In this document: positions 1-64,000 of the stretch, in pieces | Layout: each line of letters starts with the position of its first letter | Numbering within the stretch: position 1 is the stretch's first letter | Assembly: GCA_036479435.1 (NCBI GenBank) | Contig: JAZGFI010000117.1 | Span: forward strand, 1 to 64,000 | Source: Planctomycetota bacterium | GTDB taxonomy: Bacteria > Planctomycetota > GCA-002687715 > DRQF01 | DNA length: 64,000 nucleotides | Direction: 5' to 3' | The notes under the pieces: generated by a model | The model's input: the letters and a program-made list of their open reading frames with translations, nothing else | Databases searched by the model: none | What the model was told of the DNA's origin: nothing | Made by a program: the position numbers and the translations under genes

Positions 1-37
1 CCCGAGGTTTTCAAAGGCATGGCTCGGATGCCGACCA

Positions 38-83
38 CCACGCTCTTTGAGGCTCAGAATCCAACGAGCCTCAAAGAGCGTGG
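38..83. repeat. Perfect 18-bp inverted repeat with 10-nt loop, overlapping the DUF4411 stop codon
   Basis: ccacgctctttgaggctc (38-55) / gagcctcaaagagcgtgg (66-83). Confidence 0.85.
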
Positions 84-598
84 CGATAAATCGCCGAATT
101 GCCCTCGACTAAGTTGGCTGCTGACAATTTGGCCCGTTCAGAACGAAGCATCTCAAATGGCGTCATGAATTTGATTCCAAGGCCGATGCAAGCATCCGGT
201 ATCTTAATTTTGCGCACCGTTGCCGACGGAACTTCATGGGTCACGACGGTGTGGTCTCCAGCCTTCGCTTGGGCCACAAGGTAGTAGTCGGCTACCTGGA
301 GGAACGTGCTTACCGCCGCGGGTGCGTAACTTTGGCTGTTTGCCCAAACACTCACGTCGGCGAGGGCCGGAAAAGCCGTGGCGTCTGGGCGAAGGAAGAA
401 ACCGCTGCCACACTCGGTCGCCCAATCGGACAACTCGTCGGCGACGGCGAGCACCTCGTCGCCAACTTTCTCAATGCTGAAGAGGGACGCGGCCTCGTTG
501 GCAGCGATCAACCAGTCCCAGAATGCCGGACAGAAATCGAAACCGTAGTGAAGGTTTTTGGCCGCAATGAAGACGTTGGCATCGAGGAGATAGGCCAT
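71..598 (-). CDS. DUF4411-family PIN-like nuclease
   Basis: N-terminal YLLDANVFI PIN motif, YGFDFCPAFWDWL, ADYYLVAQA, VVTHE, KIPDAC. Confidence 0.85.
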   Translation of the reverse strand: MAYLLDANVFIAAKNLHYGFDFCPAFWDWLIAANEAASLFSIEKVGDEVLAVADELSDWATECGSGFFLRPDATAFPALADVSVWANSQSYAPAAVSTFLQVADYYLVAQAKAGDHTVVTHEVPSATVRKIKIPDACIGLGIKFMTPFEMLRSERAKLSAANLVEGNSAIYRHAL

Positions 599-1743
599 CA
601 GCCGAGCACCCCAAGGGTTTGCCCCAGTTTTTGGAACGTCGCCATCTTTTTGAATCCGAGGAGACGGAAGGCCTCGGTGTACGAAGTCCGCCCTTCGAGG
701 GTGCTGACGACGAGCGCTCGGGCGAAGGTCTTTCCGGCTCGGGCGCCCAGGGTCAGATAGAAATTGCCGCCGGTCCCAGCGGGCAATGCGCGAATGCGGT
801 CAAGTTCGTCGTGATAGGCTTTCCAGTAAGCCGTGGAGTTCAAGCCGCCCGCGTCGTGAATGCGACGCAGAACCACGAGCGTGCTCACTTTGAATCGCCT
901 GGCCAGGCGGTTGATTTCCTCTCCAAGTTCGATCTCGGAATTGTACTCCTCGCGAATTGCCTTAAGCGGGACGAGCAGTTCAGCCGCGACTTGGTTGCAC
1001 CACTTCTCGATGGCGTCGTCCGGAATACTCAACGCCTCCGCGTCTGAGACCGCCGATTGTCCCAACCAGATGTGAGCGATCTCGTGGGCGAGAGTGAACA
1101 TCTGTGCGGCTTTGGAATCAGCACCATTGATAAATACCAGAGGTGCAAGCGAGTCAGCGAGCGCAAAGCCGCGAAACTCCTGCGGATCCAGCTTGCGCCG
1201 GTTGTTACTGCCAACGACGCCGCTCACCATGATGAGGATACCAAGCGCATCAGCCTGCCCGATGAATCGTCGAAGGGCGTCCGTCCAGGTAGGGGTGAGT
1301 CGGCGCTCCTCAAGATCGAAACAGAGAGCGCTCCGAATAGTGGCGGCGGTTTTGACGACGTCGTCTTTGGAACGAGCAGAACCCACAAACTCCAGTGGCT
1401 CGTCACCAACAGCGCCAGCAAAGTCGCGGTACCAGTCCTGGCGTTGCTGACAAAGATAGATCGTGTCTAGGAGATCAGGGCTTGGCTGGCCCATGTGAAC
1501 ATTAGCGACGGTGCGAAAATCGGGGATGGGGACGCTCTCGACGGGCGCCTCGTCCAAAAACAGAAAGCCAACGGGCGTGAATGTCGCCTTCGCGAAAGCC
1601 TCAAGCTGTTTGAGCGTCGGATGCAAGACACCGCTCTCCCAGGCCTCAACCTTTGGGAACCGCTGGCGGAGAGCATCGATGCTGAGCCCAGAGCGCCCTC
1701 GAGCCCACTGGAGCAGTTCTGGTTTGATGGCGACGCGGTTCAT
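598..1743 (-). CDS. XRE-HTH plus ImmA/IrrE-family metallopeptidase
   Basis: N-terminal HTH (LQWARGRSG...WESG...PTLKQL), FTLAHEIAH HExxH motif, EKWCNQVAAELL. Confidence 0.9.
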   Translation of the reverse strand: MNRVAIKPELLQWARGRSGLSIDALRQRFPKVEAWESGVLHPTLKQLEAFAKATFTPVGFLFLDEAPVESVPIPDFRTVANVHMGQPSPDLLDTIYLCQQRQDWYRDFAGAVGDEPLEFVGSARSKDDVVKTAATIRSALCFDLEERRLTPTWTDALRRFIGQADALGILIMVSGVVGSNNRRKLDPQEFRGFALADSLAPLVFINGADSKAAQMFTLAHEIAHIWLGQSAVSDAEALSIPDDAIEKWCNQVAAELLVPLKAIREEYNSEIELGEEINRLARRFKVSTLVVLRRIHDAGGLNSTAYWKAYHDELDRIRALPAGTGGNFYLTLGARAGKTFARALVVSTLEGRTSYTEAFRLLGFKKMATFQKLGQTLGVLG

Positions 1744-4334
1744 CAGTTCTTATACCGCCTCACGCGGTCGAACCAGACTTCTACTTTCTGAAGTTCCTGC
1801 TCGAGAACTGCGACATCAGGCGGTACATAGTTGACCAAGACGCTCTTGTCGTGCCGTTTCGCCCATCGAGAGAGTCGACCGTAACTGGCATCGAATTCGG
1901 CGTGATCCGTTTCGGTGAATCGAGCCAGAAGCCTCACCATCATCGGACGGACCTCCAGTCCACCATTCGCGAGAACGCGCCCGACAATCTCCTGACTAAA
2001 GATACGCTCCCAAGTCTCGGACAGTTTTCCAGCCCATAAGGCGACTTCTACCTCGTATCGTTTGTCATCCCAGACGGAGCATTCCTTCTTTATTTGAGCC
2101 ATTGAGGCCCCGAGTTCATTCAAGCACGCAGCGACTACTTTTGCCTTCCAAGGGTGCCCCTTGCCGCAAGACCCAGGTTTTCGATCGCCAGCGCGACTCC
2201 GAGACACGGACAGTGCGGCAATTTGGACTTCCTTCTCGGCGCCCTCTAAATTGAGGTCCGCAACGAATGATAGGTCGTGAGTGAACACAACGACTTGACG
2301 ATCCACGGCGAACGCCGCCAGTCGCGTCGCCACGAGCCCACGGCGGACATGATCGAGCGAGTTGACCGGGTCGTCCAGTATGAGCGCAGACTTGGATGCG
2401 TCTAACCGTGCCTCAGTAAAGAACGAGGCAAGGCCAAGCGCGGTCCGCTCTCCCTCGCTGAATACGCGTGGGAGCGTGACTTCCTGGCGTGCGCCTTCGA
2501 GTTTTGGCTGATGATGCAAAACCCCCTTGTCGGATCGGGTCCGGGTGATGGTGACACGTTCGAGGCGAAGCCGATCAGTCTCGGTAGCGAATGTTTCGCG
2601 AATCACTTCGGTGATGCTCTCTTCAGAAAACTCGTTGATTTTCCTGGTAATCGCCCCTGTGGCGGCAGCGGTCTTGGCCGCCTCTAACGCATCTCGTTCT
2701 CTTCGGCGTTCGATCTCTTTCACGACTGCCTCGCGCGATTTCTTGGCCTCTTGGATTAGTTCATGCTCAATCCTTCTTCGGCCGAGCTCCACCAGCCGCT
2801 TCTGAATCCCATCTGGGCTGCCGAGGCATGCTGCCGTGCTCGTCGTGGCATCGGTGGCTTGCCGCAATCGTTCACGAACGTTGCCCGGATCGATTCCGAA
2901 TCGAGGCGTCTTCTCCGAACTCGCAATTGCATCGAGAATCTTCGCTTGCGCTTCCTGATAGCACGCCAGCAGGCTGCGCGTTTCGGCTACTAGTTCCGAG
3001 TGGCTCATCTCCAGATCTTGCAGGTTGCTTTTCACCTCCTCGGGCGAGTCGTCAAGTTCTGTCAGACGAGCGATCTGCGCGTCGTGTGTACTGAGGGCTT
3101 CTTTCAACTGAACCTGAGCGTCGTCCTTGACGAATCGGTCGAATCGAGCGAATCGATCACGTTCGTCTTTCTCAAAAGTCTGGAGGCAGAGTACGCAGCG
3201 ACTGTCCTCATTCAGAACCGGAAAAGTCTCACCGAGGTATGCAGACTCCTCCGAAAAACGCCTCGCAGACTCCCAAAGAATCTTCCATGGTGAGCTGCCA
3301 ACGCCGGGGAGTGGCTCTGATTCTAACGAGCGCGCAAGAACGGCTCCCGCTTGCTCGAGAACAAGGAGGTTATCTCGGTGCTGCTGAAGCGTCATCAGTG
3401 CTTTGTCTCCGAGCACAGCATTCAGTCGCTCCAAGTGCTTGCGCAGAGCGCCGAGTTTTTCGCCCTGCCGTTTTAGCTTCTTCTTTTCTTTGGCGGGGTC
3501 GGCAGATTGCATGGTTGCCTCTTGCTTCTTGAGATTTTGGATGACTTCTCCGGTATCAACGCACTCAATGATCAAAGCATCAAGGTCCTCAGCTAAGGAT
3601 TGCCCCGAGAGGTCCGTGAGGAATCTGCCAATACTCGTGTTTTTTGCGTCTTCGGGAATGGTGGGCAAGATGTTTATCGACCGGAGATTGCTTTCTAGCT
3701 TGACCTCGATGCGGCTCCGGACCTTGTCGCAGGCCTCAATGAGGCCATCCATGACGAACAACGCGGAGGGCCGGTAAGGGAATTCAGACTCCGAGGATAC
3801 GTATGCGCTCCCGCAGGCTCCGTCGTAAAACAAGATGCGTTTCAAGTCTGGACGTCCCGTGCCCGGCCAATCAACTGTCTCCTTGTCGTCGCCGATCAGA
3901 ATGGACAGCTCAGCCGTTGGGTTTGCCAACGACGCGTCACGGAAAACATCCGAAAGAACATCCTCTTGGTGCCGTGCTCGGGTGATCCGTTTCAACAGTC
4001 TTGCGTATCCGGATTTCCCGCTTCCGTTGTCGCCAAAGATGATGGTTAGGCCTTTCGGCTCAAGTCTTAGGGGCAAACTGGACTCGAGGGCGTTGACGTG
4101 TTGAAGCTTGTCAATTGCCACAAGCCGAACCGACGGGTCATTTGGCGTCGTCTGTGGCAGTTGTTTGATGCCAAAGGTCGACTTAGAGAATAGTCTCCCC
4201 TCCACGATGCCCTTGACCAGTTCGTCATAGTCTGCGTCAGAGAGTTTATCGCCCGTGGCGACTCGGCTCATGACTTCCCGCTGCCATGTTGGGCGTGTTT
4301 GACTCCAGGCGACGATTAACTCCTCTAACGTCAT
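1743..4334 (-). CDS. RloC/Rad50-like ABC ATPase with coiled coil, zinc hook and putative C-terminal HEPN domain
   Basis: Walker A GDNGSGKS, central CVLC, signature FSEGE, Walker B/D-loop ILDDPVNSLD, H-loop FTHD, C-terminal RWAKRH; start placed at MTLEEL (ATG 4334). Confidence 0.75.
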   Translation of the reverse strand: MTLEELIVAWSQTRPTWQREVMSRVATGDKLSDADYDELVKGIVEGRLFSKSTFGIKQLPQTTPNDPSVRLVAIDKLQHVNALESSLPLRLEPKGLTIIFGDNGSGKSGYARLLKRITRARHQEDVLSDVFRDASLANPTAELSILIGDDKETVDWPGTGRPDLKRILFYDGACGSAYVSSESEFPYRPSALFVMDGLIEACDKVRSRIEVKLESNLRSINILPTIPEDAKNTSIGRFLTDLSGQSLAEDLDALIIECVDTGEVIQNLKKQEATMQSADPAKEKKKLKRQGEKLGALRKHLERLNAVLGDKALMTLQQHRDNLLVLEQAGAVLARSLESEPLPGVGSSPWKILWESARRFSEESAYLGETFPVLNEDSRCVLCLQTFEKDERDRFARFDRFVKDDAQVQLKEALSTHDAQIARLTELDDSPEEVKSNLQDLEMSHSELVAETRSLLACYQEAQAKILDAIASSEKTPRFGIDPGNVRERLRQATDATTSTAACLGSPDGIQKRLVELGRRRIEHELIQEAKKSREAVVKEIERRRERDALEAAKTAAATGAITRKINEFSEESITEVIRETFATETDRLRLERVTITRTRSDKGVLHHQPKLEGARQEVTLPRVFSEGERTALGLASFFTEARLDASKSALILDDPVNSLDHVRRGLVATRLAAFAVDRQVVVFTHDLSFVADLNLEGAEKEVQIAALSVSRSRAGDRKPGSCGKGHPWKAKVVAACLNELGASMAQIKKECSVWDDKRYEVEVALWAGKLSETWERIFSQEIVGRVLANGGLEVRPMMVRLLARFTETDHAEFDASYGRLSRWAKRHDKSVLVNYVPPDVAVLEQELQKVEVWFDRVRRYKN

Positions 4335-4871
4335 GTGTTTCGTGCTCCACGAATGATGCTGGCTGCGCAACGGCCGTCGATGGTGTTCGGCGAGTCTGGC
4401 TGCAATGACCGACATCGCAGCTTGGTGTATTTTGCGAGGGAACCAGGCACACCCAGCGTCATCTCTCCTTGGTTCCGGCGGGACGAGCATTCTGCGGCTT
4501 GGATTCCCTGCGTCACTCTGCCGTCTGTTGTCATACCTACCTCGTGGCCCGATTTGGACGAGTCATGGCCTGCCGCAAACTGTGGCGGAAACTCGGAAGA
4601 GTTGTGCTCCTCAGAACTCCGATCTCTAGCAGATTCGTACCAACGCCCGACGAAAACACAGGCACTTACGTGCATCCGGTGACAGCGCCTGTCATGGCCG
4701 GAGTTTCGCTCTATGTTGTTGACCTGTCAAGTCGTTAAGAGCCATTCAAGAGGGTGATTTGAGTCGATTGACACCGAGGGGGTCGCCGGATGGTAGACGG
4801 CGGTTGATGTCTGCGCCTAGATGGCGCTTTGCGCGCATGACCGCCAACGACATGTGGGCGGAGCCCGCGAG

Positions 4872-5310
4872 TTATAGTGGCTCGTCACCTATCGACCGCG
4901 TGAAATCTCGGTACCACTCCTGGCGTTGTTGGCAAAGGTAGATCGTGTCCAAGAGATCAGGACTCGGATGGCCTGCATGAACATTGGCGATGGCCCGGAA
5001 ATCAGGGATGGGTACGATCTCGACGGGAGCCTCGTCCAAGAACAAATAACCCACCGGCGTGAAGGTCGCCTTGGCAAAAGCCTCAAGCTGCTTGAGCGTC
5101 GGGTGAATTTCGCCGCTCTCCCATGCTTTCAGTTTCGGGAACCGCCCAAGGAGCGCGTCCACGCCGAGTCCAGCGCGCCCCCGCGCCCACTGGAGAAGTC
5201 TTGGTTTGACGGCGACGCGGTTCATGCGTTTTGATATTCCCTCACGCGGCTGAACTAGGTTATTACGAATTGAGGCTCCTGAACAAAGCCCGATGCATCG
5301 GCGAATCTTT
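4872..5310 (-). pseudogene. Relic second copy: 3' end of the ATPase (with stop) plus truncated 117-aa N-terminus of the HTH-ImmA gene
   Basis: MNRVAVKPRLLQWARGR...GDEPL closely parallels 598-1743 but stops before the peptidase domain; upstream reads *FSRVREYQN versus WFDRVRRYKN in the intact ATPase; upstream boundary approximate. Confidence 0.8.
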
Positions 5311-5489
5311 AGTTCTCGGGCACAGCGAAGCGGCGCATCCCGATCTGGGCCAGCTGATATCTCAAGTTCTGTTGACGACGGCTCTCACGCGTCCTACTCT
5401 CGCTAAGTGAAAACAGTCAGGTGAAGCCGGGGAGCTTTGAGTTAAGTCTCTCGGTGCGGCGTGAGTTTTGTTCTGGAGTGGCGTAGATC

Positions 5490-7790
5490 GTGCGGGTTGT
5501 CTTTGTCTTGGTGGGCTTGGGTCTGTTGGCTGGATCTGGGTCGTATTTCTTTTTCACGCGAGAGAAAGCTGAAGCGGACCGGGTTGCGGAATGGGCGACA
5601 GGTCGCAGCGATGTCCTTAGTCGCTTTGGGCATGAGGCCGGTAGCGGCAAAACTGTGGCGGCTTCACGGCGCGGAATTGCGGTGGCTGGCTATGCGCGTT
5701 TTCATCGGTCTGGTGAACGAGGTTTGGTGGGGCTTGTCGCTGACGCCGAGCAGACGGGAAGGGTCGCGGTAGATGGGCTACTAGCTGAGATCTACCTGGA
5801 CGAACTCGGCTATCGCAATGCGGAGGTAGAGCGCTGCCGGGAAGCGGACGCGCACGCGGCCTTGGTTTTGAGGTTGGCGAAAAGTAGGCCTTTATTGGCC
5901 TTGGGCTACGTCGAGATGCTGAAGAAGTCGGAGGAAGAGTCGCTTCGTGGCCGAGGCGACGGGCTTTCGCAAATTGAGGTCTTTTTGCGATCTCTAACGG
6001 ACTCTGAAATCGACTGGGATGGCGTGGGTTCGGGGGCGGGATGGCTGGTGCCGAGCGTGGCGGAGCTTGTGCGAACACACTTCGAAAACCGCGAGCAACC
6101 TGAGCTGGCAGCGATCAGCGCGTTCATTGAGAAAGTCCTGGCCCTGGTGGATCGGCACCAAGATCGTGTGCGGTCGATCTTGGAGGCCTTCGGACCTCGG
6201 GGCTTGGCGCTATTGATTGAGTGGGATGAGGAAGTCGTCTACTTGATTCATAAAGAACACCTGCCCTGGAACGAAGTGATGATGGTGTTGCTTCGACAGC
6301 GTGACTTGTTGTTGCAACGCCGCGCGAAACTGGGGTCGGCACTGGGGGTGTCTGAGTACCTAACCCAGATTGCGCGAAACCGCCCTCGACTTTGGATTGC
6401 CGCTCAACGCGGGTTCGGGGCTTTGAGAATTCACGAAGCCAATCCAGAGCACTCGGACTCGATTTTTGAGATGGAGTACGCGGACGAGTTTGGGGTCTTA
6501 CTGACCGAGAATTTTGAGGGTGCGGCTCTCAAGGGAGCCATCGAAGCCGTCCATCGCTATGGAGGGCTCGCGGGAATGCTGTTGCAGAAATGGAAACATG
6601 ACCAGCGCTTGGCGGAGGCTTTGGCTGAGCCTGGTGTCGGATCAAAGATCATCATGTTGCTGGCACTAGAAAAGGATGCACTGGGAAAGTACGGATCAAA
6701 CAAAGAATGGGTCGACAAGGTCGTCGACGAACAGGGGCGACTGCGAGAAGACGGTTGGTGGCGAGATAAAATCCCAGGCGGACAGGTCTTTTATGTCTTT
6801 GGCCTTTGGCTTGACGGGAAACCCATCACCCTTGAAGAGATGGGGTTGGCCCTGGTTGACGCGGCTGACTTGACCTTGACGGTCTTGACTTTCGGGGGCT
6901 CCGCGGCGGTGTCGGCTGCGGCTAAAATCGGCAGGGGCGCGGGGAAAATCGGTCTCAAAAGGCTTGCGAAGGGTGTCGTTAAGTCAGGTTCGAAATCGGC
7001 CGTCAGGCCGTCAATAGGCCGCAATGTAGGATCGATTGCTTTCGGCGCAGTGAAAGAGCATGGCAGGTCGATCGCCGAGATCATGGAGATTGCCGAAGAG
7101 TTCGCTACCGGATCGTTGCAAGCGGAGATGCATGATCTTATAGATCGACAGCTCAGGTTTTCTGAGCATGGATCCGTACCCGATGCCGTCCGTCAACAAG
7201 AACTCTCGTTGACTGTTCAGCGAGCGCTCAAGATCCTGGCGGCGAACGCCTCTGCGAGTTTCTTTAGAAACAAGCGGCTGGCAGGCCGGGCAACGATGAC
7301 CGAAACCCGGACCGTCCTAAGCAGGCGACCCAAAAATTCCTGGTTAGAACAACTGAGGCAACTTCCAGATTGGAAAAAAATGCTGAGGGAACTCTCTGAC
7401 GCCCTTGAACTCTCATCTGACTTGAAGGCTCTGGCGCGTGTGGAAGAAAACGAATCGAGAATGCGAGAATTGGGTGGACGCTCTTTTCTACCGGCGTCGT
7501 TGGCCCCAATGCAGGATCTTGGGGCCGATTCAAGTAGCCGGCGAGCAAGCAACTCAGTGGTGGCGGCATTTGCTCTTACCGATGCCCTTTCCGGTCAAGA
7601 GTCGATCTTGGACCTCGAGGCTCCATCATCAAAAATAGAAATCGATCAGTTTTTTTCTGAGGCCCTCATGCGCGTCCCGCGCAAGCCGGCTCCGTCAAGA
7701 CGCGACCCTGCGACGACCGGCTTGGTCATCCTCGGGGGATTGATGGGCCTGGCTCTCTCGACATACTCGATTCGAAATCGAAGGAGCTGA
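5490..7790 (+). CDS. Hypothetical membrane-anchored helical protein, 766 aa
   Basis: Long ORF with N-terminal and C-terminal hydrophobic segments and an internal Gly/Ala-rich hydrophobic stretch; 5 bp from the GTPase gene. Confidence 0.75.
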   Translation: MRVVFVLVGLGLLAGSGSYFFFTREKAEADRVAEWATGRSDVLSRFGHEAGSGKTVAASRRGIAVAGYARFHRSGERGLVGLVADAEQTGRVAVDGLLAEIYLDELGYRNAEVERCREADAHAALVLRLAKSRPLLALGYVEMLKKSEEESLRGRGDGLSQIEVFLRSLTDSEIDWDGVGSGAGWLVPSVAELVRTHFENREQPELAAISAFIEKVLALVDRHQDRVRSILEAFGPRGLALLIEWDEEVVYLIHKEHLPWNEVMMVLLRQRDLLLQRRAKLGSALGVSEYLTQIARNRPRLWIAAQRGFGALRIHEANPEHSDSIFEMEYADEFGVLLTENFEGAALKGAIEAVHRYGGLAGMLLQKWKHDQRLAEALAEPGVGSKIIMLLALEKDALGKYGSNKEWVDKVVDEQGRLREDGWWRDKIPGGQVFYVFGLWLDGKPITLEEMGLALVDAADLTLTVLTFGGSAAVSAAAKIGRGAGKIGLKRLAKGVVKSGSKSAVRPSIGRNVGSIAFGAVKEHGRSIAEIMEIAEEFATGSLQAEMHDLIDRQLRFSEHGSVPDAVRQQELSLTVQRALKILAANASASFFRNKRLAGRATMTETRTVLSRRPKNSWLEQLRQLPDWKKMLRELSDALELSSDLKALARVEENESRMRELGGRSFLPASLAPMQDLGADSSSRRASNSVVAAFALTDALSGQESILDLEAPSSKIEIDQFFSEALMRVPRKPAPSRRDPATTGLVILGGLMGLALSTYSIRNRRS

Positions 7791-7795
7791 CCGAA

Positions 7796-9697
7796 GTGCC
7801 TAAATCAGAATCAGTTTCGAACCCCAAAGCCGATTCGGTCGAAGCGGTTAGCAAGTCGGCGCCTAAGGACGCGCGGAGCGTTGTCCTCATCGGCGCCGTC
7901 GCTTCCGGCAAGACGACTTTTCTGGCCGGCCTTAGGGTTGTGGCGGAAACTTCGCGGGACAATGAAATTCAGGTCTTTCCTGGAGATGAGGACACGCAAT
8001 CTGTCCTCGACGAAGCTCAAGGGTCGTTGCGAAACGGTGTTTGGCCAGCAGCCACCACCACGGCCCACCATCATGAGATTATGATCAAGTACCGAACTGC
8101 GACGATCCAGTTGACGGCCTTGGACTATCCCGGCGAAGAACTCGATCGACTTTTGGAGACCTCCGGGTCGCCCGCTGGACGGAAATTGCGTGAGACGCTC
8201 AGTAAAGCCGACCGGCTGTTAGTGCTCATCGATCCTCTTCAGCACGTGGACCAGGGTGACCTATCGACTCGGAGGCTGGATAGCGTGATGCGCGCCATTC
8301 AATTTTCGGTAGACAAAAACCAAGGCCGACCCGATTCAAGGGAACAACAAGTTGCGGTCATTGTTACGAAGTTTGACCTCCACCTTGAAAATGACTTTAG
8401 CTCCAAGAGGGCAGTGGAGGTTCTTAAGCGATCGATTCCTCCATTGCTGCGTAAGATCTCAGCAATCGTGCCCGGTGTGTCCGTGTACCCAGTTTCGTGC
8501 ACCGGCGCTGGGGCCACAGAGGAGTCTCCGCCGACACAACTCCACCCGCGCGGCTACGAGGCTGTTCTTTCGTGGCTCGCCGACTTAGACCAATTGGACA
8601 AGTCGGCCCCAAGACGATTCTGGCGGCGTTACCGCATCCATCTTCTGATGCTAATTGTCTCGGCGGGGATCGTCGGCGCCCTGTGGTGGCGGAACGATCG
8701 AGTCAAAAAGATCGCATCACTCGAAAGCTCGCGCGAACTCGACGCGTTGCCCAATATTGATCAACGAAGAATCGATGCCCCGCTATTCGACGAGCTGACC
8801 GATAGTTGGTTTCAGAATCGCGAGGCCGAACTCAACGAGCTGTCTACGATCAATCAAGCGCGTGGACTCATCACTCGGCTCGAAGACGCTTCGACAAACG
8901 CTTTGTCGGCGGACACAAGGTTGAGGCTCCTTGGCGTGAGCAGCCGTGCAAACGAGAGCCTAGAGGCGATGATTTTCCAACGAGCAAAAGACTCGAAGGG
9001 CAAGCCGATCTTCCAAGAACACGCTCAGCAGTATATAGAAGAGTATCCGCACGGGAAGTTCTCAGATCGCATTCGTAGTTGGACCAATGCCCAACGAAAT
9101 GAGTTCATCCAAAGCCTCGCGAAGATTGTCCGCGACATTCAGATCACGAACCGCGACTCTCTGACTAGAAAATCCAATGCCATCAAAAGTTACCTCGATC
9201 AAGCCAAAGACATCGGGACCAATCGCAACAAGATGCAGCGCGCGCTTGAGCTTTGCCAGCTTTTGGCCACTAAGTCCCGGTGGACGATCCGAGTCTTAGC
9301 GGTCGGCGAGTTTACCGGAAATCGTGACCACGGATTCCGCATTTACATGAACGACAAACACGATGACGATGACTGCGTTTTCCAAGGCGGCGTCGAGGAA
9401 AAAGCAAGGCACAGCACCTACAACGAAAGCAAGACCGTGGACTGGGGGCCTGGCGATAGTTTCGCCTTGGTCCTTTACGACTGCAACTGGTGGAACCAAT
9501 GGGCCGCTTGGACCAAACTCTACGGCCCCATCGCGATCCTCGGATGTCACGGACGCATTCAGTTGGAGTCCAAGGCCGACAACTTCAGCAAGGATGATTT
9601 TGACGGTACTCCATACTTTAAGGCTGAGGTTGAGGAGTTACGGGCCGGAGATCTCGAAATTGCCCGCGACTTCATCTACCCGGGACACAAGTGGTAA
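7796..9697 (+). CDS. TRAFAC-class GTPase with a transmembrane helix and C-terminal domain of unknown function
   Basis: G1 GAVASGKTT, G3 DYPGE, G4 TKFD, then TM HLLMLIVSAGIVGALWW. Confidence 0.8.
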   Translation: MPKSESVSNPKADSVEAVSKSAPKDARSVVLIGAVASGKTTFLAGLRVVAETSRDNEIQVFPGDEDTQSVLDEAQGSLRNGVWPAATTTAHHHEIMIKYRTATIQLTALDYPGEELDRLLETSGSPAGRKLRETLSKADRLLVLIDPLQHVDQGDLSTRRLDSVMRAIQFSVDKNQGRPDSREQQVAVIVTKFDLHLENDFSSKRAVEVLKRSIPPLLRKISAIVPGVSVYPVSCTGAGATEESPPTQLHPRGYEAVLSWLADLDQLDKSAPRRFWRRYRIHLLMLIVSAGIVGALWWRNDRVKKIASLESSRELDALPNIDQRRIDAPLFDELTDSWFQNREAELNELSTINQARGLITRLEDASTNALSADTRLRLLGVSSRANESLEAMIFQRAKDSKGKPIFQEHAQQYIEEYPHGKFSDRIRSWTNAQRNEFIQSLAKIVRDIQITNRDSLTRKSNAIKSYLDQAKDIGTNRNKMQRALELCQLLATKSRWTIRVLAVGEFTGNRDHGFRIYMNDKHDDDDCVFQGGVEEKARHSTYNESKTVDWGPGDSFALVLYDCNWWNQWAAWTKLYGPIAILGCHGRIQLESKADNFSKDDFDGTPYFKAEVEELRAGDLEIARDFIYPGHKW

Positions 9698-10662
9698 ACG
9701 GAAAGGCTCCAGCCCCATTGGTGTGGGGAAAGCTTCCAGAAGACCCTCGGGGAGGCTATGGCTTCCTAAACGAGCCTGAACACGAGCCGGCTACCGAAAA
9801 CCTCAAGACTTGGGTCCAAGACCATCTCTTCGGTGCGCTCGCTTGGCGCGAGACTTCGACCAAAGCACACGAGCCGGCTTTCGCCTACTGTCGCAACCCA
9901 GAGATTGACTTCTTGGCGCGGATTTGCGACGAGGGGACCACTCGCGGCCGCAGCCACGCCATGCGTATTGAAGCGGTATTAGTCGCCAATTCTGAATCAT
10001 CAAGAGAGCCCTTTGAGTGGGCCAAGCTCGATGCGCTTTGGAGCGAAACTCTTCAAGAAGGCAACTCTGTCGTGCCGACGAGTTTGAGCCAAACGAGCGC
10101 AATCGGCCCAACGCTTTTGTTCTCAAGAGCCGATCGTTCTTTGCGAGTGGCGAAGGACAGCTCAATTCGTTGGGCAGAATCGGCGCGCCAAAGAGAAGTT
10201 CAGCGCGAAGAACCGGCGCTCCCAAAGTCTCCCAATGCCTCGCGCCCAGTCATGCCTGCGCCGCCGCCTCAACCGCCAAGAGAGAGTTCGAAAATGGAAC
10301 GCAGGGTCCTCGTTGCACTGGGGATTGTCACGTTGATCCTGGCCATTGTCGCATGGAGTCAGTCCGATCAGATTGACTCAATCCAATCCGAAAATAAGCG
10401 CCTTCTGAATCGAGTTGACGAGTTAGGAAAGAGCAATCAGCTCCTCAAGGTACGGAGTTTTGACTCGGTCCAGGCCCGCATGAGTGCTGAGGATCGACTG
10501 GCGGAGGAACAGTTGCTTTTGGAGAATGTCGAGGGGCGCGCAAGAATCAGTGAGCAGTCAAATCGAGACATCGAAGAGAAGCTAAGACGTGTTCGCAACG
10601 CTCTGACCTCACCCGAAACGGTGTCAAGATCTCGTCTGCTAGAGATAGTCAACTCAAAGTAG
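9691..10662 (+). CDS. GTPase-associated protein: TagF/GAP1-like N-terminus, Pro-rich linker, TM, coiled coil
   Basis: VWGKLP start motif, PAPPPQPP linker, VLVALGIVTLILAIVAW TM, heptad-rich tail; overlaps the GTPase stop. Confidence 0.55.
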   Translation: MVNGKAPAPLVWGKLPEDPRGGYGFLNEPEHEPATENLKTWVQDHLFGALAWRETSTKAHEPAFAYCRNPEIDFLARICDEGTTRGRSHAMRIEAVLVANSESSREPFEWAKLDALWSETLQEGNSVVPTSLSQTSAIGPTLLFSRADRSLRVAKDSSIRWAESARQREVQREEPALPKSPNASRPVMPAPPPQPPRESSKMERRVLVALGIVTLILAIVAWSQSDQIDSIQSENKRLLNRVDELGKSNQLLKVRSFDSVQARMSAEDRLAEEQLLLENVEGRARISEQSNRDIEEKLRRVRNALTSPETVSRSRLLEIVNSK

Positions 10663-10745
10663 TGGTTCCATCTGAACCGGTCTCTAGACGGCGGTTGAGA
10701 CCTTCGGAAAGTGGATTGACCGGGTGTTTGCGTTCATTCGTCTTC

Positions 10746-10810
10746 TCACGGATTGATGATGAGAGTTCCGGTTCCCTCGAAATCATACAGGTGCCGAGCA
10801 AGACTCTCAC
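10746..10810 (-). pseudogene. vapC (PIN toxin) remnant with internal deletion
   Basis: GTG overlapping the antitoxin stop gives VRVLLGTCMIS; the adjacent frame gives DFEGTGTLIINP*, resembling VapC N- and C-termini joined directly. Confidence 0.7.
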
Positions 10811-11046
10811 AGCTCAAGATCCCGCGCTGGGCCCTTATTACGTTCAAGGTCAAGTTCGCTCCAATCTGGGCCGTTCATCAAGAACTCGACTAGGCTCGGC
10901 TTTGCGCCCGTGAGCCTTTGATATTCCTCTTCGGACAGAACATAGACCGCGTCGTTGCGGCGCTCGATTCGTTGAGGTCCCTCTTGCATGGCAAGCCGGA
11001 CGACTTCACTGAATTTGTTTTTGGCTTCGGAAAACTCCCAGATCAC
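10807..11046 (-). CDS. Phd/YefM-family antitoxin
   Basis: WEFSEAKNKFSEVV...EGPQRIERR...VLSEEEYQRL; GGAGG RBS before GTG 11046. Confidence 0.88.
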   Translation of the reverse strand: MIWEFSEAKNKFSEVVRLAMQEGPQRIERRNDAVYVLSEEEYQRLTGAKPSLVEFLMNGPDWSELDLERNKGPARDLEL

Positions 11047-11162
11047 GAGCTTACCCTCCAGACAAAACCTAACTGATCTATGTCTTTGGCGGCTGTGTTG
11101 AGCTGAATTCTGAGCTCTTTTGCTAGGTGAGGCCAACAGGTCATGGAAGTTGGTCAGAAATG

Positions 11163-11192
11163 AAAACGGCCGACTCGGGGTGGAGTCGGCCG
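11163..11192 (-). terminator. Intrinsic terminator after the SRPBCC gene
   Basis: cggccgactc/gagtcggccg stem followed by TTTT on the minus strand. Confidence 0.7.
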
Positions 11193-11226
11193 CTGCTTTG
11201 GGTGGGCTGTTGGAAGATTGGGCTGC

Positions 11227-11769
11227 TTAGTTGGCTTTGGTTTCGGCTTTGGCTTTGAGGTTTTGGAGGCCTTTGTCGTAGATGGTGGTGACGAGGCCGG
11301 GGACGACGGCGGCCATGATGCCGCCGAGGAAGCCCTTCATTTCGCCCTTCATGGTCCAGGTGACTTTGGTGCCGTCGCCGTCGGGGCTGTAGATCATTTC
11401 ACACTTGGCGGGTTGGGGGTCGTCGCTGCCGGGGGAGGTGATGGCCATGTCGTAGGCGAGGCCGGTTTTGGGATCGCTTTTGGTGAAGGTGAGGCTGCCG
11501 GAGCCTTGGTCGCTGGTCCAGGTTTGGGAGGCGCCGACGCCGACGGTTTTGGCGCCGAGCGTGACCTTGACGCCGGGGTCAGCTTCTTCGAAAGGCGTCC
11601 ACTCGTCCCACTTTTTGAGGTCGCCGACGTAGGCGTGGATGGCTTCGGGTTTGGCGTTGATCGTGATGGAGGACTCGACCGAGTAGTCCTTGTCGAGCAT
11701 GAGGGCGGCGCCGACGAGGAGGGCTACGAAGAGGACTAAGAGGATGAGGAGGATCTTTAGGATCTTCAT
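11227..11769 (-). CDS. SRPBCC (polyketide cyclase-like) family protein with N-terminal anchor
   Basis: YSVESSITINAKPEAIHAYVGDLKKWDEWTPF, GTKVTWTM, YDKGLQNLK. Confidence 0.85.
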   Translation of the reverse strand: MKILKILLILLVLFVALLVGAALMLDKDYSVESSITINAKPEAIHAYVGDLKKWDEWTPFEEADPGVKVTLGAKTVGVGASQTWTSDQGSGSLTFTKSDPKTGLAYDMAITSPGSDDPQPAKCEMIYSPDGDGTKVTWTMKGEMKGFLGGIMAAVVPGLVTTIYDKGLQNLKAKAETKAN

Positions 11770-11984
11770 GAGTGGGCGCGGGCTCCGGGATTTGTGGTTT
11801 TGCGGGAATGAGGTCGAGTACTGACGCTGGTTTTGGTCAGAGCTTTCGGACCTCGGATTTGGGTCTTTGACTGTGGTCGAGGTTAGCGAACTGGCCTGAG
11901 AGCGGAAAGGGGCGCTGGGGTCGGTGTTGTCGCCCGAATCTGGCAGAATAGGGGGTTCTTGACGCCTAAGGAGAAGCTTTGCCC

Positions 11985-13307
11985 ATGTCTGGCCCGCTGT
12001 CTGAGCACTTGAAGAATGTACTGCCCGAATCTGATCCTGAAATTGCGGCCCTGATTGGGCGCGAAAAAGATCGGCAAAACGATGGGGCGGAGCTGATCGC
12101 CTCGGAGAATTTTGTTTCGCCGGCGGTGATGCAGGCGGCCGGTTCGGTGTTGACGAATAAGTACGCCGAAGGACTTCCGGGCAAGCGCTATTACGGCGGT
12201 TGCCATGTGGTGGATGAGGTTGAAGATCTGGCGCGGGAGCGGGCGAAGAAACTCTTTTCCTGTGACTGGGTGAACGTTCAGCCGCACTCGGGGGCTTCGG
12301 CGAACTCGGCGGTCTATCTGACTTGTTTGAAGCCCGGCGAAAAGCTGCTGGGTTTGGATCTTGCGCATGGCGGACACCTGACACATGGCTCGCCCGCCAA
12401 CTTCTCCGGCATTCTGTACGAAGCCCATTTTTATGGGGTGGAAAAAGACGGCGCTGGTGCCGGTCGCATCGACATGGACAAGGTGCGTGAACGTGCTTTG
12501 AAAGTGCGGCCGAAGATGATCTCGATCGGGGCGAGCGCCTACTCGCGTGATTTTGATTATCGCGCGTTTAGAGAGATCGCGGACGAAGTGGACGCGATTT
12601 TGTGGATGGACATGGCACACACCGCGGGGCTGATTGCGGGTAAGCATCTGTCAGACCCCTTGCCGCACGCTCATATCGTGACGACCACGACGCACAAGAC
12701 TTTGCGCGGCACCCGCGGCGGGATGATCTTGATCGGGAGTGACTACGAAAACACTCTTGGCAAAGTGGCGCGCAAATCCGGGCGAGTGAAGATGATGTCC
12801 GAGCTTTTGGACTCGGCGGTTTTTCCGGGCATGCAGGGTGGACCCTTGGTGCACGGCATTGGAGGAAAGGCCGTGGCCTTTGGCGAGGCCTTGCAACCTT
12901 CGTTTGTGGACTACGGCGCGCGGGTGATTGAAAATGCCCAGGCCATGGCCGAAGCGTTGACGGAGCGCGGCTACCAACTGGTGTCAGGAGGGACCGACAA
13001 TCACCTCATGCTCGTCGATTTGTCCAACAAAGATATCAGCGGCAAAAAAGCCGAGCGGGTGCTCGGTGCCGCAGAGATTACGGTCAACAAAAACATGGTT
13101 CCCTTTGACCAACGTAGCCCGATGGTGACGAGTGGTATCCGCTTGGGCACCGCGGCGATGACGACGCGGGGCTTGGGACCGGATGAATTTAGAAGGCTCG
13201 TCGCGATGATCGACGAGGTTATCTCCAACGCCGACGACGAAGCGGTCTTTAGCCGCGTGGCCGGCGAAGTGCGCGAGCTTTGCCATGCCTTCCCGCTCTA
13301 CGCCTGA
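11985..13307 (+). CDS. glyA: Serine hydroxymethyltransferase
   Basis: [33 protein letters not shown]. Confidence 0.98.
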
Positions 13308-15963
13308 AAACACGGTAGATATTGGGCGTTTTGCGGACCGCCTGGTTGCGCATCGCGTCATCCCTTCGCGCCCGGCGCGCTACGGCGAGTTTCCTAAAGA
13401 ACTCCGGCCGGAGCTGCAGGACGCCATTCAAAGTTTCGGCATTGAAAAGCTCTATTCGCACCAGTCCGAAATGGCAGAGCGCGCCCTTTTAGGCGACAAC
13501 GTGGTGATCACCACGGGGACGGCCAGTGGTAAATCACTGGGCTATCTAATTCCGATCATCCAGCGGATTTTGGAACGCCCCGAGTCGCGGGCGATCTTGC
13601 TGTTCCCGACCAAGGCTTTGGCGCAAGACCAGTTGCGCGGCGTGCTCGAGATCGTGGCGCCCTTGGGAAAGATGCGGGTGCAAGCTGGGGTCTACGATGG
13701 CGACACGCCACCGGTAGAGCGGCGGCGCATTCGTGAATCTTGCAACCTGATCCTGACCAACCCGGACATGCTGAACACCGCCTACTTGCCGAATCACGGC
13801 CGCCGGGGTTTTTCGCACCTTTTTCGCAACGTTGACTTTGTCGTAGTCGACGAGATGCACAGCTACCGCGGTGCCTTTGGCTCGCACTTTGCCAATCTCA
13901 TGCGGCGTTTTCGGCGGATCTGCCAGCACTATCATTCCAACCCGCAGTTTTTGTGCAGCTCGGCGACTATTGCGAACCCGGTGGAGTTGGCGGAGAAGCT
14001 GTTTGACCTTCCCTTTCACTTGGTGGAAGAAGACGGTTCGCCTTCGGCCGGCAAAGACGTTCACTTTTGGCAGCCGCCGATTGTGGATCATGATTTTCGG
14101 CGGGGCGTGGTCCAAGAGATGTCGGACTTTTTGCCCGAGCTGATCCATCAACGCTTGCGCACCATCGCCTTTTGCCGCTCGCGCAAAGAAACCGAAGTCG
14201 TGCTGAAGGAAACCCGCGATGCCTTGATGGATGTTGATGGGGGGCACAACGAAGCCCATCTCATCGCCGGATATCGTGCGGGTTACACCCCGGTGGAGCG
14301 ACGAGCGGTTGAGAAAAAGTTGATGGACGGCGACCTCATTGGCGTGGTGAGCACCAATGCCTTGGAATTGGGCGTCGACATTGGCGCCTTGGAAGTCGTG
14401 GTGCAGGGGGGATTCCCCGGTACCCGCGCGAGCTTTTGGCAGCAAATCGGACGCGCGGGGCGTAGGCAAAGTCGAGCTCAAGCTTTTGTGATTTTGCGCA
14501 TGACTCCGATGGATCAGTATCTGGCCTTAGACCCGGATTGGCTCATCAACAAAAGCGCTGAACACGCGGTGGTCGATCGTGACAACCTGACGATTCAGTT
14601 GGCGCACATCCGCTCGGCCGCGGCCGAACTGCCGCTGACTTTAGACGACGCGGCTTTGTTTCCAGACCTCGGTGAAACGATTCCTCTGCTGGTCGAAGCC
14701 GGCGAGTTGAACCAAAGCTACGGCACCTTTCAGTGGACGGGGAACGCCCACCCCGCGGGTGACTTCAGCCTGCGCAACGTCGATCGCGAGCGCTTTAAGA
14801 TCGTTAACCGCGAAAGCGGCGACACCTTGTCTGAGATGAACCGCATCCAGACTTTCCACGAGGCTCACTGGCGCGCGGTTTACCTTCACGATGGCATGCA
14901 GTATTTGGTCGAGGAGTTGGATTTGGTCGGGCATCAAGTCTTGGTAAGGCCGGTGGAACAAAACTTCTACACCGAACCCGATATCCGCATTGCGACCCAA
15001 GTCCTGAACACCCAAGACCAGCGCGAGCTAGGGCGGACGAAGGTTTGGTTTGGCGATGTCAAAGTCGATGACACGACCATCGGCTACAAGATGCTCCAGT
15101 TTCACAACCACCAAAACCTCGGGTACGAAAGCCTGCCGTCCAAACTCACGGTTGAGCTTGAGACCGAAGGAACCTGGATTGCCGTACCCCAAAACGTTGC
15201 TCAGGTTTTGGGCGATGAAGGTGATGACTATTTACGAGGCGTGCTGCACGGCATCGTGAGCTGCGCTCGCATGCAGACAATGGCCGAAGCCTCGGATCTG
15301 AACGCCACGAGCTTTCACTACAGCGAAGAAGAAACCGGGCGGACGCTGACGGCCTTGGTCCTCTACGATTCTCACCCCGGAGGCTTGGGGTTTGCGGCGC
15401 GGAGTTTTGATGAGATTGAGGCGATCCTTGAGGCCGCGTCGAAACTGGTGATGGGCTGTGCGTGCAAGTCGGGTTGCCCGGCCTGCGTGGGCGACTACCA
15501 CCTGGATCGTAAGCTGGTGGCTTGGGCTCTTTCCAATCTCATTGCAGAGTCGGCGCCGCCCAAAGGCCGCCGAGTGCGGCCGCAGCCGCTGCGCCAGTCG
15601 GTGATTTCTCGGCAGAGTTTCGATCAGCTCGCTTCGGTGTGGTCTGAGTTTGTCTTAGGCCTTCCGCGTGGCGGTGAGGCGGGAGTCGACTTTTTGCGCC
15701 AGATCGAGACGGTGCGCACGCACGGTGCGCGCTTGATCCTCGAAGTGCAAAGCCCGGGAGTGATCTCTTGGATACGCGATGAGGCGACGAAGAGTCGCCT
15801 TGAGAATTTGATCGCGCACTACGTGAACACGCCGGAAGGGTTTTCGATCGACGCCGAACTGCAAGAGGGAGCCGACGCCAGCGCTGATTTTCGCAGTCGT
15901 AAGCTTCGGCGGCGGCTTGAAGACCTGCACGCGGACAACGAGAGTGAAGAACTCGGTCCCTAA
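13285..15963 (+). CDS. DEAD/DEAH-box helicase with DUF1998 Zn domain (MrfA/SftH/Hrq1-like) and C-terminal extension
   Basis: [42 protein letters not shown]. Confidence 0.9.
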
Positions 15964-16040
15964 CCGGGCCAAGAGACCCGGTTCCTAACCGGGATCGAGG
16001 GGCTCGGTCCTTTTAGCCGGGGCCGAAGAGTTTGGTCCCT
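15946..16040 (+). repeat. Four degenerate ~25-28-bp tandem direct repeats
   Basis: gaagaactcggtccctaaccgggcc / aagagacccggttcctaaccgggat / cgaggggctcggtccttttagccggggcc / gaagagtttggtccct. Confidence 0.7.
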
Positions 16041-16064
16041 GTCACATCAGAAAGGTCGGAGCCG

Positions 16065-18476
16065 ATGGGGTTCGAGGAGCTCGCCGCTCAACTACGAGCC
16101 GCGCGCAGAAAAAAGCGAGACCGGCCAGCCGAGTCCTCTCATGCAGCCGTTTTTTCAGAATCGGTCGTGGCCGAGGCTAAGGCCACGATGCCCGAGCCTC
16201 GCAAGGCCGAAGCGTCGCCGCGCGAGCTGTTCGTCCCGAAGGCAAGTTCGCTTCAGCTCGAAATAAATCCCGAAGACCTAAAGCGCCTAGCTGAGCTCGA
16301 ACTTTCGCATCCCAAGTTGGCGCAGCGCCTAAAGGGCCTCAACCCTCAACAACTGAGGGTGGTGTTCGCCGACGATGCCGCCGCCGTCGTCGAAGCCCAG
16401 GTCGGCAGTGGCAAAACCACGGTCTTGATCGAAAAGATCCTCTACTTACACCTCGCTCTGTCGGTGCCGCTCGCAGTGATAACGGTGATGACGTTCACCA
16501 ACAAAGCTGCGCGCGAATTGCAGACGCGCTTGGCGGAAGCGCTGCCCGGGGTTGATATCACCGCCTGCAAGATCAGCACTTTTCACGGCATGGCACGGCG
16601 GCTCCTAAGTTTCGAATTGGATTTGACTTCAACCGGCTATCGCCCCAGTTTTACGATCCTGACACCGGGCCCGCGGCGAGCGATGCTGAACGATCTTGCG
16701 AAACGCGATGGCATGCGGATTTGCTATCAACAAAAAATCGATCGACGCTTAGAGGCGTATCGTAATGGCCGTGATCTTTACGGCAACATGAAGAAACCGG
16801 ATGACATCGGAAAACTTCGGGAGTGTTTTGTCGCCGAAAAGATCCGGCAAAACGTCATGGACTTCGATGACCTCATCGAGCAATCGTTGAAGGTGATGCC
16901 CAGCCTCGCCGCCGAGGCCCGCCCCGCGTGGATCATCGTGGATGAGTACCAAGACAGCGACCCCCGCCAGATCGAATTCGTTCGCGCGCTGGCCGCCGAT
17001 CACAGCAAGATCTTAGCGGTGGGCGACCCTCGGCAAGTGATCTATTCCTGGCGGGGTTCTCGAGCGGCCGTGTTTGATGAGTTTCGCCAGCGCTTCGATG
17101 CGGTCACCTACGATCTTTCGCTCAACTACCGCTCGCGGGCTACGATCTTAGAAGCGGCGTCTTGCGTTTTGGGACGACAAGCGGGGCGCATTCAACCGAC
17201 GCGCGAAGGCGGAGATCCCATCGTCGTTCGCCGGCACCACGATGCTTTTCAAGAGGGTCTTTACCTCGCGAAACGGATTGAGGAATTGCGCGAAGCCGAA
17301 GGCATTGACTTCGATGAGATCGCCATCTTGGTACGGACCAAAGATCAGGTCAGAGCCATCGTTGAGTCCTTGGAAGACGCCGATATCCCATTGAGATTTT
17401 CTGGCACGATGTCCACGGCCGAACGACCCGCCCTTGGCTACGCATTGAGCCTTTTGCGCTGCGCTTCGAATGCTCGTGACTTCCCCGGTTTTATCGAGGT
17501 CCTTCTCGATCCTAAATTCGGGGTGTTGGCTGACGATGATCAGGTCGACAGGTCGCGACTCAAGCAATTGGCCATCAGCTCTGAGCGGGCGACGGAAAGT
17601 TCGGCAGAGCGCATCTTGGCCTTGACCGACGAAATCCCGCAGCCGGCCGCCGCCGCGGTGGCGAAAGCCTTGGCGGAAGCGGTTTGGTCATTGATTGACG
17701 ACCTGAACGACGAAAAGCAGGCTTTGGACGTCGATGCCCTTTTTTCCAGATTTGGTTTTCAGCACGGACTCAAGCCGAGGTCCTCGGCTTACCCCGAGTC
17801 TTGTCGCATCGTTCGAGAAGTCTTGAGGCGGCTTGTCGAGGCCTTGGGTGGTGATCGCGATTCGAAAGTTGGGCTGAGCGATTTCGTGGCGATGGCCGCG
17901 ATGGGTTCTTTTGCCGACGATGCTGGGTTCGCTGAACAAGGCCGCGATGAGTCCGGCGTGAGCGTCATGACACTGCATGCCGCGAAGGGCTTGGAGTTTG
18001 ACTACGTGTTCATGAGTGGCCTAAACCGAGGGATGATGCCCCTGGCGGCGGCGCGGACGCCGGCCCAACAAGAAGAAGAGCAGCGCCTGTTGTTTGTGGG
18101 GCTTACGCGTGCGCGCGAACAAGTTGAGCTTTCTTGGCTCACGAACCCTCCGGGGTTTTCAGGAATCGGCGAGCCAAGTCCTTATCTCAGCCGTATCCCC
18201 AAAAGGCTTTTGGATCGCCAAGACTTAGGCACTGCGGTCGCTGAGGCGCTGACACCGCACCTTGAGTCGAAGTCGATTAGGTCTCAGGCTGAAGTTGAGC
18301 CGCCGAAAGGACAGCCCTGGCGCGTGGGCCTCGCCGTGACGCATCCCCAGTACGGGCCGGGGGTCATCACAAAGTACGAAGATAGCGACGTCGACTGCCT
18401 TTTTGATAAGTTCGGTAGTAAGCGCTTCAACATCCATTTTTGCTCCTTGGTGGTGCAAAAGGAACAAGGTGAATGA
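16065..18476 (+). CDS. UvrD/PcrA-like SF1 helicase
   Basis: AQVGSGKTT, TFTNKAA, VDEYQD, VGDPRQVIY, NYRS, TLHAAKGLEF, LFVGLTRA, Tudor-like C-terminus (VTHPQYGPG). Confidence 0.92.
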   Translation: MGFEELAAQLRAARRKKRDRPAESSHAAVFSESVVAEAKATMPEPRKAEASPRELFVPKASSLQLEINPEDLKRLAELELSHPKLAQRLKGLNPQQLRVVFADDAAAVVEAQVGSGKTTVLIEKILYLHLALSVPLAVITVMTFTNKAARELQTRLAEALPGVDITACKISTFHGMARRLLSFELDLTSTGYRPSFTILTPGPRRAMLNDLAKRDGMRICYQQKIDRRLEAYRNGRDLYGNMKKPDDIGKLRECFVAEKIRQNVMDFDDLIEQSLKVMPSLAAEARPAWIIVDEYQDSDPRQIEFVRALAADHSKILAVGDPRQVIYSWRGSRAAVFDEFRQRFDAVTYDLSLNYRSRATILEAASCVLGRQAGRIQPTREGGDPIVVRRHHDAFQEGLYLAKRIEELREAEGIDFDEIAILVRTKDQVRAIVESLEDADIPLRFSGTMSTAERPALGYALSLLRCASNARDFPGFIEVLLDPKFGVLADDDQVDRSRLKQLAISSERATESSAERILALTDEIPQPAAAAVAKALAEAVWSLIDDLNDEKQALDVDALFSRFGFQHGLKPRSSAYPESCRIVREVLRRLVEALGGDRDSKVGLSDFVAMAAMGSFADDAGFAEQGRDESGVSVMTLHAAKGLEFDYVFMSGLNRGMMPLAAARTPAQQEEEQRLLFVGLTRAREQVELSWLTNPPGFSGIGEPSPYLSRIPKRLLDRQDLGTAVAEALTPHLESKSIRSQAEVEPPKGQPWRVGLAVTHPQYGPGVITKYEDSDVDCLFDKFGSKRFNIHFCSLVVQKEQGE

Positions 18477-18904
18477 GACCGAAACTTCCCGACAACTTGC
18501 GTCGAACGGCCACGCTTGAGGTTTGGGTAACCCCGTCCGAGCTGGAGGAGTTTCGTCACCTTGCGGTGCAGCGCGGTTTTCGGCGACGGGTCCCTGGATC
18601 GGAGCCTGCGGTTTATCGCGGGGATTTGTCGCGTTTGGTTCAGGTCTTGTTGCAAGAAGCCGCGGCGGACCAAAAAACCTGGCGACGTCTTTTGCCGCGT
18701 TTACAAGCGAACATGACGCCGACGTCGAAGTCGCGGCGGGGTGATCTGGTGAAATTCCAAATGAGGGTGAGGGAGGTTTGGCTGCTGCGCATTCGCAAGC
18801 TGGCCGAAGAATCCGGGCATTGCCATGGCGGGCGCGGGAATGTGTCGGCCTTTGTGCGCAGCCTGCTCCAGTTGCAACGGCGCGATGCCGCACAGCGCGG
18901 ATAG
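18473..18904 (+). CDS. Small basic protein with two ribbon-helix-helix-like repeats
   Basis: LEVWVTPSELEEFRHLA...GDLSRLVQVLL repeated as FQMRVREVWLLRIRKLA...GNVSAFVRSLL; ATGA overlap with the helicase stop. Confidence 0.55.
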   Translation: MRPKLPDNLRRTATLEVWVTPSELEEFRHLAVQRGFRRRVPGSEPAVYRGDLSRLVQVLLQEAAADQKTWRRLLPRLQANMTPTSKSRRGDLVKFQMRVREVWLLRIRKLAEESGHCHGGRGNVSAFVRSLLQLQRRDAAQRG

Positions 18905-19117
18905 TCCTTAGCGGTCACAAGCCCCGTCATTCCAGAGCTTTCCGGTAAATCGTTCGAAAAGATGTCGCTGACAAAGTCGAGAATTCTTGACCCTCAAGAT
19001 TCAGTTGGCAAGGTCAGACTATCACCTTCTTGCGCCAGTTAGACGGACGAGCCGCCCGGAACCAGCCTGGCCGGAACTGACCACACAAATACCTTTGAAT
19101 TCTTCAGGAGCCTCTTT

Positions 19118-20821
19118 GTGAAGCACATCGCATTCATCACTGTCATGGTGGCCCTCGCCGCCTCACTTTCCGCTCAAATTGCCAAGCCCGATTTTAGCAA
19201 CGTCAGCGACATGTCGCTGCTTGGATCGGCGGCGCAAGAAGTCAACGACTTGAGGATTACGGACACGCTGGCCAACCAGACGGGCAACGCTTGGCATTTG
19301 TCTCAACAGGGCGTCTTGGCGGGATTTGAGACGACTTTTGACTTTCGCATCACGCCGGGCCCGGTGTTGGCGGAAGGCATGGCTTTCATCATCCAAAATG
19401 CTGCTGCCGGATCGAATGCGGTCGGCGGAACGATTTGGCGTCTTGGCTACTCGAACATCCCGAACTCGATCGCGATTGAGATCGACACCTTCAATGACGG
19501 CTTCATCAACGACACCAGCAGCAACGAGCTCAGTGTTCACACGAGGGGTTTACTGGGCAACGACGAGAACGAGAATTTCTCGATCGGGCGGACGACGCCA
19601 GCCATCCTGCTGTCGGACGGCAATGTCCACACCATGATGATTCGCTACGTCCCGGGATTGCTTGAAGTCTTCATTGACAACTTGGTCACGCCGCTGTTGT
19701 CAATCAACTACGACTTGTTGGCTGGCGGCACTTACTTGACGGGCGGTTCAGCCGGAGGACTTAGCCTCCCGAACGGCTTGGCTTGGGTTGGGTTTTCGGG
19801 CACGACCGGTGCTGGTAATCTCAACGAAGAAGTGGATATCTTGAACTGGACTTTCACTTCTAACTCGCCTTTGGACCCTTGCTTTTCCGGCAACGTTGAT
19901 GCGGCCAACGGCGACCCGGTGGATGCCTTGACCGTCAACGGCTCGCGCGGTGACTTTTTCCGCCACGTCACAACGGATACTTTTTTGCCCTTGTCCTTTG
20001 AGATGGCCACGCCGCCCGCAAACACCGGCCCTGCCAACTTCATCATCGTTGGCCAGATCGGTGCTGCCGATGGCAGCGAGATCTTCTCGACGGTCTTTGG
20101 TGATGTGTGTTTCCCGGTCGATGTCGCGGTTCACTTGCCGACGACCTTTACGCTTGTGAACACCTTCCCAACTTCTTCTCCTGGGCTTTTACCCGCCATC
20201 GCAACGCCCTGGAATGTATCGCTGCCCCTTGGTCTTAGTTTCCCGACTGTCTTTAGTCTCCAAGGAGCGGTCGAAGATGATTCGGCGTCCACGGGCGTTG
20301 CGATCACCAATGCGGTGATTGTGGAGGTCGTTGTGGCTCAAGCACCGACCCTCGCTAACATTGTGCCGCTGAGTGCACCGGCAGGAGATCCTGTGACGAT
20401 TTCGGGAACAGGCTTTAATCCGAACCTCAGCTTGGTGGTTGATGGCAACACGGTCGTCCCCACTTCGGTGTCGGCAACCCAGATCGTCTTTGCCTATCCG
20501 GCGGGAGTTGCCTGCGACAGCACGGTGATGATCAGCAATCCAGATGGTCAATCCTTGTCGTCTGCTTTCAATCCGACGCCGGTGGTCATCAACACCGTCA
20601 ACAGCACAGGGCCAGCGGCCGGGGGAACTACTTTCATCGTCCTTGGGACTGGTTTTTCCCCAGGATCTGCGGTCACCATCGGCGGTAGCGCCGCCACCGT
20701 CTTGACGGCCACCGCCGCGACCTTGATCATCAGCACACCGCCCGGCGTCACCGGCTCGGCCAACGTCGTCATCACCACGCCCGGCGGCTGTTCGGTCACC
20801 ACGACCTACACCTACTTGTAG
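19118..20821 (+). CDS. Secreted legume (L-type) lectin domain protein with two IPT/TIG domains
   Basis: Signal peptide, GFETTFDF, EGMAFII, IAIEIDTF, AWVGFSGTTG, then GDPVTISGTGF and GPAAGGT...GTGF. Confidence 0.85.
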   Translation: MKHIAFITVMVALAASLSAQIAKPDFSNVSDMSLLGSAAQEVNDLRITDTLANQTGNAWHLSQQGVLAGFETTFDFRITPGPVLAEGMAFIIQNAAAGSNAVGGTIWRLGYSNIPNSIAIEIDTFNDGFINDTSSNELSVHTRGLLGNDENENFSIGRTTPAILLSDGNVHTMMIRYVPGLLEVFIDNLVTPLLSINYDLLAGGTYLTGGSAGGLSLPNGLAWVGFSGTTGAGNLNEEVDILNWTFTSNSPLDPCFSGNVDAANGDPVDALTVNGSRGDFFRHVTTDTFLPLSFEMATPPANTGPANFIIVGQIGAADGSEIFSTVFGDVCFPVDVAVHLPTTFTLVNTFPTSSPGLLPAIATPWNVSLPLGLSFPTVFSLQGAVEDDSASTGVAITNAVIVEVVVAQAPTLANIVPLSAPAGDPVTISGTGFNPNLSLVVDGNTVVPTSVSATQIVFAYPAGVACDSTVMISNPDGQSLSSAFNPTPVVINTVNSTGPAAGGTTFIVLGTGFSPGSAVTIGGSAATVLTATAATLIISTPPGVTGSANVVITTPGGCSVTTTYTYL

Positions 20822-20874
20822 ACATCAACTGAGTCTTCATACGAGTCCAGCGAACTAAGCAAGAGGTCGAGCAC

Positions 20875-23269
20875 TTGTATCGAACTTGGGTTATTCTCGC
20901 TGGGCTCGTTGTGACTTTGGGCTTAGCCGCAGGCTGGCTGGTCTGGGAATTGGGCGGCGACGAAGGTGACTTTGTCGTCGAGCCAACATCGGCGTCGAAA
21001 GGCGACTCCGATGCCGTGTCACGGCCCCTGCTGGCGGCGGCGACTAAGGATGCCCGATTTGATGAAACGGCGGCACCCGTTGAGTCCGCCGCTGAAGAAC
21101 GAGATTCAACTTCTCCGGTGCTCCATTGCAGAGTAATTGACTTCCGGGGAATGCCTGTGGCGGGGGCCACCGTAAAGTTTTGGCCATCAAATCAGTCTTC
21201 GATTCTTGTGGGGCGTCCTGAGGGATTTGCGACGGGTGCTCACCCGAAGAGACAATCAGCTACCACCGACGCCGTGGGCAAAGTGGCATTTTACGATCTC
21301 GCACCCGGCCGCTACGAGCTTGCCGCCTCGACCGAGGATGCGGCGGGTTGGAGTCGTGCTGTTGTTGTTGATCCTGAGGAAATTGACCTGGTTCAGCGGC
21401 AACGAGATATCGAGCTCGTCCCGTGTCGTAGATTCGCAATTGTCGTCAAAGACGAAAGTGATGAGCCCATCGAATCTGCTTTGGTCGCGCTTGTCGATCC
21501 CGATTCGAAAGTCACGAGTTGGCATCTAGATGCTTTGAAAGGAGCCGCAATCTACGCGCACGGCATCACGAACGCAGCGGGTCAAGTTCAGATAACCGCA
21601 CTTCGTGATGCGATTTATCGGTCGTTAGAACTCGCCGAACGCATCGACATTGTGATCCCTCGCTTTGGAGGCAAGGCGTTCAAAAAGCGTTTTGAACTCG
21701 ACGATCGACGAGCCTTCGAATTCGAAGTCACGATCTCGCGGCCGGTGACGCTCGAGTTTCAGCTCGGCGAGGATGGAGCGGCTTTGCCCGCCCCAGGGAT
21801 CTTCATCAACTCCGGCGAAGAGTCCCAAAAACCACATCGTGAACACATTCAATCGAGTTCATCGCACCCCAGTGTGGTGGCCAGAGCGGTTGATCGACTT
21901 GCCAACCACTGGGCCTTTGAGATCCCGGAGGGAGGATTGCGCCTGGCGGCCTTCGAACCCAACGGAAAGGCCACTATCACCATTGAGCTGCCCGGAAAAA
22001 ACGACTCTCACCAAGTGGTTGATCTTCCCGCGCAGGGATCAAAGCGCGTGACGCTCGATTGGGCTGCAGCCTCTCGACAGGCTGGGAACACCGCCGCCAA
22101 GCGGGCGCGAGTCAGAGTCAGTCTGCGGGACGAAAAAGGAGCGGTAACGCGCCTAAAGAATCGCCTTTCCGTCGTGATTCGAACTCGCGATGGCGAGCCC
22201 TTGGATCTTGTCATGGCCAAGGACTCGCCCAGTGGCTGCCTGGAGTTCTTAGTCGAAGCGCACGTGGAAGGCACGGTCGTCGTATCTTCAGACGCTCGAG
22301 TCGGTGGGTTCTTGGGGCGTCGAGAACGGGAGTCCCCGGTCATCGCCGCGTTGGGGTTCTGGCCCCCTATCACCAGGCGAAGTAATCGACCTCGGCGTGG
22401 TCGAGGTCCCTCAACTCCCCTTCATTGCTAGTGGGGTCGTCGTTGACCACAAGGGCTCGCCACTTGCTTCTGTTCACTTCAGGGCAAGCGCACAAGGTTG
22501 GGGCTCACCGTGGGCCTCTGGACATGACAGCTACTTTTCCGCCACTTCCGATGATCGTGGGCATTTCGAAGTTCGAGGCTTGTTCGGCGACCAGACTGAA
22601 TTGTCACTGACGACTGGGGGAGAGTATCAAGTCGAGCCCCTGCCGTTTGTGGTGGGGGCCCAGGATCTTCTTGTCGTCGCCTATCCGCAGGGGGGAACTA
22701 GGGGTTACTTGCTGTATTCGGATCCGCGCATTTTGACCGAGGTCAGATGTCGACTCACATGCGAAGACGATGGCGAGTCGCATCATGTTCGACTGAATGC
22801 AAATGGCGCCGTGATCGCCACAGGACTCCCGGCTGGGTCCTATGCCTTCGCCCTCGACTTACATCGTAAAAGGATCAAGTCGTTTTCCGGCATCGTTGTG
22901 AAGTGGGGAGAAGTGACAAAGCCCTCAGAGTTGCAGGGTCATAGAGTTCGCACCGAACGCGAGTATCTCGATCTGCGAGTTTTGGACCCCGATGGTGAAG
23001 CTCTCGTCGGGGCGAAGGTCGGCTATGCGGCGACGCCTAGAAAGGGCGGAAGCCGTGGAGAGACCGAGGCCAATTCGGCTGGTCTAGCGCGAATTTTGGC
23101 GAAGCCCGGCGAGAGCCTGGATCTTTGGGTGACGCTGCCCTATGGCTGGAAACGGAACTCAAAACGGCAGATGCTCATTGCAAAAGCTCTCGGCATCACC
23201 CTGCCTCACACCATTAAGCTGCAATGGAACGCTGCGCTCGGGAAAGTTCCTGCGCCACGGCGTCGCTGA
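20875..23269 (+). pseudogene. Carboxypeptidase-regulatory-like (beta-sandwich repeat) membrane-anchored protein, frameshifted near 22350-22370
   Basis: RVIDFRGMPVAGATV repeats in 20875-22431 continue as GPLSPGEVIDLG...GVVVDHKGSPL in another frame (22304-23269). Confidence 0.7.
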
Positions 23270-23391
23270 ATTCAAGGGCCCCGTGCTCGAAGATCGGACT
23301 ATCAACATCGAGATCAGCGACGAGCACTGGGTCAAGATTGCGGAGCTGATCAAAAAGTACGAAGCCGCAGAGTGAGCAGGTCCCAGGGCGT

Positions 23392-23853
23392 CTAATCGGC
23401 GAGGAATTCGATCTCGCCACCGGGCAAAAAGTAAAGGATGAGCATCGTGCCGTCGGTGACGGTGGGGATGTGAGTGGAGTCGGGCGGGTAGCAAACCCAG
23501 CCCTCGGGTTGGCCGTCGAATTTTGGCGTACCGTCGATAGCGAAGCATAAGTCAAGCTCGCCGTTGGGATGGCGGTGACGGGGGCCGGGGGTGGACATCA
23601 AGACGGCGTCGACGCTGAAGCCCTGAAGGTCCTTGGCGACCCGGCCGAACTTCACCGATCCGGCCTCCTTGGGCATCAGCCAACCCTCTTTCCAGCCCGC
23701 GATGGCCTCCTTGCGGATCTTCTGCAGACTTTCTGAGTCGAGGGGATGGGTTTCGTTGAGGTCGTCGCCTACTTGTTTGCCGTCTTCAATGTCGACGGCA
23801 GTGAGATCGGTGGCAAGAGGGCGGAGCAGCTCACAAAATTCATCTTTGGTCAT
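23392..23853 (-). CDS. DUF4863-family cupin-like protein
   Basis: KFGRV, GPRHRHPNGELDL, FDG, GWVCYPPDSTHIPTV, LYFLPGGEIEF. Confidence 0.8.
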   Translation of the reverse strand: MTKDEFCELLRPLATDLTAVDIEDGKQVGDDLNETHPLDSESLQKIRKEAIAGWKEGWLMPKEAGSVKFGRVAKDLQGFSVDAVLMSTPGPRHRHPNGELDLCFAIDGTPKFDGQPEGWVCYPPDSTHIPTVTDGTMLILYFLPGGEIEFLAD

Positions 23854-24974
23854 GATGTTTGGTCTCGGCAGTTCTGAAGGAGGGTCAACATCGCCGCGCG
23901 AAGTTCGGCGAGTTCAAAGGGCTTGATCAAAAAGGGATTGCCGGTTTTGTTGAGAAACCGGACGGTGTCTTCGTTGCTGACGTCGCCGGTGGCAAACAGC
24001 ACTCTTTGCGCTTTTGCGGGGTCTTTTTGTTTCAGCTCAGCGAAGAAGCTGGGGCCGGATAAATCGGGGAGCTTGACGTCAACGAGGGCCAAATCGAATT
24101 CTGAATTGAGGAGCTTGCTAAGGCCCGCGCGGCCGCGATCACAGGTTTCAATCTCGTGCCCTTCTAGGCTGAGGATGCGCTGGTAGGTTTCAGCGGTGTT
24201 GCGGTCGTCGTCGACGACGAGAATCTTGAGCGCGGGAAGGACGGCTTGGTCGCCTTCGGCCACTGTTGGCGTTAAAGGCTGCGGAACGGTTGCCGCGGAG
24301 TTTTCGATGTTGCTCAAGGTCAGACGGACCCGGCCGCCCCCCTCGAGCCGATTGCTGGACTCCCAGCGGCCGAGATGCTCACGCACGACGCGGCGGCATA
24401 TTTGAAGACCTAGACCCGCGTTCAAGCCCGGCTCATCCAGATCGAAATGCTCGGGGAAACCCGGCCCCTCGTCGTCGACTTCGATCACCAGATCGAAACC
24501 CTTTGAAGACGGTCCGAAGCGAATGGTCACGCGACCTTCGGATTCGTTTTTTGCCATCGCGTCTTCCGCGTTGCGCAGCAGATTCATGACGAGCCGCTTG
24601 ACGTCTTCGGGCCGGCCACGAAAATCGAAATCGGGCCCAGTGGCGACGGCGCGAACGACAATTCCCGAAAGGCGCGCGGGCCGTCCTTCGAGGGCGCTGC
24701 TTAGCATCTTGACGGGCTGGAACTCTTCAACCGGGGCGTGGCGGTCCGAGGAGAAAAACAATAGGTCGTCGACAATAGCGCGGCACTGAGTGGCGTTTTC
24801 TTTGAGATTCGCGATGAGCCGTTGATCGCCCGCTTTCGCGTTTCGCTCCAAGATCTCCGCCAAGGCCATGATGGAACCTAAGGGGTTTCTGAGGTCATGG
24901 ACGACCTCCGCTAGACGAGCGCCCATGCTCTCAAGGCGTTTACTTTGTTGCGGCTTCGAAGTTTGCTCGGTCAT
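23850..24974 (-). CDS. Hybrid histidine kinase/response regulator without a sensor domain
   Basis: HDLRNPL, NLLRNA, DDEGPG, GLGL, REC domain ILVVDDD...DVKLP...KPF. Confidence 0.88.
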   Translation of the reverse strand: MTEQTSKPQQSKRLESMGARLAEVVHDLRNPLGSIMALAEILERNAKAGDQRLIANLKENATQCRAIVDDLLFFSSDRHAPVEEFQPVKMLSSALEGRPARLSGIVVRAVATGPDFDFRGRPEDVKRLVMNLLRNAEDAMAKNESEGRVTIRFGPSSKGFDLVIEVDDEGPGFPEHFDLDEPGLNAGLGLQICRRVVREHLGRWESSNRLEGGGRVRLTLSNIENSAATVPQPLTPTVAEGDQAVLPALKILVVDDDRNTAETYQRILSLEGHEIETCDRGRAGLSKLLNSEFDLALVDVKLPDLSGPSFFAELKQKDPAKAQRVLFATGDVSNEDTVRFLNKTGNPFLIKPFELAELRAAMLTLLQNCRDQTS

Positions 24975-24976
24975 GG

Positions 24977-25777
24977 TCAGCTTTTTGTCGTGCCGAGGTC
25001 TCGTTGGCCTCGACGCCTCAGTGAGATCAATTCGGCGACGACGGATACGGCGATCTCGTCCGGGTTTTTGGCGCCGATGTCGAGCCCTACCGGGCACTTG
25101 ATGCGTTCGCGATCCGAGGTGGGATGGCCTTCTTTTTCAAGGTCTTTGAAGAACTGAATCTTTTTGGCGCGGCTGCCAATGATGCCGATGAAGCGAACGG
25201 GAGTGCCCAAGGCCCACTTCATGACTTCGTAGTCGTGATTGTGGCCGCGCGTCACTGAAATCAGGTAGCAGTTGGGACCAAGGCTTAGATGCTTGCCAAT
25301 ATCATCGAGCTCGGCGCATACAACGCGGTCGGCGTCGGGGAACTTCTCGGCGTTGGCGAAGTCGGGGCGATCATCGAAGACCGTCAGCTTAAATCCCGAC
25401 CGCGCGGCCAAATCGGCAATCTTGGCCCCGACGTGGCCGCAACCGACGACGTAGACCTCGGGTTCATTGAGTGGCTCGACCATGACTTCGAGTTTACCTC
25501 CGCAAGCTAGTCCCGTGCGTTCGGCTTCAAGACCGGAAAGGCTGAATTGCATCTTTCGGGGGAGACCGGTGTCGAGGCAGTCCAAGGCCGATCGAATAAC
25601 ATCGGCCTCAAGGCAACCACCGCCGATGGTCCCAATGATGCTGCCATCGCCGAGCACCACCATTTTTTGCGCGAGCTTTCCGGGCGTTGAGCCTTTGGTG
25701 TCCACAATGGTGGCCAAGGCCGCGAGAGTTTGTTCCCGGCGCAATCTTACGATGGCTTGATAGATGTCCTCGGGCAT
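24977..25777 (-). CDS. XdhC/CoxI-family molybdoenzyme maturation factor
   Basis: GSTPG, GTIGGGCLE, CGG, GCGHVG, TRGHNHD, IGSRAK, PVGLDIGA...EIAVS. Confidence 0.9.
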   Translation of the reverse strand: MPEDIYQAIVRLRREQTLAALATIVDTKGSTPGKLAQKMVVLGDGSIIGTIGGGCLEADVIRSALDCLDTGLPRKMQFSLSGLEAERTGLACGGKLEVMVEPLNEPEVYVVGCGHVGAKIADLAARSGFKLTVFDDRPDFANAEKFPDADRVVCAELDDIGKHLSLGPNCYLISVTRGHNHDYEVMKWALGTPVRFIGIIGSRAKKIQFFKDLEKEGHPTSDRERIKCPVGLDIGAKNPDEIAVSVVAELISLRRRGQRDLGTTKS

Positions 25778-25864
25778 TGAGAGTTCTAACAAAAGGAGGT
25801 TTGGGGGCGGAGCGTGAATGGAGAGCGGGACTCGAAGCCGGACCATCTGGTGTTAGATTCGCGG

Positions 25865-27706
25865 ATGGACTCCTCGAGCGCATCATCCGGAAAACCCATC
25901 GTCGTGGTTGGCGGCGGCCACGCTGGCAGCGAAGCCGCCCACGCGATTGCATCGATGGGGCAGACTTGCGTCCTCATCACGCTGGAAGCGGCGGCGCTGG
26001 GGAGGATGTCCTGCAACCCTTCGATTGGAGGCTTGGCGAAAGGACAGCTTGTCCGCGAGGTTGACGCGCTTGGCGGTTTGATGGGGCGGGTCGCAGATTT
26101 GACCGCCTTGCAGTTCAAGCTCCTCAATGCGACTAAAGGCCCGGCGGTCCAATCGCCGCGTTGCCAAAGCGACAACATTGCCTACAACCGGCTGGTCGTA
26201 GCGACGATGGCGGCGTTACCGAATTTGACGATTCTCGAAGACGAAGTCGCTGAACTTGTCGTCGAGGACAAATCCGTGCGCGGCGTACTGACGGTGAATC
26301 ACGGCCTCATCGATGCGGCCGCGGTAATCTTGACCACCGGGACTTTTTTGGGTGGCGTTCTTCATGTGGGGGACGAAGCGAAAGAGGGCGGGCGCGCGGG
26401 CGAAGGTGCGGCACACAAGCTCTCCGCCTCTTTGCGCGCCTTTGATTTTCGGCTCGGGCGTCTCAAGACCGGAACGCCGCCTCGCCTAAAAGCTGCGAGC
26501 CTCGATTTTTCGGTGATGGAGATTCAGCCGGGCGATGCTCGGCCCGTGAGATTTTCCTTCGACGATCTTTCGATCATCAAAGACCAAGTCCCCTGTTACA
26601 TCACGCGCACCAACGCAAAGACCCACCAGATCATCGCCGACAATATCGAACGCTCGCCGATGTACGCCGGGTTGATTTCGGGTACCGGTCCTCGCTATTG
26701 CCCGAGTATTGAGGACAAGATTCACCGCTTCGCCGATCGTGATAGCCACCAAATTTTCGTGGAACCCGAAAGCCTCGAAAGTGACGTTATTTATCCCAAT
26801 GGCATCTCGACCAGTTTACCCGCCGAGATCCAAGAGGATTTTCTCAGAACGATTTCGGGCTTTGAGTCGGCCGAGATCCTGCGCATGGGCTACGCCGTTG
26901 AATACGACTACGTCGATCCCACCGAGTTACACGCTTCTTTGATGACCAAGCGTGTTGAGGGGCTCTTTCACGCCGGCCAACTCAACGGCACCACTGGATA
27001 CGAAGAGGCCGCCGCGCAGGGCTTTATCGCCGGAGTGAACGCAGTACGGCGTCTAAGATCTGAAGAGGCTTTTATCCTGCGACGAGATGAGGCCTACATC
27101 GGCGTCTTAATTGACGATCTCGTCACGCGGGGGGTGCAAGAGCCCTACCGTATGTTCACCTCGCTCGCCGAGCACCGGCTTTTGCTCCGGCACGACACCG
27201 CGGATTTGCGTTTGGCGCATCACGCCCAAGAACTCGGTCTGGCGAAGCCCGGCTACCCCGAAGGCGTTGAAAAAAAACGTGCCTTGTTGAAGACGGGGCG
27301 GGCGCAGCTCGCATCCAAATTCAAAGATGGGCGCAGCTACGAAAAGGCGCTGCGCCAGCCTCGAGTCACACTCCTCGACTACCGCGACGAACTGCCGGAG
27401 TTTTTTGAAGAGCCCTGGAACGACGAGACTCGAAGGCTTTTGGAGGCGGAAGTTCTCTACTCGGGCTACGTGAAGCGTCAAGAAGACATCCTTCGCAAGC
27501 TTCGACGTGCCGAGTCGATGAAGATCCCGGAGAACTTGGAATTTAGCACGGTGCCACAACTGCGCGCGGAAGCGATCGAGAAGTTCCAAAAGATCCGACC
27601 CGCGACGCTGGGGCAGGCCGGGCGGATATCGGGAATCTCACAGCCGGACGTCGCTTTATTGATGCTGCACCTGGGGCGTCTACAACGTCAACAGAAAGAA
27701 TCCTGA
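25865..27706 (+). CDS. mnmG: tRNA uridine 5-carboxymethylaminomethyl modification enzyme
   Basis: [49 protein letters not shown]. Confidence 0.97.
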
Positions 27707-27711
27707 GCGCC

Positions 27712-28056
27712 GTGCCGCGCGTGACTTTTTGCGACGGTGATCGCGCGAAACCCATCCAAGTCGTGGAGCCGCCGGTTAACGCGACCCTGCTCGATGCTCT
27801 CAAACTCACGGAGCCGAGCTTGAGCTGGCGGCCACTTTGGAATTCGCGCTGGCGAAGCTGGCTCGGCCGCGAACCTGCGGGCGGCGAACCTTTGCTGCAT
27901 ATCTTGAGTGGCCACGAGGGGCTAACCCCGCCCTCCGCCTACGAAGTGCGCCGCTTCGGCGATGACGCTGAAAAAAAGCGTTTGGCCTCTCAAGCAGGCT
28001 TGCTCCGCAACGCGGTCATCGAAGTGAGTTTGCAGGACCCGCAGGCCCAAACCTAA
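27712..28056 (+). CDS. 2Fe-2S ferredoxin-like fold protein lacking cluster cysteines
   Basis: TLLDAL, HILSG..GLTPP..E, RLASQ where RLACQ is expected. Confidence 0.5.
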   Translation: MPRVTFCDGDRAKPIQVVEPPVNATLLDALKLTEPSLSWRPLWNSRWRSWLGREPAGGEPLLHILSGHEGLTPPSAYEVRRFGDDAEKKRLASQAGLLRNAVIEVSLQDPQAQT

Positions 28057-28067
28057 AAAGGCCTCGG

Positions 28068-29645
28068 TTACTTCGCGGCCCGCCAGGCTCTTGAGATCTT
28101 TTTTTGCACTTCGATCTGCACCTCTTTGGAACTCAAGGCGGGATGGTCGTGGTCGGTCAAGATGACGAGATCGAGCTCGGTGCCGAACTTCTCGACGGCG
28201 CGGCGAAAATGCAGAGTGGGGTTCACCAGGTAGAAATCGTCTTTGTCTCCGACCCTTAGGTGCAACGCTCTGGCGATGCTTTGGGCGCGGGCCGAGCCAC
28301 CGCGGGCGATGACTTGCGAAAGATCCGATTCCAAAAATTGCCGACGCACCCGATCGTCGATGTTGCCATTGCGGCGATCAATAAGAGGCAAGGGGCTCTT
28401 GTTGCCACTGCGTAAACCGAGCGAAGACTCGAAGGAGGTAAGCAGGCCGCCCCGGCCCAAGACTCCTTCGAAGGCGAGCTGGTGCTTGAAGTCAATGACG
28501 ACCTTGCCGTCGTGGCGCGCAAAGGCCCGCGGAGCCCCTTGTTCATCGATGAACACCGAGCCCGTGCCTCTCGATTTGAGATTCAAGCCGTAGAAAGATT
28601 GAAAATCTAGAGGATCAGCGGCGAGAACCCAGGCGGAGTTGAAAAAATCAGGGCGGTGCGCGATCAGATTAGTGGCGGCCCAGCCCCCGAGACCATAGCC
28701 GACCAAAAACCTATCCTTAGGCCGCGCGTCGATCGAAAATTCCTCTTCGATGGCGGGGATCAGCTCTTCAAACAAGGCCGTACGAAACGGACCGTTGACG
28801 GCGGAATCCATCCATAAATGGTGGCCCCATGGACCGTGAGGATCGATGATGACACGGATGAAATCAGCCGATTGGGTTCTCATTTCCGGCGATGCGAAGT
28901 ACAAGCCTAAGCGCTGGAAATACGACAGGGCGCCGCGCGCCCGATCGCCCAAGGTCGGAATCCAGTACTGCACCGGATAGGCCTTTTTTTCTTCGCCCGC
29001 TGCGGGGTAATTCTCCGGCAATACGACGGCGACATGGGCGTAAAACCGAGCGCCGAGATGACGGCCGACAAGCCGGGATTCGATATTTCGGTACTGAACG
29101 CGAGTCCGGGTCGAATCAGCGACTTGTTCGATCTCTTTGTCGACGACGAGCTTCACCATGCCGCTGGCTTGTGGATCGAGCAGGAGGCGTTTCAGGCGGC
29201 TACGCCCGTTTCCCGCGGCCTTTGTAAAGTCATAGTCGGTTCGGCTTTGGTGAATGACGGCCTGAACGCCGTATCTTCCGGGACTCAGATCCAACAGACC
29301 CGTGGGAAAACCCGGGCTGCTTTCGTCAAAGACGATCTCATCGCCGCGGGCAAAGCCGCTGACGTCGACTCGGAACAGATGGGGCGGAGCATCAAAGTTG
29401 TGGACTTTACTTCGCGGCTCACCGATGAGGTCTTTGCTGATAATCAGGTAGACGCTGCCGTCGACGGCCTCGCGCCGGTAATCCTTGTTGAAGGACACGG
29501 CGAAACGCAGCGGCCCGGGAGGGCCCTGGGTATCTGGCGTCTTCTGCTTTGCGCCTGGTCTGCTGGTCTGGCCCAGGAGGTCGGCGCTGCCGACGGCTAA
29601 GAGGGCCAAAAAGGCAAAAGTGAAAAGTGCGCGAAATGGCATCAT
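28068..29645 (-). CDS. Exported alpha/beta-hydrolase (putative esterase family)
   Basis: Signal peptide, YPVQYWI, DSAVNGP...LFEELIPAIE, RFLVGYGLGGW, DPLDF, VGDKDDFYL. Confidence 0.75.
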   Translation of the reverse strand: MMPFRALFTFAFLALLAVGSADLLGQTSRPGAKQKTPDTQGPPGPLRFAVSFNKDYRREAVDGSVYLIISKDLIGEPRSKVHNFDAPPHLFRVDVSGFARGDEIVFDESSPGFPTGLLDLSPGRYGVQAVIHQSRTDYDFTKAAGNGRSRLKRLLLDPQASGMVKLVVDKEIEQVADSTRTRVQYRNIESRLVGRHLGARFYAHVAVVLPENYPAAGEEKKAYPVQYWIPTLGDRARGALSYFQRLGLYFASPEMRTQSADFIRVIIDPHGPWGHHLWMDSAVNGPFRTALFEELIPAIEEEFSIDARPKDRFLVGYGLGGWAATNLIAHRPDFFNSAWVLAADPLDFQSFYGLNLKSRGTGSVFIDEQGAPRAFARHDGKVVIDFKHQLAFEGVLGRGGLLTSFESSLGLRSGNKSPLPLIDRRNGNIDDRVRRQFLESDLSQVIARGGSARAQSIARALHLRVGDKDDFYLVNPTLHFRRAVEKFGTELDLVILTDHDHPALSSKEVQIEVQKKISRAWRAAK

Positions 29646-30057
29646 GATTCCCCCGGCTACCGCAGCGCCGATCCTAACTTGCCGGGGTTCCAGAGGCACC
29701 CATCGCCCCCTCTCCCTTTTTTGTCGCCATGCTGGCCTTAGACCCTATGACGCTACTTTGGCGACTTTCCTTGCTGAGGGCTTGGAAACTTTGTTTGAGG
29801 GCCATCAAGAAAGCCCGGTCGTCGGGGCCTTGTTTGGCTCTAAATGAGACTCGTTCTCATTCAAAAAAACGGCAACTCTATTTCAATTTTCGACTTAGGT
29901 CTGTTTACGACTTCGGCCGATCGCATTATTCTCTTGCCAGTGGAGATGAACTCCACTGACAAGATTGAATGGAAGCCGCGCTGACGCCCGAACTTTACTC
30001 GGGCGACTGAGATGCGCGGGAGAGAAAGCTCGCACTTGCTTTCGGGAGGAATTTGCG

Positions 30058-30384
30058 ATGCCTTATGTGGTGGGTGAACCTTGTGTCAACTGTAAGTACG
30101 GTGATTGCGTTACCGACTGCCCCGTAGATTGCTTCTACCAGAATGAAGAAATGCTGGTTATCAATCCGGATGAGTGCATCGAGTGTGGTCAGTGCTTGCC
30201 GCTGTGCCCGGTCGACGCCATCTTTGTTGACGATGACGGTCCCTCTGATGAGGAACTCTACGTGAACAAGACTCCGGATGACTACATCACGCTCGCTCAA
30301 GAGTTTGAGTACGACGATTCCAAGCACGTCACGACGAAAGAAGAAATCGATCACGGTCCCGAATGGGACGAGTCCAAGGCCTAG
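30058..30384 (+). CDS. Ferredoxin, 7Fe/FdxA type
   Basis: CVNCKYGDCVTDCPVDCF and CIECGQCLPLCPVDAI; GGAGG RBS. Confidence 0.93.
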   Translation: MPYVVGEPCVNCKYGDCVTDCPVDCFYQNEEMLVINPDECIECGQCLPLCPVDAIFVDDDGPSDEELYVNKTPDDYITLAQEFEYDDSKHVTTKEEIDHGPEWDESKA

Positions 30385-30402
30385 CCTGGGATTGAGTTGA
30401 TA

Positions 30403-30432
30403 GGACCGCAGCGCAAGCTGCGGTCCTTTTTT
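30403..30432 (+). terminator. Intrinsic terminator
   Basis: ggaccgcagc-gcaa-gctgcggtcc followed by tttttt. Confidence 0.9.
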
Positions 30433-30465
30433 GACTCCTGCCGCAGCCTGTGCTGCAGTCTTTTT

Positions 30466-30894
30466 TTATGCTCGCCGCAGCGAGATGAGTTCCTGGGCGA
30501 ACGCAAGGTAGGCGCCGCCAAAAACGAAGTGAATGGCAACCCGACCCGCCAAGGTTGTGAACTCGTCTCCCGCGCCTTTGCGAAAACAAAACTCAAGCAT
30601 GATCGCAGCGAACAAAAACAGCAGCATCATGAGCGCATAGGCGAATACCTGTGCCGCGGATCTTGCCGGCCGCTCAAGGTCTTTGTCGGCGGTCGCCGTA
30701 AAGACGCGAAGTGTTTCAAAGACGGTGCCGCCCACCAGCACGTAAAAAAAAGCCGTCCGAAAGTCCAACCAGGGCACATCGTGAGCCCACTGATCCGACG
30801 CGATCCACAGCGCGGCGGCGGCCCAAAGGACCGATGCCAGCGCTGATTCTCCTACTTTTTCGAGCCATTTGTGCTCTTCAGCCCATCGTGCCAT
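30466..30894 (-). CDS. Small four-TM membrane protein (candidate immunity protein)
   Basis: Four hydrophobic segments; directly downstream of 30915-31814. Confidence 0.65.
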   Translation of the reverse strand: MARWAEEHKWLEKVGESALASVLWAAAALWIASDQWAHDVPWLDFRTAFFYVLVGGTVFETLRVFTATADKDLERPARSAAQVFAYALMMLLFLFAAIMLEFCFRKGAGDEFTTLAGRVAIHFVFGGAYLAFAQELISLRRA

Positions 30895-30914
30895 GAATCG
30901 CGTCCCTTTCTTAT

Positions 30915-31814
30915 TCAACTACGAAGTTGATCGACAACTTCCCAAATCACACCGCCGATGAAGATCGCCCACCCGATGAAGGGAATGAACTTTGAGCTGA
31001 GCTTCGCGAGTATCTTACCCGAAGCTTGGCGTCCGAGATGCTTAGCGAGGGCTCGTGCAAAAGTCTTGCTGATGATCTTCCCCATCATGCGCTTGACGAT
31101 CCTTCCCGCCTTTCGGTACTTGCCGCGATCGACGGCCTTAGTGAGTTTCCCTGGCAGACTTCCGAGGACTTCTTTCACCGCCGCGATGAATCCTTTTTGT
31201 GCGGCGGGGCTAACGCCCAAGAGCGCCATGATCTTGACAATAAACAAGTTGACGTGTGGTCCGCTGACCATGTCAACGACGGTGGGGTCGAATAGCGCGA
31301 GGTATTGAGCACCGGTGCTGGCTTGGCCATCGGTAAATACCAACAGATGCGCGGCTTCGTTTGCCAGAAATTCGGCGTGCGTCGGCAAGGTGAGATCAAA
31401 AATGGGGATCTGCTCGCCGTAGACATCTTGGGTTTGCGCGAGGTCAATCCCCAAGATCTGACACCAATTCGCCAGGTCTTCGAGGCTATCGCGGTAGTAG
31501 TTGAACCCGTCCTCCGTGAGGCTTGGAATCGGGTACAACGCTGGATCGGGATAGTGATCCTCCATGCCATCGAGCAGGTTGGCGATAGCTGCCGTCGCTT
31601 CTTGCGGTGTCTGCACCGGGTCTTGGCCGTCGCCATCTTGATCTTGGAATCCGAAGGAGAGCCCCGCTGAATTTGGAACTTCCGTCAGATTTGCGGCAAC
31701 ACTCGGGTCCTCGGTATTGGCCCGACTAGGGCTGACCGAGTCCCCGAGAGCCGCCCACGTGCTCACTGCGAGCGTCATCGCCGCCACCACTTTCATCTTC
31801 GATACAAAATTCAT
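30915..31814 (-). CDS. Secreted protein with acidic N-terminal region and cationic amphipathic C-terminus (bacteriocin-precursor-like)
   Basis: Signal peptide, D/E-rich middle, K/R-rich helices ending KFIPFIGWAIFIGGVIWEV. Confidence 0.65.
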   Translation of the reverse strand: MNFVSKMKVVAAMTLAVSTWAALGDSVSPSRANTEDPSVAANLTEVPNSAGLSFGFQDQDGDGQDPVQTPQEATAAIANLLDGMEDHYPDPALYPIPSLTEDGFNYYRDSLEDLANWCQILGIDLAQTQDVYGEQIPIFDLTLPTHAEFLANEAAHLLVFTDGQASTGAQYLALFDPTVVDMVSGPHVNLFIVKIMALLGVSPAAQKGFIAAVKEVLGSLPGKLTKAVDRGKYRKAGRIVKRMMGKIISKTFARALAKHLGRQASGKILAKLSSKFIPFIGWAIFIGGVIWEVVDQLRS

Positions 31815-32009
31815 GATGATTCACTTTCTTTACAATCGCCTGGAGCCAGCGGTGTCTTCAACTGCATAGACGTCACTTTTTGGCGACAGGACCGCAGGGA
31901 GGAGTGATTTTGTCGGGCTGAGCATTTCTTTTCGTTCGGGCTCATGCCTCGAATAAGTGGTCGCGCGTCGTTAAAAGGGGTGACACCAGATTCGCCGGGG
32001 AAGAACGCC

Positions 32010-33572
32010 ATGAAGAAGCTTGAGAATTACCTCCAAGACCGCTGGATTTCCGGAGAGGGAAGCCAGGCGACCCTCCTCGATCCCGCCACCGGGGAGGCCT
32101 TGGCCGAAACGAGCACGGCTGGCCTTGATTTCGCGGCGGCGCTCAAGCACTCCAGAGAGCTTGGGGGTCGGGCCTTGAGAGCCATGACCTTCGCCGAACG
32201 CGGCAAGCTTTTGATGGCCATGAGTCGAGCGATTCACGCCGAACGCGAGGCCCTCATCGACGTGTCGATGAAAAACGGTGGCAACACTCGCGGCGACGCG
32301 AAGTTTGATATCGACGGGGGCACGGGCACTTTGGCGGTTTATGCCAAGTTGGGCGAGAAACTCGGTGATACGCGTCACTGGTTAGATGGCGAGGCCGAAG
32401 ACATGGGGGCGAGTTCCCGCATGCAGGGCCGCCACCTTCGTGTGCCGCGCCGTGGTTTGGCGATTCACCTCAATGCCTTCAATTTCCCCGCCTGGGGCAT
32501 GCTCGAAAAAGTCGCTTGCGCGTTTCTCGCGGGCGTTCCGGTCATCAGCAAGCCGTCCACGAACACTTGCTTGCTCGCGCATCGAATTGTCGAGGTCTTG
32601 GTGGATTCGAAGGTGCTCCCTGATGGGGCCTTTGGACTGGTCTGCGGAAGTGCCGGTGATCTTTTGGATCACGTCGGCTTCCAAGATTGCATTGCCTTCA
32701 CGGGTTCGGCGCGGACGGGCAACATCATCCGCACCCATCCTGCCGTGTTGCGGTCGGGGGCTCGCGTGAACGTCGAAGCCGACAGTCTGAACGCCGCGGT
32801 CTTAGGCCCGGACGTCGAAGTGGATACCGACACTTTTGATTTGTTTCTCCGCGACGTGACGACCGAAATCCGCCAGAAGGCCGGACAGAAATGCACGGCC
32901 ATTCGCCGCGTTTTGGTGCCGAAGGAGAAGATGGCGGCGGTCAAAGAGAAGCTCGCCGAACAACTTCAGGGCACAGTGGTGGGGGTTCCCGGCGCCGACA
33001 AAGTGCGCATGGGGCCACTATCTGGTCCGCGCCAGCTTGAAGACGCGCGGGCGAATCTCGCCCGACTTCGCGAAGTCGCGGAAGTCGTCTATGGCGACCC
33101 CGATGCGAGCGATTTCGTCGGCGACGAGGAAGGCAAGGGCGCTTTCATGCCCATCTTGGTCTTAGAGGCCGCCGATGCGCGCAAGGCGGCAGCGGTGCAT
33201 GAAGTCGAGTGCTTCGGGCCGGTCACAACCTTGATGCCCTACGACGGTAGCGCGGACGATGGTGCCGCTATTGTGGCGCTCGGCGAAGGCAGCCTCGTGA
33301 CGACTTTCTACAGTGACGATCGAAAGTTCGCGGCTGAGTTCATCGAAGCCTGTGCTTCTTACCAAGGCCGATTGGTGTGGGGGTCAGAACGTGTTGCCGC
33401 CGCGGCGCCGACGCCGGGAGTGGTGTTGCCCAATTTCTTGCACGGCGGGCCGGGTCGCGCCGGCGGCGGCGAGGAGCTGGGTGGTTTGCGCGGGCTTGAG
33501 TTTTACTCCCAACGCGTCGCGGTCCAAGGTTTCGGACCTTTGCTGGATCGCTTCTTTGGGGTGAAGAAGTAG
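32010..33572 (+). CDS. 3,4-dehydroadipyl-CoA semialdehyde dehydrogenase / PaaZ N-domain-like ALDH
   Basis: FDIDGG, NAFNFPAWG, FTGSA, EADSLN, GQKCTAIRR, HGGPGRAGGGEELGG. Confidence 0.9.
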   Translation: MKKLENYLQDRWISGEGSQATLLDPATGEALAETSTAGLDFAAALKHSRELGGRALRAMTFAERGKLLMAMSRAIHAEREALIDVSMKNGGNTRGDAKFDIDGGTGTLAVYAKLGEKLGDTRHWLDGEAEDMGASSRMQGRHLRVPRRGLAIHLNAFNFPAWGMLEKVACAFLAGVPVISKPSTNTCLLAHRIVEVLVDSKVLPDGAFGLVCGSAGDLLDHVGFQDCIAFTGSARTGNIIRTHPAVLRSGARVNVEADSLNAAVLGPDVEVDTDTFDLFLRDVTTEIRQKAGQKCTAIRRVLVPKEKMAAVKEKLAEQLQGTVVGVPGADKVRMGPLSGPRQLEDARANLARLREVAEVVYGDPDASDFVGDEEGKGAFMPILVLEAADARKAAAVHEVECFGPVTTLMPYDGSADDGAAIVALGEGSLVTTFYSDDRKFAAEFIEACASYQGRLVWGSERVAAAAPTPGVVLPNFLHGGPGRAGGGEELGGLRGLEFYSQRVAVQGFGPLLDRFFGVKK

Positions 33573-33600
33573 GCCTGAGAAAAGCGCGTTCCTGAGATAG

Positions 33601-33640
33601 AAAAAAACGAGCCGATGGCGAAGGCCATCAGCTCGTTTTT
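33601..33640. terminator. Bidirectional terminator between the ALDH gene and tRNA-Sec
   Basis: aaaaaaacgagccgatggc-gaag-gccatcagctcgttttt. Confidence 0.85.
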
Positions 33641-33643
33641 GTT

Positions 33644-33741
33644 TGGCGGGAGTGCATGGGAATCGAACCCACCGAACGAGTTATTTGCTCGTTCCACCGG
33701 ATTTGAAATCCGAACCCGGCACCAGCACGAGAACCACTCCC
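33644..33741 (-). tRNA. selC: tRNA-Sec (anticodon UCA)
   Basis: Reverse complement GGGAGTGG...CGGATTTCAAATCCG, long variable arm GAACGAGC/CTCGTTC, GTTCGATTCC, ending CACTCCCGCCA; adjacent to selD/selA. Confidence 0.95.
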
Positions 33742-33810
33742 TCTGATTGTCTGCTGCGCATGTTTCTAAGGCATTGTCCTTCGGGGCGCAAGCGCCGGCC
33801 GAAAGGCCCC

Positions 33811-34857
33811 TTAGCGAATTCGCACGATGGCCTCGTCCTCGGCTTTGACGACCGTGCCAATTCGGGCCGCTTCTTCGAGTCCCTCGGACTTCATGCCGGC
33901 AAGGACTTTTTCGACTTGGTCTTCAGGCAAAGCGACGAGGAGGCCTCCAGATGTCTGAGGGTCAAACAAAAGTTCTTCGGACCAGCGATCGAGGTCGGTC
34001 TCAATGCGGGCAGCTGTGCCGACGTATTCCCGGCTTTCGCGAGCTCCGCGGGTGCAATATTGCTCCTGGAAGTAGTCTTCGACGCCCTTGATGCGAGGTA
34101 CGCTCGCGGCGTCGATGAGAAGGGCCGCGCCGCTTTTCTCCACCAATTCCCGGGCGTGGCCGATCAAGCCAAAGCCGGTGATGTCGGTCGCGGCCGAGAC
34201 CGAAGCTTCCAACAAGTACTCAAGACCCTTGCCGTTTAAAGTGGTCATCCAGCGAATGGCCTCTTGGACGGTGGGGCCATTGTCCTTTGAAAGCTTGGTG
34301 GCGCTCGTGATGATTCCGGTGCCGATTGGCTTGGTCAGGATGAGAGCATCCCCGATGCGAACTTTGCCGTTCGCCCAAATGTGGTCGGGGTGGACTTCGC
34401 CGGTGACGGCTAAGCCGTATTTGATCTCGGCATCCTCCACCGAGTGGCCGCCGCCGATGAGGGCTCCTGCTTCTTTCACCTTGCGTGCGCCGCCTTCGAG
34501 GATGGCGCCCAAGATATCGAGCGAGAGTTGTTTTGACGGAAAACCCACGATATTGAGAGCCACGAGGGGCCGGCCGCCCATGGCGAAGACGTCGGATAGG
34601 GCGTTGGCCGCAGCGACTTCTCCGAACTGGTAGGGATCGTCGACCATCGGCGGGAAAAAGTCAGTGGTCATCACCAGGGCGCGGTCGTCACTGATTTTAT
34701 AAACCGCCGCGTCATCGGCACCCCCAAAACCCACTAAGAGATTCGGATCGTCGCTTCGTTCAATACGTCCCAAGACCTGGGACAAACCCTCCGGGGAGAG
34801 CTTGGCCGCTCAGCCGCCAGAACTTGCGTATTCGGTGAGCCGGATGTCTTGGCTCAT
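33811..34857 (-). CDS. selD: Selenide, water dikinase; selenoprotein with Sec at TGA 34810-34812
   Basis: MSQDIRLTEYASSGG-U-AAKLSPEGL in frame with DDAAV, DFFPP, AANALSD, GGHS, TDITGFGL, DPQTSGGLL. Confidence 0.95.
34780..34807 (-). promoter_or_regulatory. Putative SECIS hairpin of selD
   Basis: CAAGCUCUC-CCCG-GAGGGUUUG stem-loop just 3' of the in-frame UGA. Confidence 0.55.
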
Positions 34858-36272
34858 GACGCGTCCTCCGACAAGATTTCGATGAGCGCTTGCTCAACGA
34901 TGGCTTCGTCGCCATCGCGCATCGTCCTGAGGTCGAACAAGATTCGATCGTCCTGAATTCGGGGAAAAATTGAAATCGGGCGCTGGCGGAGAGCGCGGGC
35001 AATCTTGTCGGCGCTGTGGCCTACAGGTTGTACCGCCAAACAGCGCGTTGGAATTTGGAAAGTTGGCAAGCTGCCGGCGCCGAGTTGGCTTGTGGACTCA
35101 ATCACTTCAGGTTTAGCCGCGTCGGGAAGGATCTTCTTAAGACGTTTCACAAAGACCTCGGCTTTTTTTTGTAGCCCGTCAACTCCCGCCGTCAACATGC
35201 CTAAAGTTGGGACACGTTGGAGCACGGTTTCAGGTTCAAGATAGAGTTTGAGAGTGCTTTCCAAGGCAATGCAGGTGAGCTTGTCGATGCGAAGCGCCCG
35301 CGCCATGTGGTTGGAGCGGATGCGTTCGATCCAGGCTTTTTTGCCGACGATAATCCCGGCCTGGGGACCGCCCACTAATTTGTCACCCGAAAAGCAGATG
35401 ACATCCGCTTGTGCTTTTACACTCGCTTGCACCGGAGGGTTGTCGCTGATGCCCCAGGGGCTGAGATCGATCAGACTTCCAGACCCGAGATCGTCGATGA
35501 CCGGAATGTCGTGCTTTTTTCCCAAGGCCACCATGTCTTCGATGCCGACATGCTCGACAAACCCGATGATCTTGTAGTTGCTCGTATGGACGAGCATCAG
35601 CGCTCCAGTTTCTTCGTGGATTGCGCGCTCATAGTCGTAGACGTAGGACTTGTTGGTTGTGCCGACTTCACGAAGTTTACAGCCGCTCATTTCCATGACA
35701 TCAGGGAGGCGGAATGAACCCCCGATCTCGACCATCTGGGAACGCGACACGATGACGTCTTTGTCCTTCGCCAAAGTGTTGAGAATGATCATGGTGGCGG
35801 CCGCGTTGTTGTTGACCACGATGGCCGCCTCCGCGCCGGTGAGCTCGCAGAGCAAGTCCTCACAAAAGGCGTCGCGCTTGCGCCGGTTGCCGTCTTCTTT
35901 GGCGACCTCGAGCAGATTGTAGCGCTCGGCGGTGGAGATCTCGGCGATGGCGGCGGCCGGCAAGACGGCGCGGCCGAGCCCCGAGTGCAAAATGATCCCG
36001 GTTGCGTTGACCACGCGGCAAGTGCGAGATCGCGGCCAAGCCTCCAAGGCGATTTCTAATTCCCTCAAAATCGCGTCCATTCCTGGGGCGAGCTCTCGCG
36101 ACCCGGACAGCAAGTCGCTACGGACAGATTGAAGGAGGGTGCGGGCGAGGTGGCCGATCAAAGTGGGAGAGACCTTTTTGGAGGTCTTTCGAGCGTGTGC
36201 TTCGATGATCGCGCCAACCGCCGGTAAGGACCGCAATCGTTGCTGGAGTTCGGACTTGGGACTCGCGGACAA
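34854..36272 (-). CDS. selA: L-seryl-tRNA(Sec) selenium transferase
   Basis: VNATGIILHSGLGRA, VNNNAAA, EIGGSFR, EVGTTN, DLGSG, FSGDKLVGGPQAG; AGGAGG RBS before TTG. Confidence 0.97.
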   Translation of the reverse strand: MSASPKSELQQRLRSLPAVGAIIEAHARKTSKKVSPTLIGHLARTLLQSVRSDLLSGSRELAPGMDAILRELEIALEAWPRSRTCRVVNATGIILHSGLGRAVLPAAAIAEISTAERYNLLEVAKEDGNRRKRDAFCEDLLCELTGAEAAIVVNNNAAATMIILNTLAKDKDVIVSRSQMVEIGGSFRLPDVMEMSGCKLREVGTTNKSYVYDYERAIHEETGALMLVHTSNYKIIGFVEHVGIEDMVALGKKHDIPVIDDLGSGSLIDLSPWGISDNPPVQASVKAQADVICFSGDKLVGGPQAGIIVGKKAWIERIRSNHMARALRIDKLTCIALESTLKLYLEPETVLQRVPTLGMLTAGVDGLQKKAEVFVKRLKKILPDAAKPEVIESTSQLGAGSLPTFQIPTRCLAVQPVGHSADKIARALRQRPISIFPRIQDDRILFDLRTMRDGDEAIVEQALIEILSEDAS

Positions 36273-36507
36273 AAAACGCCTCCTGTTCGTCGTCAGGGCC
36301 TATGAATGTAAGCTCATCATGACGGCCTTGGCCATGGATGCCAAGCCGGTCCCGGGTCCTTGAACCGTGGAACGCCGCGAGGCCGGCAGAAATTGCGTTT
36401 TCTTCCTATCCTCTGATGGGCTCCCTTCATAGGATCGTCGCGGATAACCGATAGGATGGATCGAAGTGATCCCTTTTTCGGGGGATCCGCAGGGAGATTT
36501 GAGCGAC

Positions 36508-37278
36508 ATGCCCACCTTAATCCGTCGGATTTCGCAGGTTACGGCCTTGCTGGCCACGTTTTGGCTCGTTGCCGGCTGCCAGGGCACGGGGGACCGTCTT
36601 GAGGTCCCAACGCCGAGCGCCGACCGATTTGCGGGCATGACCCTTAGTTGCCTCTACGCGACGTCAATCAATCACATCGTTGCAGGCGGTTGGCTCGACG
36701 GCAAAGATGGCAGCGTCGAGGCGATCATCGTCCGGAGCTGGAACGGCGGCAAAACCTGGAAGCGGATTGGCTCCGAAACCTGGGATCAGCGCGATTTCAT
36801 CGTGCAGAACCTCCATTTCAACGATCGCATTCGGGGCTGGGCCTCGGGTTTGCGCATTCTCGAAACCGGCCCGGTCGCGACCGTCGCCCGCACCGAAGAC
36901 GGTGGTGGGCACTGGCGAGAATCCGTCATTCCTGAATCTCGCGCCTCATTTGTGTCGAACACCCGAGAGCTCGTGTTTGTGACCGACAGTGTTGGTGCCG
37001 TCGAAATCGTCTTTGAAGACCACGACACCGGCGAGTTTTTGGCCAACGTCTACACCACGAGCGACGGTGGCCGGAATTGGATCATCGATAGCTTCAAAGA
37101 GCAGGCTGAGGACGACATCACGGACCCCGCGATCTCGTTTTTCTCGGAGAGCCAGGGTTATCGCCTTTCGAGCCCTAACGAAGATGGGGTGCAGACGGTG
37201 GAATACACCGTGACAAAGGGCGAAACTTGGGTTGTCGTCGCTTCCCTCCACCTTCAGCGTTTTTCAGAATTCTATTAG
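36508..37278 (+). CDS. Lipoprotein with BNR/Ycf48-like repeats
   Basis: Lipobox [35 protein letters not shown]. Confidence 0.8.
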
Positions 37279-37338
37279 CCGACACTTAGAGTTGATGGGC
37301 TAGCCTTCCTTGCGGATAATCCGCGACGCAATTCAAAA

Positions 37339-37412
37339 CGGGGTGTAGCGCAGCCTGGCAGCGCATCTGCTTTGGGAGCAGAGGGTCGGAGGTTCGAATC
37401 CTCTCACCCCGA
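37339..37412 (+). tRNA. tRNA-Pro (UGG)
   Basis: CGGGGTGTAGCGCAGCCTGG...TCTGCTTTGGGAGCAGA...GGTTCGAATCCTCTCACCCCGA; CCA not encoded. Confidence 0.95.
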
Positions 37413-37447
37413 CTTGTCCCAGTACTCTCTGACGAGAACGATCCGTC

Positions 37448-38479
37448 ATGGCGAGGAGAAATGGGCTTTTGCTCATCAACTTGGGCACGCCAGATTCGAC
37501 GGACGTCGAGGACGTTCGTCAGTTTCTGAGCGAGTTTTTGGGCGATCCTCTGGTTTTGGGGGGATTCAGCCTCAGCCGCAAGGCACTGGTGAATCTCCTC
37601 ATTTGCCCGCTGCGCGGCCCTCGGTCGGCGGCGGCCTACGAAAAAGTCTGGACTGAGGCCGGTTCTCCCATCGCCGTTCACGGTCGCGAGCTGCGCGACA
37701 AGGTCGCGGCAGCCCTCCCCAACACCGTCGTCACTTTGGCTATGCGCTACCGCGTGCCCTCCATCGCCGCTGCTTTGGCCGAGCTTCGGGCTCAAGGTGC
37801 CGATTCTTTGGTGGTCTTGCCGCTATTTCCCCAGTTTTCGTCTTCGACCACCGAATCCATCATCCAGGATCTTAGTGCACGGCATCAGCGGATGGGCCGT
37901 CCCTTCGCTCTGAAGTTCATCCGAGATTTCTACGAGCATCCCGCGTTCATCGAGGCTGCGGCCGCCGTGGCTCGACCGATCCTCGACCGTTTCCAGCCCG
38001 ACCTTCTGCTCATGAGCTACCACGGGGTCCCGGAAGACTACCTTCGCAAAGACGATCCCAGCGGAAGCCGCTGCCTGTGGTCGGCCGAATGTTGTGACAG
38101 CATCGACGAGGTCAACCGTTCCTGCTACCGCGCGCAATGCTTCGCGACTTCCCGCGCCCTCGCTAAGGCCTTGGCGCTCGACGAAGAATCATGGTGCGCG
38201 ACTTTTCAGTCGCAGTTTGGTCCCAAGACTTGGACCGGCCCCGCCACCGCCAAGGTCATCGAAGACTTGCCGTCTAGGGGCATAAAAAAACTCGCGGTGA
38301 TCTGCCCGGCCTTTGCCGCAGATTGTCTCGAAACCTTGGAGGAAGTTGGGATGGGCCTGAAGATAGCCTTCATTGAAAACGGCGGTGAATCTTTCGAACT
38401 CATCCCCTGCGTCAACGCTCACGAGGCTTGGGTTGATGGGGTCGTTCAATTATTCCAGGAGTCTCTTGGCGCTGGCTGA
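37448..38479 (+). CDS. hemH: Ferrochelatase
   Basis: LINLGTP, AMRY, PLFPQ, SYHGVP, FQSQFG, DCLETLEE. Confidence 0.95.
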   Translation: MARRNGLLLINLGTPDSTDVEDVRQFLSEFLGDPLVLGGFSLSRKALVNLLICPLRGPRSAAAYEKVWTEAGSPIAVHGRELRDKVAAALPNTVVTLAMRYRVPSIAAALAELRAQGADSLVVLPLFPQFSSSTTESIIQDLSARHQRMGRPFALKFIRDFYEHPAFIEAAAAVARPILDRFQPDLLLMSYHGVPEDYLRKDDPSGSRCLWSAECCDSIDEVNRSCYRAQCFATSRALAKALALDEESWCATFQSQFGPKTWTGPATAKVIEDLPSRGIKKLAVICPAFAADCLETLEEVGMGLKIAFIENGGESFELIPCVNAHEAWVDGVVQLFQESLGAG

Positions 38480-38750
38480 ACCAAGCCCAGGTGATTCGGC
38501 ACTAATCCGCTGGATCTTTAAACCCTAGAACGCTGTGGCGTGTTAGTCGACGATCAAAAACTCAAGGTCGTGTTTAGCGAACAACGCGAGCATTTTTCAA
38601 TCATGGTCTGAGAATACCAGACCTCAATTCTACCGAGGTCAAAACCTAGTCCGGCCTGAGAGAGTAGAGATGGTTGTAGCTGCGGAGGATGGACTCTAAG
38701 ATCCAGGCTACTTTGCCTACCCCAAGAAGCTTTTTCGCCTGATGCAGATC

Positions 38751-38786
38751 AAAAAAAAGAGGCCCATGTCTTGCAACATGGACCCC
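38751..38786 (-). terminator. Intrinsic terminator downstream of the ECF sigma gene
   Basis: Minus strand GGTCCATGT-TGCAAG-ACATGGGCC then TCTTTTTTTT. Confidence 0.75.
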
Positions 38787-38892
38787 AGTCAAAAACTTCG
38801 CTTCTTGCCCTCTCTGGCACGGCGCAATGACTTGAGGGGAGGCGGTGTCGATACCGGAGCGAAAAAAACTACTTTTGTGGCAGAGGTGCGAG

Positions 38893-39492
38893 TCAGGCGA
38901 GAAAGTCGTCAATCGTGCCGAGTCGCAGAGAAAGCAGGAAGGCCTGGAGGCGTTCACTGGCAGCCTTGCAGCGTTTTCGCGCCGCGTCTTCGCTAATCCC
39001 AAGTTCTCGACCGATATCAGAGTAGGACACCCGGTCGGCATGCCGGCGGATGTGGATGCGTCGTTCTTCGGGCCCCAAGAGTTCATAGCCCAGCCGGATC
39101 GCGGCGTCGCGCTCACGAGCACTCAGTTCTTCGTCGGGTCGGCGTGATTTTGAGAGATCGAGAAGGGCCTCGTGTCCGCCGCTTTCTTTGAAGATTTCGC
39201 GTTTTCTGGATTCGAACCATTTGTGCTTATCACTGATGGTGGATTCGACGATGCGTGACATCAAGGCCCTAAACTGAGCGCCATTCGCGGGGATGACACG
39301 CGGCCCGTTGCGTAGAAAGTTCAGGACTGCATCCTGTGCAATGTCACGTGACTCCAACTTTGAGCGCAGCCGCGACCCCAGCCTCATGCGCGCCAGGCCC
39401 CGGATGCGGCTCATATGGCGTTTGAGCAGGTCGTCAAGTGCCTGCCCGTTGCCGTCGCGCCATTCAATTAAAAGCTGTGTTGTGCGCGACAT
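38893..39492 (-). CDS. ECF-type RNA polymerase sigma-70 factor
   Basis: TTQLL...[24 protein letters not shown], region 4 [20 protein letters not shown]. Confidence 0.88.
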
Positions 39493-39601
39493 CGAGACCT
39501 TCCTCCGTTCCCTAAGTTGGTTCGAAGGAAATCTGCTAACATTTGCTCCGGTTTCGGCATTTAGCTCCCTTAGCTCGTTGTCCACTGGCTTGGAGTCTCC
39601 A

Positions 39602-41851
39602 ATGAGGTTTTCCGACAACAACACACCACCGACACTCGACAGCCTATTCACGGAGTACGTCCACCGATTGGACGATGGCGCCGATGAAAGACTACTCGAA
39701 TCGCTCATTGAGTCCTCGCCACCACATTTTCGCGGAGAACTCCGTATTCGCTGCCGAGATGCCTACTCCATTCAGTCTTTCTTCTCGCGAAAACCGATGC
39801 CGGGTGCCGTGGTGGAGCCCGGTAGTCAAATCGACGACTTCGAGATTATTGCGGAAATAGGCCATGGAGCTATGGGCACGGTCTACCGGGCGCGCCAACT
39901 TAGCCTAAACCGCGAGGTAGCGCTCAAAATTGTACACAGTCGATTGGCCTGGGATGATGAAGTCCTTGCCCGATTTCGGCGCGAAGGCTTGGCTCTGGCC
40001 GCGTTAGAGCACCCGGGAATTGTCAGAGTCTATTCGGTTGGAGATGACCGGGGCCGTCCGTTCTTGGCGATGCAGTTGGTTGAGGGCAATGTTTTGGACT
40101 CAAACGAGCTCCAGGCACGCTTGAACCCCGCCGATCCGCAGGCCATTCAATTGGCGGTAGGCATCGCGATTCAAGTCCTTGACTCCCTTGAGTGTGCCCA
40201 CCGAGCAGGAATTGTTCACCGCGACGTCAAACCGGAAAACGTCGTCGTCACGGATTCCGGAAAAGCGACTTTGGTCGATTTCGGTCTCGCCGTATTCCGT
40301 GATCAGGTGCGCGCGACAGTCGCGGGACATGCGGTCGGCAGTCCGGCCTACATGAGCCCCGAGCGTCTTAACCTCAGCGCCGGTGACTTGCCGGTGGCCA
40401 GTGACGTTTGGTCCGTCGGAGTGTTGTTATTCGAAAGCCTCGCCGGGAAGTTGCCCTTTGGCGGCGACAATGCCGCCGAAGTCAGTCGCATGATCGCCAC
40501 CACGCGCGCTCCCAACTTGTGCAGCGTCGAAGCGACGGGAATCCCGAAGGCCCTCGCAGCCATTGTTCAGAAGGCCTTGGAACCCTCCAGGTCGCTGCGA
40601 TTTGAGACGGCCAAAGACTTCGCGGACGACCTTCGAGCCTTTTTGCAGGACGGCCCGATCCAAGCGATGGGCCTCGGCCAACGTTGCCGCTCGCATTTCG
40701 CTGCATTTTCGACTCGATACGCAACCGTGGTCCTCGCGCTCTTGATCACGACTGTGGTGGCCTTCTCCATGAAGACGATTCGCAACGAGAGCCGGTCGAA
40801 GATAGCCAAGCTCCAAGCGGCGATTCTCATTGGCGAGACGACCGAGAGTCCCCTTGACGTCCGTCTGTCGATTCTCCTTGCCGAAAGCATGACCGAGGGG
40901 GTCAATGTTGTCGTAGAGCCCATCAATCATTTCGATGGGCGACGCGGAGCGGCCGTGAGTCTGGGGTCTTTGCCGGTCACCAATGCGTCCTTGAAACGGG
41001 GTGACTACTTGTTGCACTTCGTGTCCGATTCTGGACGACGAGCCGAGCTGTTTGAGAGCCTTCTATAGCCGGGTGACGAGGTCACTATTGAGCTGGAAAC
41101 AAGTCAACTTTCCTTCCTCAACATGGAAGACATGATTCGCATTCCCGCGGGGCCAGCGCTCGTTGGCAACAGGACCGAACCAGCGGAAGCCTATTCGCTT
41201 CGTGAAGTCGACTTCGCTGAATTTTGGATCGACCGCCATGAAGTCACTTGCAGCCAGTGGCGCCACTACGCGCAGCAAGCGGACGCTGCGTGCCCTTGGG
41301 GCGAAGACGACCAGTATCAGGTTGCCTGGAACAGTCTCCCGGTTGTCGGTTTGTCATGGCTTGAGGCTGAGGGCTACGCGAACTTTCAGGGCAAGCGGCT
41401 TCCGACTTGGTCGGAATGGCAAAAGGCCGCCCGTGGCCCCGAAGGATTGGAGTTCCCCTGGGGCAATACTTGGGGCGACTCTGTCGATCAAAGCGCGGTC
41501 GTCAACCGCAGGATCGTCATCGACGGCGTGTCGCAAGCACTACCCTGGTTCGAGGGGCTTGCCAATGTCGGGACGACACTCGGAGACCAAAGCTACTACG
41601 GCGCCATGGATACGCTGGGGAATGCGCTTGAGTGGACGAGTTCGAGCTTCGTTCACTCCGGCGAGGATGGTCTCGTCATCAACCATGCCGCGAAGGTGAT
41701 ATCTGGCTTAGGGTGGAAGGACTCAATCGAGAGTATTGCCACCGATGTCCCCGGGCGTCGTCGCCTTGACATGTGTCTTTTTGGCCCCCTCGAGTGGCGG
41801 GGTCCCGGATTTCGTTGTGCAGTTAGTCTCAGTCTTAACGAAGGGAATTGA
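39602..41851 (+). CDS. Ser/Thr protein kinase fused to an FGE-sulfatase (SUMF1) domain, interrupted by one in-frame TAG at 41066-41068
   Basis: [33 protein letters not shown]; after the TAG the frame stays open (PGDEVTIEL...) into [31 protein letters not shown]. Confidence 0.8.
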
Positions 41852-41853
41852 GT

Positions 41854-42405
41854 ATGGGCGCCGCCATGTATGAGTGGGATCAGATCAACATCGGATATTC
41901 GATGCCGGATGTTGTGGACGCAGGGTTTAGGACTTTCGATGATCGAAGGTCGATGACCGTGGCAGTCCACGACAAACTGCGCACCTACTTCACCGACGAG
42001 TTCCCTTATTTCTGCCAACACGGAGGCGTCATCGAGGTCGCCGAAGAAGGCGGGCACATTGGCTCGGAGAAAATGAGTGATTGGCTCGACACGCAAATTC
42101 ACAACGGGACTCGAGAGGAATTCACCGGGCAAAAGATGATCGTGTTGCGCTGTGAACGCGGCGCGGTCGCCTTAGCGATTACAAATCCCAATCAAAACAA
42201 CATTCCCAATCCCAACCCCGGGATCAGTCAGGCTCAAAAACCCAACTACCGTTGGTGCTACCCACAAGGCGGCAAGTGGTACAACCGCGAGGTCTTTCGT
42301 TTGCAGGAGAAAGTCAACGACACTTGGCAAGACTGGAACCTTCCCGTCCAAGGAATCCTGCTTCCCATGATCGCCGTCGTCAGCTGGGAATGCCCTTTCC
42401 CTTAG
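41854..42405 (+). CDS. Hypothetical protein
   Basis: ORF abutting the FGE-domain stop; no recognised motif. Confidence 0.6.
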   Translation: MGAAMYEWDQINIGYSMPDVVDAGFRTFDDRRSMTVAVHDKLRTYFTDEFPYFCQHGGVIEVAEEGGHIGSEKMSDWLDTQIHNGTREEFTGQKMIVLRCERGAVALAITNPNQNNIPNPNPGISQAQKPNYRWCYPQGGKWYNREVFRLQEKVNDTWQDWNLPVQGILLPMIAVVSWECPFP

Positions 42406-42561
42406 GACCTAAGAAGCCTCATTGGCATTGGCACAAGGCTCTGCTGCGCATGAAGGCAGCGAGCTTGCGCCTTTGCCGGAGACTGAGTAAACTCGATAGT
42501 CTATGGATCGGGATCGTCGATTACGGTCGGCTCGAAAACTGACGAAGGAAGTCAATCGACA

Positions 42562-44649
42562 ATGCGCTCACTTTTCTTGGCACTCGTTCTGGTGGTCATT
42601 TTCTCTTGCAGTTCAGATGGACCAAACATCTACATCCCTGAGGGCGTCTCCCACGGCGACATCCCTCGAATCCACACGATCGGCGATAGCTCCATCATTA
42701 CTTTTGATGGGACTGAACAGCACGTCACGATTCCGGTGCGAGGTCGCCACCTTCAAGGAAGTCCCTGGAACGTTTCTATCGTCGGGGTCTCTCCGCTGCG
42801 CCTGGGGAAATTCAATGGTAAAGACTTCAGCATCGGGGATTTCTTTTTCGTCGTCGATACCTTCGACTACGGCGAGATCGTTATCAACAAGGAGTACTTC
42901 GCCAAACGGGGCCAGAACAACGACCGACTCAACATCGCGATTGGCCTGCATACTTCACCGGCCCGCAAAAAGTTCATCTCTGAGCTCGCACAGCTCGAGA
43001 ACGGCGGCAAGCTTCCCACCATTCCGGCTGCGCTCGAGAGGACAGACGAGCTTCAGAAGGCTCTGTGCGAAGTCTCTGGGGCCTTGCCCAAGAATGGAGA
43101 TATCAAACTCCTCAACGCCACGGCCTTCAAGGAAAAAGTGAGTCTCGCAAAGACTGCCGCCGAGAAAGCGAGCGCTAAGGACGAAAAGGCGTTGGCACCT
43201 GTCATCCGCAAGACTTTCAGTCTTCGCTCGGCGAAGTCTTATCGAGAATCGGATCTGAGCCAGCGCGTCAGTTTCTCCGATCTCAAGGCCTTTCCTCTCA
43301 GTTCTGAGACCGTCCGCGAGCTGTTTGGGGAAGCAACTGATGATGCCTTTTACGTAGTGGCGATTCGAATTCGAAATCCCGGTAAAGAAAACCGCTTCGT
43401 GACCACAGGGCTCATCTCGGCCCAGGGCTCCGTGGCGATTTTCCCTCGCGACGAAGATTCGGAACCAGTCTTTACGATACCCGTGAAGGTCACCCCGCGC
43501 CGAGCGTCTTTGGTTTACAAGTACGTTGACGATGACAGCCTGGAGCGCCCTCGGGCCTGGTTCTTTAGATCCTTGACCTTTGTTGGAGCCTTGGCCACGG
43601 GTTTTGGGAGCGTTTTCGACTATTCCAAAAACCTCACGCAAGTTGTGAGCCTGTTCACCGGTATTGCCATCCCGGAAGGCGACAAGCTTTGGCCCAATCG
43701 AGAGCGGCGCAACCTCGCGAACATCGTGACTTTCTCTCTTCCAGACTTAGTCAAAGTTCCCGCGATGTCGAGTGCCGGAGGCATCCTCTTTTTCTCCAAA
43801 CGCGAGCTTCATTCGTTGGTCAGTGATCCTAGCCATCTGGCCATCAGGAACCGTCGTGGCCAAGGAACCGAGAGCGCCCGTGGTAGCGGTGGAACTTTGG
43901 GTCAGTCGAGTCAACTCTTGGCGCAGCTCGAGATGGAGTCTTTTGACATCATCTACGAGAAATCAGCCAACGAGGACGAAGCGAGGGCCTTGCGCATTTT
44001 GTTCAATCAGATCAATGCTGATGCTGTGAGTCGTCGTAACCGGGCGTTTAACGAAGCCCAGGCCGCGGCGGATGTCTTCACGTCGGCACTATCCAATGGA
44101 GTTGCGGCTGTTGCTGATGGCACAGGAAAGTTGTTGATCGTAAAACAGCTAGAGGTTAAGCCGTCGCCAAATCCGAAGCTGCTACCCCACATAGCACTGG
44201 ACTTGAAACTCACTGATCTGAAGGCCGCGAACGATGAACTGAAATCCGTCTGGACCGCAATCAAGGCCGATCCCTTCAAAAACATCAAAGATCGATTCAA
44301 GACCGCAGTGACTTCGGTTGATGCACTTGTAAGCGAGTTGGGGCGTGAAACTGAGCCCGGCGCGAGAGGTCGCATCTCAGGGCGGATAGACCGGCAAATC
44401 CGAGATATTGACTCGATCCGGGATGACTGGAAGAACCTCCTACTCCTAAGAAAGGAAGTAGCGGTGACACCGGCTGGTGGAAGCAAAGCCCTAAAGACAA
44501 CAACTTTCAAAAAGTCATTGGAGGCACTCGTCAGTGCAACGACAGCCTTTAAGTCGGCGCTCTCGACGGCCCGCGCTGACCTCATCGCTGCATCCAATGC
44601 CGCGACCGGCGGCAAGATTACCGCGGAAGAGTTTGCGACATTGGATTGA
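42562..44649 (+). CDS. Hypothetical lipoprotein, 695 aa
   Basis: Lipobox-like VIFSC, beta-rich N-terminus, helical C-terminus. Confidence 0.7.
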   Translation: MRSLFLALVLVVIFSCSSDGPNIYIPEGVSHGDIPRIHTIGDSSIITFDGTEQHVTIPVRGRHLQGSPWNVSIVGVSPLRLGKFNGKDFSIGDFFFVVDTFDYGEIVINKEYFAKRGQNNDRLNIAIGLHTSPARKKFISELAQLENGGKLPTIPAALERTDELQKALCEVSGALPKNGDIKLLNATAFKEKVSLAKTAAEKASAKDEKALAPVIRKTFSLRSAKSYRESDLSQRVSFSDLKAFPLSSETVRELFGEATDDAFYVVAIRIRNPGKENRFVTTGLISAQGSVAIFPRDEDSEPVFTIPVKVTPRRASLVYKYVDDDSLERPRAWFFRSLTFVGALATGFGSVFDYSKNLTQVVSLFTGIAIPEGDKLWPNRERRNLANIVTFSLPDLVKVPAMSSAGGILFFSKRELHSLVSDPSHLAIRNRRGQGTESARGSGGTLGQSSQLLAQLEMESFDIIYEKSANEDEARALRILFNQINADAVSRRNRAFNEAQAAADVFTSALSNGVAAVADGTGKLLIVKQLEVKPSPNPKLLPHIALDLKLTDLKAANDELKSVWTAIKADPFKNIKDRFKTAVTSVDALVSELGRETEPGARGRISGRIDRQIRDIDSIRDDWKNLLLLRKEVAVTPAGGSKALKTTTFKKSLEALVSATTAFKSALSTARADLIAASNAATGGKITAEEFATLD

Positions 44650-44757
44650 GTCTTCTGGGCTCCTCGACCGAGCGAGTGCCGGACTAATCTTGGGTTTTCG
44701 CAAATCGGAAACTCAGTCGCGGCGCGCGAAGCGTAGGTCGATCTCAGCTCGAAAGCC

Positions 44758-46110
44758 CTAGGCGCTGGAGTGGCCGGCGGATTCGTCGCGGAGACGGGCG
44801 GCGATGTCCTTTTCGGACTTTCGGCTTAGTGGTTCTCTAGCTTTGGATGGACGCGTTGCTTTGGTGGCGGTGGGTTCGGAGATTACTTCAAGATCCGCCA
44901 AGCCGTCTGCAGGAGTGGCGGCATCGGGAAGGGGATTGTTGGCACTGGCGCCGCGGCCGATGGCTTGGTTGCCGAACTTCTCGCGGATCTTGTCCATGGT
45001 GTGCATGACGCGGTCGCGGCGATCGTCGCGATCTTCGAAGAGGCTGAGTTGTTCTTCGGAGTGACAGTCTTCGAGGTCGGCGGCGGTGACGCCGATAAGG
45101 CGCAGGGGACGTTGTCGGTCCCAACTGGCTCTTAGCAGGCGTTGGGCAGTTTCTTCGAGGCTTTGATCATCGCTGATGGCGCGCGGCATGCGGCATTGGC
45201 GGGTGATGGTTTCGAAGGGCGGAAAACGGAGTTTTAGACGGATCGTGTTGCCGGCAACACCGGAGCGGCGCAAACGGCGACCGACCTCTTCGCAAAGGGC
45301 GGCGATGACTTTTTGGGCGTCTTGCGGCCGGCGCAGATCTCGTTCGAAAGTACGTTCGTTGCCGATGGTCTTGGCGGCGCGTGAGCTGACGACGGGGCGC
45401 GGGTCATGGCCTTGGATGAGTCGCGAGAAGTGATCCGTGGCAGTATCGCCCAAAAGCCGGCGAAGCAGGCGTTCGGGGGCTCCGGCGAGATCTCCGATGG
45501 TCATGATGCCGACGCGTTCGAGGCGCTGTCGCGTCATCTTACCCGCACCCCAAAGACGCGAAATCGGAAGTACGGCGAGGAACTTCGCCTCTTGGCCGGG
45601 CGGCACTTCGACAAAACCCTTGGGCTTCTCCAGATCTGAGGCGATCTTTGCGACGTACTTGGAGGTCGCGATGCCGATCGAAATCACGAGGTCGGTTTGT
45701 TCTTTGACTTCAGCTCGAAGGCTCTCGGCGATTTGGCGGGCGGAACCAAACAGCCGTTCGGAGCCGGTGACGTCCAAAAAGGCTTCATCAAGCGAGAGCG
45801 GTTCGACCAATGGGGTGTAGCGGTCGAAGATCGCACGGATCTGTTTGGAGACCGCGGCGTATTCGCGCATGCGGGGCGTGACGAAGGCCGCGGTGGGGCA
45901 ACGCCTGCGCGCGGCCGCCGTCGGTTGTGCCGAGTGAATGCCAAACTGGCGCGCCTCGTAGGATGCGGCCGAGACCACCCCGCGACGACCCAAGCCCGCC
46001 ACGACCACCGGACGGCCCCGCAAAGAGGGGTCGTCGCGTTGTTCGACGGAGGCGTAAAACGCGTCCATGTCGGCGTGAATGATGCGGCGGCTCAAATCCA
46101 TGTCGCGCAT
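44758..46110 (-). CDS. dinB: DNA polymerase IV
   Basis: HADMDAFYASVE, SYEAR, SLDEAFLD, AKIASD..KP. Confidence 0.95.
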   Translation of the reverse strand: MRDMDLSRRIIHADMDAFYASVEQRDDPSLRGRPVVVAGLGRRGVVSAASYEARQFGIHSAQPTAAARRRCPTAAFVTPRMREYAAVSKQIRAIFDRYTPLVEPLSLDEAFLDVTGSERLFGSARQIAESLRAEVKEQTDLVISIGIATSKYVAKIASDLEKPKGFVEVPPGQEAKFLAVLPISRLWGAGKMTRQRLERVGIMTIGDLAGAPERLLRRLLGDTATDHFSRLIQGHDPRPVVSSRAAKTIGNERTFERDLRRPQDAQKVIAALCEEVGRRLRRSGVAGNTIRLKLRFPPFETITRQCRMPRAISDDQSLEETAQRLLRASWDRQRPLRLIGVTAADLEDCHSEEQLSLFEDRDDRRDRVMHTMDKIREKFGNQAIGRGASANNPLPDAATPADGLADLEVISEPTATKATRPSKAREPLSRKSEKDIAARLRDESAGHSSA

Positions 46111-46111
46111 T

Positions 46112-46798
46112 CTATGCCGAGACGGGGTCGATGGTCAGCTCGCCGGTTTCGGCTAGTTTTCGGGCGCGCAGGAGCTCTTCGAAGTTGGGCTTATGAATAT
46201 CGAATGGCAAATGACAACGTACTTCCCCTTCCGCCAGAACAGCCGGGAGGCCGGCTGAGACCAGTTCTGGCCAGGTCCTTTGCGGGCAGCTCGTCAAAAA
46301 AAGATCGGGTTCGCCGGCCTCATCGATCCAAGATTGCAATCGCTCAGAAACCTCTTCGAGCAAGCTCTTCCAATTTTGGAGACGGAGTCTCGATCCGTAG
46401 CGGGATTTGCCTTTGGTCTTTAAGTGGGCGGGTTGAGCTCTGCCTTGGCCCCGGACGACGTATTTCTTGATGACTTTGTGGAGGATGAGCTCACCGTCAT
46501 CAAAAACGCCGATGGCGGCGGCACCGGCTTGCAACAGCAACATGAATTCGATGCCGAGGTCGTCAAAGTCTGAGATGGCCTCCAAAAAAGCCGGGGCTTC
46601 CAAGTTCGGAAAACGGCCCGCGAGCAGGGTAGGCGGGGCGAAAACGATGGTGGCGCCCGCGGCGTTCCGGCCGCGGTAGACAAGGCGCCGGTCGCCGGCT
46701 TTTTCCATCGGACCGTCGGCCAGGCAATTCGCCAAATGATGGGCAGTGTCGTTCCAGGCGAAACGGAGCAGCTTCGATGCGGGTTCGTCGGCGGTCAT
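46112..46798 (-). CDS. VLRF1 (Vms1/ANKZF1-like aeRF1-family) ribosome rescue factor
   Basis: LLQAGAAAIG, HKVIKKYVVRGQGRAQ, KGKSRYGSRLRLQN. Confidence 0.7.
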   Translation of the reverse strand: MTADEPASKLLRFAWNDTAHHLANCLADGPMEKAGDRRLVYRGRNAAGATIVFAPPTLLAGRFPNLEAPAFLEAISDFDDLGIEFMLLLQAGAAAIGVFDDGELILHKVIKKYVVRGQGRAQPAHLKTKGKSRYGSRLRLQNWKSLLEEVSERLQSWIDEAGEPDLFLTSCPQRTWPELVSAGLPAVLAEGEVRCHLPFDIHKPNFEELLRARKLAETGELTIDPVSA

Positions 46799-46849
46799 AT
46801 CTGCTATTGCGGCTCGAAGTCACATCCGAAAAAGGGCGCTGGTGTAAAG

Positions 46850-47710
46850 CTACTTGGGTGCGAGCGTGCGGGCGGGGTCGAGCGATGTGCGTTTGGCGGC
46901 ATTCGCGTTGTCTTGCCCGCGCAAGAGTATACGTTGCCAAGACCCGTAGGTCGGGTTGGGAAGACAATGCCAGGAGTGGCCGAAGCGATGGCGGTAGGCG
47001 TCAAACATGGCTTGCCGGGTCAAGGGATCTTTTTTGACCTTGCCGTTGAAGTCGTTCAGGTCGTCTCCGATCAAGAGCAAGACGCGGTGAGTGTTCGTCA
47101 CGACCTTGCGCCTTGAGGTCTTGTCGGAAGTCCAGTCCGGCTGCTCGCCTTTCATCATGACCGTGTCCAACTTGGCGTTGACGGGAAAGCCCCAGCGCAA
47201 AAGGTTTCGCCGTGTGGCCTTCTCAACGTTCTTATCGCGGTTGGTGATGTAAAAGATCTCAACGCCGAGTTGAGCGGCGCGCCGGGCGAAGGCCAAAGCG
47301 CCCGGAACTGGCTTGGCCTTGCCTTCGTCGCACCACTTTTTTCAGCTCTTTGGAGCATAGTTTTCGCCGTCCAAGATCAGGCGAGCTTGGTAGGGTGAAT
47401 TGTCGAGAACCGTTTCATCGATGTCCACGATAACGGCGGGGGGCAGCAAAAGTGCGAAGGGCCCCTGTTCCAGCGCTCCAGACCAACTCGGATCGTGCAG
47501 TGATTCCTCAAGGCGCGTTTGGGCCAGCATCCAAAGTTGTTTGCAGATCGCATCGCGCTCGGCGGAGACTTGAAGCCACAAGGTGGCGTCGAGCCCGTCG
47601 TGGGCCATCGGGACTCTTGGGCTTGGGTGCGCTGAAGGATCAGCATCAAAGTTGAGGCTACTCGCCGCGGCGAAGATACCCGCCATCAAGAAGAGTCTGA
47701 GGTCTTTCAT
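46850..47710 (-). pseudogene. Class C acid phosphatase / e(P4)-type 5'-nucleotidase with in-frame TGA at 47342-47344
   Basis: VDIDETVLDNSPY...APKS*KKWCDEG..VPGAL, FYITNR, IGDDLNDF, PNPTYGSW, all in one frame. Confidence 0.8.
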
Positions 47711-47736
47711 GCTGGGACTCTATCCCGTCTTTTGCG

Positions 47737-49932
47737 CTAGCCCAAAAGGCTGCGGACGCGGCGGCAAGCGTTCCGAAACCTCACTAGGTCTGCGGCGTCG
47801 GCGTCTCGGTTGCCGTAAAAGACCTGGTCGAGGATCGTTTCGAGTTCTAACAAGGGTGCGTCGAGCTGGGGATCATGGCTCGCCCAGCGAAGGCGGTGCT
47901 CGTGCGGCGTTTGCTGCAGTCGGCGGTGGCGGCGGCGACGTTCAAGTCGTCCTTGGAGAAGCTGATATTCCTCGGCGATGATCCGGCGGGGGTCTGTCTC
48001 TTCCAAAGCGGAGAGCCGTTCCAAAAATTGCTGACGTACTCTTGAGTCTTGGGCATCCGTTAGCGATGTGCCGCGTTCCGTGGCGCGTCTGGCGAGGAAG
48101 AGCAAAAAAACTACTCCGAATAACAGGGCCAAGTCGGGGAAGAGTCGTAATCCCCAGGTCCCACTATCTGAAGTCGCGACTTCAAGCGGGGCCGGAAGAA
48201 CTTCCTCGCCGCCCCGAAGATGGGCTGTCGGGTCAAAAGGCAACCAGCGCCCATCGTCGAGCAAGATCTCTACCCAAGCGTGGGCGCGGGCGTTGATGAC
48301 CTTGAAGTCCTTTCGAGCCGGGTCGAACTCGGCACCGGCGTAGCCGCCGGCGATGCGAGCCTGGACGCCTTTTGCGCGGAGCAACAAGATCGCGGCCGTC
48401 GCAAAATACATGCAGTCGCCGCGATGCGCCGAATTCATGAAGACCTCAAAGCGTCGCTCTACCTTGTCAGGTAGCCAGTCCAATTCAGTGTCGTATTTGA
48501 AGTTGTCGCGAAAGTAGGCGCCCAGCTTTTTGATTCTGGGGGCAATCGACGTCGTCGAGCCGAAGATATTGTCGGCAATCAACCTGAGATTGACCTTGAG
48601 ATGCCGGTAGGAGGGGTACCCGCGGTAGCGGTCGTCACCGCGGGTCTCGTGGCGAGCGTTCGAGTAGAGCATCGTCGCTCGGTGAGGGCGGTGGAACATG
48701 CGTAGGTCGTAGTGACTTCCGGTGGGGATGTCCGGCAAATCCGGAGCGAATTCATTGGCCTCTGAGCGGATGTAGGCCGCGGCAGCTTTCGCCGCGCTTG
48801 GGGTCACGAAATACCGCGTTCGGTAGGGTAGAAAAATCTTGGTGACGACTGGGGACACGATGGTGATGCGCCATGACTCTTGTGGCAGCCGAAGCCGTCG
48901 GCGTTCGACCGCGATGCGTTCATTGGCTCGCCACTGCTGTCTCTTGGTCCTGATGCCTTCGCGTTCCCATTTGTTTTCGTGAACGAGATACTTGTTGAAG
49001 ATTTGGGCGCGTAGCAGCAGGCCTCGGGCTGGAAGATCACTCTTGGAGCCAGGAATGACTTTGCCTTTGTCGTCAAGTCGGGCCAGGCGCAAGGCTAGCC
49101 GCTGATCACCGCGTGCGCTCGCGATTGCGCCGAGGCTCATTTCGTCGTCGAATCCGATCAAGCGGCTGCCGTTCGTGCCCGTTTCCCGAGGACCGTTTTG
49201 AGTGTCGAGTTCACGGTTGTGGGGGCGGCCTTGCCACAGCGATGGCAAGATCCGTTCGCGATCGGCCAAAAAGGGCAGATCCAAGCGTGGGTAGAGGAAC
49301 TGAAAACAGATGATAAACATCACGGCAACGCTCACGGCAACCGTCAACGCGGCGAACCCGTTGCGTCGAAGATCTAGGCTCGGGCTTTTATTGCGGGGGT
49401 GAATATCAAAAAGCTGATGCCGCGTTTGGGCGGACACCGCCATGCCCAAGACCCACAATGGCAAAAAGATCATGGCATCGGGGCGACGTTCAAGCAGGGC
49501 CATGAGAACGAGGCCTCCCGACAGAAAGTCGAGGAGTCGATAGATGGGCGGCAGAAAGGACAAAAAAGCCAAGCACCAGGTCAAGAGTGCTAATAGCGCT
49601 GTCCCCAAAAACAGCGGCGAATCCGCTGGCGCGGAGTCGAGCATGAGTTCATATCCGGTGTAGCCCAGACAAATGGCCACCAAGGTCACGATGGCCGCCA
49701 AGGCAAAGCTCTTTCGATCACCGCGGGGCCAAGATCTCGAGCGCAGAAAATCAGCGAATGTCACGGGCAGCAACACCCAGACGCCGAGCAGCACCGAGGT
49801 CATCCATGGCGCCTGCACAAAAGAGGCCTGCGTCGAAAACAAGACCGCTGAAGTCAAGGCGAGCCAGTCTGCGGCCAACAAGCAATAAAGGGCGCGGCGG
49901 CGGGGGACTTGGTGTTCGTGGCTGAAGTTCAC
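47737..49932 (-). CDS. Transglutaminase-like membrane protein (TgpA/DUF3488 type)
   Basis: Multi-TM N-terminus, GDCMYFATA, AHAWVE, FDPT. Confidence 0.88.
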   Translation of the reverse strand: MNFSHEHQVPRRRALYCLLAADWLALTSAVLFSTQASFVQAPWMTSVLLGVWVLLPVTFADFLRSRSWPRGDRKSFALAAIVTLVAICLGYTGYELMLDSAPADSPLFLGTALLALLTWCLAFLSFLPPIYRLLDFLSGGLVLMALLERRPDAMIFLPLWVLGMAVSAQTRHQLFDIHPRNKSPSLDLRRNGFAALTVAVSVAVMFIICFQFLYPRLDLPFLADRERILPSLWQGRPHNRELDTQNGPRETGTNGSRLIGFDDEMSLGAIASARGDQRLALRLARLDDKGKVIPGSKSDLPARGLLLRAQIFNKYLVHENKWEREGIRTKRQQWRANERIAVERRRLRLPQESWRITIVSPVVTKIFLPYRTRYFVTPSAAKAAAAYIRSEANEFAPDLPDIPTGSHYDLRMFHRPHRATMLYSNARHETRGDDRYRGYPSYRHLKVNLRLIADNIFGSTTSIAPRIKKLGAYFRDNFKYDTELDWLPDKVERRFEVFMNSAHRGDCMYFATAAILLLRAKGVQARIAGGYAGAEFDPARKDFKVINARAHAWVEILLDDGRWLPFDPTAHLRGGEEVLPAPLEVATSDSGTWGLRLFPDLALLFGVVFLLFLARRATERGTSLTDAQDSRVRQQFLERLSALEETDPRRIIAEEYQLLQGRLERRRRHRRLQQTPHEHRLRWASHDPQLDAPLLELETILDQVFYGNRDADAADLVRFRNACRRVRSLLG

Positions 49933-51173
49933 ACCGCAACCTCCAACTCATCGTGGTCGAGCTTTCCGGCGGATATGCGGTAGACGCCGATGCCGCGGCG
50001 GCGCGCCCCGGTCGTAAATCTTGCCGCAGTCAAGATGGCCTTTTCGCTACGACCTTCGAAGACCACCGCGATCACCTGCTGGCCACGCTGGGTCAAGGAC
50101 GCGAGGGTTGGAATCGTCGCTTCATCTGCCATGGAATCTTGGTGAATCATCACGACGGTGAGTGAGCCGTCGTGCCGGCCGGCGAGGAGTTCGCCGATTG
50201 CCGCGGAGAGCCTTGTGGGCGCTGATGGCTCGAGCGGTACGAAGGCATCGAGCCACTCTCTTAGCTTGGCATGGGAAGTTTGGGCCGAGGGGCCGATGCG
50301 CCCCGACTGTGAATAGACCTCCACTCGACGCGCCGTACGCAGCGCCGTGGCCACCAAAGAGGCGGTGAGGCGAATGGCGTTTTCGAATTGGCCGTAGCGA
50401 ATTCGCTGTCCGGTGACGCTGCGGTGTGTGTCGAGAAAGATCGTCAGGTCGCCGGAACTCGGGCGCGCCATCTCACGAACCACAAGGTCGCCACGGCGCG
50501 CAGATGTCGGCCAGTGAATGCGTCTTGGACTGTCGCCGGGTCGGTAGTCCCGCAAGGACCAAAAGTCGCTCGACTCTCCGGGGCCGGCGCGCAGGATTTC
50601 GCTGACCGCATGACGGGCCGAGCCGGCTCGCTGTTGATCTAATCCGAAGTTGACGAGACTCGGATAAATGATGATCGTCGTAAAAGTCTCGAGGCGGGCC
50701 TGAATCTCGAACCAGCCGAAGGGGTCAGAGATTCGAAGCACGGATGGGCCGTAGCGATATCGCCCGCGAGGTGACAAGCAGCGCGCCTCGTATTGGCGTT
50801 CGATTTGCTCTCCCGCATAGATGCGCTGGGGAAACACGATGTCTTTCTGAGCCCCGTCTTCTGGCGTGAAAATCTCGCTGAAGCGCGGATTCCCCAAGCA
50901 CCGTCGGCCTTCATTGCGAAGCGTTACGCGAATGACGACGAGATCTCCCTCAAAGGCGTACTTCGGTGCCGACTGACTCAAGCTTAGCCCACTGGCGGCT
51001 CGGCGCAGCATCCAATAAACGACGGCTGGAATGAGGATGAGGGCGAGCCCCATCGCAACCGCGCCTGCGTTCTGCAAAAATAAACCGCTGAAGAAGGCAA
51101 GGTTTCCAACGCCAAAGACTATAGCGCCGCTTGAACAGTTGCTCTTGAGCTCTAATTGCTCACGCTTCGACAT
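49929..51173 (-). CDS. DUF58 domain protein
   Basis: RGRY..GP...DPFG, LRDYRPGDSPRRIHWPTSAR, FENAIRLTAS. Confidence 0.9.
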   Translation of the reverse strand: MSKREQLELKSNCSSGAIVFGVGNLAFFSGLFLQNAGAVAMGLALILIPAVVYWMLRRAASGLSLSQSAPKYAFEGDLVVIRVTLRNEGRRCLGNPRFSEIFTPEDGAQKDIVFPQRIYAGEQIERQYEARCLSPRGRYRYGPSVLRISDPFGWFEIQARLETFTTIIIYPSLVNFGLDQQRAGSARHAVSEILRAGPGESSDFWSLRDYRPGDSPRRIHWPTSARRGDLVVREMARPSSGDLTIFLDTHRSVTGQRIRYGQFENAIRLTASLVATALRTARRVEVYSQSGRIGPSAQTSHAKLREWLDAFVPLEPSAPTRLSAAIGELLAGRHDGSLTVVMIHQDSMADEATIPTLASLTQRGQQVIAVVFEGRSEKAILTAARFTTGARRRGIGVYRISAGKLDHDELEVAV

Positions 51174-52110
51174 GGGGCAAGATGGGTACGGGGACTTCGT
51201 CGAGGATCTCGCGAACGAGGTCACTCCCTCGTTTGCCACCAACTTCGCCTTGGGCGTCGAGAAGGATGCGGTGCCCCAAGACTGAGGGCGCCACCGCCTT
51301 GATGTCATCCGGGCCGAGCCAAGTGCGCCCTTCGACGTAGGCGTAGGCCTTGGCGGCGCGGAGTAAAGAAAGGCTGCCGCGGGGGCTGACCCCCAAGGCC
51401 ACGCCTTCGCGGTTTCTCGATGCCGCGGCGATCGCAACGATGTACTGGTGCATCTGCGGTCCGACCTCGAGTTTGTCGGCCGCGGCTTGAATTTGGCGGA
51501 GGCCTGCGAGGTCGGTGACGACCTCCAAGTCAGCCGGGCTAGATCCGTTGCCGTGCACTTCCAGGATTCGAATTTCGTCCTCAGGTCCGGGGTAGCCCAA
51601 TTCGAGTCGCATCAAGAATCGGTCGAGTTGAGCTTCGGGGAGGGGATAGGTTCCGGCTAGCTCAACGGGGTTTTGGGTCGCGAGTACGAAAAATGGGTCG
51701 GACAGTTTTCGGCTGTGGCCTTCGACGGTGACCTGCCCCTCTTCCATGCACTCCAAAAGCGCAGCTTGGGTTCGGGGAGATGTGCGGTTTATCTCGTCTG
51801 CAAGCAAGATCTCAGTGAACACCGGACCTTCAACGAAGGAAAAGGACCGCGTCGCCGGATCGAAGACCGAAACGCCGGTGATGTCGGAAGGCAACAGATC
51901 GGGCGTGAACTGAATTCGTTGAAAAGTCGCGCTCAGTGAACGAGCCAGCGAGCGGGCGAGAAGCGTTTTTCCTAGACCGGGTGCGTCCTCAAGCAAAAGA
52001 TGGCCTCGTGCCACCAAAGACGTTACGGCGAGTTTGACGACTTTTGGATTGCCGATGAAGACTCGCTCTACATTGGCGCATAGCCGCTCGATGACTTGAT
52101 GCAAAACCAC
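51160..52110 (-). CDS. moxR: MoxR-family AAA+ ATPase
   Basis: EDAPGLGKT, RIQFTPDLLPSD, DEINR, ATQNP, LPEAQLDRF, SPRG. Confidence 0.95.
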   Translation of the reverse strand: MVLHQVIERLCANVERVFIGNPKVVKLAVTSLVARGHLLLEDAPGLGKTLLARSLARSLSATFQRIQFTPDLLPSDITGVSVFDPATRSFSFVEGPVFTEILLADEINRTSPRTQAALLECMEEGQVTVEGHSRKLSDPFFVLATQNPVELAGTYPLPEAQLDRFLMRLELGYPGPEDEIRILEVHGNGSSPADLEVVTDLAGLRQIQAAADKLEVGPQMHQYIVAIAAASRNREGVALGVSPRGSLSLLRAAKAYAYVEGRTWLGPDDIKAVAPSVLGHRILLDAQGEVGGKRGSDLVREILDEVPVPILPHVEA

Positions 52111-52538
52111 ACTCCCCTGGTTTTTAGGGACCTCGCGTCAGCAAGGCCTCCCTCGAAAGAATACCCGCCGACGAGAATTCAGCCAAACTGCCTTGGAAAC
52201 CTGGGAAAATGCGGTGGCCTCAGTTGGCTAACGCCCTTGTGACGTCCAAGTTCAGCGAAATGGGGCAATCTTGCATCTAGAATTCGCTTGGTGCCCACTG
52301 CGCTAGTCGCCATACTCCGCCTAAGCCCTGCCGTTGGCCCCTTTTGACTATTGCTTCAGCTGTTTTCCCGCCGCGATATTTCGGACAGATCTTGGCTTCT
52401 TCAGCCCCGAAGTCCGTGTTCGCAGTGCCCCGCAGCGGGTTCAGCGAGGGAAAGTGGCCGTTTCCGGGCCGGTGCTCTAAGACAATGCCATTGCGAAGGC
52501 GCGTGGCTTGCGACGATTCGTCGTCTCTTTGAACTGAA

Positions 52539-53324
52539 ATGAGGAGATTGCCTGTGCGCTCATCTACTTTGATGGCTCTTGCTATTTCGATTTTTGCGGT
52601 GGGTGCTTCAGCCCAGCACATCGTCGATGTCCAGGACTTCCAATTTGTCGATTCGGTTTCTGGTACCAGCGACACCACCATTACCCTCGGTGAAACGATC
52701 GAGTTCACCTGGGTTTCTGGTTTCCACTTGCTCGAAGATGGAACGGCGCCGGGAACTCCCGGGGCAGCCAGCCTCTTTTCGGATCCGGTCGACCCTGCCA
52801 ACATCTTATTCTCGTTCACGCCAACCGAAGCGGGGTGTTTCCCCTACTACTGCTTCCCCCATTTCGCATTCAACATGGTGGGTACGATCACGGTTGTGCC
52901 GGCGGTCTTGGCGGGTTCAGGCGAAGACTTGACCCTGAACATCCAAGTGAATGGTGTCGATGGCCTCATCGCTTCGCCCGGCGACTTGGTGACCATGCAC
53001 TTCGAGTCTCCCTTGGGGACCTTCGACAACGAACCGGTCATCTTGGTCGCGCAGATCTATGCGAATGGAACGGCGGGGCCGGGATCACCCGGTGGATTCC
53101 CCGAAGCCCACGTCAACACCTTCGGGGCTTTTTTGATCTTTGGCGGTGATTTGAGCCCCTTTGGAACCCCCTTCGTCATGTTGCCGGGAGGCTACACTTT
53201 GGCGACGGGCGCACCCCCGAGCTTTGTCGGCTTCATAGCCCGCATTCAGGCTTTCTCCCTGTCGGGTCTTGCCAACAACACTTTCTTTGCGACCTCTGAT
53301 GCGATGGACATTCTCGTCAAGTAG
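52539..53324 (+). CDS. Secreted plastocyanin/cupredoxin-domain protein with additional C-terminal domain
   Basis: Signal peptide, FTWVSGFH, YYCFPH...MVGTITV type-1 copper ligands. Confidence 0.82.
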   Translation: MRRLPVRSSTLMALAISIFAVGASAQHIVDVQDFQFVDSVSGTSDTTITLGETIEFTWVSGFHLLEDGTAPGTPGAASLFSDPVDPANILFSFTPTEAGCFPYYCFPHFAFNMVGTITVVPAVLAGSGEDLTLNIQVNGVDGLIASPGDLVTMHFESPLGTFDNEPVILVAQIYANGTAGPGSPGGFPEAHVNTFGAFLIFGGDLSPFGTPFVMLPGGYTLATGAPPSFVGFIARIQAFSLSGLANNTFFATSDAMDILVK

Positions 53325-53349
53325 TTCGCTTGCACTCAACAGCCATGTC

Positions 53350-53382
53350 AAATGGGCGTCCACCCTCGTGGACGCCCATTTT
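53350..53382. terminator. Terminator between convergent genes
   Basis: aaatgggcgtccac-cctc-gtggacgcccatttt. Confidence 0.85.
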
Positions 53383-53395
53383 GTCTTGCTGTCTT

Positions 53396-53635
53396 TTAGC
53401 TCGAACTTCGTTCCGCAATCTCGGCTACTAAGCTCGCTTCATCGGGGAAGGTCCCCGTCTCCAAGCGGCTGTAAACCAGATCCTCATCGACGAAGACTTC
53501 AAAGCGCCCGTCCGCATAGGGAACTAACGACAGGCTCTCCATCCGAGTCTTGAGGCGCACCGCAATCTTGTCCGTCAAACTGACGGCTTTCGGCTCAAAA
53601 TTTCAAGCTGAGCAATACTCAATCCGAATCTGCAT
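53396..53635 (-). CDS. Rdx (SelT/SelW/SelH) family selenoprotein with CxxU motif
   Basis: MQIRIEYCSA-U(TGA 53603-53605)-NFEPKAVSL...GRFEVFVDEDLVYSRLETGTFP. Confidence 0.9.
53564..53602 (-). promoter_or_regulatory. SECIS element of the Rdx selenoprotein
   Basis: AAUUUUG...CCGUCA-GUU-UGACGG..CAAGAUU with GU apical loop just after UGA. Confidence 0.7.
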
Positions 53636-53773
53636 TCTCTAATCCCCTTCGCAAGAACAAGTCGCCCCCTCATCTTGTTGAGGAGAGCCTTTTTCCGCTT
53701 GCTTTCGCCACACTGCATCTGACCTTTGTAGCAGTTGATCGAAAAGGTGTCGACTGGCACCGGAGCCGAGGGT

Positions 53774-54115
53774 TTACTCGTCTTCGACATGTCCCCGCAA
53801 ACGACTGATTGCGGCATCCCATTGGGCGTCGATACGATCCAGGTAGCGCCGCGCGGTTGCCAGTCCGCTGGGGTCGAGCTGCCAGATATGCTCGCGACCA
53901 TGGCGCGAGCTACGAACGAGGCCAGCGTCGCCAAGGATACGCAGATGCTTCGTAATGGCTTGGCGTGAGACATTGGAGCCTTCGCTCAAGCTCGAGATAG
54001 ACTCTGGTCCCGACGTCGTCAGGTGGACGACGAGGCTGAGGCGGGTTGGATCACCCATCGCGGAAAACAGCGGGGCCGCGCTGCGGATACTGGCCGCTGT
54101 GAAACGACTAACCAT
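53774..54115 (-). CDS. ArsR/SmtB-family transcriptional regulator
   Basis: FSAMGDPTRL, SRQAITKHLRIL..AGLV, GRE. Confidence 0.9.
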   Translation of the reverse strand: MVSRFTAASIRSAAPLFSAMGDPTRLSLVVHLTTSGPESISSLSEGSNVSRQAITKHLRILGDAGLVRSSRHGREHIWQLDPSGLATARRYLDRIDAQWDAAISRLRGHVEDE

Positions 54116-54563
54116 CGACGTGCTTCGTGACGTTTTTGACCTGTTGTTTCCATCCGCCTTCGTTGCGCTGGAATGACTCGTCACGTCGGTCTTTTGGCAG
54201 CGCATCAAATCCAGATTCGGTGATCGTCAATCGCGTCCCTTCGCCTTCATCCTCGAGTCGAAACTCGACCAATGTGCTCGGCGCCTGGGACCGATCGATA
54301 CCGGAGTCGATCTCGTAAGGGTGCCACCGAAACGAAAAAAGCAGCTCGGGTTCCAGCTCTTCGATCGAGGCTTCAATCTCAGCGGCCTTGCAGTCTTCAT
54401 GCGTGCTGCGCCCCTTGATTGATTCTCCAAGGCGAAATGGGCCTTCGAACTCAACTTGAAACCACTTGCCAAGTTCGCTGGAATCCGCGATGGCCCGCCA
54501 TACCCGGGCACGGGATGCGCGGAGAGAAACGACTTTTTGAATCTGATCGCTGCTTGTATTCAT
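54108..54563 (-). CDS. SRPBCC/AHSA1-like protein
   Basis: RVWRAIAD, FSFRWHP, TLVEFRL, TRLTITESGF, NEGGW. Confidence 0.9.
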   Translation of the reverse strand: MNTSSDQIQKVVSLRASRARVWRAIADSSELGKWFQVEFEGPFRLGESIKGRSTHEDCKAAEIEASIEELEPELLFSFRWHPYEIDSGIDRSQAPSTLVEFRLEDEGEGTRLTITESGFDALPKDRRDESFQRNEGGWKQQVKNVTKHVDG

Positions 54564-54566
54564 GAT

Positions 54567-54630
54567 ATGCAATCTCCTGGTTGCGTGTTTGTAGCTGGGG
54601 CTTCAGGAAAGAGCAACCATTAGATTGCAT
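54567..54630. promoter_or_regulatory. Pair of imperfect palindromic operators, probably ArsR autoregulation
   Basis: atgcaatctcctggttgc (54567-54584) and gcaaccattagattgcat (54613-54630) are near-exact inverted copies. Confidence 0.65.
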
Positions 54631-54754
54631 TTATTCCGGCGCGAGTGTTTCTTCGGATTCGCGTCGGAGAGGCGGGTGAAGGAGAGCTGGCGCGATTAAG
54701 TGGGAGAAAGACGTCTGACGCCGTTAAACCGGTTGCTGAACTGGCCCGAGGAGC

Positions 54755-55198
54755 TTAGGACGGAAGCGGAGGCCAGTTGGCTTGGTTGGCGTGCATTTCC
54801 ATGCTGTAGGCGGGGCGGTGGTGGTAGTCGCCGCCGGTCTTGACGGCCCAGGCTCGTTCGGCGACGAAAAGGAGCTCGTCGAAGTCTAGGCCGCTGGGCA
54901 TGAGTTCAGGGGTCTCTTTGACGGAATTGTAGGCGTCCTCGCCGTTCGCGATGACGCAGCAGCGGGCGTAGAGGAAAAGATCTTCGTATTGGCCGGAAAC
55001 GCCGGCGGCCTCAGCGTAGGCCGCACCGTCGAGTTGGTAGAGTTTCTCGCTGAGCAAGTCATCGAAAGCCATGATGTCGGCGGTCGATTTCATCAAGAGG
55101 GCATCGACGACGGGGCGGATGACGCCAAATTCCTCGTCGGCTTCGAGTCGGCTCCAGTCGAGGAGCTGAATGACATCCCAGAATTCTTGCTCGGTCAC
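54755..55198 (-). CDS. DUF4240-like protein
   Basis: EFWDVI, AFDDLL...LD, DLFLYARCCVIANG. Confidence 0.75.
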   Translation of the reverse strand: MTEQEFWDVIQLLDWSRLEADEEFGVIRPVVDALLMKSTADIMAFDDLLSEKLYQLDGAAYAEAAGVSGQYEDLFLYARCCVIANGEDAYNSVKETPELMPSGLDFDELLFVAERAWAVKTGGDYHHRPAYSMEMHANQANWPPLPS

Positions 55199-55236
55199 GG
55201 CTAAGCTACCCCTTGTCACCCGCGAGGAAAAAGACG

Positions 55237-56115
55237 GTGATTCACTACGACGAACCACTCTACCGCCCTCCGTCCGAGGGAGACAACCTCATCCTTCAGG
55301 CAACTTTGGGCTGTAGCTTCAACCGCTGTAGCTTTTGCTCGATGTACCGCAGCAAAGTCTACCGTGAACGGCCCTTGGAAACGGTCTTAGCCGAAGCGAA
55401 GTGGGCGGCGGCGCAGTTTCCTAAGACTCGAAAGATCTTTCTTGCGGATGGCGATGCCTGGACTTTGCCCACCGACTATCTGCTGGAGTTGCTGAGGGAG
55501 TTGGGATCGCTGTTCCCCGACCTTATGCGTGTGTCCGCCTACGCCTGGCCCTTGGCGCTGCGAAAAAAGACAGATAGGGAGCTGGCGCAACTCAGCCAAC
55601 TAAAACTGAATTTGGCCTATGTCGGAGTCGAGACCGGATCGGCGGCCTTACTGAAAAAGATCACCAAGGGTTCATCTCCCGAGATCCACGCGGAGGCTAT
55701 CGAGAGATTTCGCGAGGCGGGAGTCAAGGTGTCGGCCACGGTCATTTTGGGTCTGGGAGGAAAGACCCACTGGAAGGAGCACATCGACGAGACGGTGGAA
55801 CTTATTGAAAAAGCTCCGCCGCGTTTCGTGTCAACGCTTCAGCTGGGCCTCAGCCCCGAGATCGAAGACGAGTTCTACCGGAAGTTCAAAGAGCCTTTTC
55901 AGCCGCAGGACGACTTGGGAATGCTCGTTGAGCAGCAGCGTTTTTTGAGCCTTCTCAATCCGCCGCGGCCCGTCATCTTTCGATCCAACCACGCTTCTAA
56001 CTCGCTCGCCTTGGCGGGTGTGCTCCCCAAGGACTCGGCGCGCTTGGTCAAAGAAGTTGAGGAAGCGCTGATGGGGCAGCGTCGTTTACGGCCGCGCAAT
56101 CTTCGGGGCTATTGA
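55237..56115 (+). CDS. Radical SAM protein
   Basis: YRPPSE, CSFNRCSFC, FLADGD, FRSNHASN. Confidence 0.9.
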   Translation: MIHYDEPLYRPPSEGDNLILQATLGCSFNRCSFCSMYRSKVYRERPLETVLAEAKWAAAQFPKTRKIFLADGDAWTLPTDYLLELLRELGSLFPDLMRVSAYAWPLALRKKTDRELAQLSQLKLNLAYVGVETGSAALLKKITKGSSPEIHAEAIERFREAGVKVSATVILGLGGKTHWKEHIDETVELIEKAPPRFVSTLQLGLSPEIEDEFYRKFKEPFQPQDDLGMLVEQQRFLSLLNPPRPVIFRSNHASNSLALAGVLPKDSARLVKEVEEALMGQRRLRPRNLRGY

Positions 56116-56225
56116 GGTCTTTGCCTGATAAGATGCTGTCGCTTGGTGCAGGAGTTTGGGGCGACGCCCCCGACGAACCTGATTTGCTACGGGGCGTTGA
56201 GAGCGTCCCCCAACGAGAGTTGTTC

Positions 56226-57764
56226 ATGCATCTGCCGCAGTCCAGTGCTCTTAGACCCTTGATGACCAAAGTCCGGCAAGGCGGGATTTTTGGGTCTTCG
56301 ACTTTGGTCTTGCTGTTGTTGACGGCGCCGGCTTTGGCCGCGGACCAAGAAACATGGCTTCGGTTCGGTGGCCGCCTTCACCCGCTCATCGTCCATTTTC
56401 CGATCGCTTTGATCTCGGTCGCGGGGATTTGTGAACTCTGGGCAATGCTGCGGAGTCGCTCGCTTTCTCCAATGGCGCTTTCCTGTCTCGGTTTTGCCTG
56501 GGTGTTTGGGGCCTTAGCGGCGGGGGCGGGCTGGTTGTACGCCGAACATGAAGGGGTATCGGACTCACTGGCTGACACTCTTTATTGGCATCGTTGGGGG
56601 GGCATCGCGGTCATCGGTCTCAGCCTTGTGGTCTGGGTCGTCGGTCTTGTCGCGAGAAAAAGGCAGCAGTCTGCGGTCTTTTTTCGGATTGGTCTGTTTG
56701 CGGCGGTGCTCGGGGTTGCCTGGATTGGCCATCTTGGCGGCGACATGACGCGCGGCGACGACTATCTGTTTGAGTTGTTCGATGAGCCTGAAGATGGCAT
56801 GAGCGACGACGTAACGAACGTTGCCAACACCTTTGATCCTCTGGCGAGGGCCGGTACGGCGCTCATTGATGAAGGGGGAAATGCTGCGGGCGCGGCCTTG
56901 CCGGTGAATTACGAAAATCAGGTCAAGCCCATCTTCGCTCGTCACTGTTTCAAATGTCACGGCCCAAAAAAGCGTAAAGGGAACTTGCGCCTCGACAGCA
57001 AAAAGCAGCTCTTTCACACCGCCAAGGGCAAGTGGGTGGTCAAACCCGGCCACGCCGATAATAGTTTGCTGATCCGACGACTTGAGCTTCCGGTGACGCA
57101 TCGAAAGTTCATGCCCAAAAAAACCGGCAAGAGGATTCCGGCGGACGAAATCGCCTTGCTGCGTCGTTGGATTAACGAAGGGGCAAGATACGCACCGGGT
57201 ACGGTCGTTCAGACACCAAAGGTGGTGCCCGGGAGTGGTACCGGTGAGAAGAAACCCGAAGCCACTAAGTTGCGGCGAACGCCAGCCATTGACCAACAGC
57301 TTGCCGCCTTGCGGGAACAAGGAGTGGCGATTCAGTATGTTGCGGCCGCGGAAGCTGAAGTCGACGCCAACTTTTCGGTGATGGCGAGCCGATTTAGCGT
57401 TGAAGATTTGAAGGGCCTTGCGGGTCTAGAGGATCGCTTGCTGCGGCTTGACCTGAAAAAGACGAACTTGGATGACGCTGGCTTGGCCTTGCTCGCGGGG
57501 TTCGAACGCCTGGAATACCTGAATCTGTCGGAAACGAAAATCAGCGATGAGGGTCTATCCGCGCTTTCGAAGATGAAGAAACTGAAGTCACTCAACCTAT
57601 GGGGAACCGCGATCAGCGATGCAGGCTTAAGGCATCTCGAAGGCTTGACAGCGCTTCGCAGTTTGTACTTGTGGAAATCGAAAGCCACGCCGCAGGGCGC
57701 GAAGGCGCTCCAAGCAACACTCGGTGATCTGAAGATCGACATGGGTGGCGCACTGAAGCGCTAA
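56226..57764 (+). CDS. DUF2231 membrane domain + planctomycete cytochrome c + leucine-rich repeat protein
   Basis: HPLIVHFPI, GHLGG, CFKCH...LRLD...MP...WINEGA, LxxLxLxxTxISD repeats; start uncertain. Confidence 0.85.
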   Translation: MHLPQSSALRPLMTKVRQGGIFGSSTLVLLLLTAPALAADQETWLRFGGRLHPLIVHFPIALISVAGICELWAMLRSRSLSPMALSCLGFAWVFGALAAGAGWLYAEHEGVSDSLADTLYWHRWGGIAVIGLSLVVWVVGLVARKRQQSAVFFRIGLFAAVLGVAWIGHLGGDMTRGDDYLFELFDEPEDGMSDDVTNVANTFDPLARAGTALIDEGGNAAGAALPVNYENQVKPIFARHCFKCHGPKKRKGNLRLDSKKQLFHTAKGKWVVKPGHADNSLLIRRLELPVTHRKFMPKKTGKRIPADEIALLRRWINEGARYAPGTVVQTPKVVPGSGTGEKKPEATKLRRTPAIDQQLAALREQGVAIQYVAAAEAEVDANFSVMASRFSVEDLKGLAGLEDRLLRLDLKKTNLDDAGLALLAGFERLEYLNLSETKISDEGLSALSKMKKLKSLNLWGTAISDAGLRHLEGLTALRSLYLWKSKATPQGAKALQATLGDLKIDMGGALKR

Positions 57765-57813
57765 GCCAATTTGACCCGCTCATCCTGTCAGTTCCCTTGA
57801 TGCGCGGAGCGTG

Positions 57814-59367
57814 TCAATTCCACACAAACTTTTCCGCCGCCGCGCGCGCATGGAGTTCCTTGCGAAGCGCATCCGCAGTTCGTTCGTCGAGTTCATCCAT
57901 CGTCAAGGGAATGGAGGCTCCGCCGCCGGCGGCGGTATCGACATAAACACTGGCGAGTCGCCAGCGGCGATCGAAGTAAGATTGCTGCACTTCAATCGTT
58001 TGGATTCGCGAGTAGGGCACGATGCCGGTCGTGACGCGAGGCCAACCTTGGCGGACCCAGAGACCTGCGTCTTCCAGTTTCCAACCAAAGTTACGGTGCT
58101 GCATGATGGCTTGGAGCACGCCGAAGAACCACAAGACGGGAAGCGCCAACATGACCCAGGGCGTACTCCACCAAGCGACGGCGGCAACCAAAAACAAAGG
58201 CAGGATGATGCGTTTGCGTAACTGGCGGCGCCGTCGGCGCTTGGGTGCGGGTTTGAAGGGTGCTGGCTGCTCGACGACGAGATCCGGGGCGAGGGCTTGA
58301 AGCAGCGGCCGGAACTCAGGCTCTTTCGCCAAAGGGACCAAAGGCGTCCTGCCAATACCCTCCTTGCCGTCGTTGGCACCCGCGGTCTGAGCCCTCAACT
58401 CGAAGCGTCCGAAGTAACGTTGAATGAGTCCCGCTCGCCGACCCAATACTTGGATACGTCGACGAGGAATCGTGCCGCTTCGGCGAGTCGTGAGCCCAAA
58501 CTGAAAACGCAAATCGTCGCCGTGTTTGACGAGCTGGAATCCACCGTAGCGAAAGACGATCAGGATGGCGGAGAGCAACTTCAGGATGATGAAGCCAAAA
58601 ATGCCAAAAGCAGAGTAGAGAAAGCCCTTTTGCCAGGGGCTCATCTCGCTGCGGTCTTCCCAACCGTGGTCGATTAGCGACATGACGTGATCGGCGATCC
58701 ACTGCTCGTAGTCGACTCCACTCTGGGCGGCCAAGCCGAATGCCGCCGCGAAGGCGGCGAAGGCGGCATTGGACAAAAGACCCATAAACAACAGGTCACC
58801 CAGGCTCAACTTGACGAGAGTGTCAACCGACTCGTCGCTTGAGGTTGAAGTTGGGGTTGTGAGTGAACTCGCCGCCACCGGCTCGGTGGCGAGCTGGGCT
58901 TGGTCCGACTCGGTCTTGGAGTCTTGAGCTTGTTTGTGCGCAAAGACTCGACTGCGAATGGCTGCGACTTGGTCCAAACCCAAGACATTCATTTCCGCTT
59001 CCGGGTCTTCGCCGCTCGCGGTCTCAAGCTGCACCTTGGCCACTCGAACCATGCGGTGAAAGGGATTTTGAACCAGGTTGATGTTTTGGATGCGGGCGTA
59101 GGGGATGTGGCGCTCGACGCGATTAAAGATTCCCGACTTGGTAATCAACTCAAATTCGGCGAGGCGGTAACGAAAGGACAAGAATCTCACCACGACCCAG
59201 GCGGCCGAAGGCAAAAAGAGGAGCATCGCGAACAATTCCCAGCGATTGTCGCTCGCGAGGAAAAACACGGCAAGGCCTGGGACAATATAAGACTTGGCTT
59301 GGCCCCCGATTCCAAAGATCAAAGAACTGGGGTGGAGCCGGTGAAACTCGTCCGCGTCAGTCTTCAT
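57814..59367 (-). CDS. YdbT-like bPH_2 domain membrane protein
   Basis: RLHP, IPYARIQ, IPRRRIQ, VPYSRIQ repeats. Confidence 0.85.
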   Translation of the reverse strand: MKTDADEFHRLHPSSLIFGIGGQAKSYIVPGLAVFFLASDNRWELFAMLLFLPSAAWVVVRFLSFRYRLAEFELITKSGIFNRVERHIPYARIQNINLVQNPFHRMVRVAKVQLETASGEDPEAEMNVLGLDQVAAIRSRVFAHKQAQDSKTESDQAQLATEPVAASSLTTPTSTSSDESVDTLVKLSLGDLLFMGLLSNAAFAAFAAAFGLAAQSGVDYEQWIADHVMSLIDHGWEDRSEMSPWQKGFLYSAFGIFGFIILKLLSAILIVFRYGGFQLVKHGDDLRFQFGLTTRRSGTIPRRRIQVLGRRAGLIQRYFGRFELRAQTAGANDGKEGIGRTPLVPLAKEPEFRPLLQALAPDLVVEQPAPFKPAPKRRRRRQLRKRIILPLFLVAAVAWWSTPWVMLALPVLWFFGVLQAIMQHRNFGWKLEDAGLWVRQGWPRVTTGIVPYSRIQTIEVQQSYFDRRWRLASVYVDTAAGGGASIPLTMDELDERTADALRKELHARAAAEKFVWN

Positions 59368-59956
59368 CTGGGACGCTTTCTTCGTGCCCTTCATTGAGGA
59401 GATAATCGCGAAGGGCGTAGGCCGTATCGGATTCGAGACCGTCTAACCTCACCTCATGGGATGCTGATCCCGCGGTATGCATGACGAAGGTCGCGAGGCC
59501 AAAATGGCGCTGCAACGGTCCCTGAGTGACCTCGGTGTGTTGGATGCGTGTACGCGGCACGGTGATGACCCTGCGGTGCAAAACCCCCCGCTTGATCTCA
59601 ACGCCGGTGGCGTCGACGCGGTAGCGGCGTCGAGCCCAATCCAGGGGCGGCCAAATCCATCCCAGCACGGCGCGGGTCACGATTAGCAAGGGGGCAAAAA
59701 GCACGCCCCATTTCCAGGCTCCGACATCGGCGTTGTCGGAGGCGAAGGACCAAAAGATGACGGCGACCGGGATCAGCATCGCGGCGAAAACTAGCACTCC
59801 GATGGCGGAACTCATCCTCTTTGCCGGAATCCACTCCTTTGGCAGCTTCGTCGCTTTTCGAGTTGGGAACTGACTGCCCTCGGTTTTGGGATCCGTCTGT
59901 GAAATGACCGTGTTGAAGATCGGGGCGAAATCTTCGGGAGACTCAGGGTTCGCCAA
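59357..59956 (-). CDS. YdbS-like bPH_2 domain membrane protein
   Basis: VPRTRIQHTEVTQGPLQRHFGL...TAG. Confidence 0.85.
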   Translation of the reverse strand: MANPESPEDFAPIFNTVISQTDPKTEGSQFPTRKATKLPKEWIPAKRMSSAIGVLVFAAMLIPVAVIFWSFASDNADVGAWKWGVLFAPLLIVTRAVLGWIWPPLDWARRRYRVDATGVEIKRGVLHRRVITVPRTRIQHTEVTQGPLQRHFGLATFVMHTAGSASHEVRLDGLESDTAYALRDYLLNEGHEESVPDED

Positions 59957-59958
59957 GG

Positions 59959-61068
59959 CTAAAGCTTTCCGATCTTTTTGGGTTTTGTGGGCCGCGCCAG
60001 TCGCGGCCGAGCCCAGTGTTTCTCGATGACCCGGGTTACCGCCGGGGCGGTGTGATCAAAATTACTGGGCCGCCTTCGACCGGGGAAGCACTTCCAAAGA
60101 TAGGCACCTTTGATGTACTTCGACTTCGCGAGAGCTTCGAGAGCCACGTCTAGGCAAAGGGTCTGAATGGATTCGGCCGCGAGGCCGTCTGAGTTGTGCT
60201 CCCAGGGGCGGTAGGGCGCATTGAAACTGCGGTTGTATCCCAACTCCGTGAGCAAGATCGGCTTGCCCTGTTTTTTGCCTTCGGCATCCAATTGGCGAAT
60301 CAAATCTTGCCAGCCCTTGGTCAACGCTTGGCGGGTGGGGTTCTTTTTGCTTTGGGTTTCGGCGACGATGGGGAAGTAGGACTGAATGCCGATCGCGTCG
60401 AGGTCTTTCCAAAAAGTGACACGCTTGTAATCGGTCCAGTTCGCGGCGTAAGTGATGCGGCCGCGGTAGACTTTTCGAACGCGAGCAATGATGCGTCGCC
60501 AGTCCGCGTGGTACTGGATGGTCTGATCGAGTTCGGTGCCCACGACGAAGACGTCGGCGCCCGTCGACATGGCTGCGATCTTGACGATCCAATCTTCGTA
60601 GTCGCGAAAAAACCGCCGCCATTCTTTTTTGCTGGTAAAGCGGATGGCACCGCGCCACTTGAATCCAGAACCCCAATAGGCAATGTGGGGCTTCATCATG
60701 ATCTTCATGCCGAGCTTTTTGGCTTCGGCAATAGGGCGGGTGATCCAGATCGGTGGATTTTTGGGATCGTTGAAGCTGCGGTTGTTGACGCGACCGTTTT
60801 TGTAGATGCGAGCGTAGGGATGAATCTGAATCGCGTTGACCCCGCTGGCGCGCAGAGATTTCATGCGAGTGACCATCGCATCGGTGCCCCAGATGCGCCC
60901 GGAGCCGGGGCAAGAGATCACCATCCCGCGCTCAAAGGTCGTGGTCTTGTCTCGCGGCAATCTCAGGCTTGTGCTGGGAGCTTGGGCGAATATCGGACCT
61001 GCCGTTAAGGCCAGAAAAACGGCTGCGAAAAGTCTGGTTGTTGCCGGTGGCAAGGTCGGGTTCCACAT
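59959..61068 (-). CDS. Secreted glycoside hydrolase family 113-like TIM barrel
   Basis: MMKPHI, WRGAI, GTEL, TYAANW, IGIQSYFP, TELGY. Confidence 0.8.
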   Translation of the reverse strand: MWNPTLPPATTRLFAAVFLALTAGPIFAQAPSTSLRLPRDKTTTFERGMVISCPGSGRIWGTDAMVTRMKSLRASGVNAIQIHPYARIYKNGRVNNRSFNDPKNPPIWITRPIAEAKKLGMKIMMKPHIAYWGSGFKWRGAIRFTSKKEWRRFFRDYEDWIVKIAAMSTGADVFVVGTELDQTIQYHADWRRIIARVRKVYRGRITYAANWTDYKRVTFWKDLDAIGIQSYFPIVAETQSKKNPTRQALTKGWQDLIRQLDAEGKKQGKPILLTELGYNRSFNAPYRPWEHNSDGLAAESIQTLCLDVALEALAKSKYIKGAYLWKCFPGRRRPSNFDHTAPAVTRVIEKHWARPRLARPTKPKKIGKL

Positions 61069-61144
61069 GGGTTCAGAATAGCTTTCCGCGGGGTCCCTGC
61101 AATCCGAATCGAGAATCCTCGCCCTGGACCGGCCGCGCCGGGGC

Positions 61145-64000
61145 CTAACTCGCTGCGATTGAGCCCGTATTGTCGACTTTGCCGAGGGTCTGGAGGATAC
61201 CCGCGCGGTCCAAAATTTGGGCGATCCGCTCTTTGTCGGCCAACGTCGACTCTCGCACGGTATCGGCGAGGTCCGCGCGCTCTTTTTCGCGCTCGCGATA
61301 AGAAACCGCGAGAGAAGCGATGGCCTCGTCGGGCATAGCCTCGATGGACTCAAAGCCCTCGCGATAGACCAGCCGGGTGGCCATCGTCTTGGCCATGATC
61401 CAGCGTAGATAGGGTTCGGGTGTTTTTTCCCAAACGCGGTTCTTTGCCTTTTCAACGAGCGCGGCCGGCAAGTGTTCGATGACCAGCTCTGCAAAGAGTG
61501 CACGGTGCTCGTCGGTGAGAGAATCGAGCGAAGCTTCTATGGCGTCGGCCGTGCGGATCATGACTCGGCTGAGCCGGACGCTCATCTCGAACAGAGGAAT
61601 TCGCGGGTGCTGGCTCAAAAGACGGATGAGCAACTCCGCTTCTCTGCGTGCCAAGACGCGAAGTTTCTGGAGGACTTGTTGCACAAACTCCTCTTTGATC
61701 TCAAGAAACTCTGATTCCTCGAGAATCATGCAGGCGGCGATCTCGAAACTGGAGGTAATGACCCCGCACTTGTTCGCCGAACTGTCTTTGACGATCAAGA
61801 CCCCTGCCTCGCTCAAGGCGTGTCTCGCCTCGTTCGTCAGATAGATATTGGCACCTTCGACGATCAACCGGCTGCTGGGCTGACCGTCCGGTTGCAGGAA
61901 GTCTCGCCAGTTTCCGGCGTGGATGGTGCCGGGCCTTCCGCCCGCGGGAATGAAAGCATCAGCTTGGAGGCGATTGTGGAGACTGTTGCGAAGGGAGATC
62001 CCGTCCGGGTCGTCGACGCTCGAGATGCGCCCCTCGGGGCCGAGGGATTTCGGATTGAACTCGGCGATTGGCAGCCCGGCCTCTACCAAGCGGCAAAGCT
62101 CGTCGTAGTCGAGTCCTTTAGGATCTTCACCGCAACCACTGCCGTCCGCAATGCCGACGATGCGCGCGTTGTCGCCATACTCGCGGCGGAGAATCTTGAT
62201 TTCATTGCCGGCGACGTCGCCGTCGGGGCCTCCGGTGATCTTCACCGTGAAGGGCTGGTTTTTTGGATCAATGCCGAGGTAGCGCAAGGCGACGTCTAAA
62301 AATACGGTGACGCCCTCGCTCGTCACTCCGTACTCTTTGTGATTGATACCGGCGCCGGGTTTTGAACTCATGAGCGCGGTAGGGCAGGGATAGCCGCGCA
62401 ATCTGGCTCGGTCCACAATCCACTCGATCATCGGTACCGTAATGTTTTCATCGGGGCCGAGATACAAAAGCTCCTCGCATTCCAACAAGTCAACAATGCG
62501 GCTGTTGGTCTCTTCGTCCGGAGTGACCAAGTCGAGCAGCGAGTCGACGAAGGCCTTGACCGATCGTGCGACTGGAGTGCGCGGTTCGATCAAGACAACG
62601 GCTTTTGCGCCGCCTTCTGGGATGTCTTTGTTTTTAAGCTGTTGAGCGAAAGCCAGGCCGTAGACCTCATCGTAGAGGCGTTGAATTTCTCGGGCGTGTT
62701 GATCGGGGCCGATCGTACGAACGGCGCGAATGCCGCCCCGAGAGATGTCGCGGAACCGGACATGGAAGCCGTTGAAGCTGCGGCCGTGGACAAAAAACAC
62801 GCCGTGGGGCATCGCGGTCCGTTCTTCGCGATCGAAGAGGGCGGGGTTTAAGCGAAAAGAAAGGGCGTAGCGGTTCTGAACGAACAGGTTTGTCCGCAGA
62901 GTCGCACCGATTGCGTCCAACAAAGAGGTCAGAATCTGGCGAGAGGATTCGCGATCGACGTTCGTTTCGATGTCGTTTCGCAAGGCGGCCGCTTGGGTCG
63001 AGTAGGCGCCGATGGCCAGAGGAGAGTCGGGGTCAAAGCGCTGGATGAACAGCAACACGATCGCGTGCGAAATTCTGATGTTCTTTTTCACGCACTTCAA
63101 AATGCGATCGCGATCAAAAGCGTCGGCGTTGAGCTTGACTAAGACCTGGTGCGCCAAATGACAAAGCGCCATCAACACTTCGGCTTCGACCAAGCTCAAT
63201 CGGTCGTGTTGCATGAAGAGTCTTCGCGTCGACGCATCGACCCACTTGATGCGCTCGAGGTCGTCACGGACTCGTGGCCAGATTTCGCTGGCGGGGTCGA
63301 GCGCTTTGCCATCGGGGCCACTGACAACGAAGGCGATGTTGACGACGTCTTCGCGCTCGAAGGAGGGAGTTTGCGAAGTGTAGTTGCCGTCGATGGTGTC
63401 GAGGTAGGCGCGATGAATCGTGATGCCCTCGCGGCTCAAGTGGTCCGCGATGCGCATCAAGAGGCTTTTGCTTACGCGCTCTTCTGCGGTGACGACGATT
63501 CGCGAGCGGTCGGGTATCGACTCCATCTCATGGAACACCAAAGCCCCGGAGGTGCCACGGATGGCTCGCCAATTTTCGAACACCCGTGCGAGGCGCAACG
63601 GGGTCAGAGTCGAGACGAGTTCAGCCGAAGCTCGCGAGCAAAAATCGCGAAATTCGGCCTCGTCAAATCCGGAGCACTCTTTTTGGGCGTACTCGGTCGC
63701 GAGTTGGACCTTCGCGAGTTGACTGTCGTCGCTGGCGTCAAAACGGGGCGACACTCCAAACTCGAAGGTGACGAGCATCATGTTGCCGTCGGTCGCCGCG
63801 TGAACTTTCGCGGCGAGGATGGCGCGGTCGTCGGGAAGATCTCGAAGCATCTCCACGAGCGCCGCAGGGTCGGACGTGGAACGAATAAAGGTCCACTTCC
63901 GATCGTCTTCGCTCTTAAGGGTGATCTCGAGGGGAAGCCCTGAAGCTTCGGCGGCGATGATCGCGCGGAGATGACTTAGCCAGTCCCCGTGTTCGGTGTC
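61145..64000 (-). CDS. NAD-specific glutamate dehydrogenase, large type; 5' end outside the window
   Basis: RFRDISRGG, KNKDIPEGGAK, GPDEN, HKEYGVTS, GGPDGDVAGN, EGAN, ANKCGVITSS. Confidence 0.92.
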   Translation of the reverse strand, partial: DTEHGDWLSHLRAIIAAEASGLPLEITLKSEDDRKWTFIRSTSDPAALVEMLRDLPDDRAILAAKVHAATDGNMMLVTFEFGVSPRFDASDDSQLAKVQLATEYAQKECSGFDEAEFRDFCSRASAELVSTLTPLRLARVFENWRAIRGTSGALVFHEMESIPDRSRIVVTAEERVSKSLLMRIADHLSREGITIHRAYLDTIDGNYTSQTPSFEREDVVNIAFVVSGPDGKALDPASEIWPRVRDDLERIKWVDASTRRLFMQHDRLSLVEAEVLMALCHLAHQVLVKLNADAFDRDRILKCVKKNIRISHAIVLLFIQRFDPDSPLAIGAYSTQAAALRNDIETNVDRESSRQILTSLLDAIGATLRTNLFVQNRYALSFRLNPALFDREERTAMPHGVFFVHGRSFNGFHVRFRDISRGGIRAVRTIGPDQHAREIQRLYDEVYGLAFAQQLKNKDIPEGGAKAVVLIEPRTPVARSVKAFVDSLLDLVTPDEETNSRIVDLLECEELLYLGPDENITVPMIEWIVDRARLRGYPCPTALMSSKPGAGINHKEYGVTSEGVTVFLDVALRYLGIDPKNQPFTVKITGGPDGDVAGNEIKILRREYGDNARIVGIADGSGCGEDPKGLDYDELCRLVEAGLPIAEFNPKSLGPEGRISSVDDPDGISLRNSLHNRLQADAFIPAGGRPGTIHAGNWRDFLQPDGQPSSRLIVEGANIYLTNEARHALSEAGVLIVKDSSANKCGVITSSFEIAACMILEESEFLEIKEEFVQQVLQKLRVLARREAELLIRLLSQHPRIPLFEMSVRLSRVMIRTADAIEASLDSLTDEHRALFAELVIEHLPAALVEKAKNRVWEKTPEPYLRWIMAKTMATRLVYREGFESIEAMPDEAIASLAVSYREREKERADLADTVRESTLADKERIAQILDRAGILQTLGKVDNTGSIAAS

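Follow-up and report, generated by a model that had tools for sequence, protein, structure and literature searches.

The locus raises the question of whether three adjoining genes in a planctomycete genome form a functional unit and, if so, what that unit does at the membrane. The window, which is the whole 64,000-nucleotide stretch of DNA that was analysed (contig JAZGFI010000117.1), contains these genes on the + strand. The ORF calls and translations give A (5490..7790, 766 aa), B (7796..9697, 633 aa), and C (9691..10662, 323 aa), a three-gene cassette of about 5.2 kb. A and B are separated by 5 bp, and B overlaps C by 7 bp. These coordinates agree with the tight operon and 766-aa first protein that the original prediction described. 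Hydropathy predicts transmembrane (TM) helices in all three proteins, as expected from its claim that each of them is membrane-anchored.

The start codon of A, B, and C alike is GTG. A clear Shine-Dalgarno sequence (AAGGAG, 8 nt upstream) is present for B only. The record of C in the ESM Atlas begins at residue 10 of window C. The start at 9691 is favored because Pro/Ala residues are conserved upstream of [FWY]G[KR] in C-family alignments, and the 7-bp overlap holds only with this start. A scan for promoters and terminators gave counts that were not above those of shuffled sequences. Another ORF, D (10662-10913, 83 aa), is probably not a gene because it has no family match and the sequence 3′ of C varies among the related loci listed.

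Relatives of the three proteins were found by an exhaustive HMMER search; word-index searches, whether started from B, A, or the A profile, returned the query alone. Full-length relatives exist for each ORF at about 20-30% identity. Of 15 genome loci, 12 have A immediately before B and 10 have C downstream of B. Metagenomes were scanned for A with the conserved pattern of residues 445-474, and, where the position could be assessed, B came immediately after A in 22 of 26 loci and C came next in 14 of 18. The A-B-C order recurs in dozens of unrelated contigs, and the arrangement is thus more than chance. The pairwise-distance matrices of A, B, and C, built from 20 triples, are correlated with r of 0.95, 0.90, and 0.89 (0 of 2000 permutations were as high). 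The three genes are inherited together across phyla. It could be argued from the GTG starts and the single clear Shine-Dalgarno sequence that these are chance neighbors or mis-called ORFs. This is very improbable in view of the full-length relatives, the order and spacing shared by dozens of contigs across several phyla, and the co-divergence of A, B, and C. The synteny survey refutes it for practical purposes. The genes do co-occur elsewhere, a point on which the original prediction had staked itself. No fourth conserved gene and no enzyme-type effector were found among the neighbors of 33 loci.

The trio was found in at least five phyla, represented by Planctomycetota, Hydrogenedentes, Verrucomicrobiales, a Deltaproteobacteria MAG, and Beggiatoa, and occurs mainly in Planctomycetota and Verrucomicrobiota. 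The cassette was found in none of 60 relatives and in none of the 400 other genomes sampled from the phylum. There was no match to it in the plasmid, phage, and IMG/VR viral collections, and no PDB sequence scored below E 0.005 against the A, B, and C family profiles. This patchy, cross-phylum presence would suit an accessory trait that is exchanged between lineages, although stress modules may also be distributed patchily.

By its profile matches, B is a DO-GTPase. It scores 42.6 bits against Pfam DO-GTPase1 (PF19975) and 39.1 bits against DO-GTPase2 (PF19993), with a cut-off of 27. DO-GTPase2 was matched by all 45 of its relatives and DO-GTPase1 by 41 of the 45. The cytoplasmic TRAFAC GTPase domain (residues 27-250; 7874..8545) was assigned from Pfam, motifs, and fold. 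It contains G1 (G33-x4-G38-K39-T40), G3 (D110-Y-P-G113-E114), G4 (T191-K192-x-D194), and G5 (S234-x-x-G237), and these motifs are conserved among 45-78 relatives, with DYPGE as the family consensus of G3. Thus the G1, G3, and G4 motifs that had been called intact can be read in the translation and are kept in 45 relatives, alongside the expected TM helix. E114 is the Walker-B Glu, which is named as the family hallmark in the main text of Kaur et al. (2020; PMC7159879). The same text lists two frequent, non-universal traits, namely zinc ribbons at the N-terminus (60%) and the presence of a second, paralogous GTPase (38%). A zinc ribbon was not found in B, whose N-terminal residues 1-26 are not Cys-rich. 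PF19993 has one match in the whole genome, so B is its sole DO-GTPase, as the description of a single-GTPase system had it.

The AF2 model of B has a pLDDT of 88.9. The closest folds to its G-domain are those of Arf and Rag/Gtr (Z 15.4-14.8, rmsd about 3, 165-179 residues aligned). The YcjX fold follows at a VIA Z of 14.8 (rmsd 3.4-3.8, 223-233 residues aligned; Foldseek E 1.8e-6). The YcjX family (DUF463, PF04317) was rejected for B itself, since it reaches 13.8 bits against a cut-off of 25 and the similarity is one of fold only; 1 of the 45 B relatives has a DUF463 match (E 0.0037). The score against NCBIfam NF041922 (dynamin-like LeoA/HP0731) was 11.1 bits, with a cut-off of 325. The TM helix (residues 279-299; 8630..8692) is seen in the hydropathy of B and in the family average, and lies within a continuous helix of the model (254-305). 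The family net charge, +2.4 before the helix and -1.0 after it, suggests an N-in orientation. The domains that follow are therefore predicted to lie outside the cytoplasm. These are a helical domain (residues 328-492; 8777..9271), with a pLDDT mostly above 90, and a C-terminal β-sandwich (residues 495-627; 9278..9676) with AF2 strands in a C2-like topology. The helical domain had no specific fold match in whole-B searches, which were dominated by the GTPase domain. The sandwich matched C2 domains such as 9zk1_D in Foldseek (E 1.9e-5, TM 0.66 by target, rmsd 4.3, 133 columns). The C2-like label comes from the Foldseek rows alone, the VIA lists being filled by the G-domain. Conserved residues of the C-terminal region include W550, P629, G630, and W633, the last three in the end motif P629-G630-x-x-W633.

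The N-terminal domain of C (residues 1-~170; 9691..10200) is a probable remote and divergent member of the GAP1-N2 domains, as judged by profile-profile comparison and by the Pfam matches of its relatives. Its motifs are W12-G13-K14, within WGKLP at 12-16, and R77..D80.G82....R87.H89..R92 (RSHAMRIEA). In hhalign, its profile scored 37.7 against canonical GAP1-N2 (E 3.3e-5, 133 columns), and a second run gave E 2.7e-4 over 166 columns with the register unchanged. The controls, consisting of one reversed, ten shuffled, and four unrelated profiles, scored 17.7 or less, with E 0.15 or worse. Pfam GAP1-N2 (PF20013, cut-off 24 bits) was matched at E≤1 by 6 of 23 C relatives. The best of these, at 26.1 bits over profile positions 12-131 of 139, was the only one above the cut-off, and another reached 21.1 bits. 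Window C had no match to it at E≤1. In the ESM Atlas neighbor cluster of C, 11% of members carry GAP1-N2, a weak lead at TM 0.33. A complex prediction for B(20-275) with C(1-175) scored 0.00, with the partner fold uncertain, and does not weigh on the question of binding in either direction. Frames of about 370-430 aa with weak PF20013 matches (L027-L029 and L031-L035) were also recovered from other genomes. They are not of the C family and represent a separate compact form of GAP1-N2 protein.

Canonical GAP1 proteins of the phylum carry GAP1-M at residues ~147-245. No GAP1-M or GAP1-C was found at E≤0.002 in 22 C relatives scanned singly, nor at E≤1 in window C. Instead, the N-terminal domain is followed by a Pro-rich linker, a TM helix (residues 202-226; 10294..10368; hydropathy peak 2.35) that is conserved in the family, and a Pro/Gly-poor C-terminal region (residues 227-323; 10369..10659). 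The weak matches of this tail are to coiled-coil or TM-plus-coiled-coil families (DUF2570, FtsL, DivIC, and others), with DUF2570 at 23.7 bits against a cut-off of 26.6. The tail may be a coiled coil, and it is predicted to be extracytoplasmic. The WGKLP domain, Pro-linker, and TM helix of the original prediction were all located, and for the coiled coil the matches are weak.

A is predicted to be a multi-pass membrane protein with a large all-α domain, and it is the constant partner in the cassette. It had been called a large unrecognised partner, and indeed no match to it was found in Pfam, NCBIfam, PADLOC, the PDB, or fold searches. The N-terminal anchor (residues 3-23; 5496..5558) is supported by hydropathy of both the window protein and the family average. 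The C-terminal anchor (residues 739-763; 7704..7778) is likewise predicted by hydropathy, and the relatives also end in a TM helix. Thus, the protein appears to be anchored at both ends, as had been claimed, and has a further conserved hydrophobic helix at 450-474. The all-α core (residues ~190-420; 6057..6749; AF2 pLDDT 82-97) contains the invariant residues E262, W302, D396, and G416, where invariant columns refer to 30 sequences. The family charge bias suggests that this core sits within an extracytoplasmic domain of residues ~29-449.

The most conserved segment of A, with invariant and near-invariant columns, is residues 445-474 (6822..6911), with the pattern P445..W448.E450.G452-W453-A454..D457..D460..L463..G469.S471. 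Within it, family-averaged hydropathy shows a conserved hydrophobic helix with acidic residues at 450-474, and the net charge after it is +2.5. This helix is probably TM2, followed by a Lys/Arg-rich stretch. The proposed TM2 carries two to three acidic residues and is modeled at low confidence (pLDDT ~58-75). E450 and D457 are invariant, and D460 is present in most members. The AF2 model of the whole protein is all-α with a mean pLDDT of 62.9, and fold searches were run with this whole-chain model. Foldseek against the PDB gave nothing at E≤1e-3, and no score in the ESM Atlas reached 0.9. Several generic helical likenesses were set aside, including TAL effectors (Foldseek TM ~0.11), VIA-wide matches to 60-residue helical bundles (best Z 7.5), and tape-measure proteins in BFVD (TM ~0.1, rmsd above 25).

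The features of B and C can be compared with the GAP1-N2-type GTPase-centric (DO-GTPase/GAP1) conflict systems of Kaur, Burroughs, Iyer & Aravind (2020; eLife 9:e52696; PMC7159879). With the systems described in the main text of that paper, the cassette shares a DO-GTPase that carries the Walker-B Glu, a gene of the GAP1-N2 type immediately after it, a GTPase-TM-extracellular β-sandwich architecture, a C-terminal TM helix in the GAP1 protein, presence in planctomycetes and verrucomicrobia, and predicted action at the membrane. In addition, the canonical GAP1-N2-linked GTPases of the phylum likewise match DO-GTPase2. The cassette differs from the systems of that text in having one GTPase, no zinc ribbons, no FNIII-repeat protein, no tubulin/HSP70/kinase theme, and no variable effector. 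In contrast to the canonical GAP1 proteins described there, C is reduced to the N2-like domain, without GAP1-M or GAP1-C, followed by a TM helix and coiled coil. FNIII repeats, tubulin, HSP70, and a kinase theme were absent from A, B, C, and the window flanks, and none was conserved across the 33 loci. A, as a constant multi-pass helical protein of ~700 aa, does not appear in the text consulted and may be listed in the paper’s neighborhood data file. The best reading of the cassette is a compact, minimal, all-membrane GAP1-N2-type GTPase-centric system. C, as a trimmed GAP1-N2-type partner, ties it to the GAP1 systems that the original prediction had named. The system had also been put forward as undescribed. 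This stands for the three-gene arrangement. It does not stand for DO-GTPases that carry a TM helix and an extracellular β-sandwich at the C-terminal end or for GAP1 proteins with C-terminal TM helices, both of which are already described in general terms in the main text (PMC7159879). It can be noted against a GAP1-type reading that window C lacks a Pfam GAP1-N2 match and that GAP1-M, GAP1-C, and FNIII are missing.

The window copy does lie between toxin-antitoxin (TA) and defence genes, as had been stated. A candidate defence gene, PDC-S06 (1743-4490, - strand, 524.8 bits), and an M78/RmrA-like gene with DUF4411 (71-1743, - strand) are on one side, and a Phd/YefM antitoxin gene (10807-11136, - strand) is on the other. 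TA, defence, or mobile genes, among them the HepT gene of locus L065, adjoin 11 of 33 related loci, a count with no baseline that may not be an enrichment. Most neighbors of the related loci are ordinary metabolic or housekeeping genes, and the linkage of the cassette to defence islands is only modest. In PADLOC-DB 2.0, A and C had no match and B had P-loop matches only (E≥6e-4 over ~45 residues or fewer). The predicted defence role, for which no PADLOC system was matched, was not borne out directly and stands as inferred.

The cassette would probably act as an envelope-surveillance switch. The topology, based on family charge bias around the TM helices, would place three parts on the cytoplasmic side, namely the B GTPase domain, the GAP1-N2-like part of C, and the Lys/Arg-rich stretch of A. 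The large helical domain of A (~420 aa), the helical and C2-like β-sandwich domains that end B, and the C coiled coil would be periplasmic. This periplasmic assembly could sense when the envelope is disturbed, for instance by phage attack or some other invasive insult, and the signal would cross the membrane to the B GTPase. The GTP/GDP state of B, set jointly with C, would act as a threshold switch, and the output would occur at the membrane itself through A. Since conservation in A is highest in a hydrophobic helix that carries the invariant acids E450 and D457, A may be a gated membrane-perturbing or ion-conducting effector.

Whether such a switch serves conflict or maintenance can be weighed from the same evidence. 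A GTPase-switched conflict (defence-type) module with membrane output through A, and not a housekeeping device, is quite possible and is favored here tentatively. A narrower form of it is unlikely, in which the cassette would be a trans-envelope, GTP-gated abortive-infection switch without an enzymatic effector. In it, a gated ion path or pore would be built from the intramembrane acids of A (E450, D457, and mostly D460). The parts of B and C in the periplasm would detect a breach of the envelope, and opening would need licence from the GTPase/GAP1-N2 pair. Several observations count against the conflict reading. The conflict role of DO-GTPase/GAP1 systems is itself a computational inference, and no experiments on any such system were found in the literature searched. 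A hypervariable component is taken as a hallmark of conflict systems in the main text of Kaur et al. (2020; PMC7159879), and all three proteins here are constant. The neighbors are mostly metabolic, no PADLOC model was matched beyond P-loop noise, and no plasmid, phage, or viral copy was found.

The constancy of A, B, and C without a variable effector, and the mostly housekeeping neighbors, would also suit an accessory module for envelope stress or membrane maintenance, in which the GTPase would keep watch on the inner membrane or periplasm and repair or remodel it. YcjX works with a membrane partner, YcjF. It would be an analogue, as would the DO-GTPases beside phage-shock-protein operons. 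YcjX (PDB 6nz4, 6nz5, and 6nz6, where it is labeled a ‘stress protein’) is the best solved match spanning the enlarged G-domain of B, beyond a minimal G-domain. However, DUF463 falls well short of its cut-off, YcjX has neither a TM helix nor periplasmic domains, and a GAP1-like partner is not on record for it. The distribution of the cassette is also very patchy (present in 1 of 61 relatives and in 1 of 401 phylum genomes); it crosses phyla, and the window copy adjoins candidate defence and TA genes. A stress module is somewhat unlikely. A device for cell-surface organisation, cell-cell recognition, or trafficking, with the GTPase as an Arf/Rag-like spatial or assembly switch, is improbable. 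It would account for the nearest folds of the B GTPase, for the ~850 residues of the trio predicted outside the cytoplasm, and for main hosts with complex envelopes, Planctomycetota and Verrucomicrobiota. However, the absence from 400 other phylum genomes means that it cannot be a general envelope feature, and no secretion, pilus, or adhesin genes are conserved beside it. Arf and Rag/Gtr are eukaryotic or Asgard switches, soluble or lipid-anchored and ~12-17% identical to B; the resemblance is at the level of fold, and a G-domain fold is uninformative on the process controlled.

The canonical DO-GTPase/GAP1 systems are big, multi-component, and variable, whereas the cassette has three constant genes and could therefore be a minimal model. 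Such a model could address how a GTPase-GAP1 pair acts, whether GAP1-N2 is a GAP, a GEF, or an effector adaptor, and what the output is. If A is indeed a GTP-gated effector, the cassette would be the simplest experimentally tractable entry into these systems. Two protein families, A and the short form of C, are defined here that are unnamed in current family libraries.

Some related loci carry further genes at the cassette. A Ser/Thr kinase-FGE gene is upstream in L005 and L064 only, which are two closely related loci. In L065, a gene for HepT, a HEPN-family TA toxin, is inserted between A and B.

The three-gene cassette is a real, conserved and compact variant of a known, computationally predicted kind of system. 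Its genes, A (5490-7790), B (7796-9697) and C (9691-10662), lie on the forward strand and encode proteins of 766, 633 and 323 aa. A and B are 5 bp apart, and the overlap between B and C is 7 bp. GTG is the start codon of all three, and an AAGGAG is found 8 nt upstream of the start of B. By simple hydropathy, transmembrane (TM) helices are located at residues 3-23 and 739-763 of A, 279-299 of B, and 202-226 of C. The original prediction had described the same gap, overlap, and TM helices in all three proteins; the ORF calls and hydropathy agree with it, and every detail of its description that could be checked is accurate. In the ESM Atlas, an alternative call for C begins at residue 10 of the 323-aa protein. 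The start at 9691 was kept because the family alignments conserve residues upstream of the alternative one.

Gene B encodes a DO-GTPase. Residues 29-203 match the Pfam families DO-GTPase1 (42.6 bits) and DO-GTPase2 (39.1 bits), for both of which the cut-off is 27. In the available text of Kaur et al. (2020; eLife 2020;9:e52696), the DO-GTPases are defined as a TRAFAC clade whose Walker B carries a conserved Glu. The motifs G33-x4-GKT40, D110-YPG-E114, T191-K-x-D194, and S234-x-x-G237 can be read in the translation of B. When 1.84 billion cluster representatives were searched exhaustively with HMMER, 271 proteins came out at E<=1e-3; of these, 121 reached E<=1e-10 and 23 reached E<=1e-30. Many are full-length relatives (~620-650 aa) with ~25% identity. 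An alignment of 45 of them conserves the GTPase motifs along with the TM helix and a P-G-x-x-W at the extreme C-terminus; DO-GTPase2 was matched by all 45 and DO-GTPase1 by 41. The AF2 model, built on a 78-sequence alignment, is confident (mean pLDDT 88.9). From the N-terminus it contains a G-domain (residues 27-250) and a long membrane-crossing helix (254-305), then a helical domain (328-492) followed by a beta-sandwich (495-627). The G-domain fold matches Arf, Rag/Gtr, and YcjX with Z about 15. The modelled beta-sandwich is provisionally C2-like, with Foldseek matches to C2 domains such as 9zk1_D (E 1.9e-5, TM 0.66 by target, rmsd 4.3, 133 columns). A quick, unrooted G-domain tree places 92 B-type sequences on one side of a branch (SH-aLRT 87), separate from a clade of shorter DO-GTPases (support 98). 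The window's B is a long branch in this tree.

The window's C has no family match in Pfam except a sub-threshold one to DUF2570, a TM-plus-coiled-coil family. The genes 3' of B-type GTPases at other loci form one family with it. Members share an N-terminal [FWY]-G-[KR], an R..D.G.D..GRPHTLRI block (RSHAMRIEA in the window's C), then a linker of low complexity leading to a TM helix, and finally a coiled-coil tail. An N-domain profile of 11 C-family sequences was compared with one of nine canonical GAP1-N2 sequences of the same phylum, and the two aligned over 133 columns with a score of 37.7 (E 3.3e-5), pairing the C-family RPHTLRIE with the GAP1-N2 block aG.DYTGR.N.lAHhl.lE. No control (one reversed, ten column-shuffled, and four unrelated profiles) scored above 17.7 or had an E below 0.15. 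A second hhalign with larger alignments left the register unchanged (E 2.7e-4, probability 42%). The Pfam GAP1-N2 profile matched 6 of 23 C-family members at E<=1; the best exceeded the cut-off of 24 with 26.1 bits and spanned profile positions 12-131 of 139, and another had 21.1 bits. In canonical GAP1 proteins of the phylum, GAP1-M follows immediately after N2, and the partner GTPases match DO-GTPase2. Neither GAP1-M nor GAP1-C was found in a scan of the C family. From these profile matches, C appears to be a trimmed GAP1-N2-type partner; for the copy in the window this is probable. Another kind of compact pair occurs in other genomes of the phylum (L027-L029): a DO-GTPase2-type gene of ~475-495 aa followed by a ~385-430-aa protein that matches GAP1-N2 at about the cut-off (22-24.6 bits) and is unrelated to the C family by HMM.

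Gene A encodes a helical membrane protein with no match in Pfam, NCBIfam, or PADLOC. Twelve relatives had no Pfam match, and a profile of 30 sequences had none among PDB sequences. The AF2 model is all-alpha (mean pLDDT 62.9), with a confident core at ~190-420 and low confidence in the remainder. Fold searches (Foldseek against PDB and BFVD, and VIA-wide) returned nothing except generic helical matches. The most conserved segment is P445..W448.E450.G452-W-A..D457..D460..L463..G469.S471. Family-averaged hydropathy marks it as a hydrophobic helix, and a stretch rich in Lys and Arg comes after it.

The trio is retained as a unit. A survey seeded with B, at one genome per species, gave 15 genome loci, and A is directly upstream of B in 12 of them. 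The other three are L008, where the contig begins at B, L010, where the genes are unrelated, and L014, whose GTPase set is divergent and split. C lies downstream in 10 of the 15; L009 and L012 stop inside B. A survey seeded with A gave 30 metagenome loci, duplicates among them, four of which stop inside A. B directly follows A in 22 of the remaining 26, being missing in L046, L047, L051, and L055. C follows B in 14 of the 18 metagenome loci that reach beyond B, with no match in L038, L042 and its duplicate L043, and L050; a 393-aa ORF at the C position of L042 may be a more divergent C. For 20 distinct triples, the correlation between distance matrices is r 0.95 (A-B), 0.90 (B-C), and 0.89 (A-C), values reached by none of 2000 permutations. 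This co-divergence shows that the three genes are inherited together; it does not by itself demonstrate a physical interaction. No fourth conserved gene was found among 127 neighbouring ORFs at 33 loci.

Solitary genes also occur. The four contigs with A and no B include two where A lies beside an integrase or other unrelated genes, and the B of L010, a Gemmataceae MAG, has neither A nor C. In L015, A and B are each split in two frames, by frameshift or assembly error.

By record titles, most loci of the cassette belong to Planctomycetota and the others to Hydrogenedentes, Verrucomicrobiales, a Deltaproteobacteria MAG, and Beggiatoa. A search of 60 relatives with B as the query did not find it, and neither did one of a further 400 genomes of the phylum with the profile of A (E<=1e-10), which scored only a few first-look candidates per genome. 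No copies were found in plasmid, phage, or viral-contig collections. The window's genome has a single DO-GTPase2 match, B itself, and no canonical GAP1-N2 was found in it. Compared with the GTPase-centric systems of GAP1-N2 type in the available text of Kaur et al. (2020), the cassette lacks zinc ribbons, a second GTPase, GAP1-M, GAP1-C, FNIII proteins, and variable effectors, and it has protein A in addition. The accessible passages of the papers naming these families do not describe the three-gene arrangement, the 2020 neighbourhood source data lying outside this coverage, and no experiments on any DO-GTPase system were found in them.

Charge bias across the family suggests that the GTPase and the GAP1-N2-like domain are cytoplasmic, and that B's helical and beta-sandwich domains lie outside together with C's coiled coil and A's residues ~29-449. 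This would make the cassette a device spanning the inner membrane, with about 850 residues outside and the GTPase switch inside. It encodes no enzyme-type effector, and the invariant acidic residues of A fall in a putative TM helix. The external parts of the three proteins may sense an envelope insult, the GTPase with its GAP1-N2-like partner would set the threshold, and the output would be a membrane change mediated by A.

The main rival explanation is that the cassette is a non-immune envelope-stress module. The YcjX-like fold of B favors it, as does a preprint whose available text links DO-GTPases to psp operons. A toxin-antitoxin (TA), defence, or mobile gene lies within 5 kb in 11 of 33 related loci, a count that has no baseline for comparison, so the linkage is suggestive at most. 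These neighbours include WYL-WCX, RAMPs, HicB, HTH plus HEPN/RES, transposases of the IS21, IS91 and DDE kinds, integrases, and HepT; the rest have ordinary metabolic or envelope functions.

The flank upstream of the cassette in the window resembles a defence region. At 71-1743 on the reverse strand, a gene for an M78 (ImmA/IrrE) peptidase comes first and a DUF4411 gene (169.7 bits) next, the two overlapping by 1 bp; they look like a toxin-antitoxin or regulator pair. The M78 gene has RmrA- and CapP-like matches in PADLOC (53.7 and 51 bits). At 1743-4490, also reverse, is a candidate single-gene defence system, PDC-S06, encoding a 915-aa ABC/SMC-like ATPase (PADLOC, 524.8 bits) that matches its profile end to end (positions 1-855 of 858). 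A 300-nt direct repeat (1376-1675 and 4858-5157, 77% identity) flanks this gene, and a 117-aa ORF at 4872-5225 (reverse) shares 81% identity with residues 1-117 of the M78 protein, which suggests a duplication or insertion event around PDC-S06. Downstream of the cassette are a Phd/YefM-type antitoxin (10807-11136, reverse, 40.2 bits), next to which no toxin ORF can be recognised, and then housekeeping genes. Small ORFs at 10437-10652 (reverse) and 10662-10913 (forward) had no matches.

On the L065 metagenome contig, a HepT-family (HEPN) toxin gene (5502-5852, Pfam HepT-like) lies between A and B with the rest of the cassette order retained, and the 98-aa ORF upstream of it (5213-5509) looks, by its sequence, like its MNT-type partner. 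In two closely related loci (L005:2837-5761 and L064:2047-5028), genes for an ECF-type sigma factor and a Ser/Thr kinase-FGE-sulfatase fusion lie immediately upstream of A and in its orientation. L039 contains, convergent to the cassette, a 636-aa protein (5723-7633, reverse) with a weak MMR_HSR1 GTPase match (E 7.7e-6) and no match to the B-family profile.

Further along the window, a 385-aa ORF (11227-12384, reverse) has an SRPBCC (Polyketide_cyc2) domain at residues 235-381. It overlaps the SHMT gene (11979-13307, forward) by about 400 nt, and the listed GTG is probably far upstream of where it really starts. At 33644-33741 (reverse) lies a gene for tRNA-SeC with the anticodon TCA, so the organism probably uses selenocysteine.
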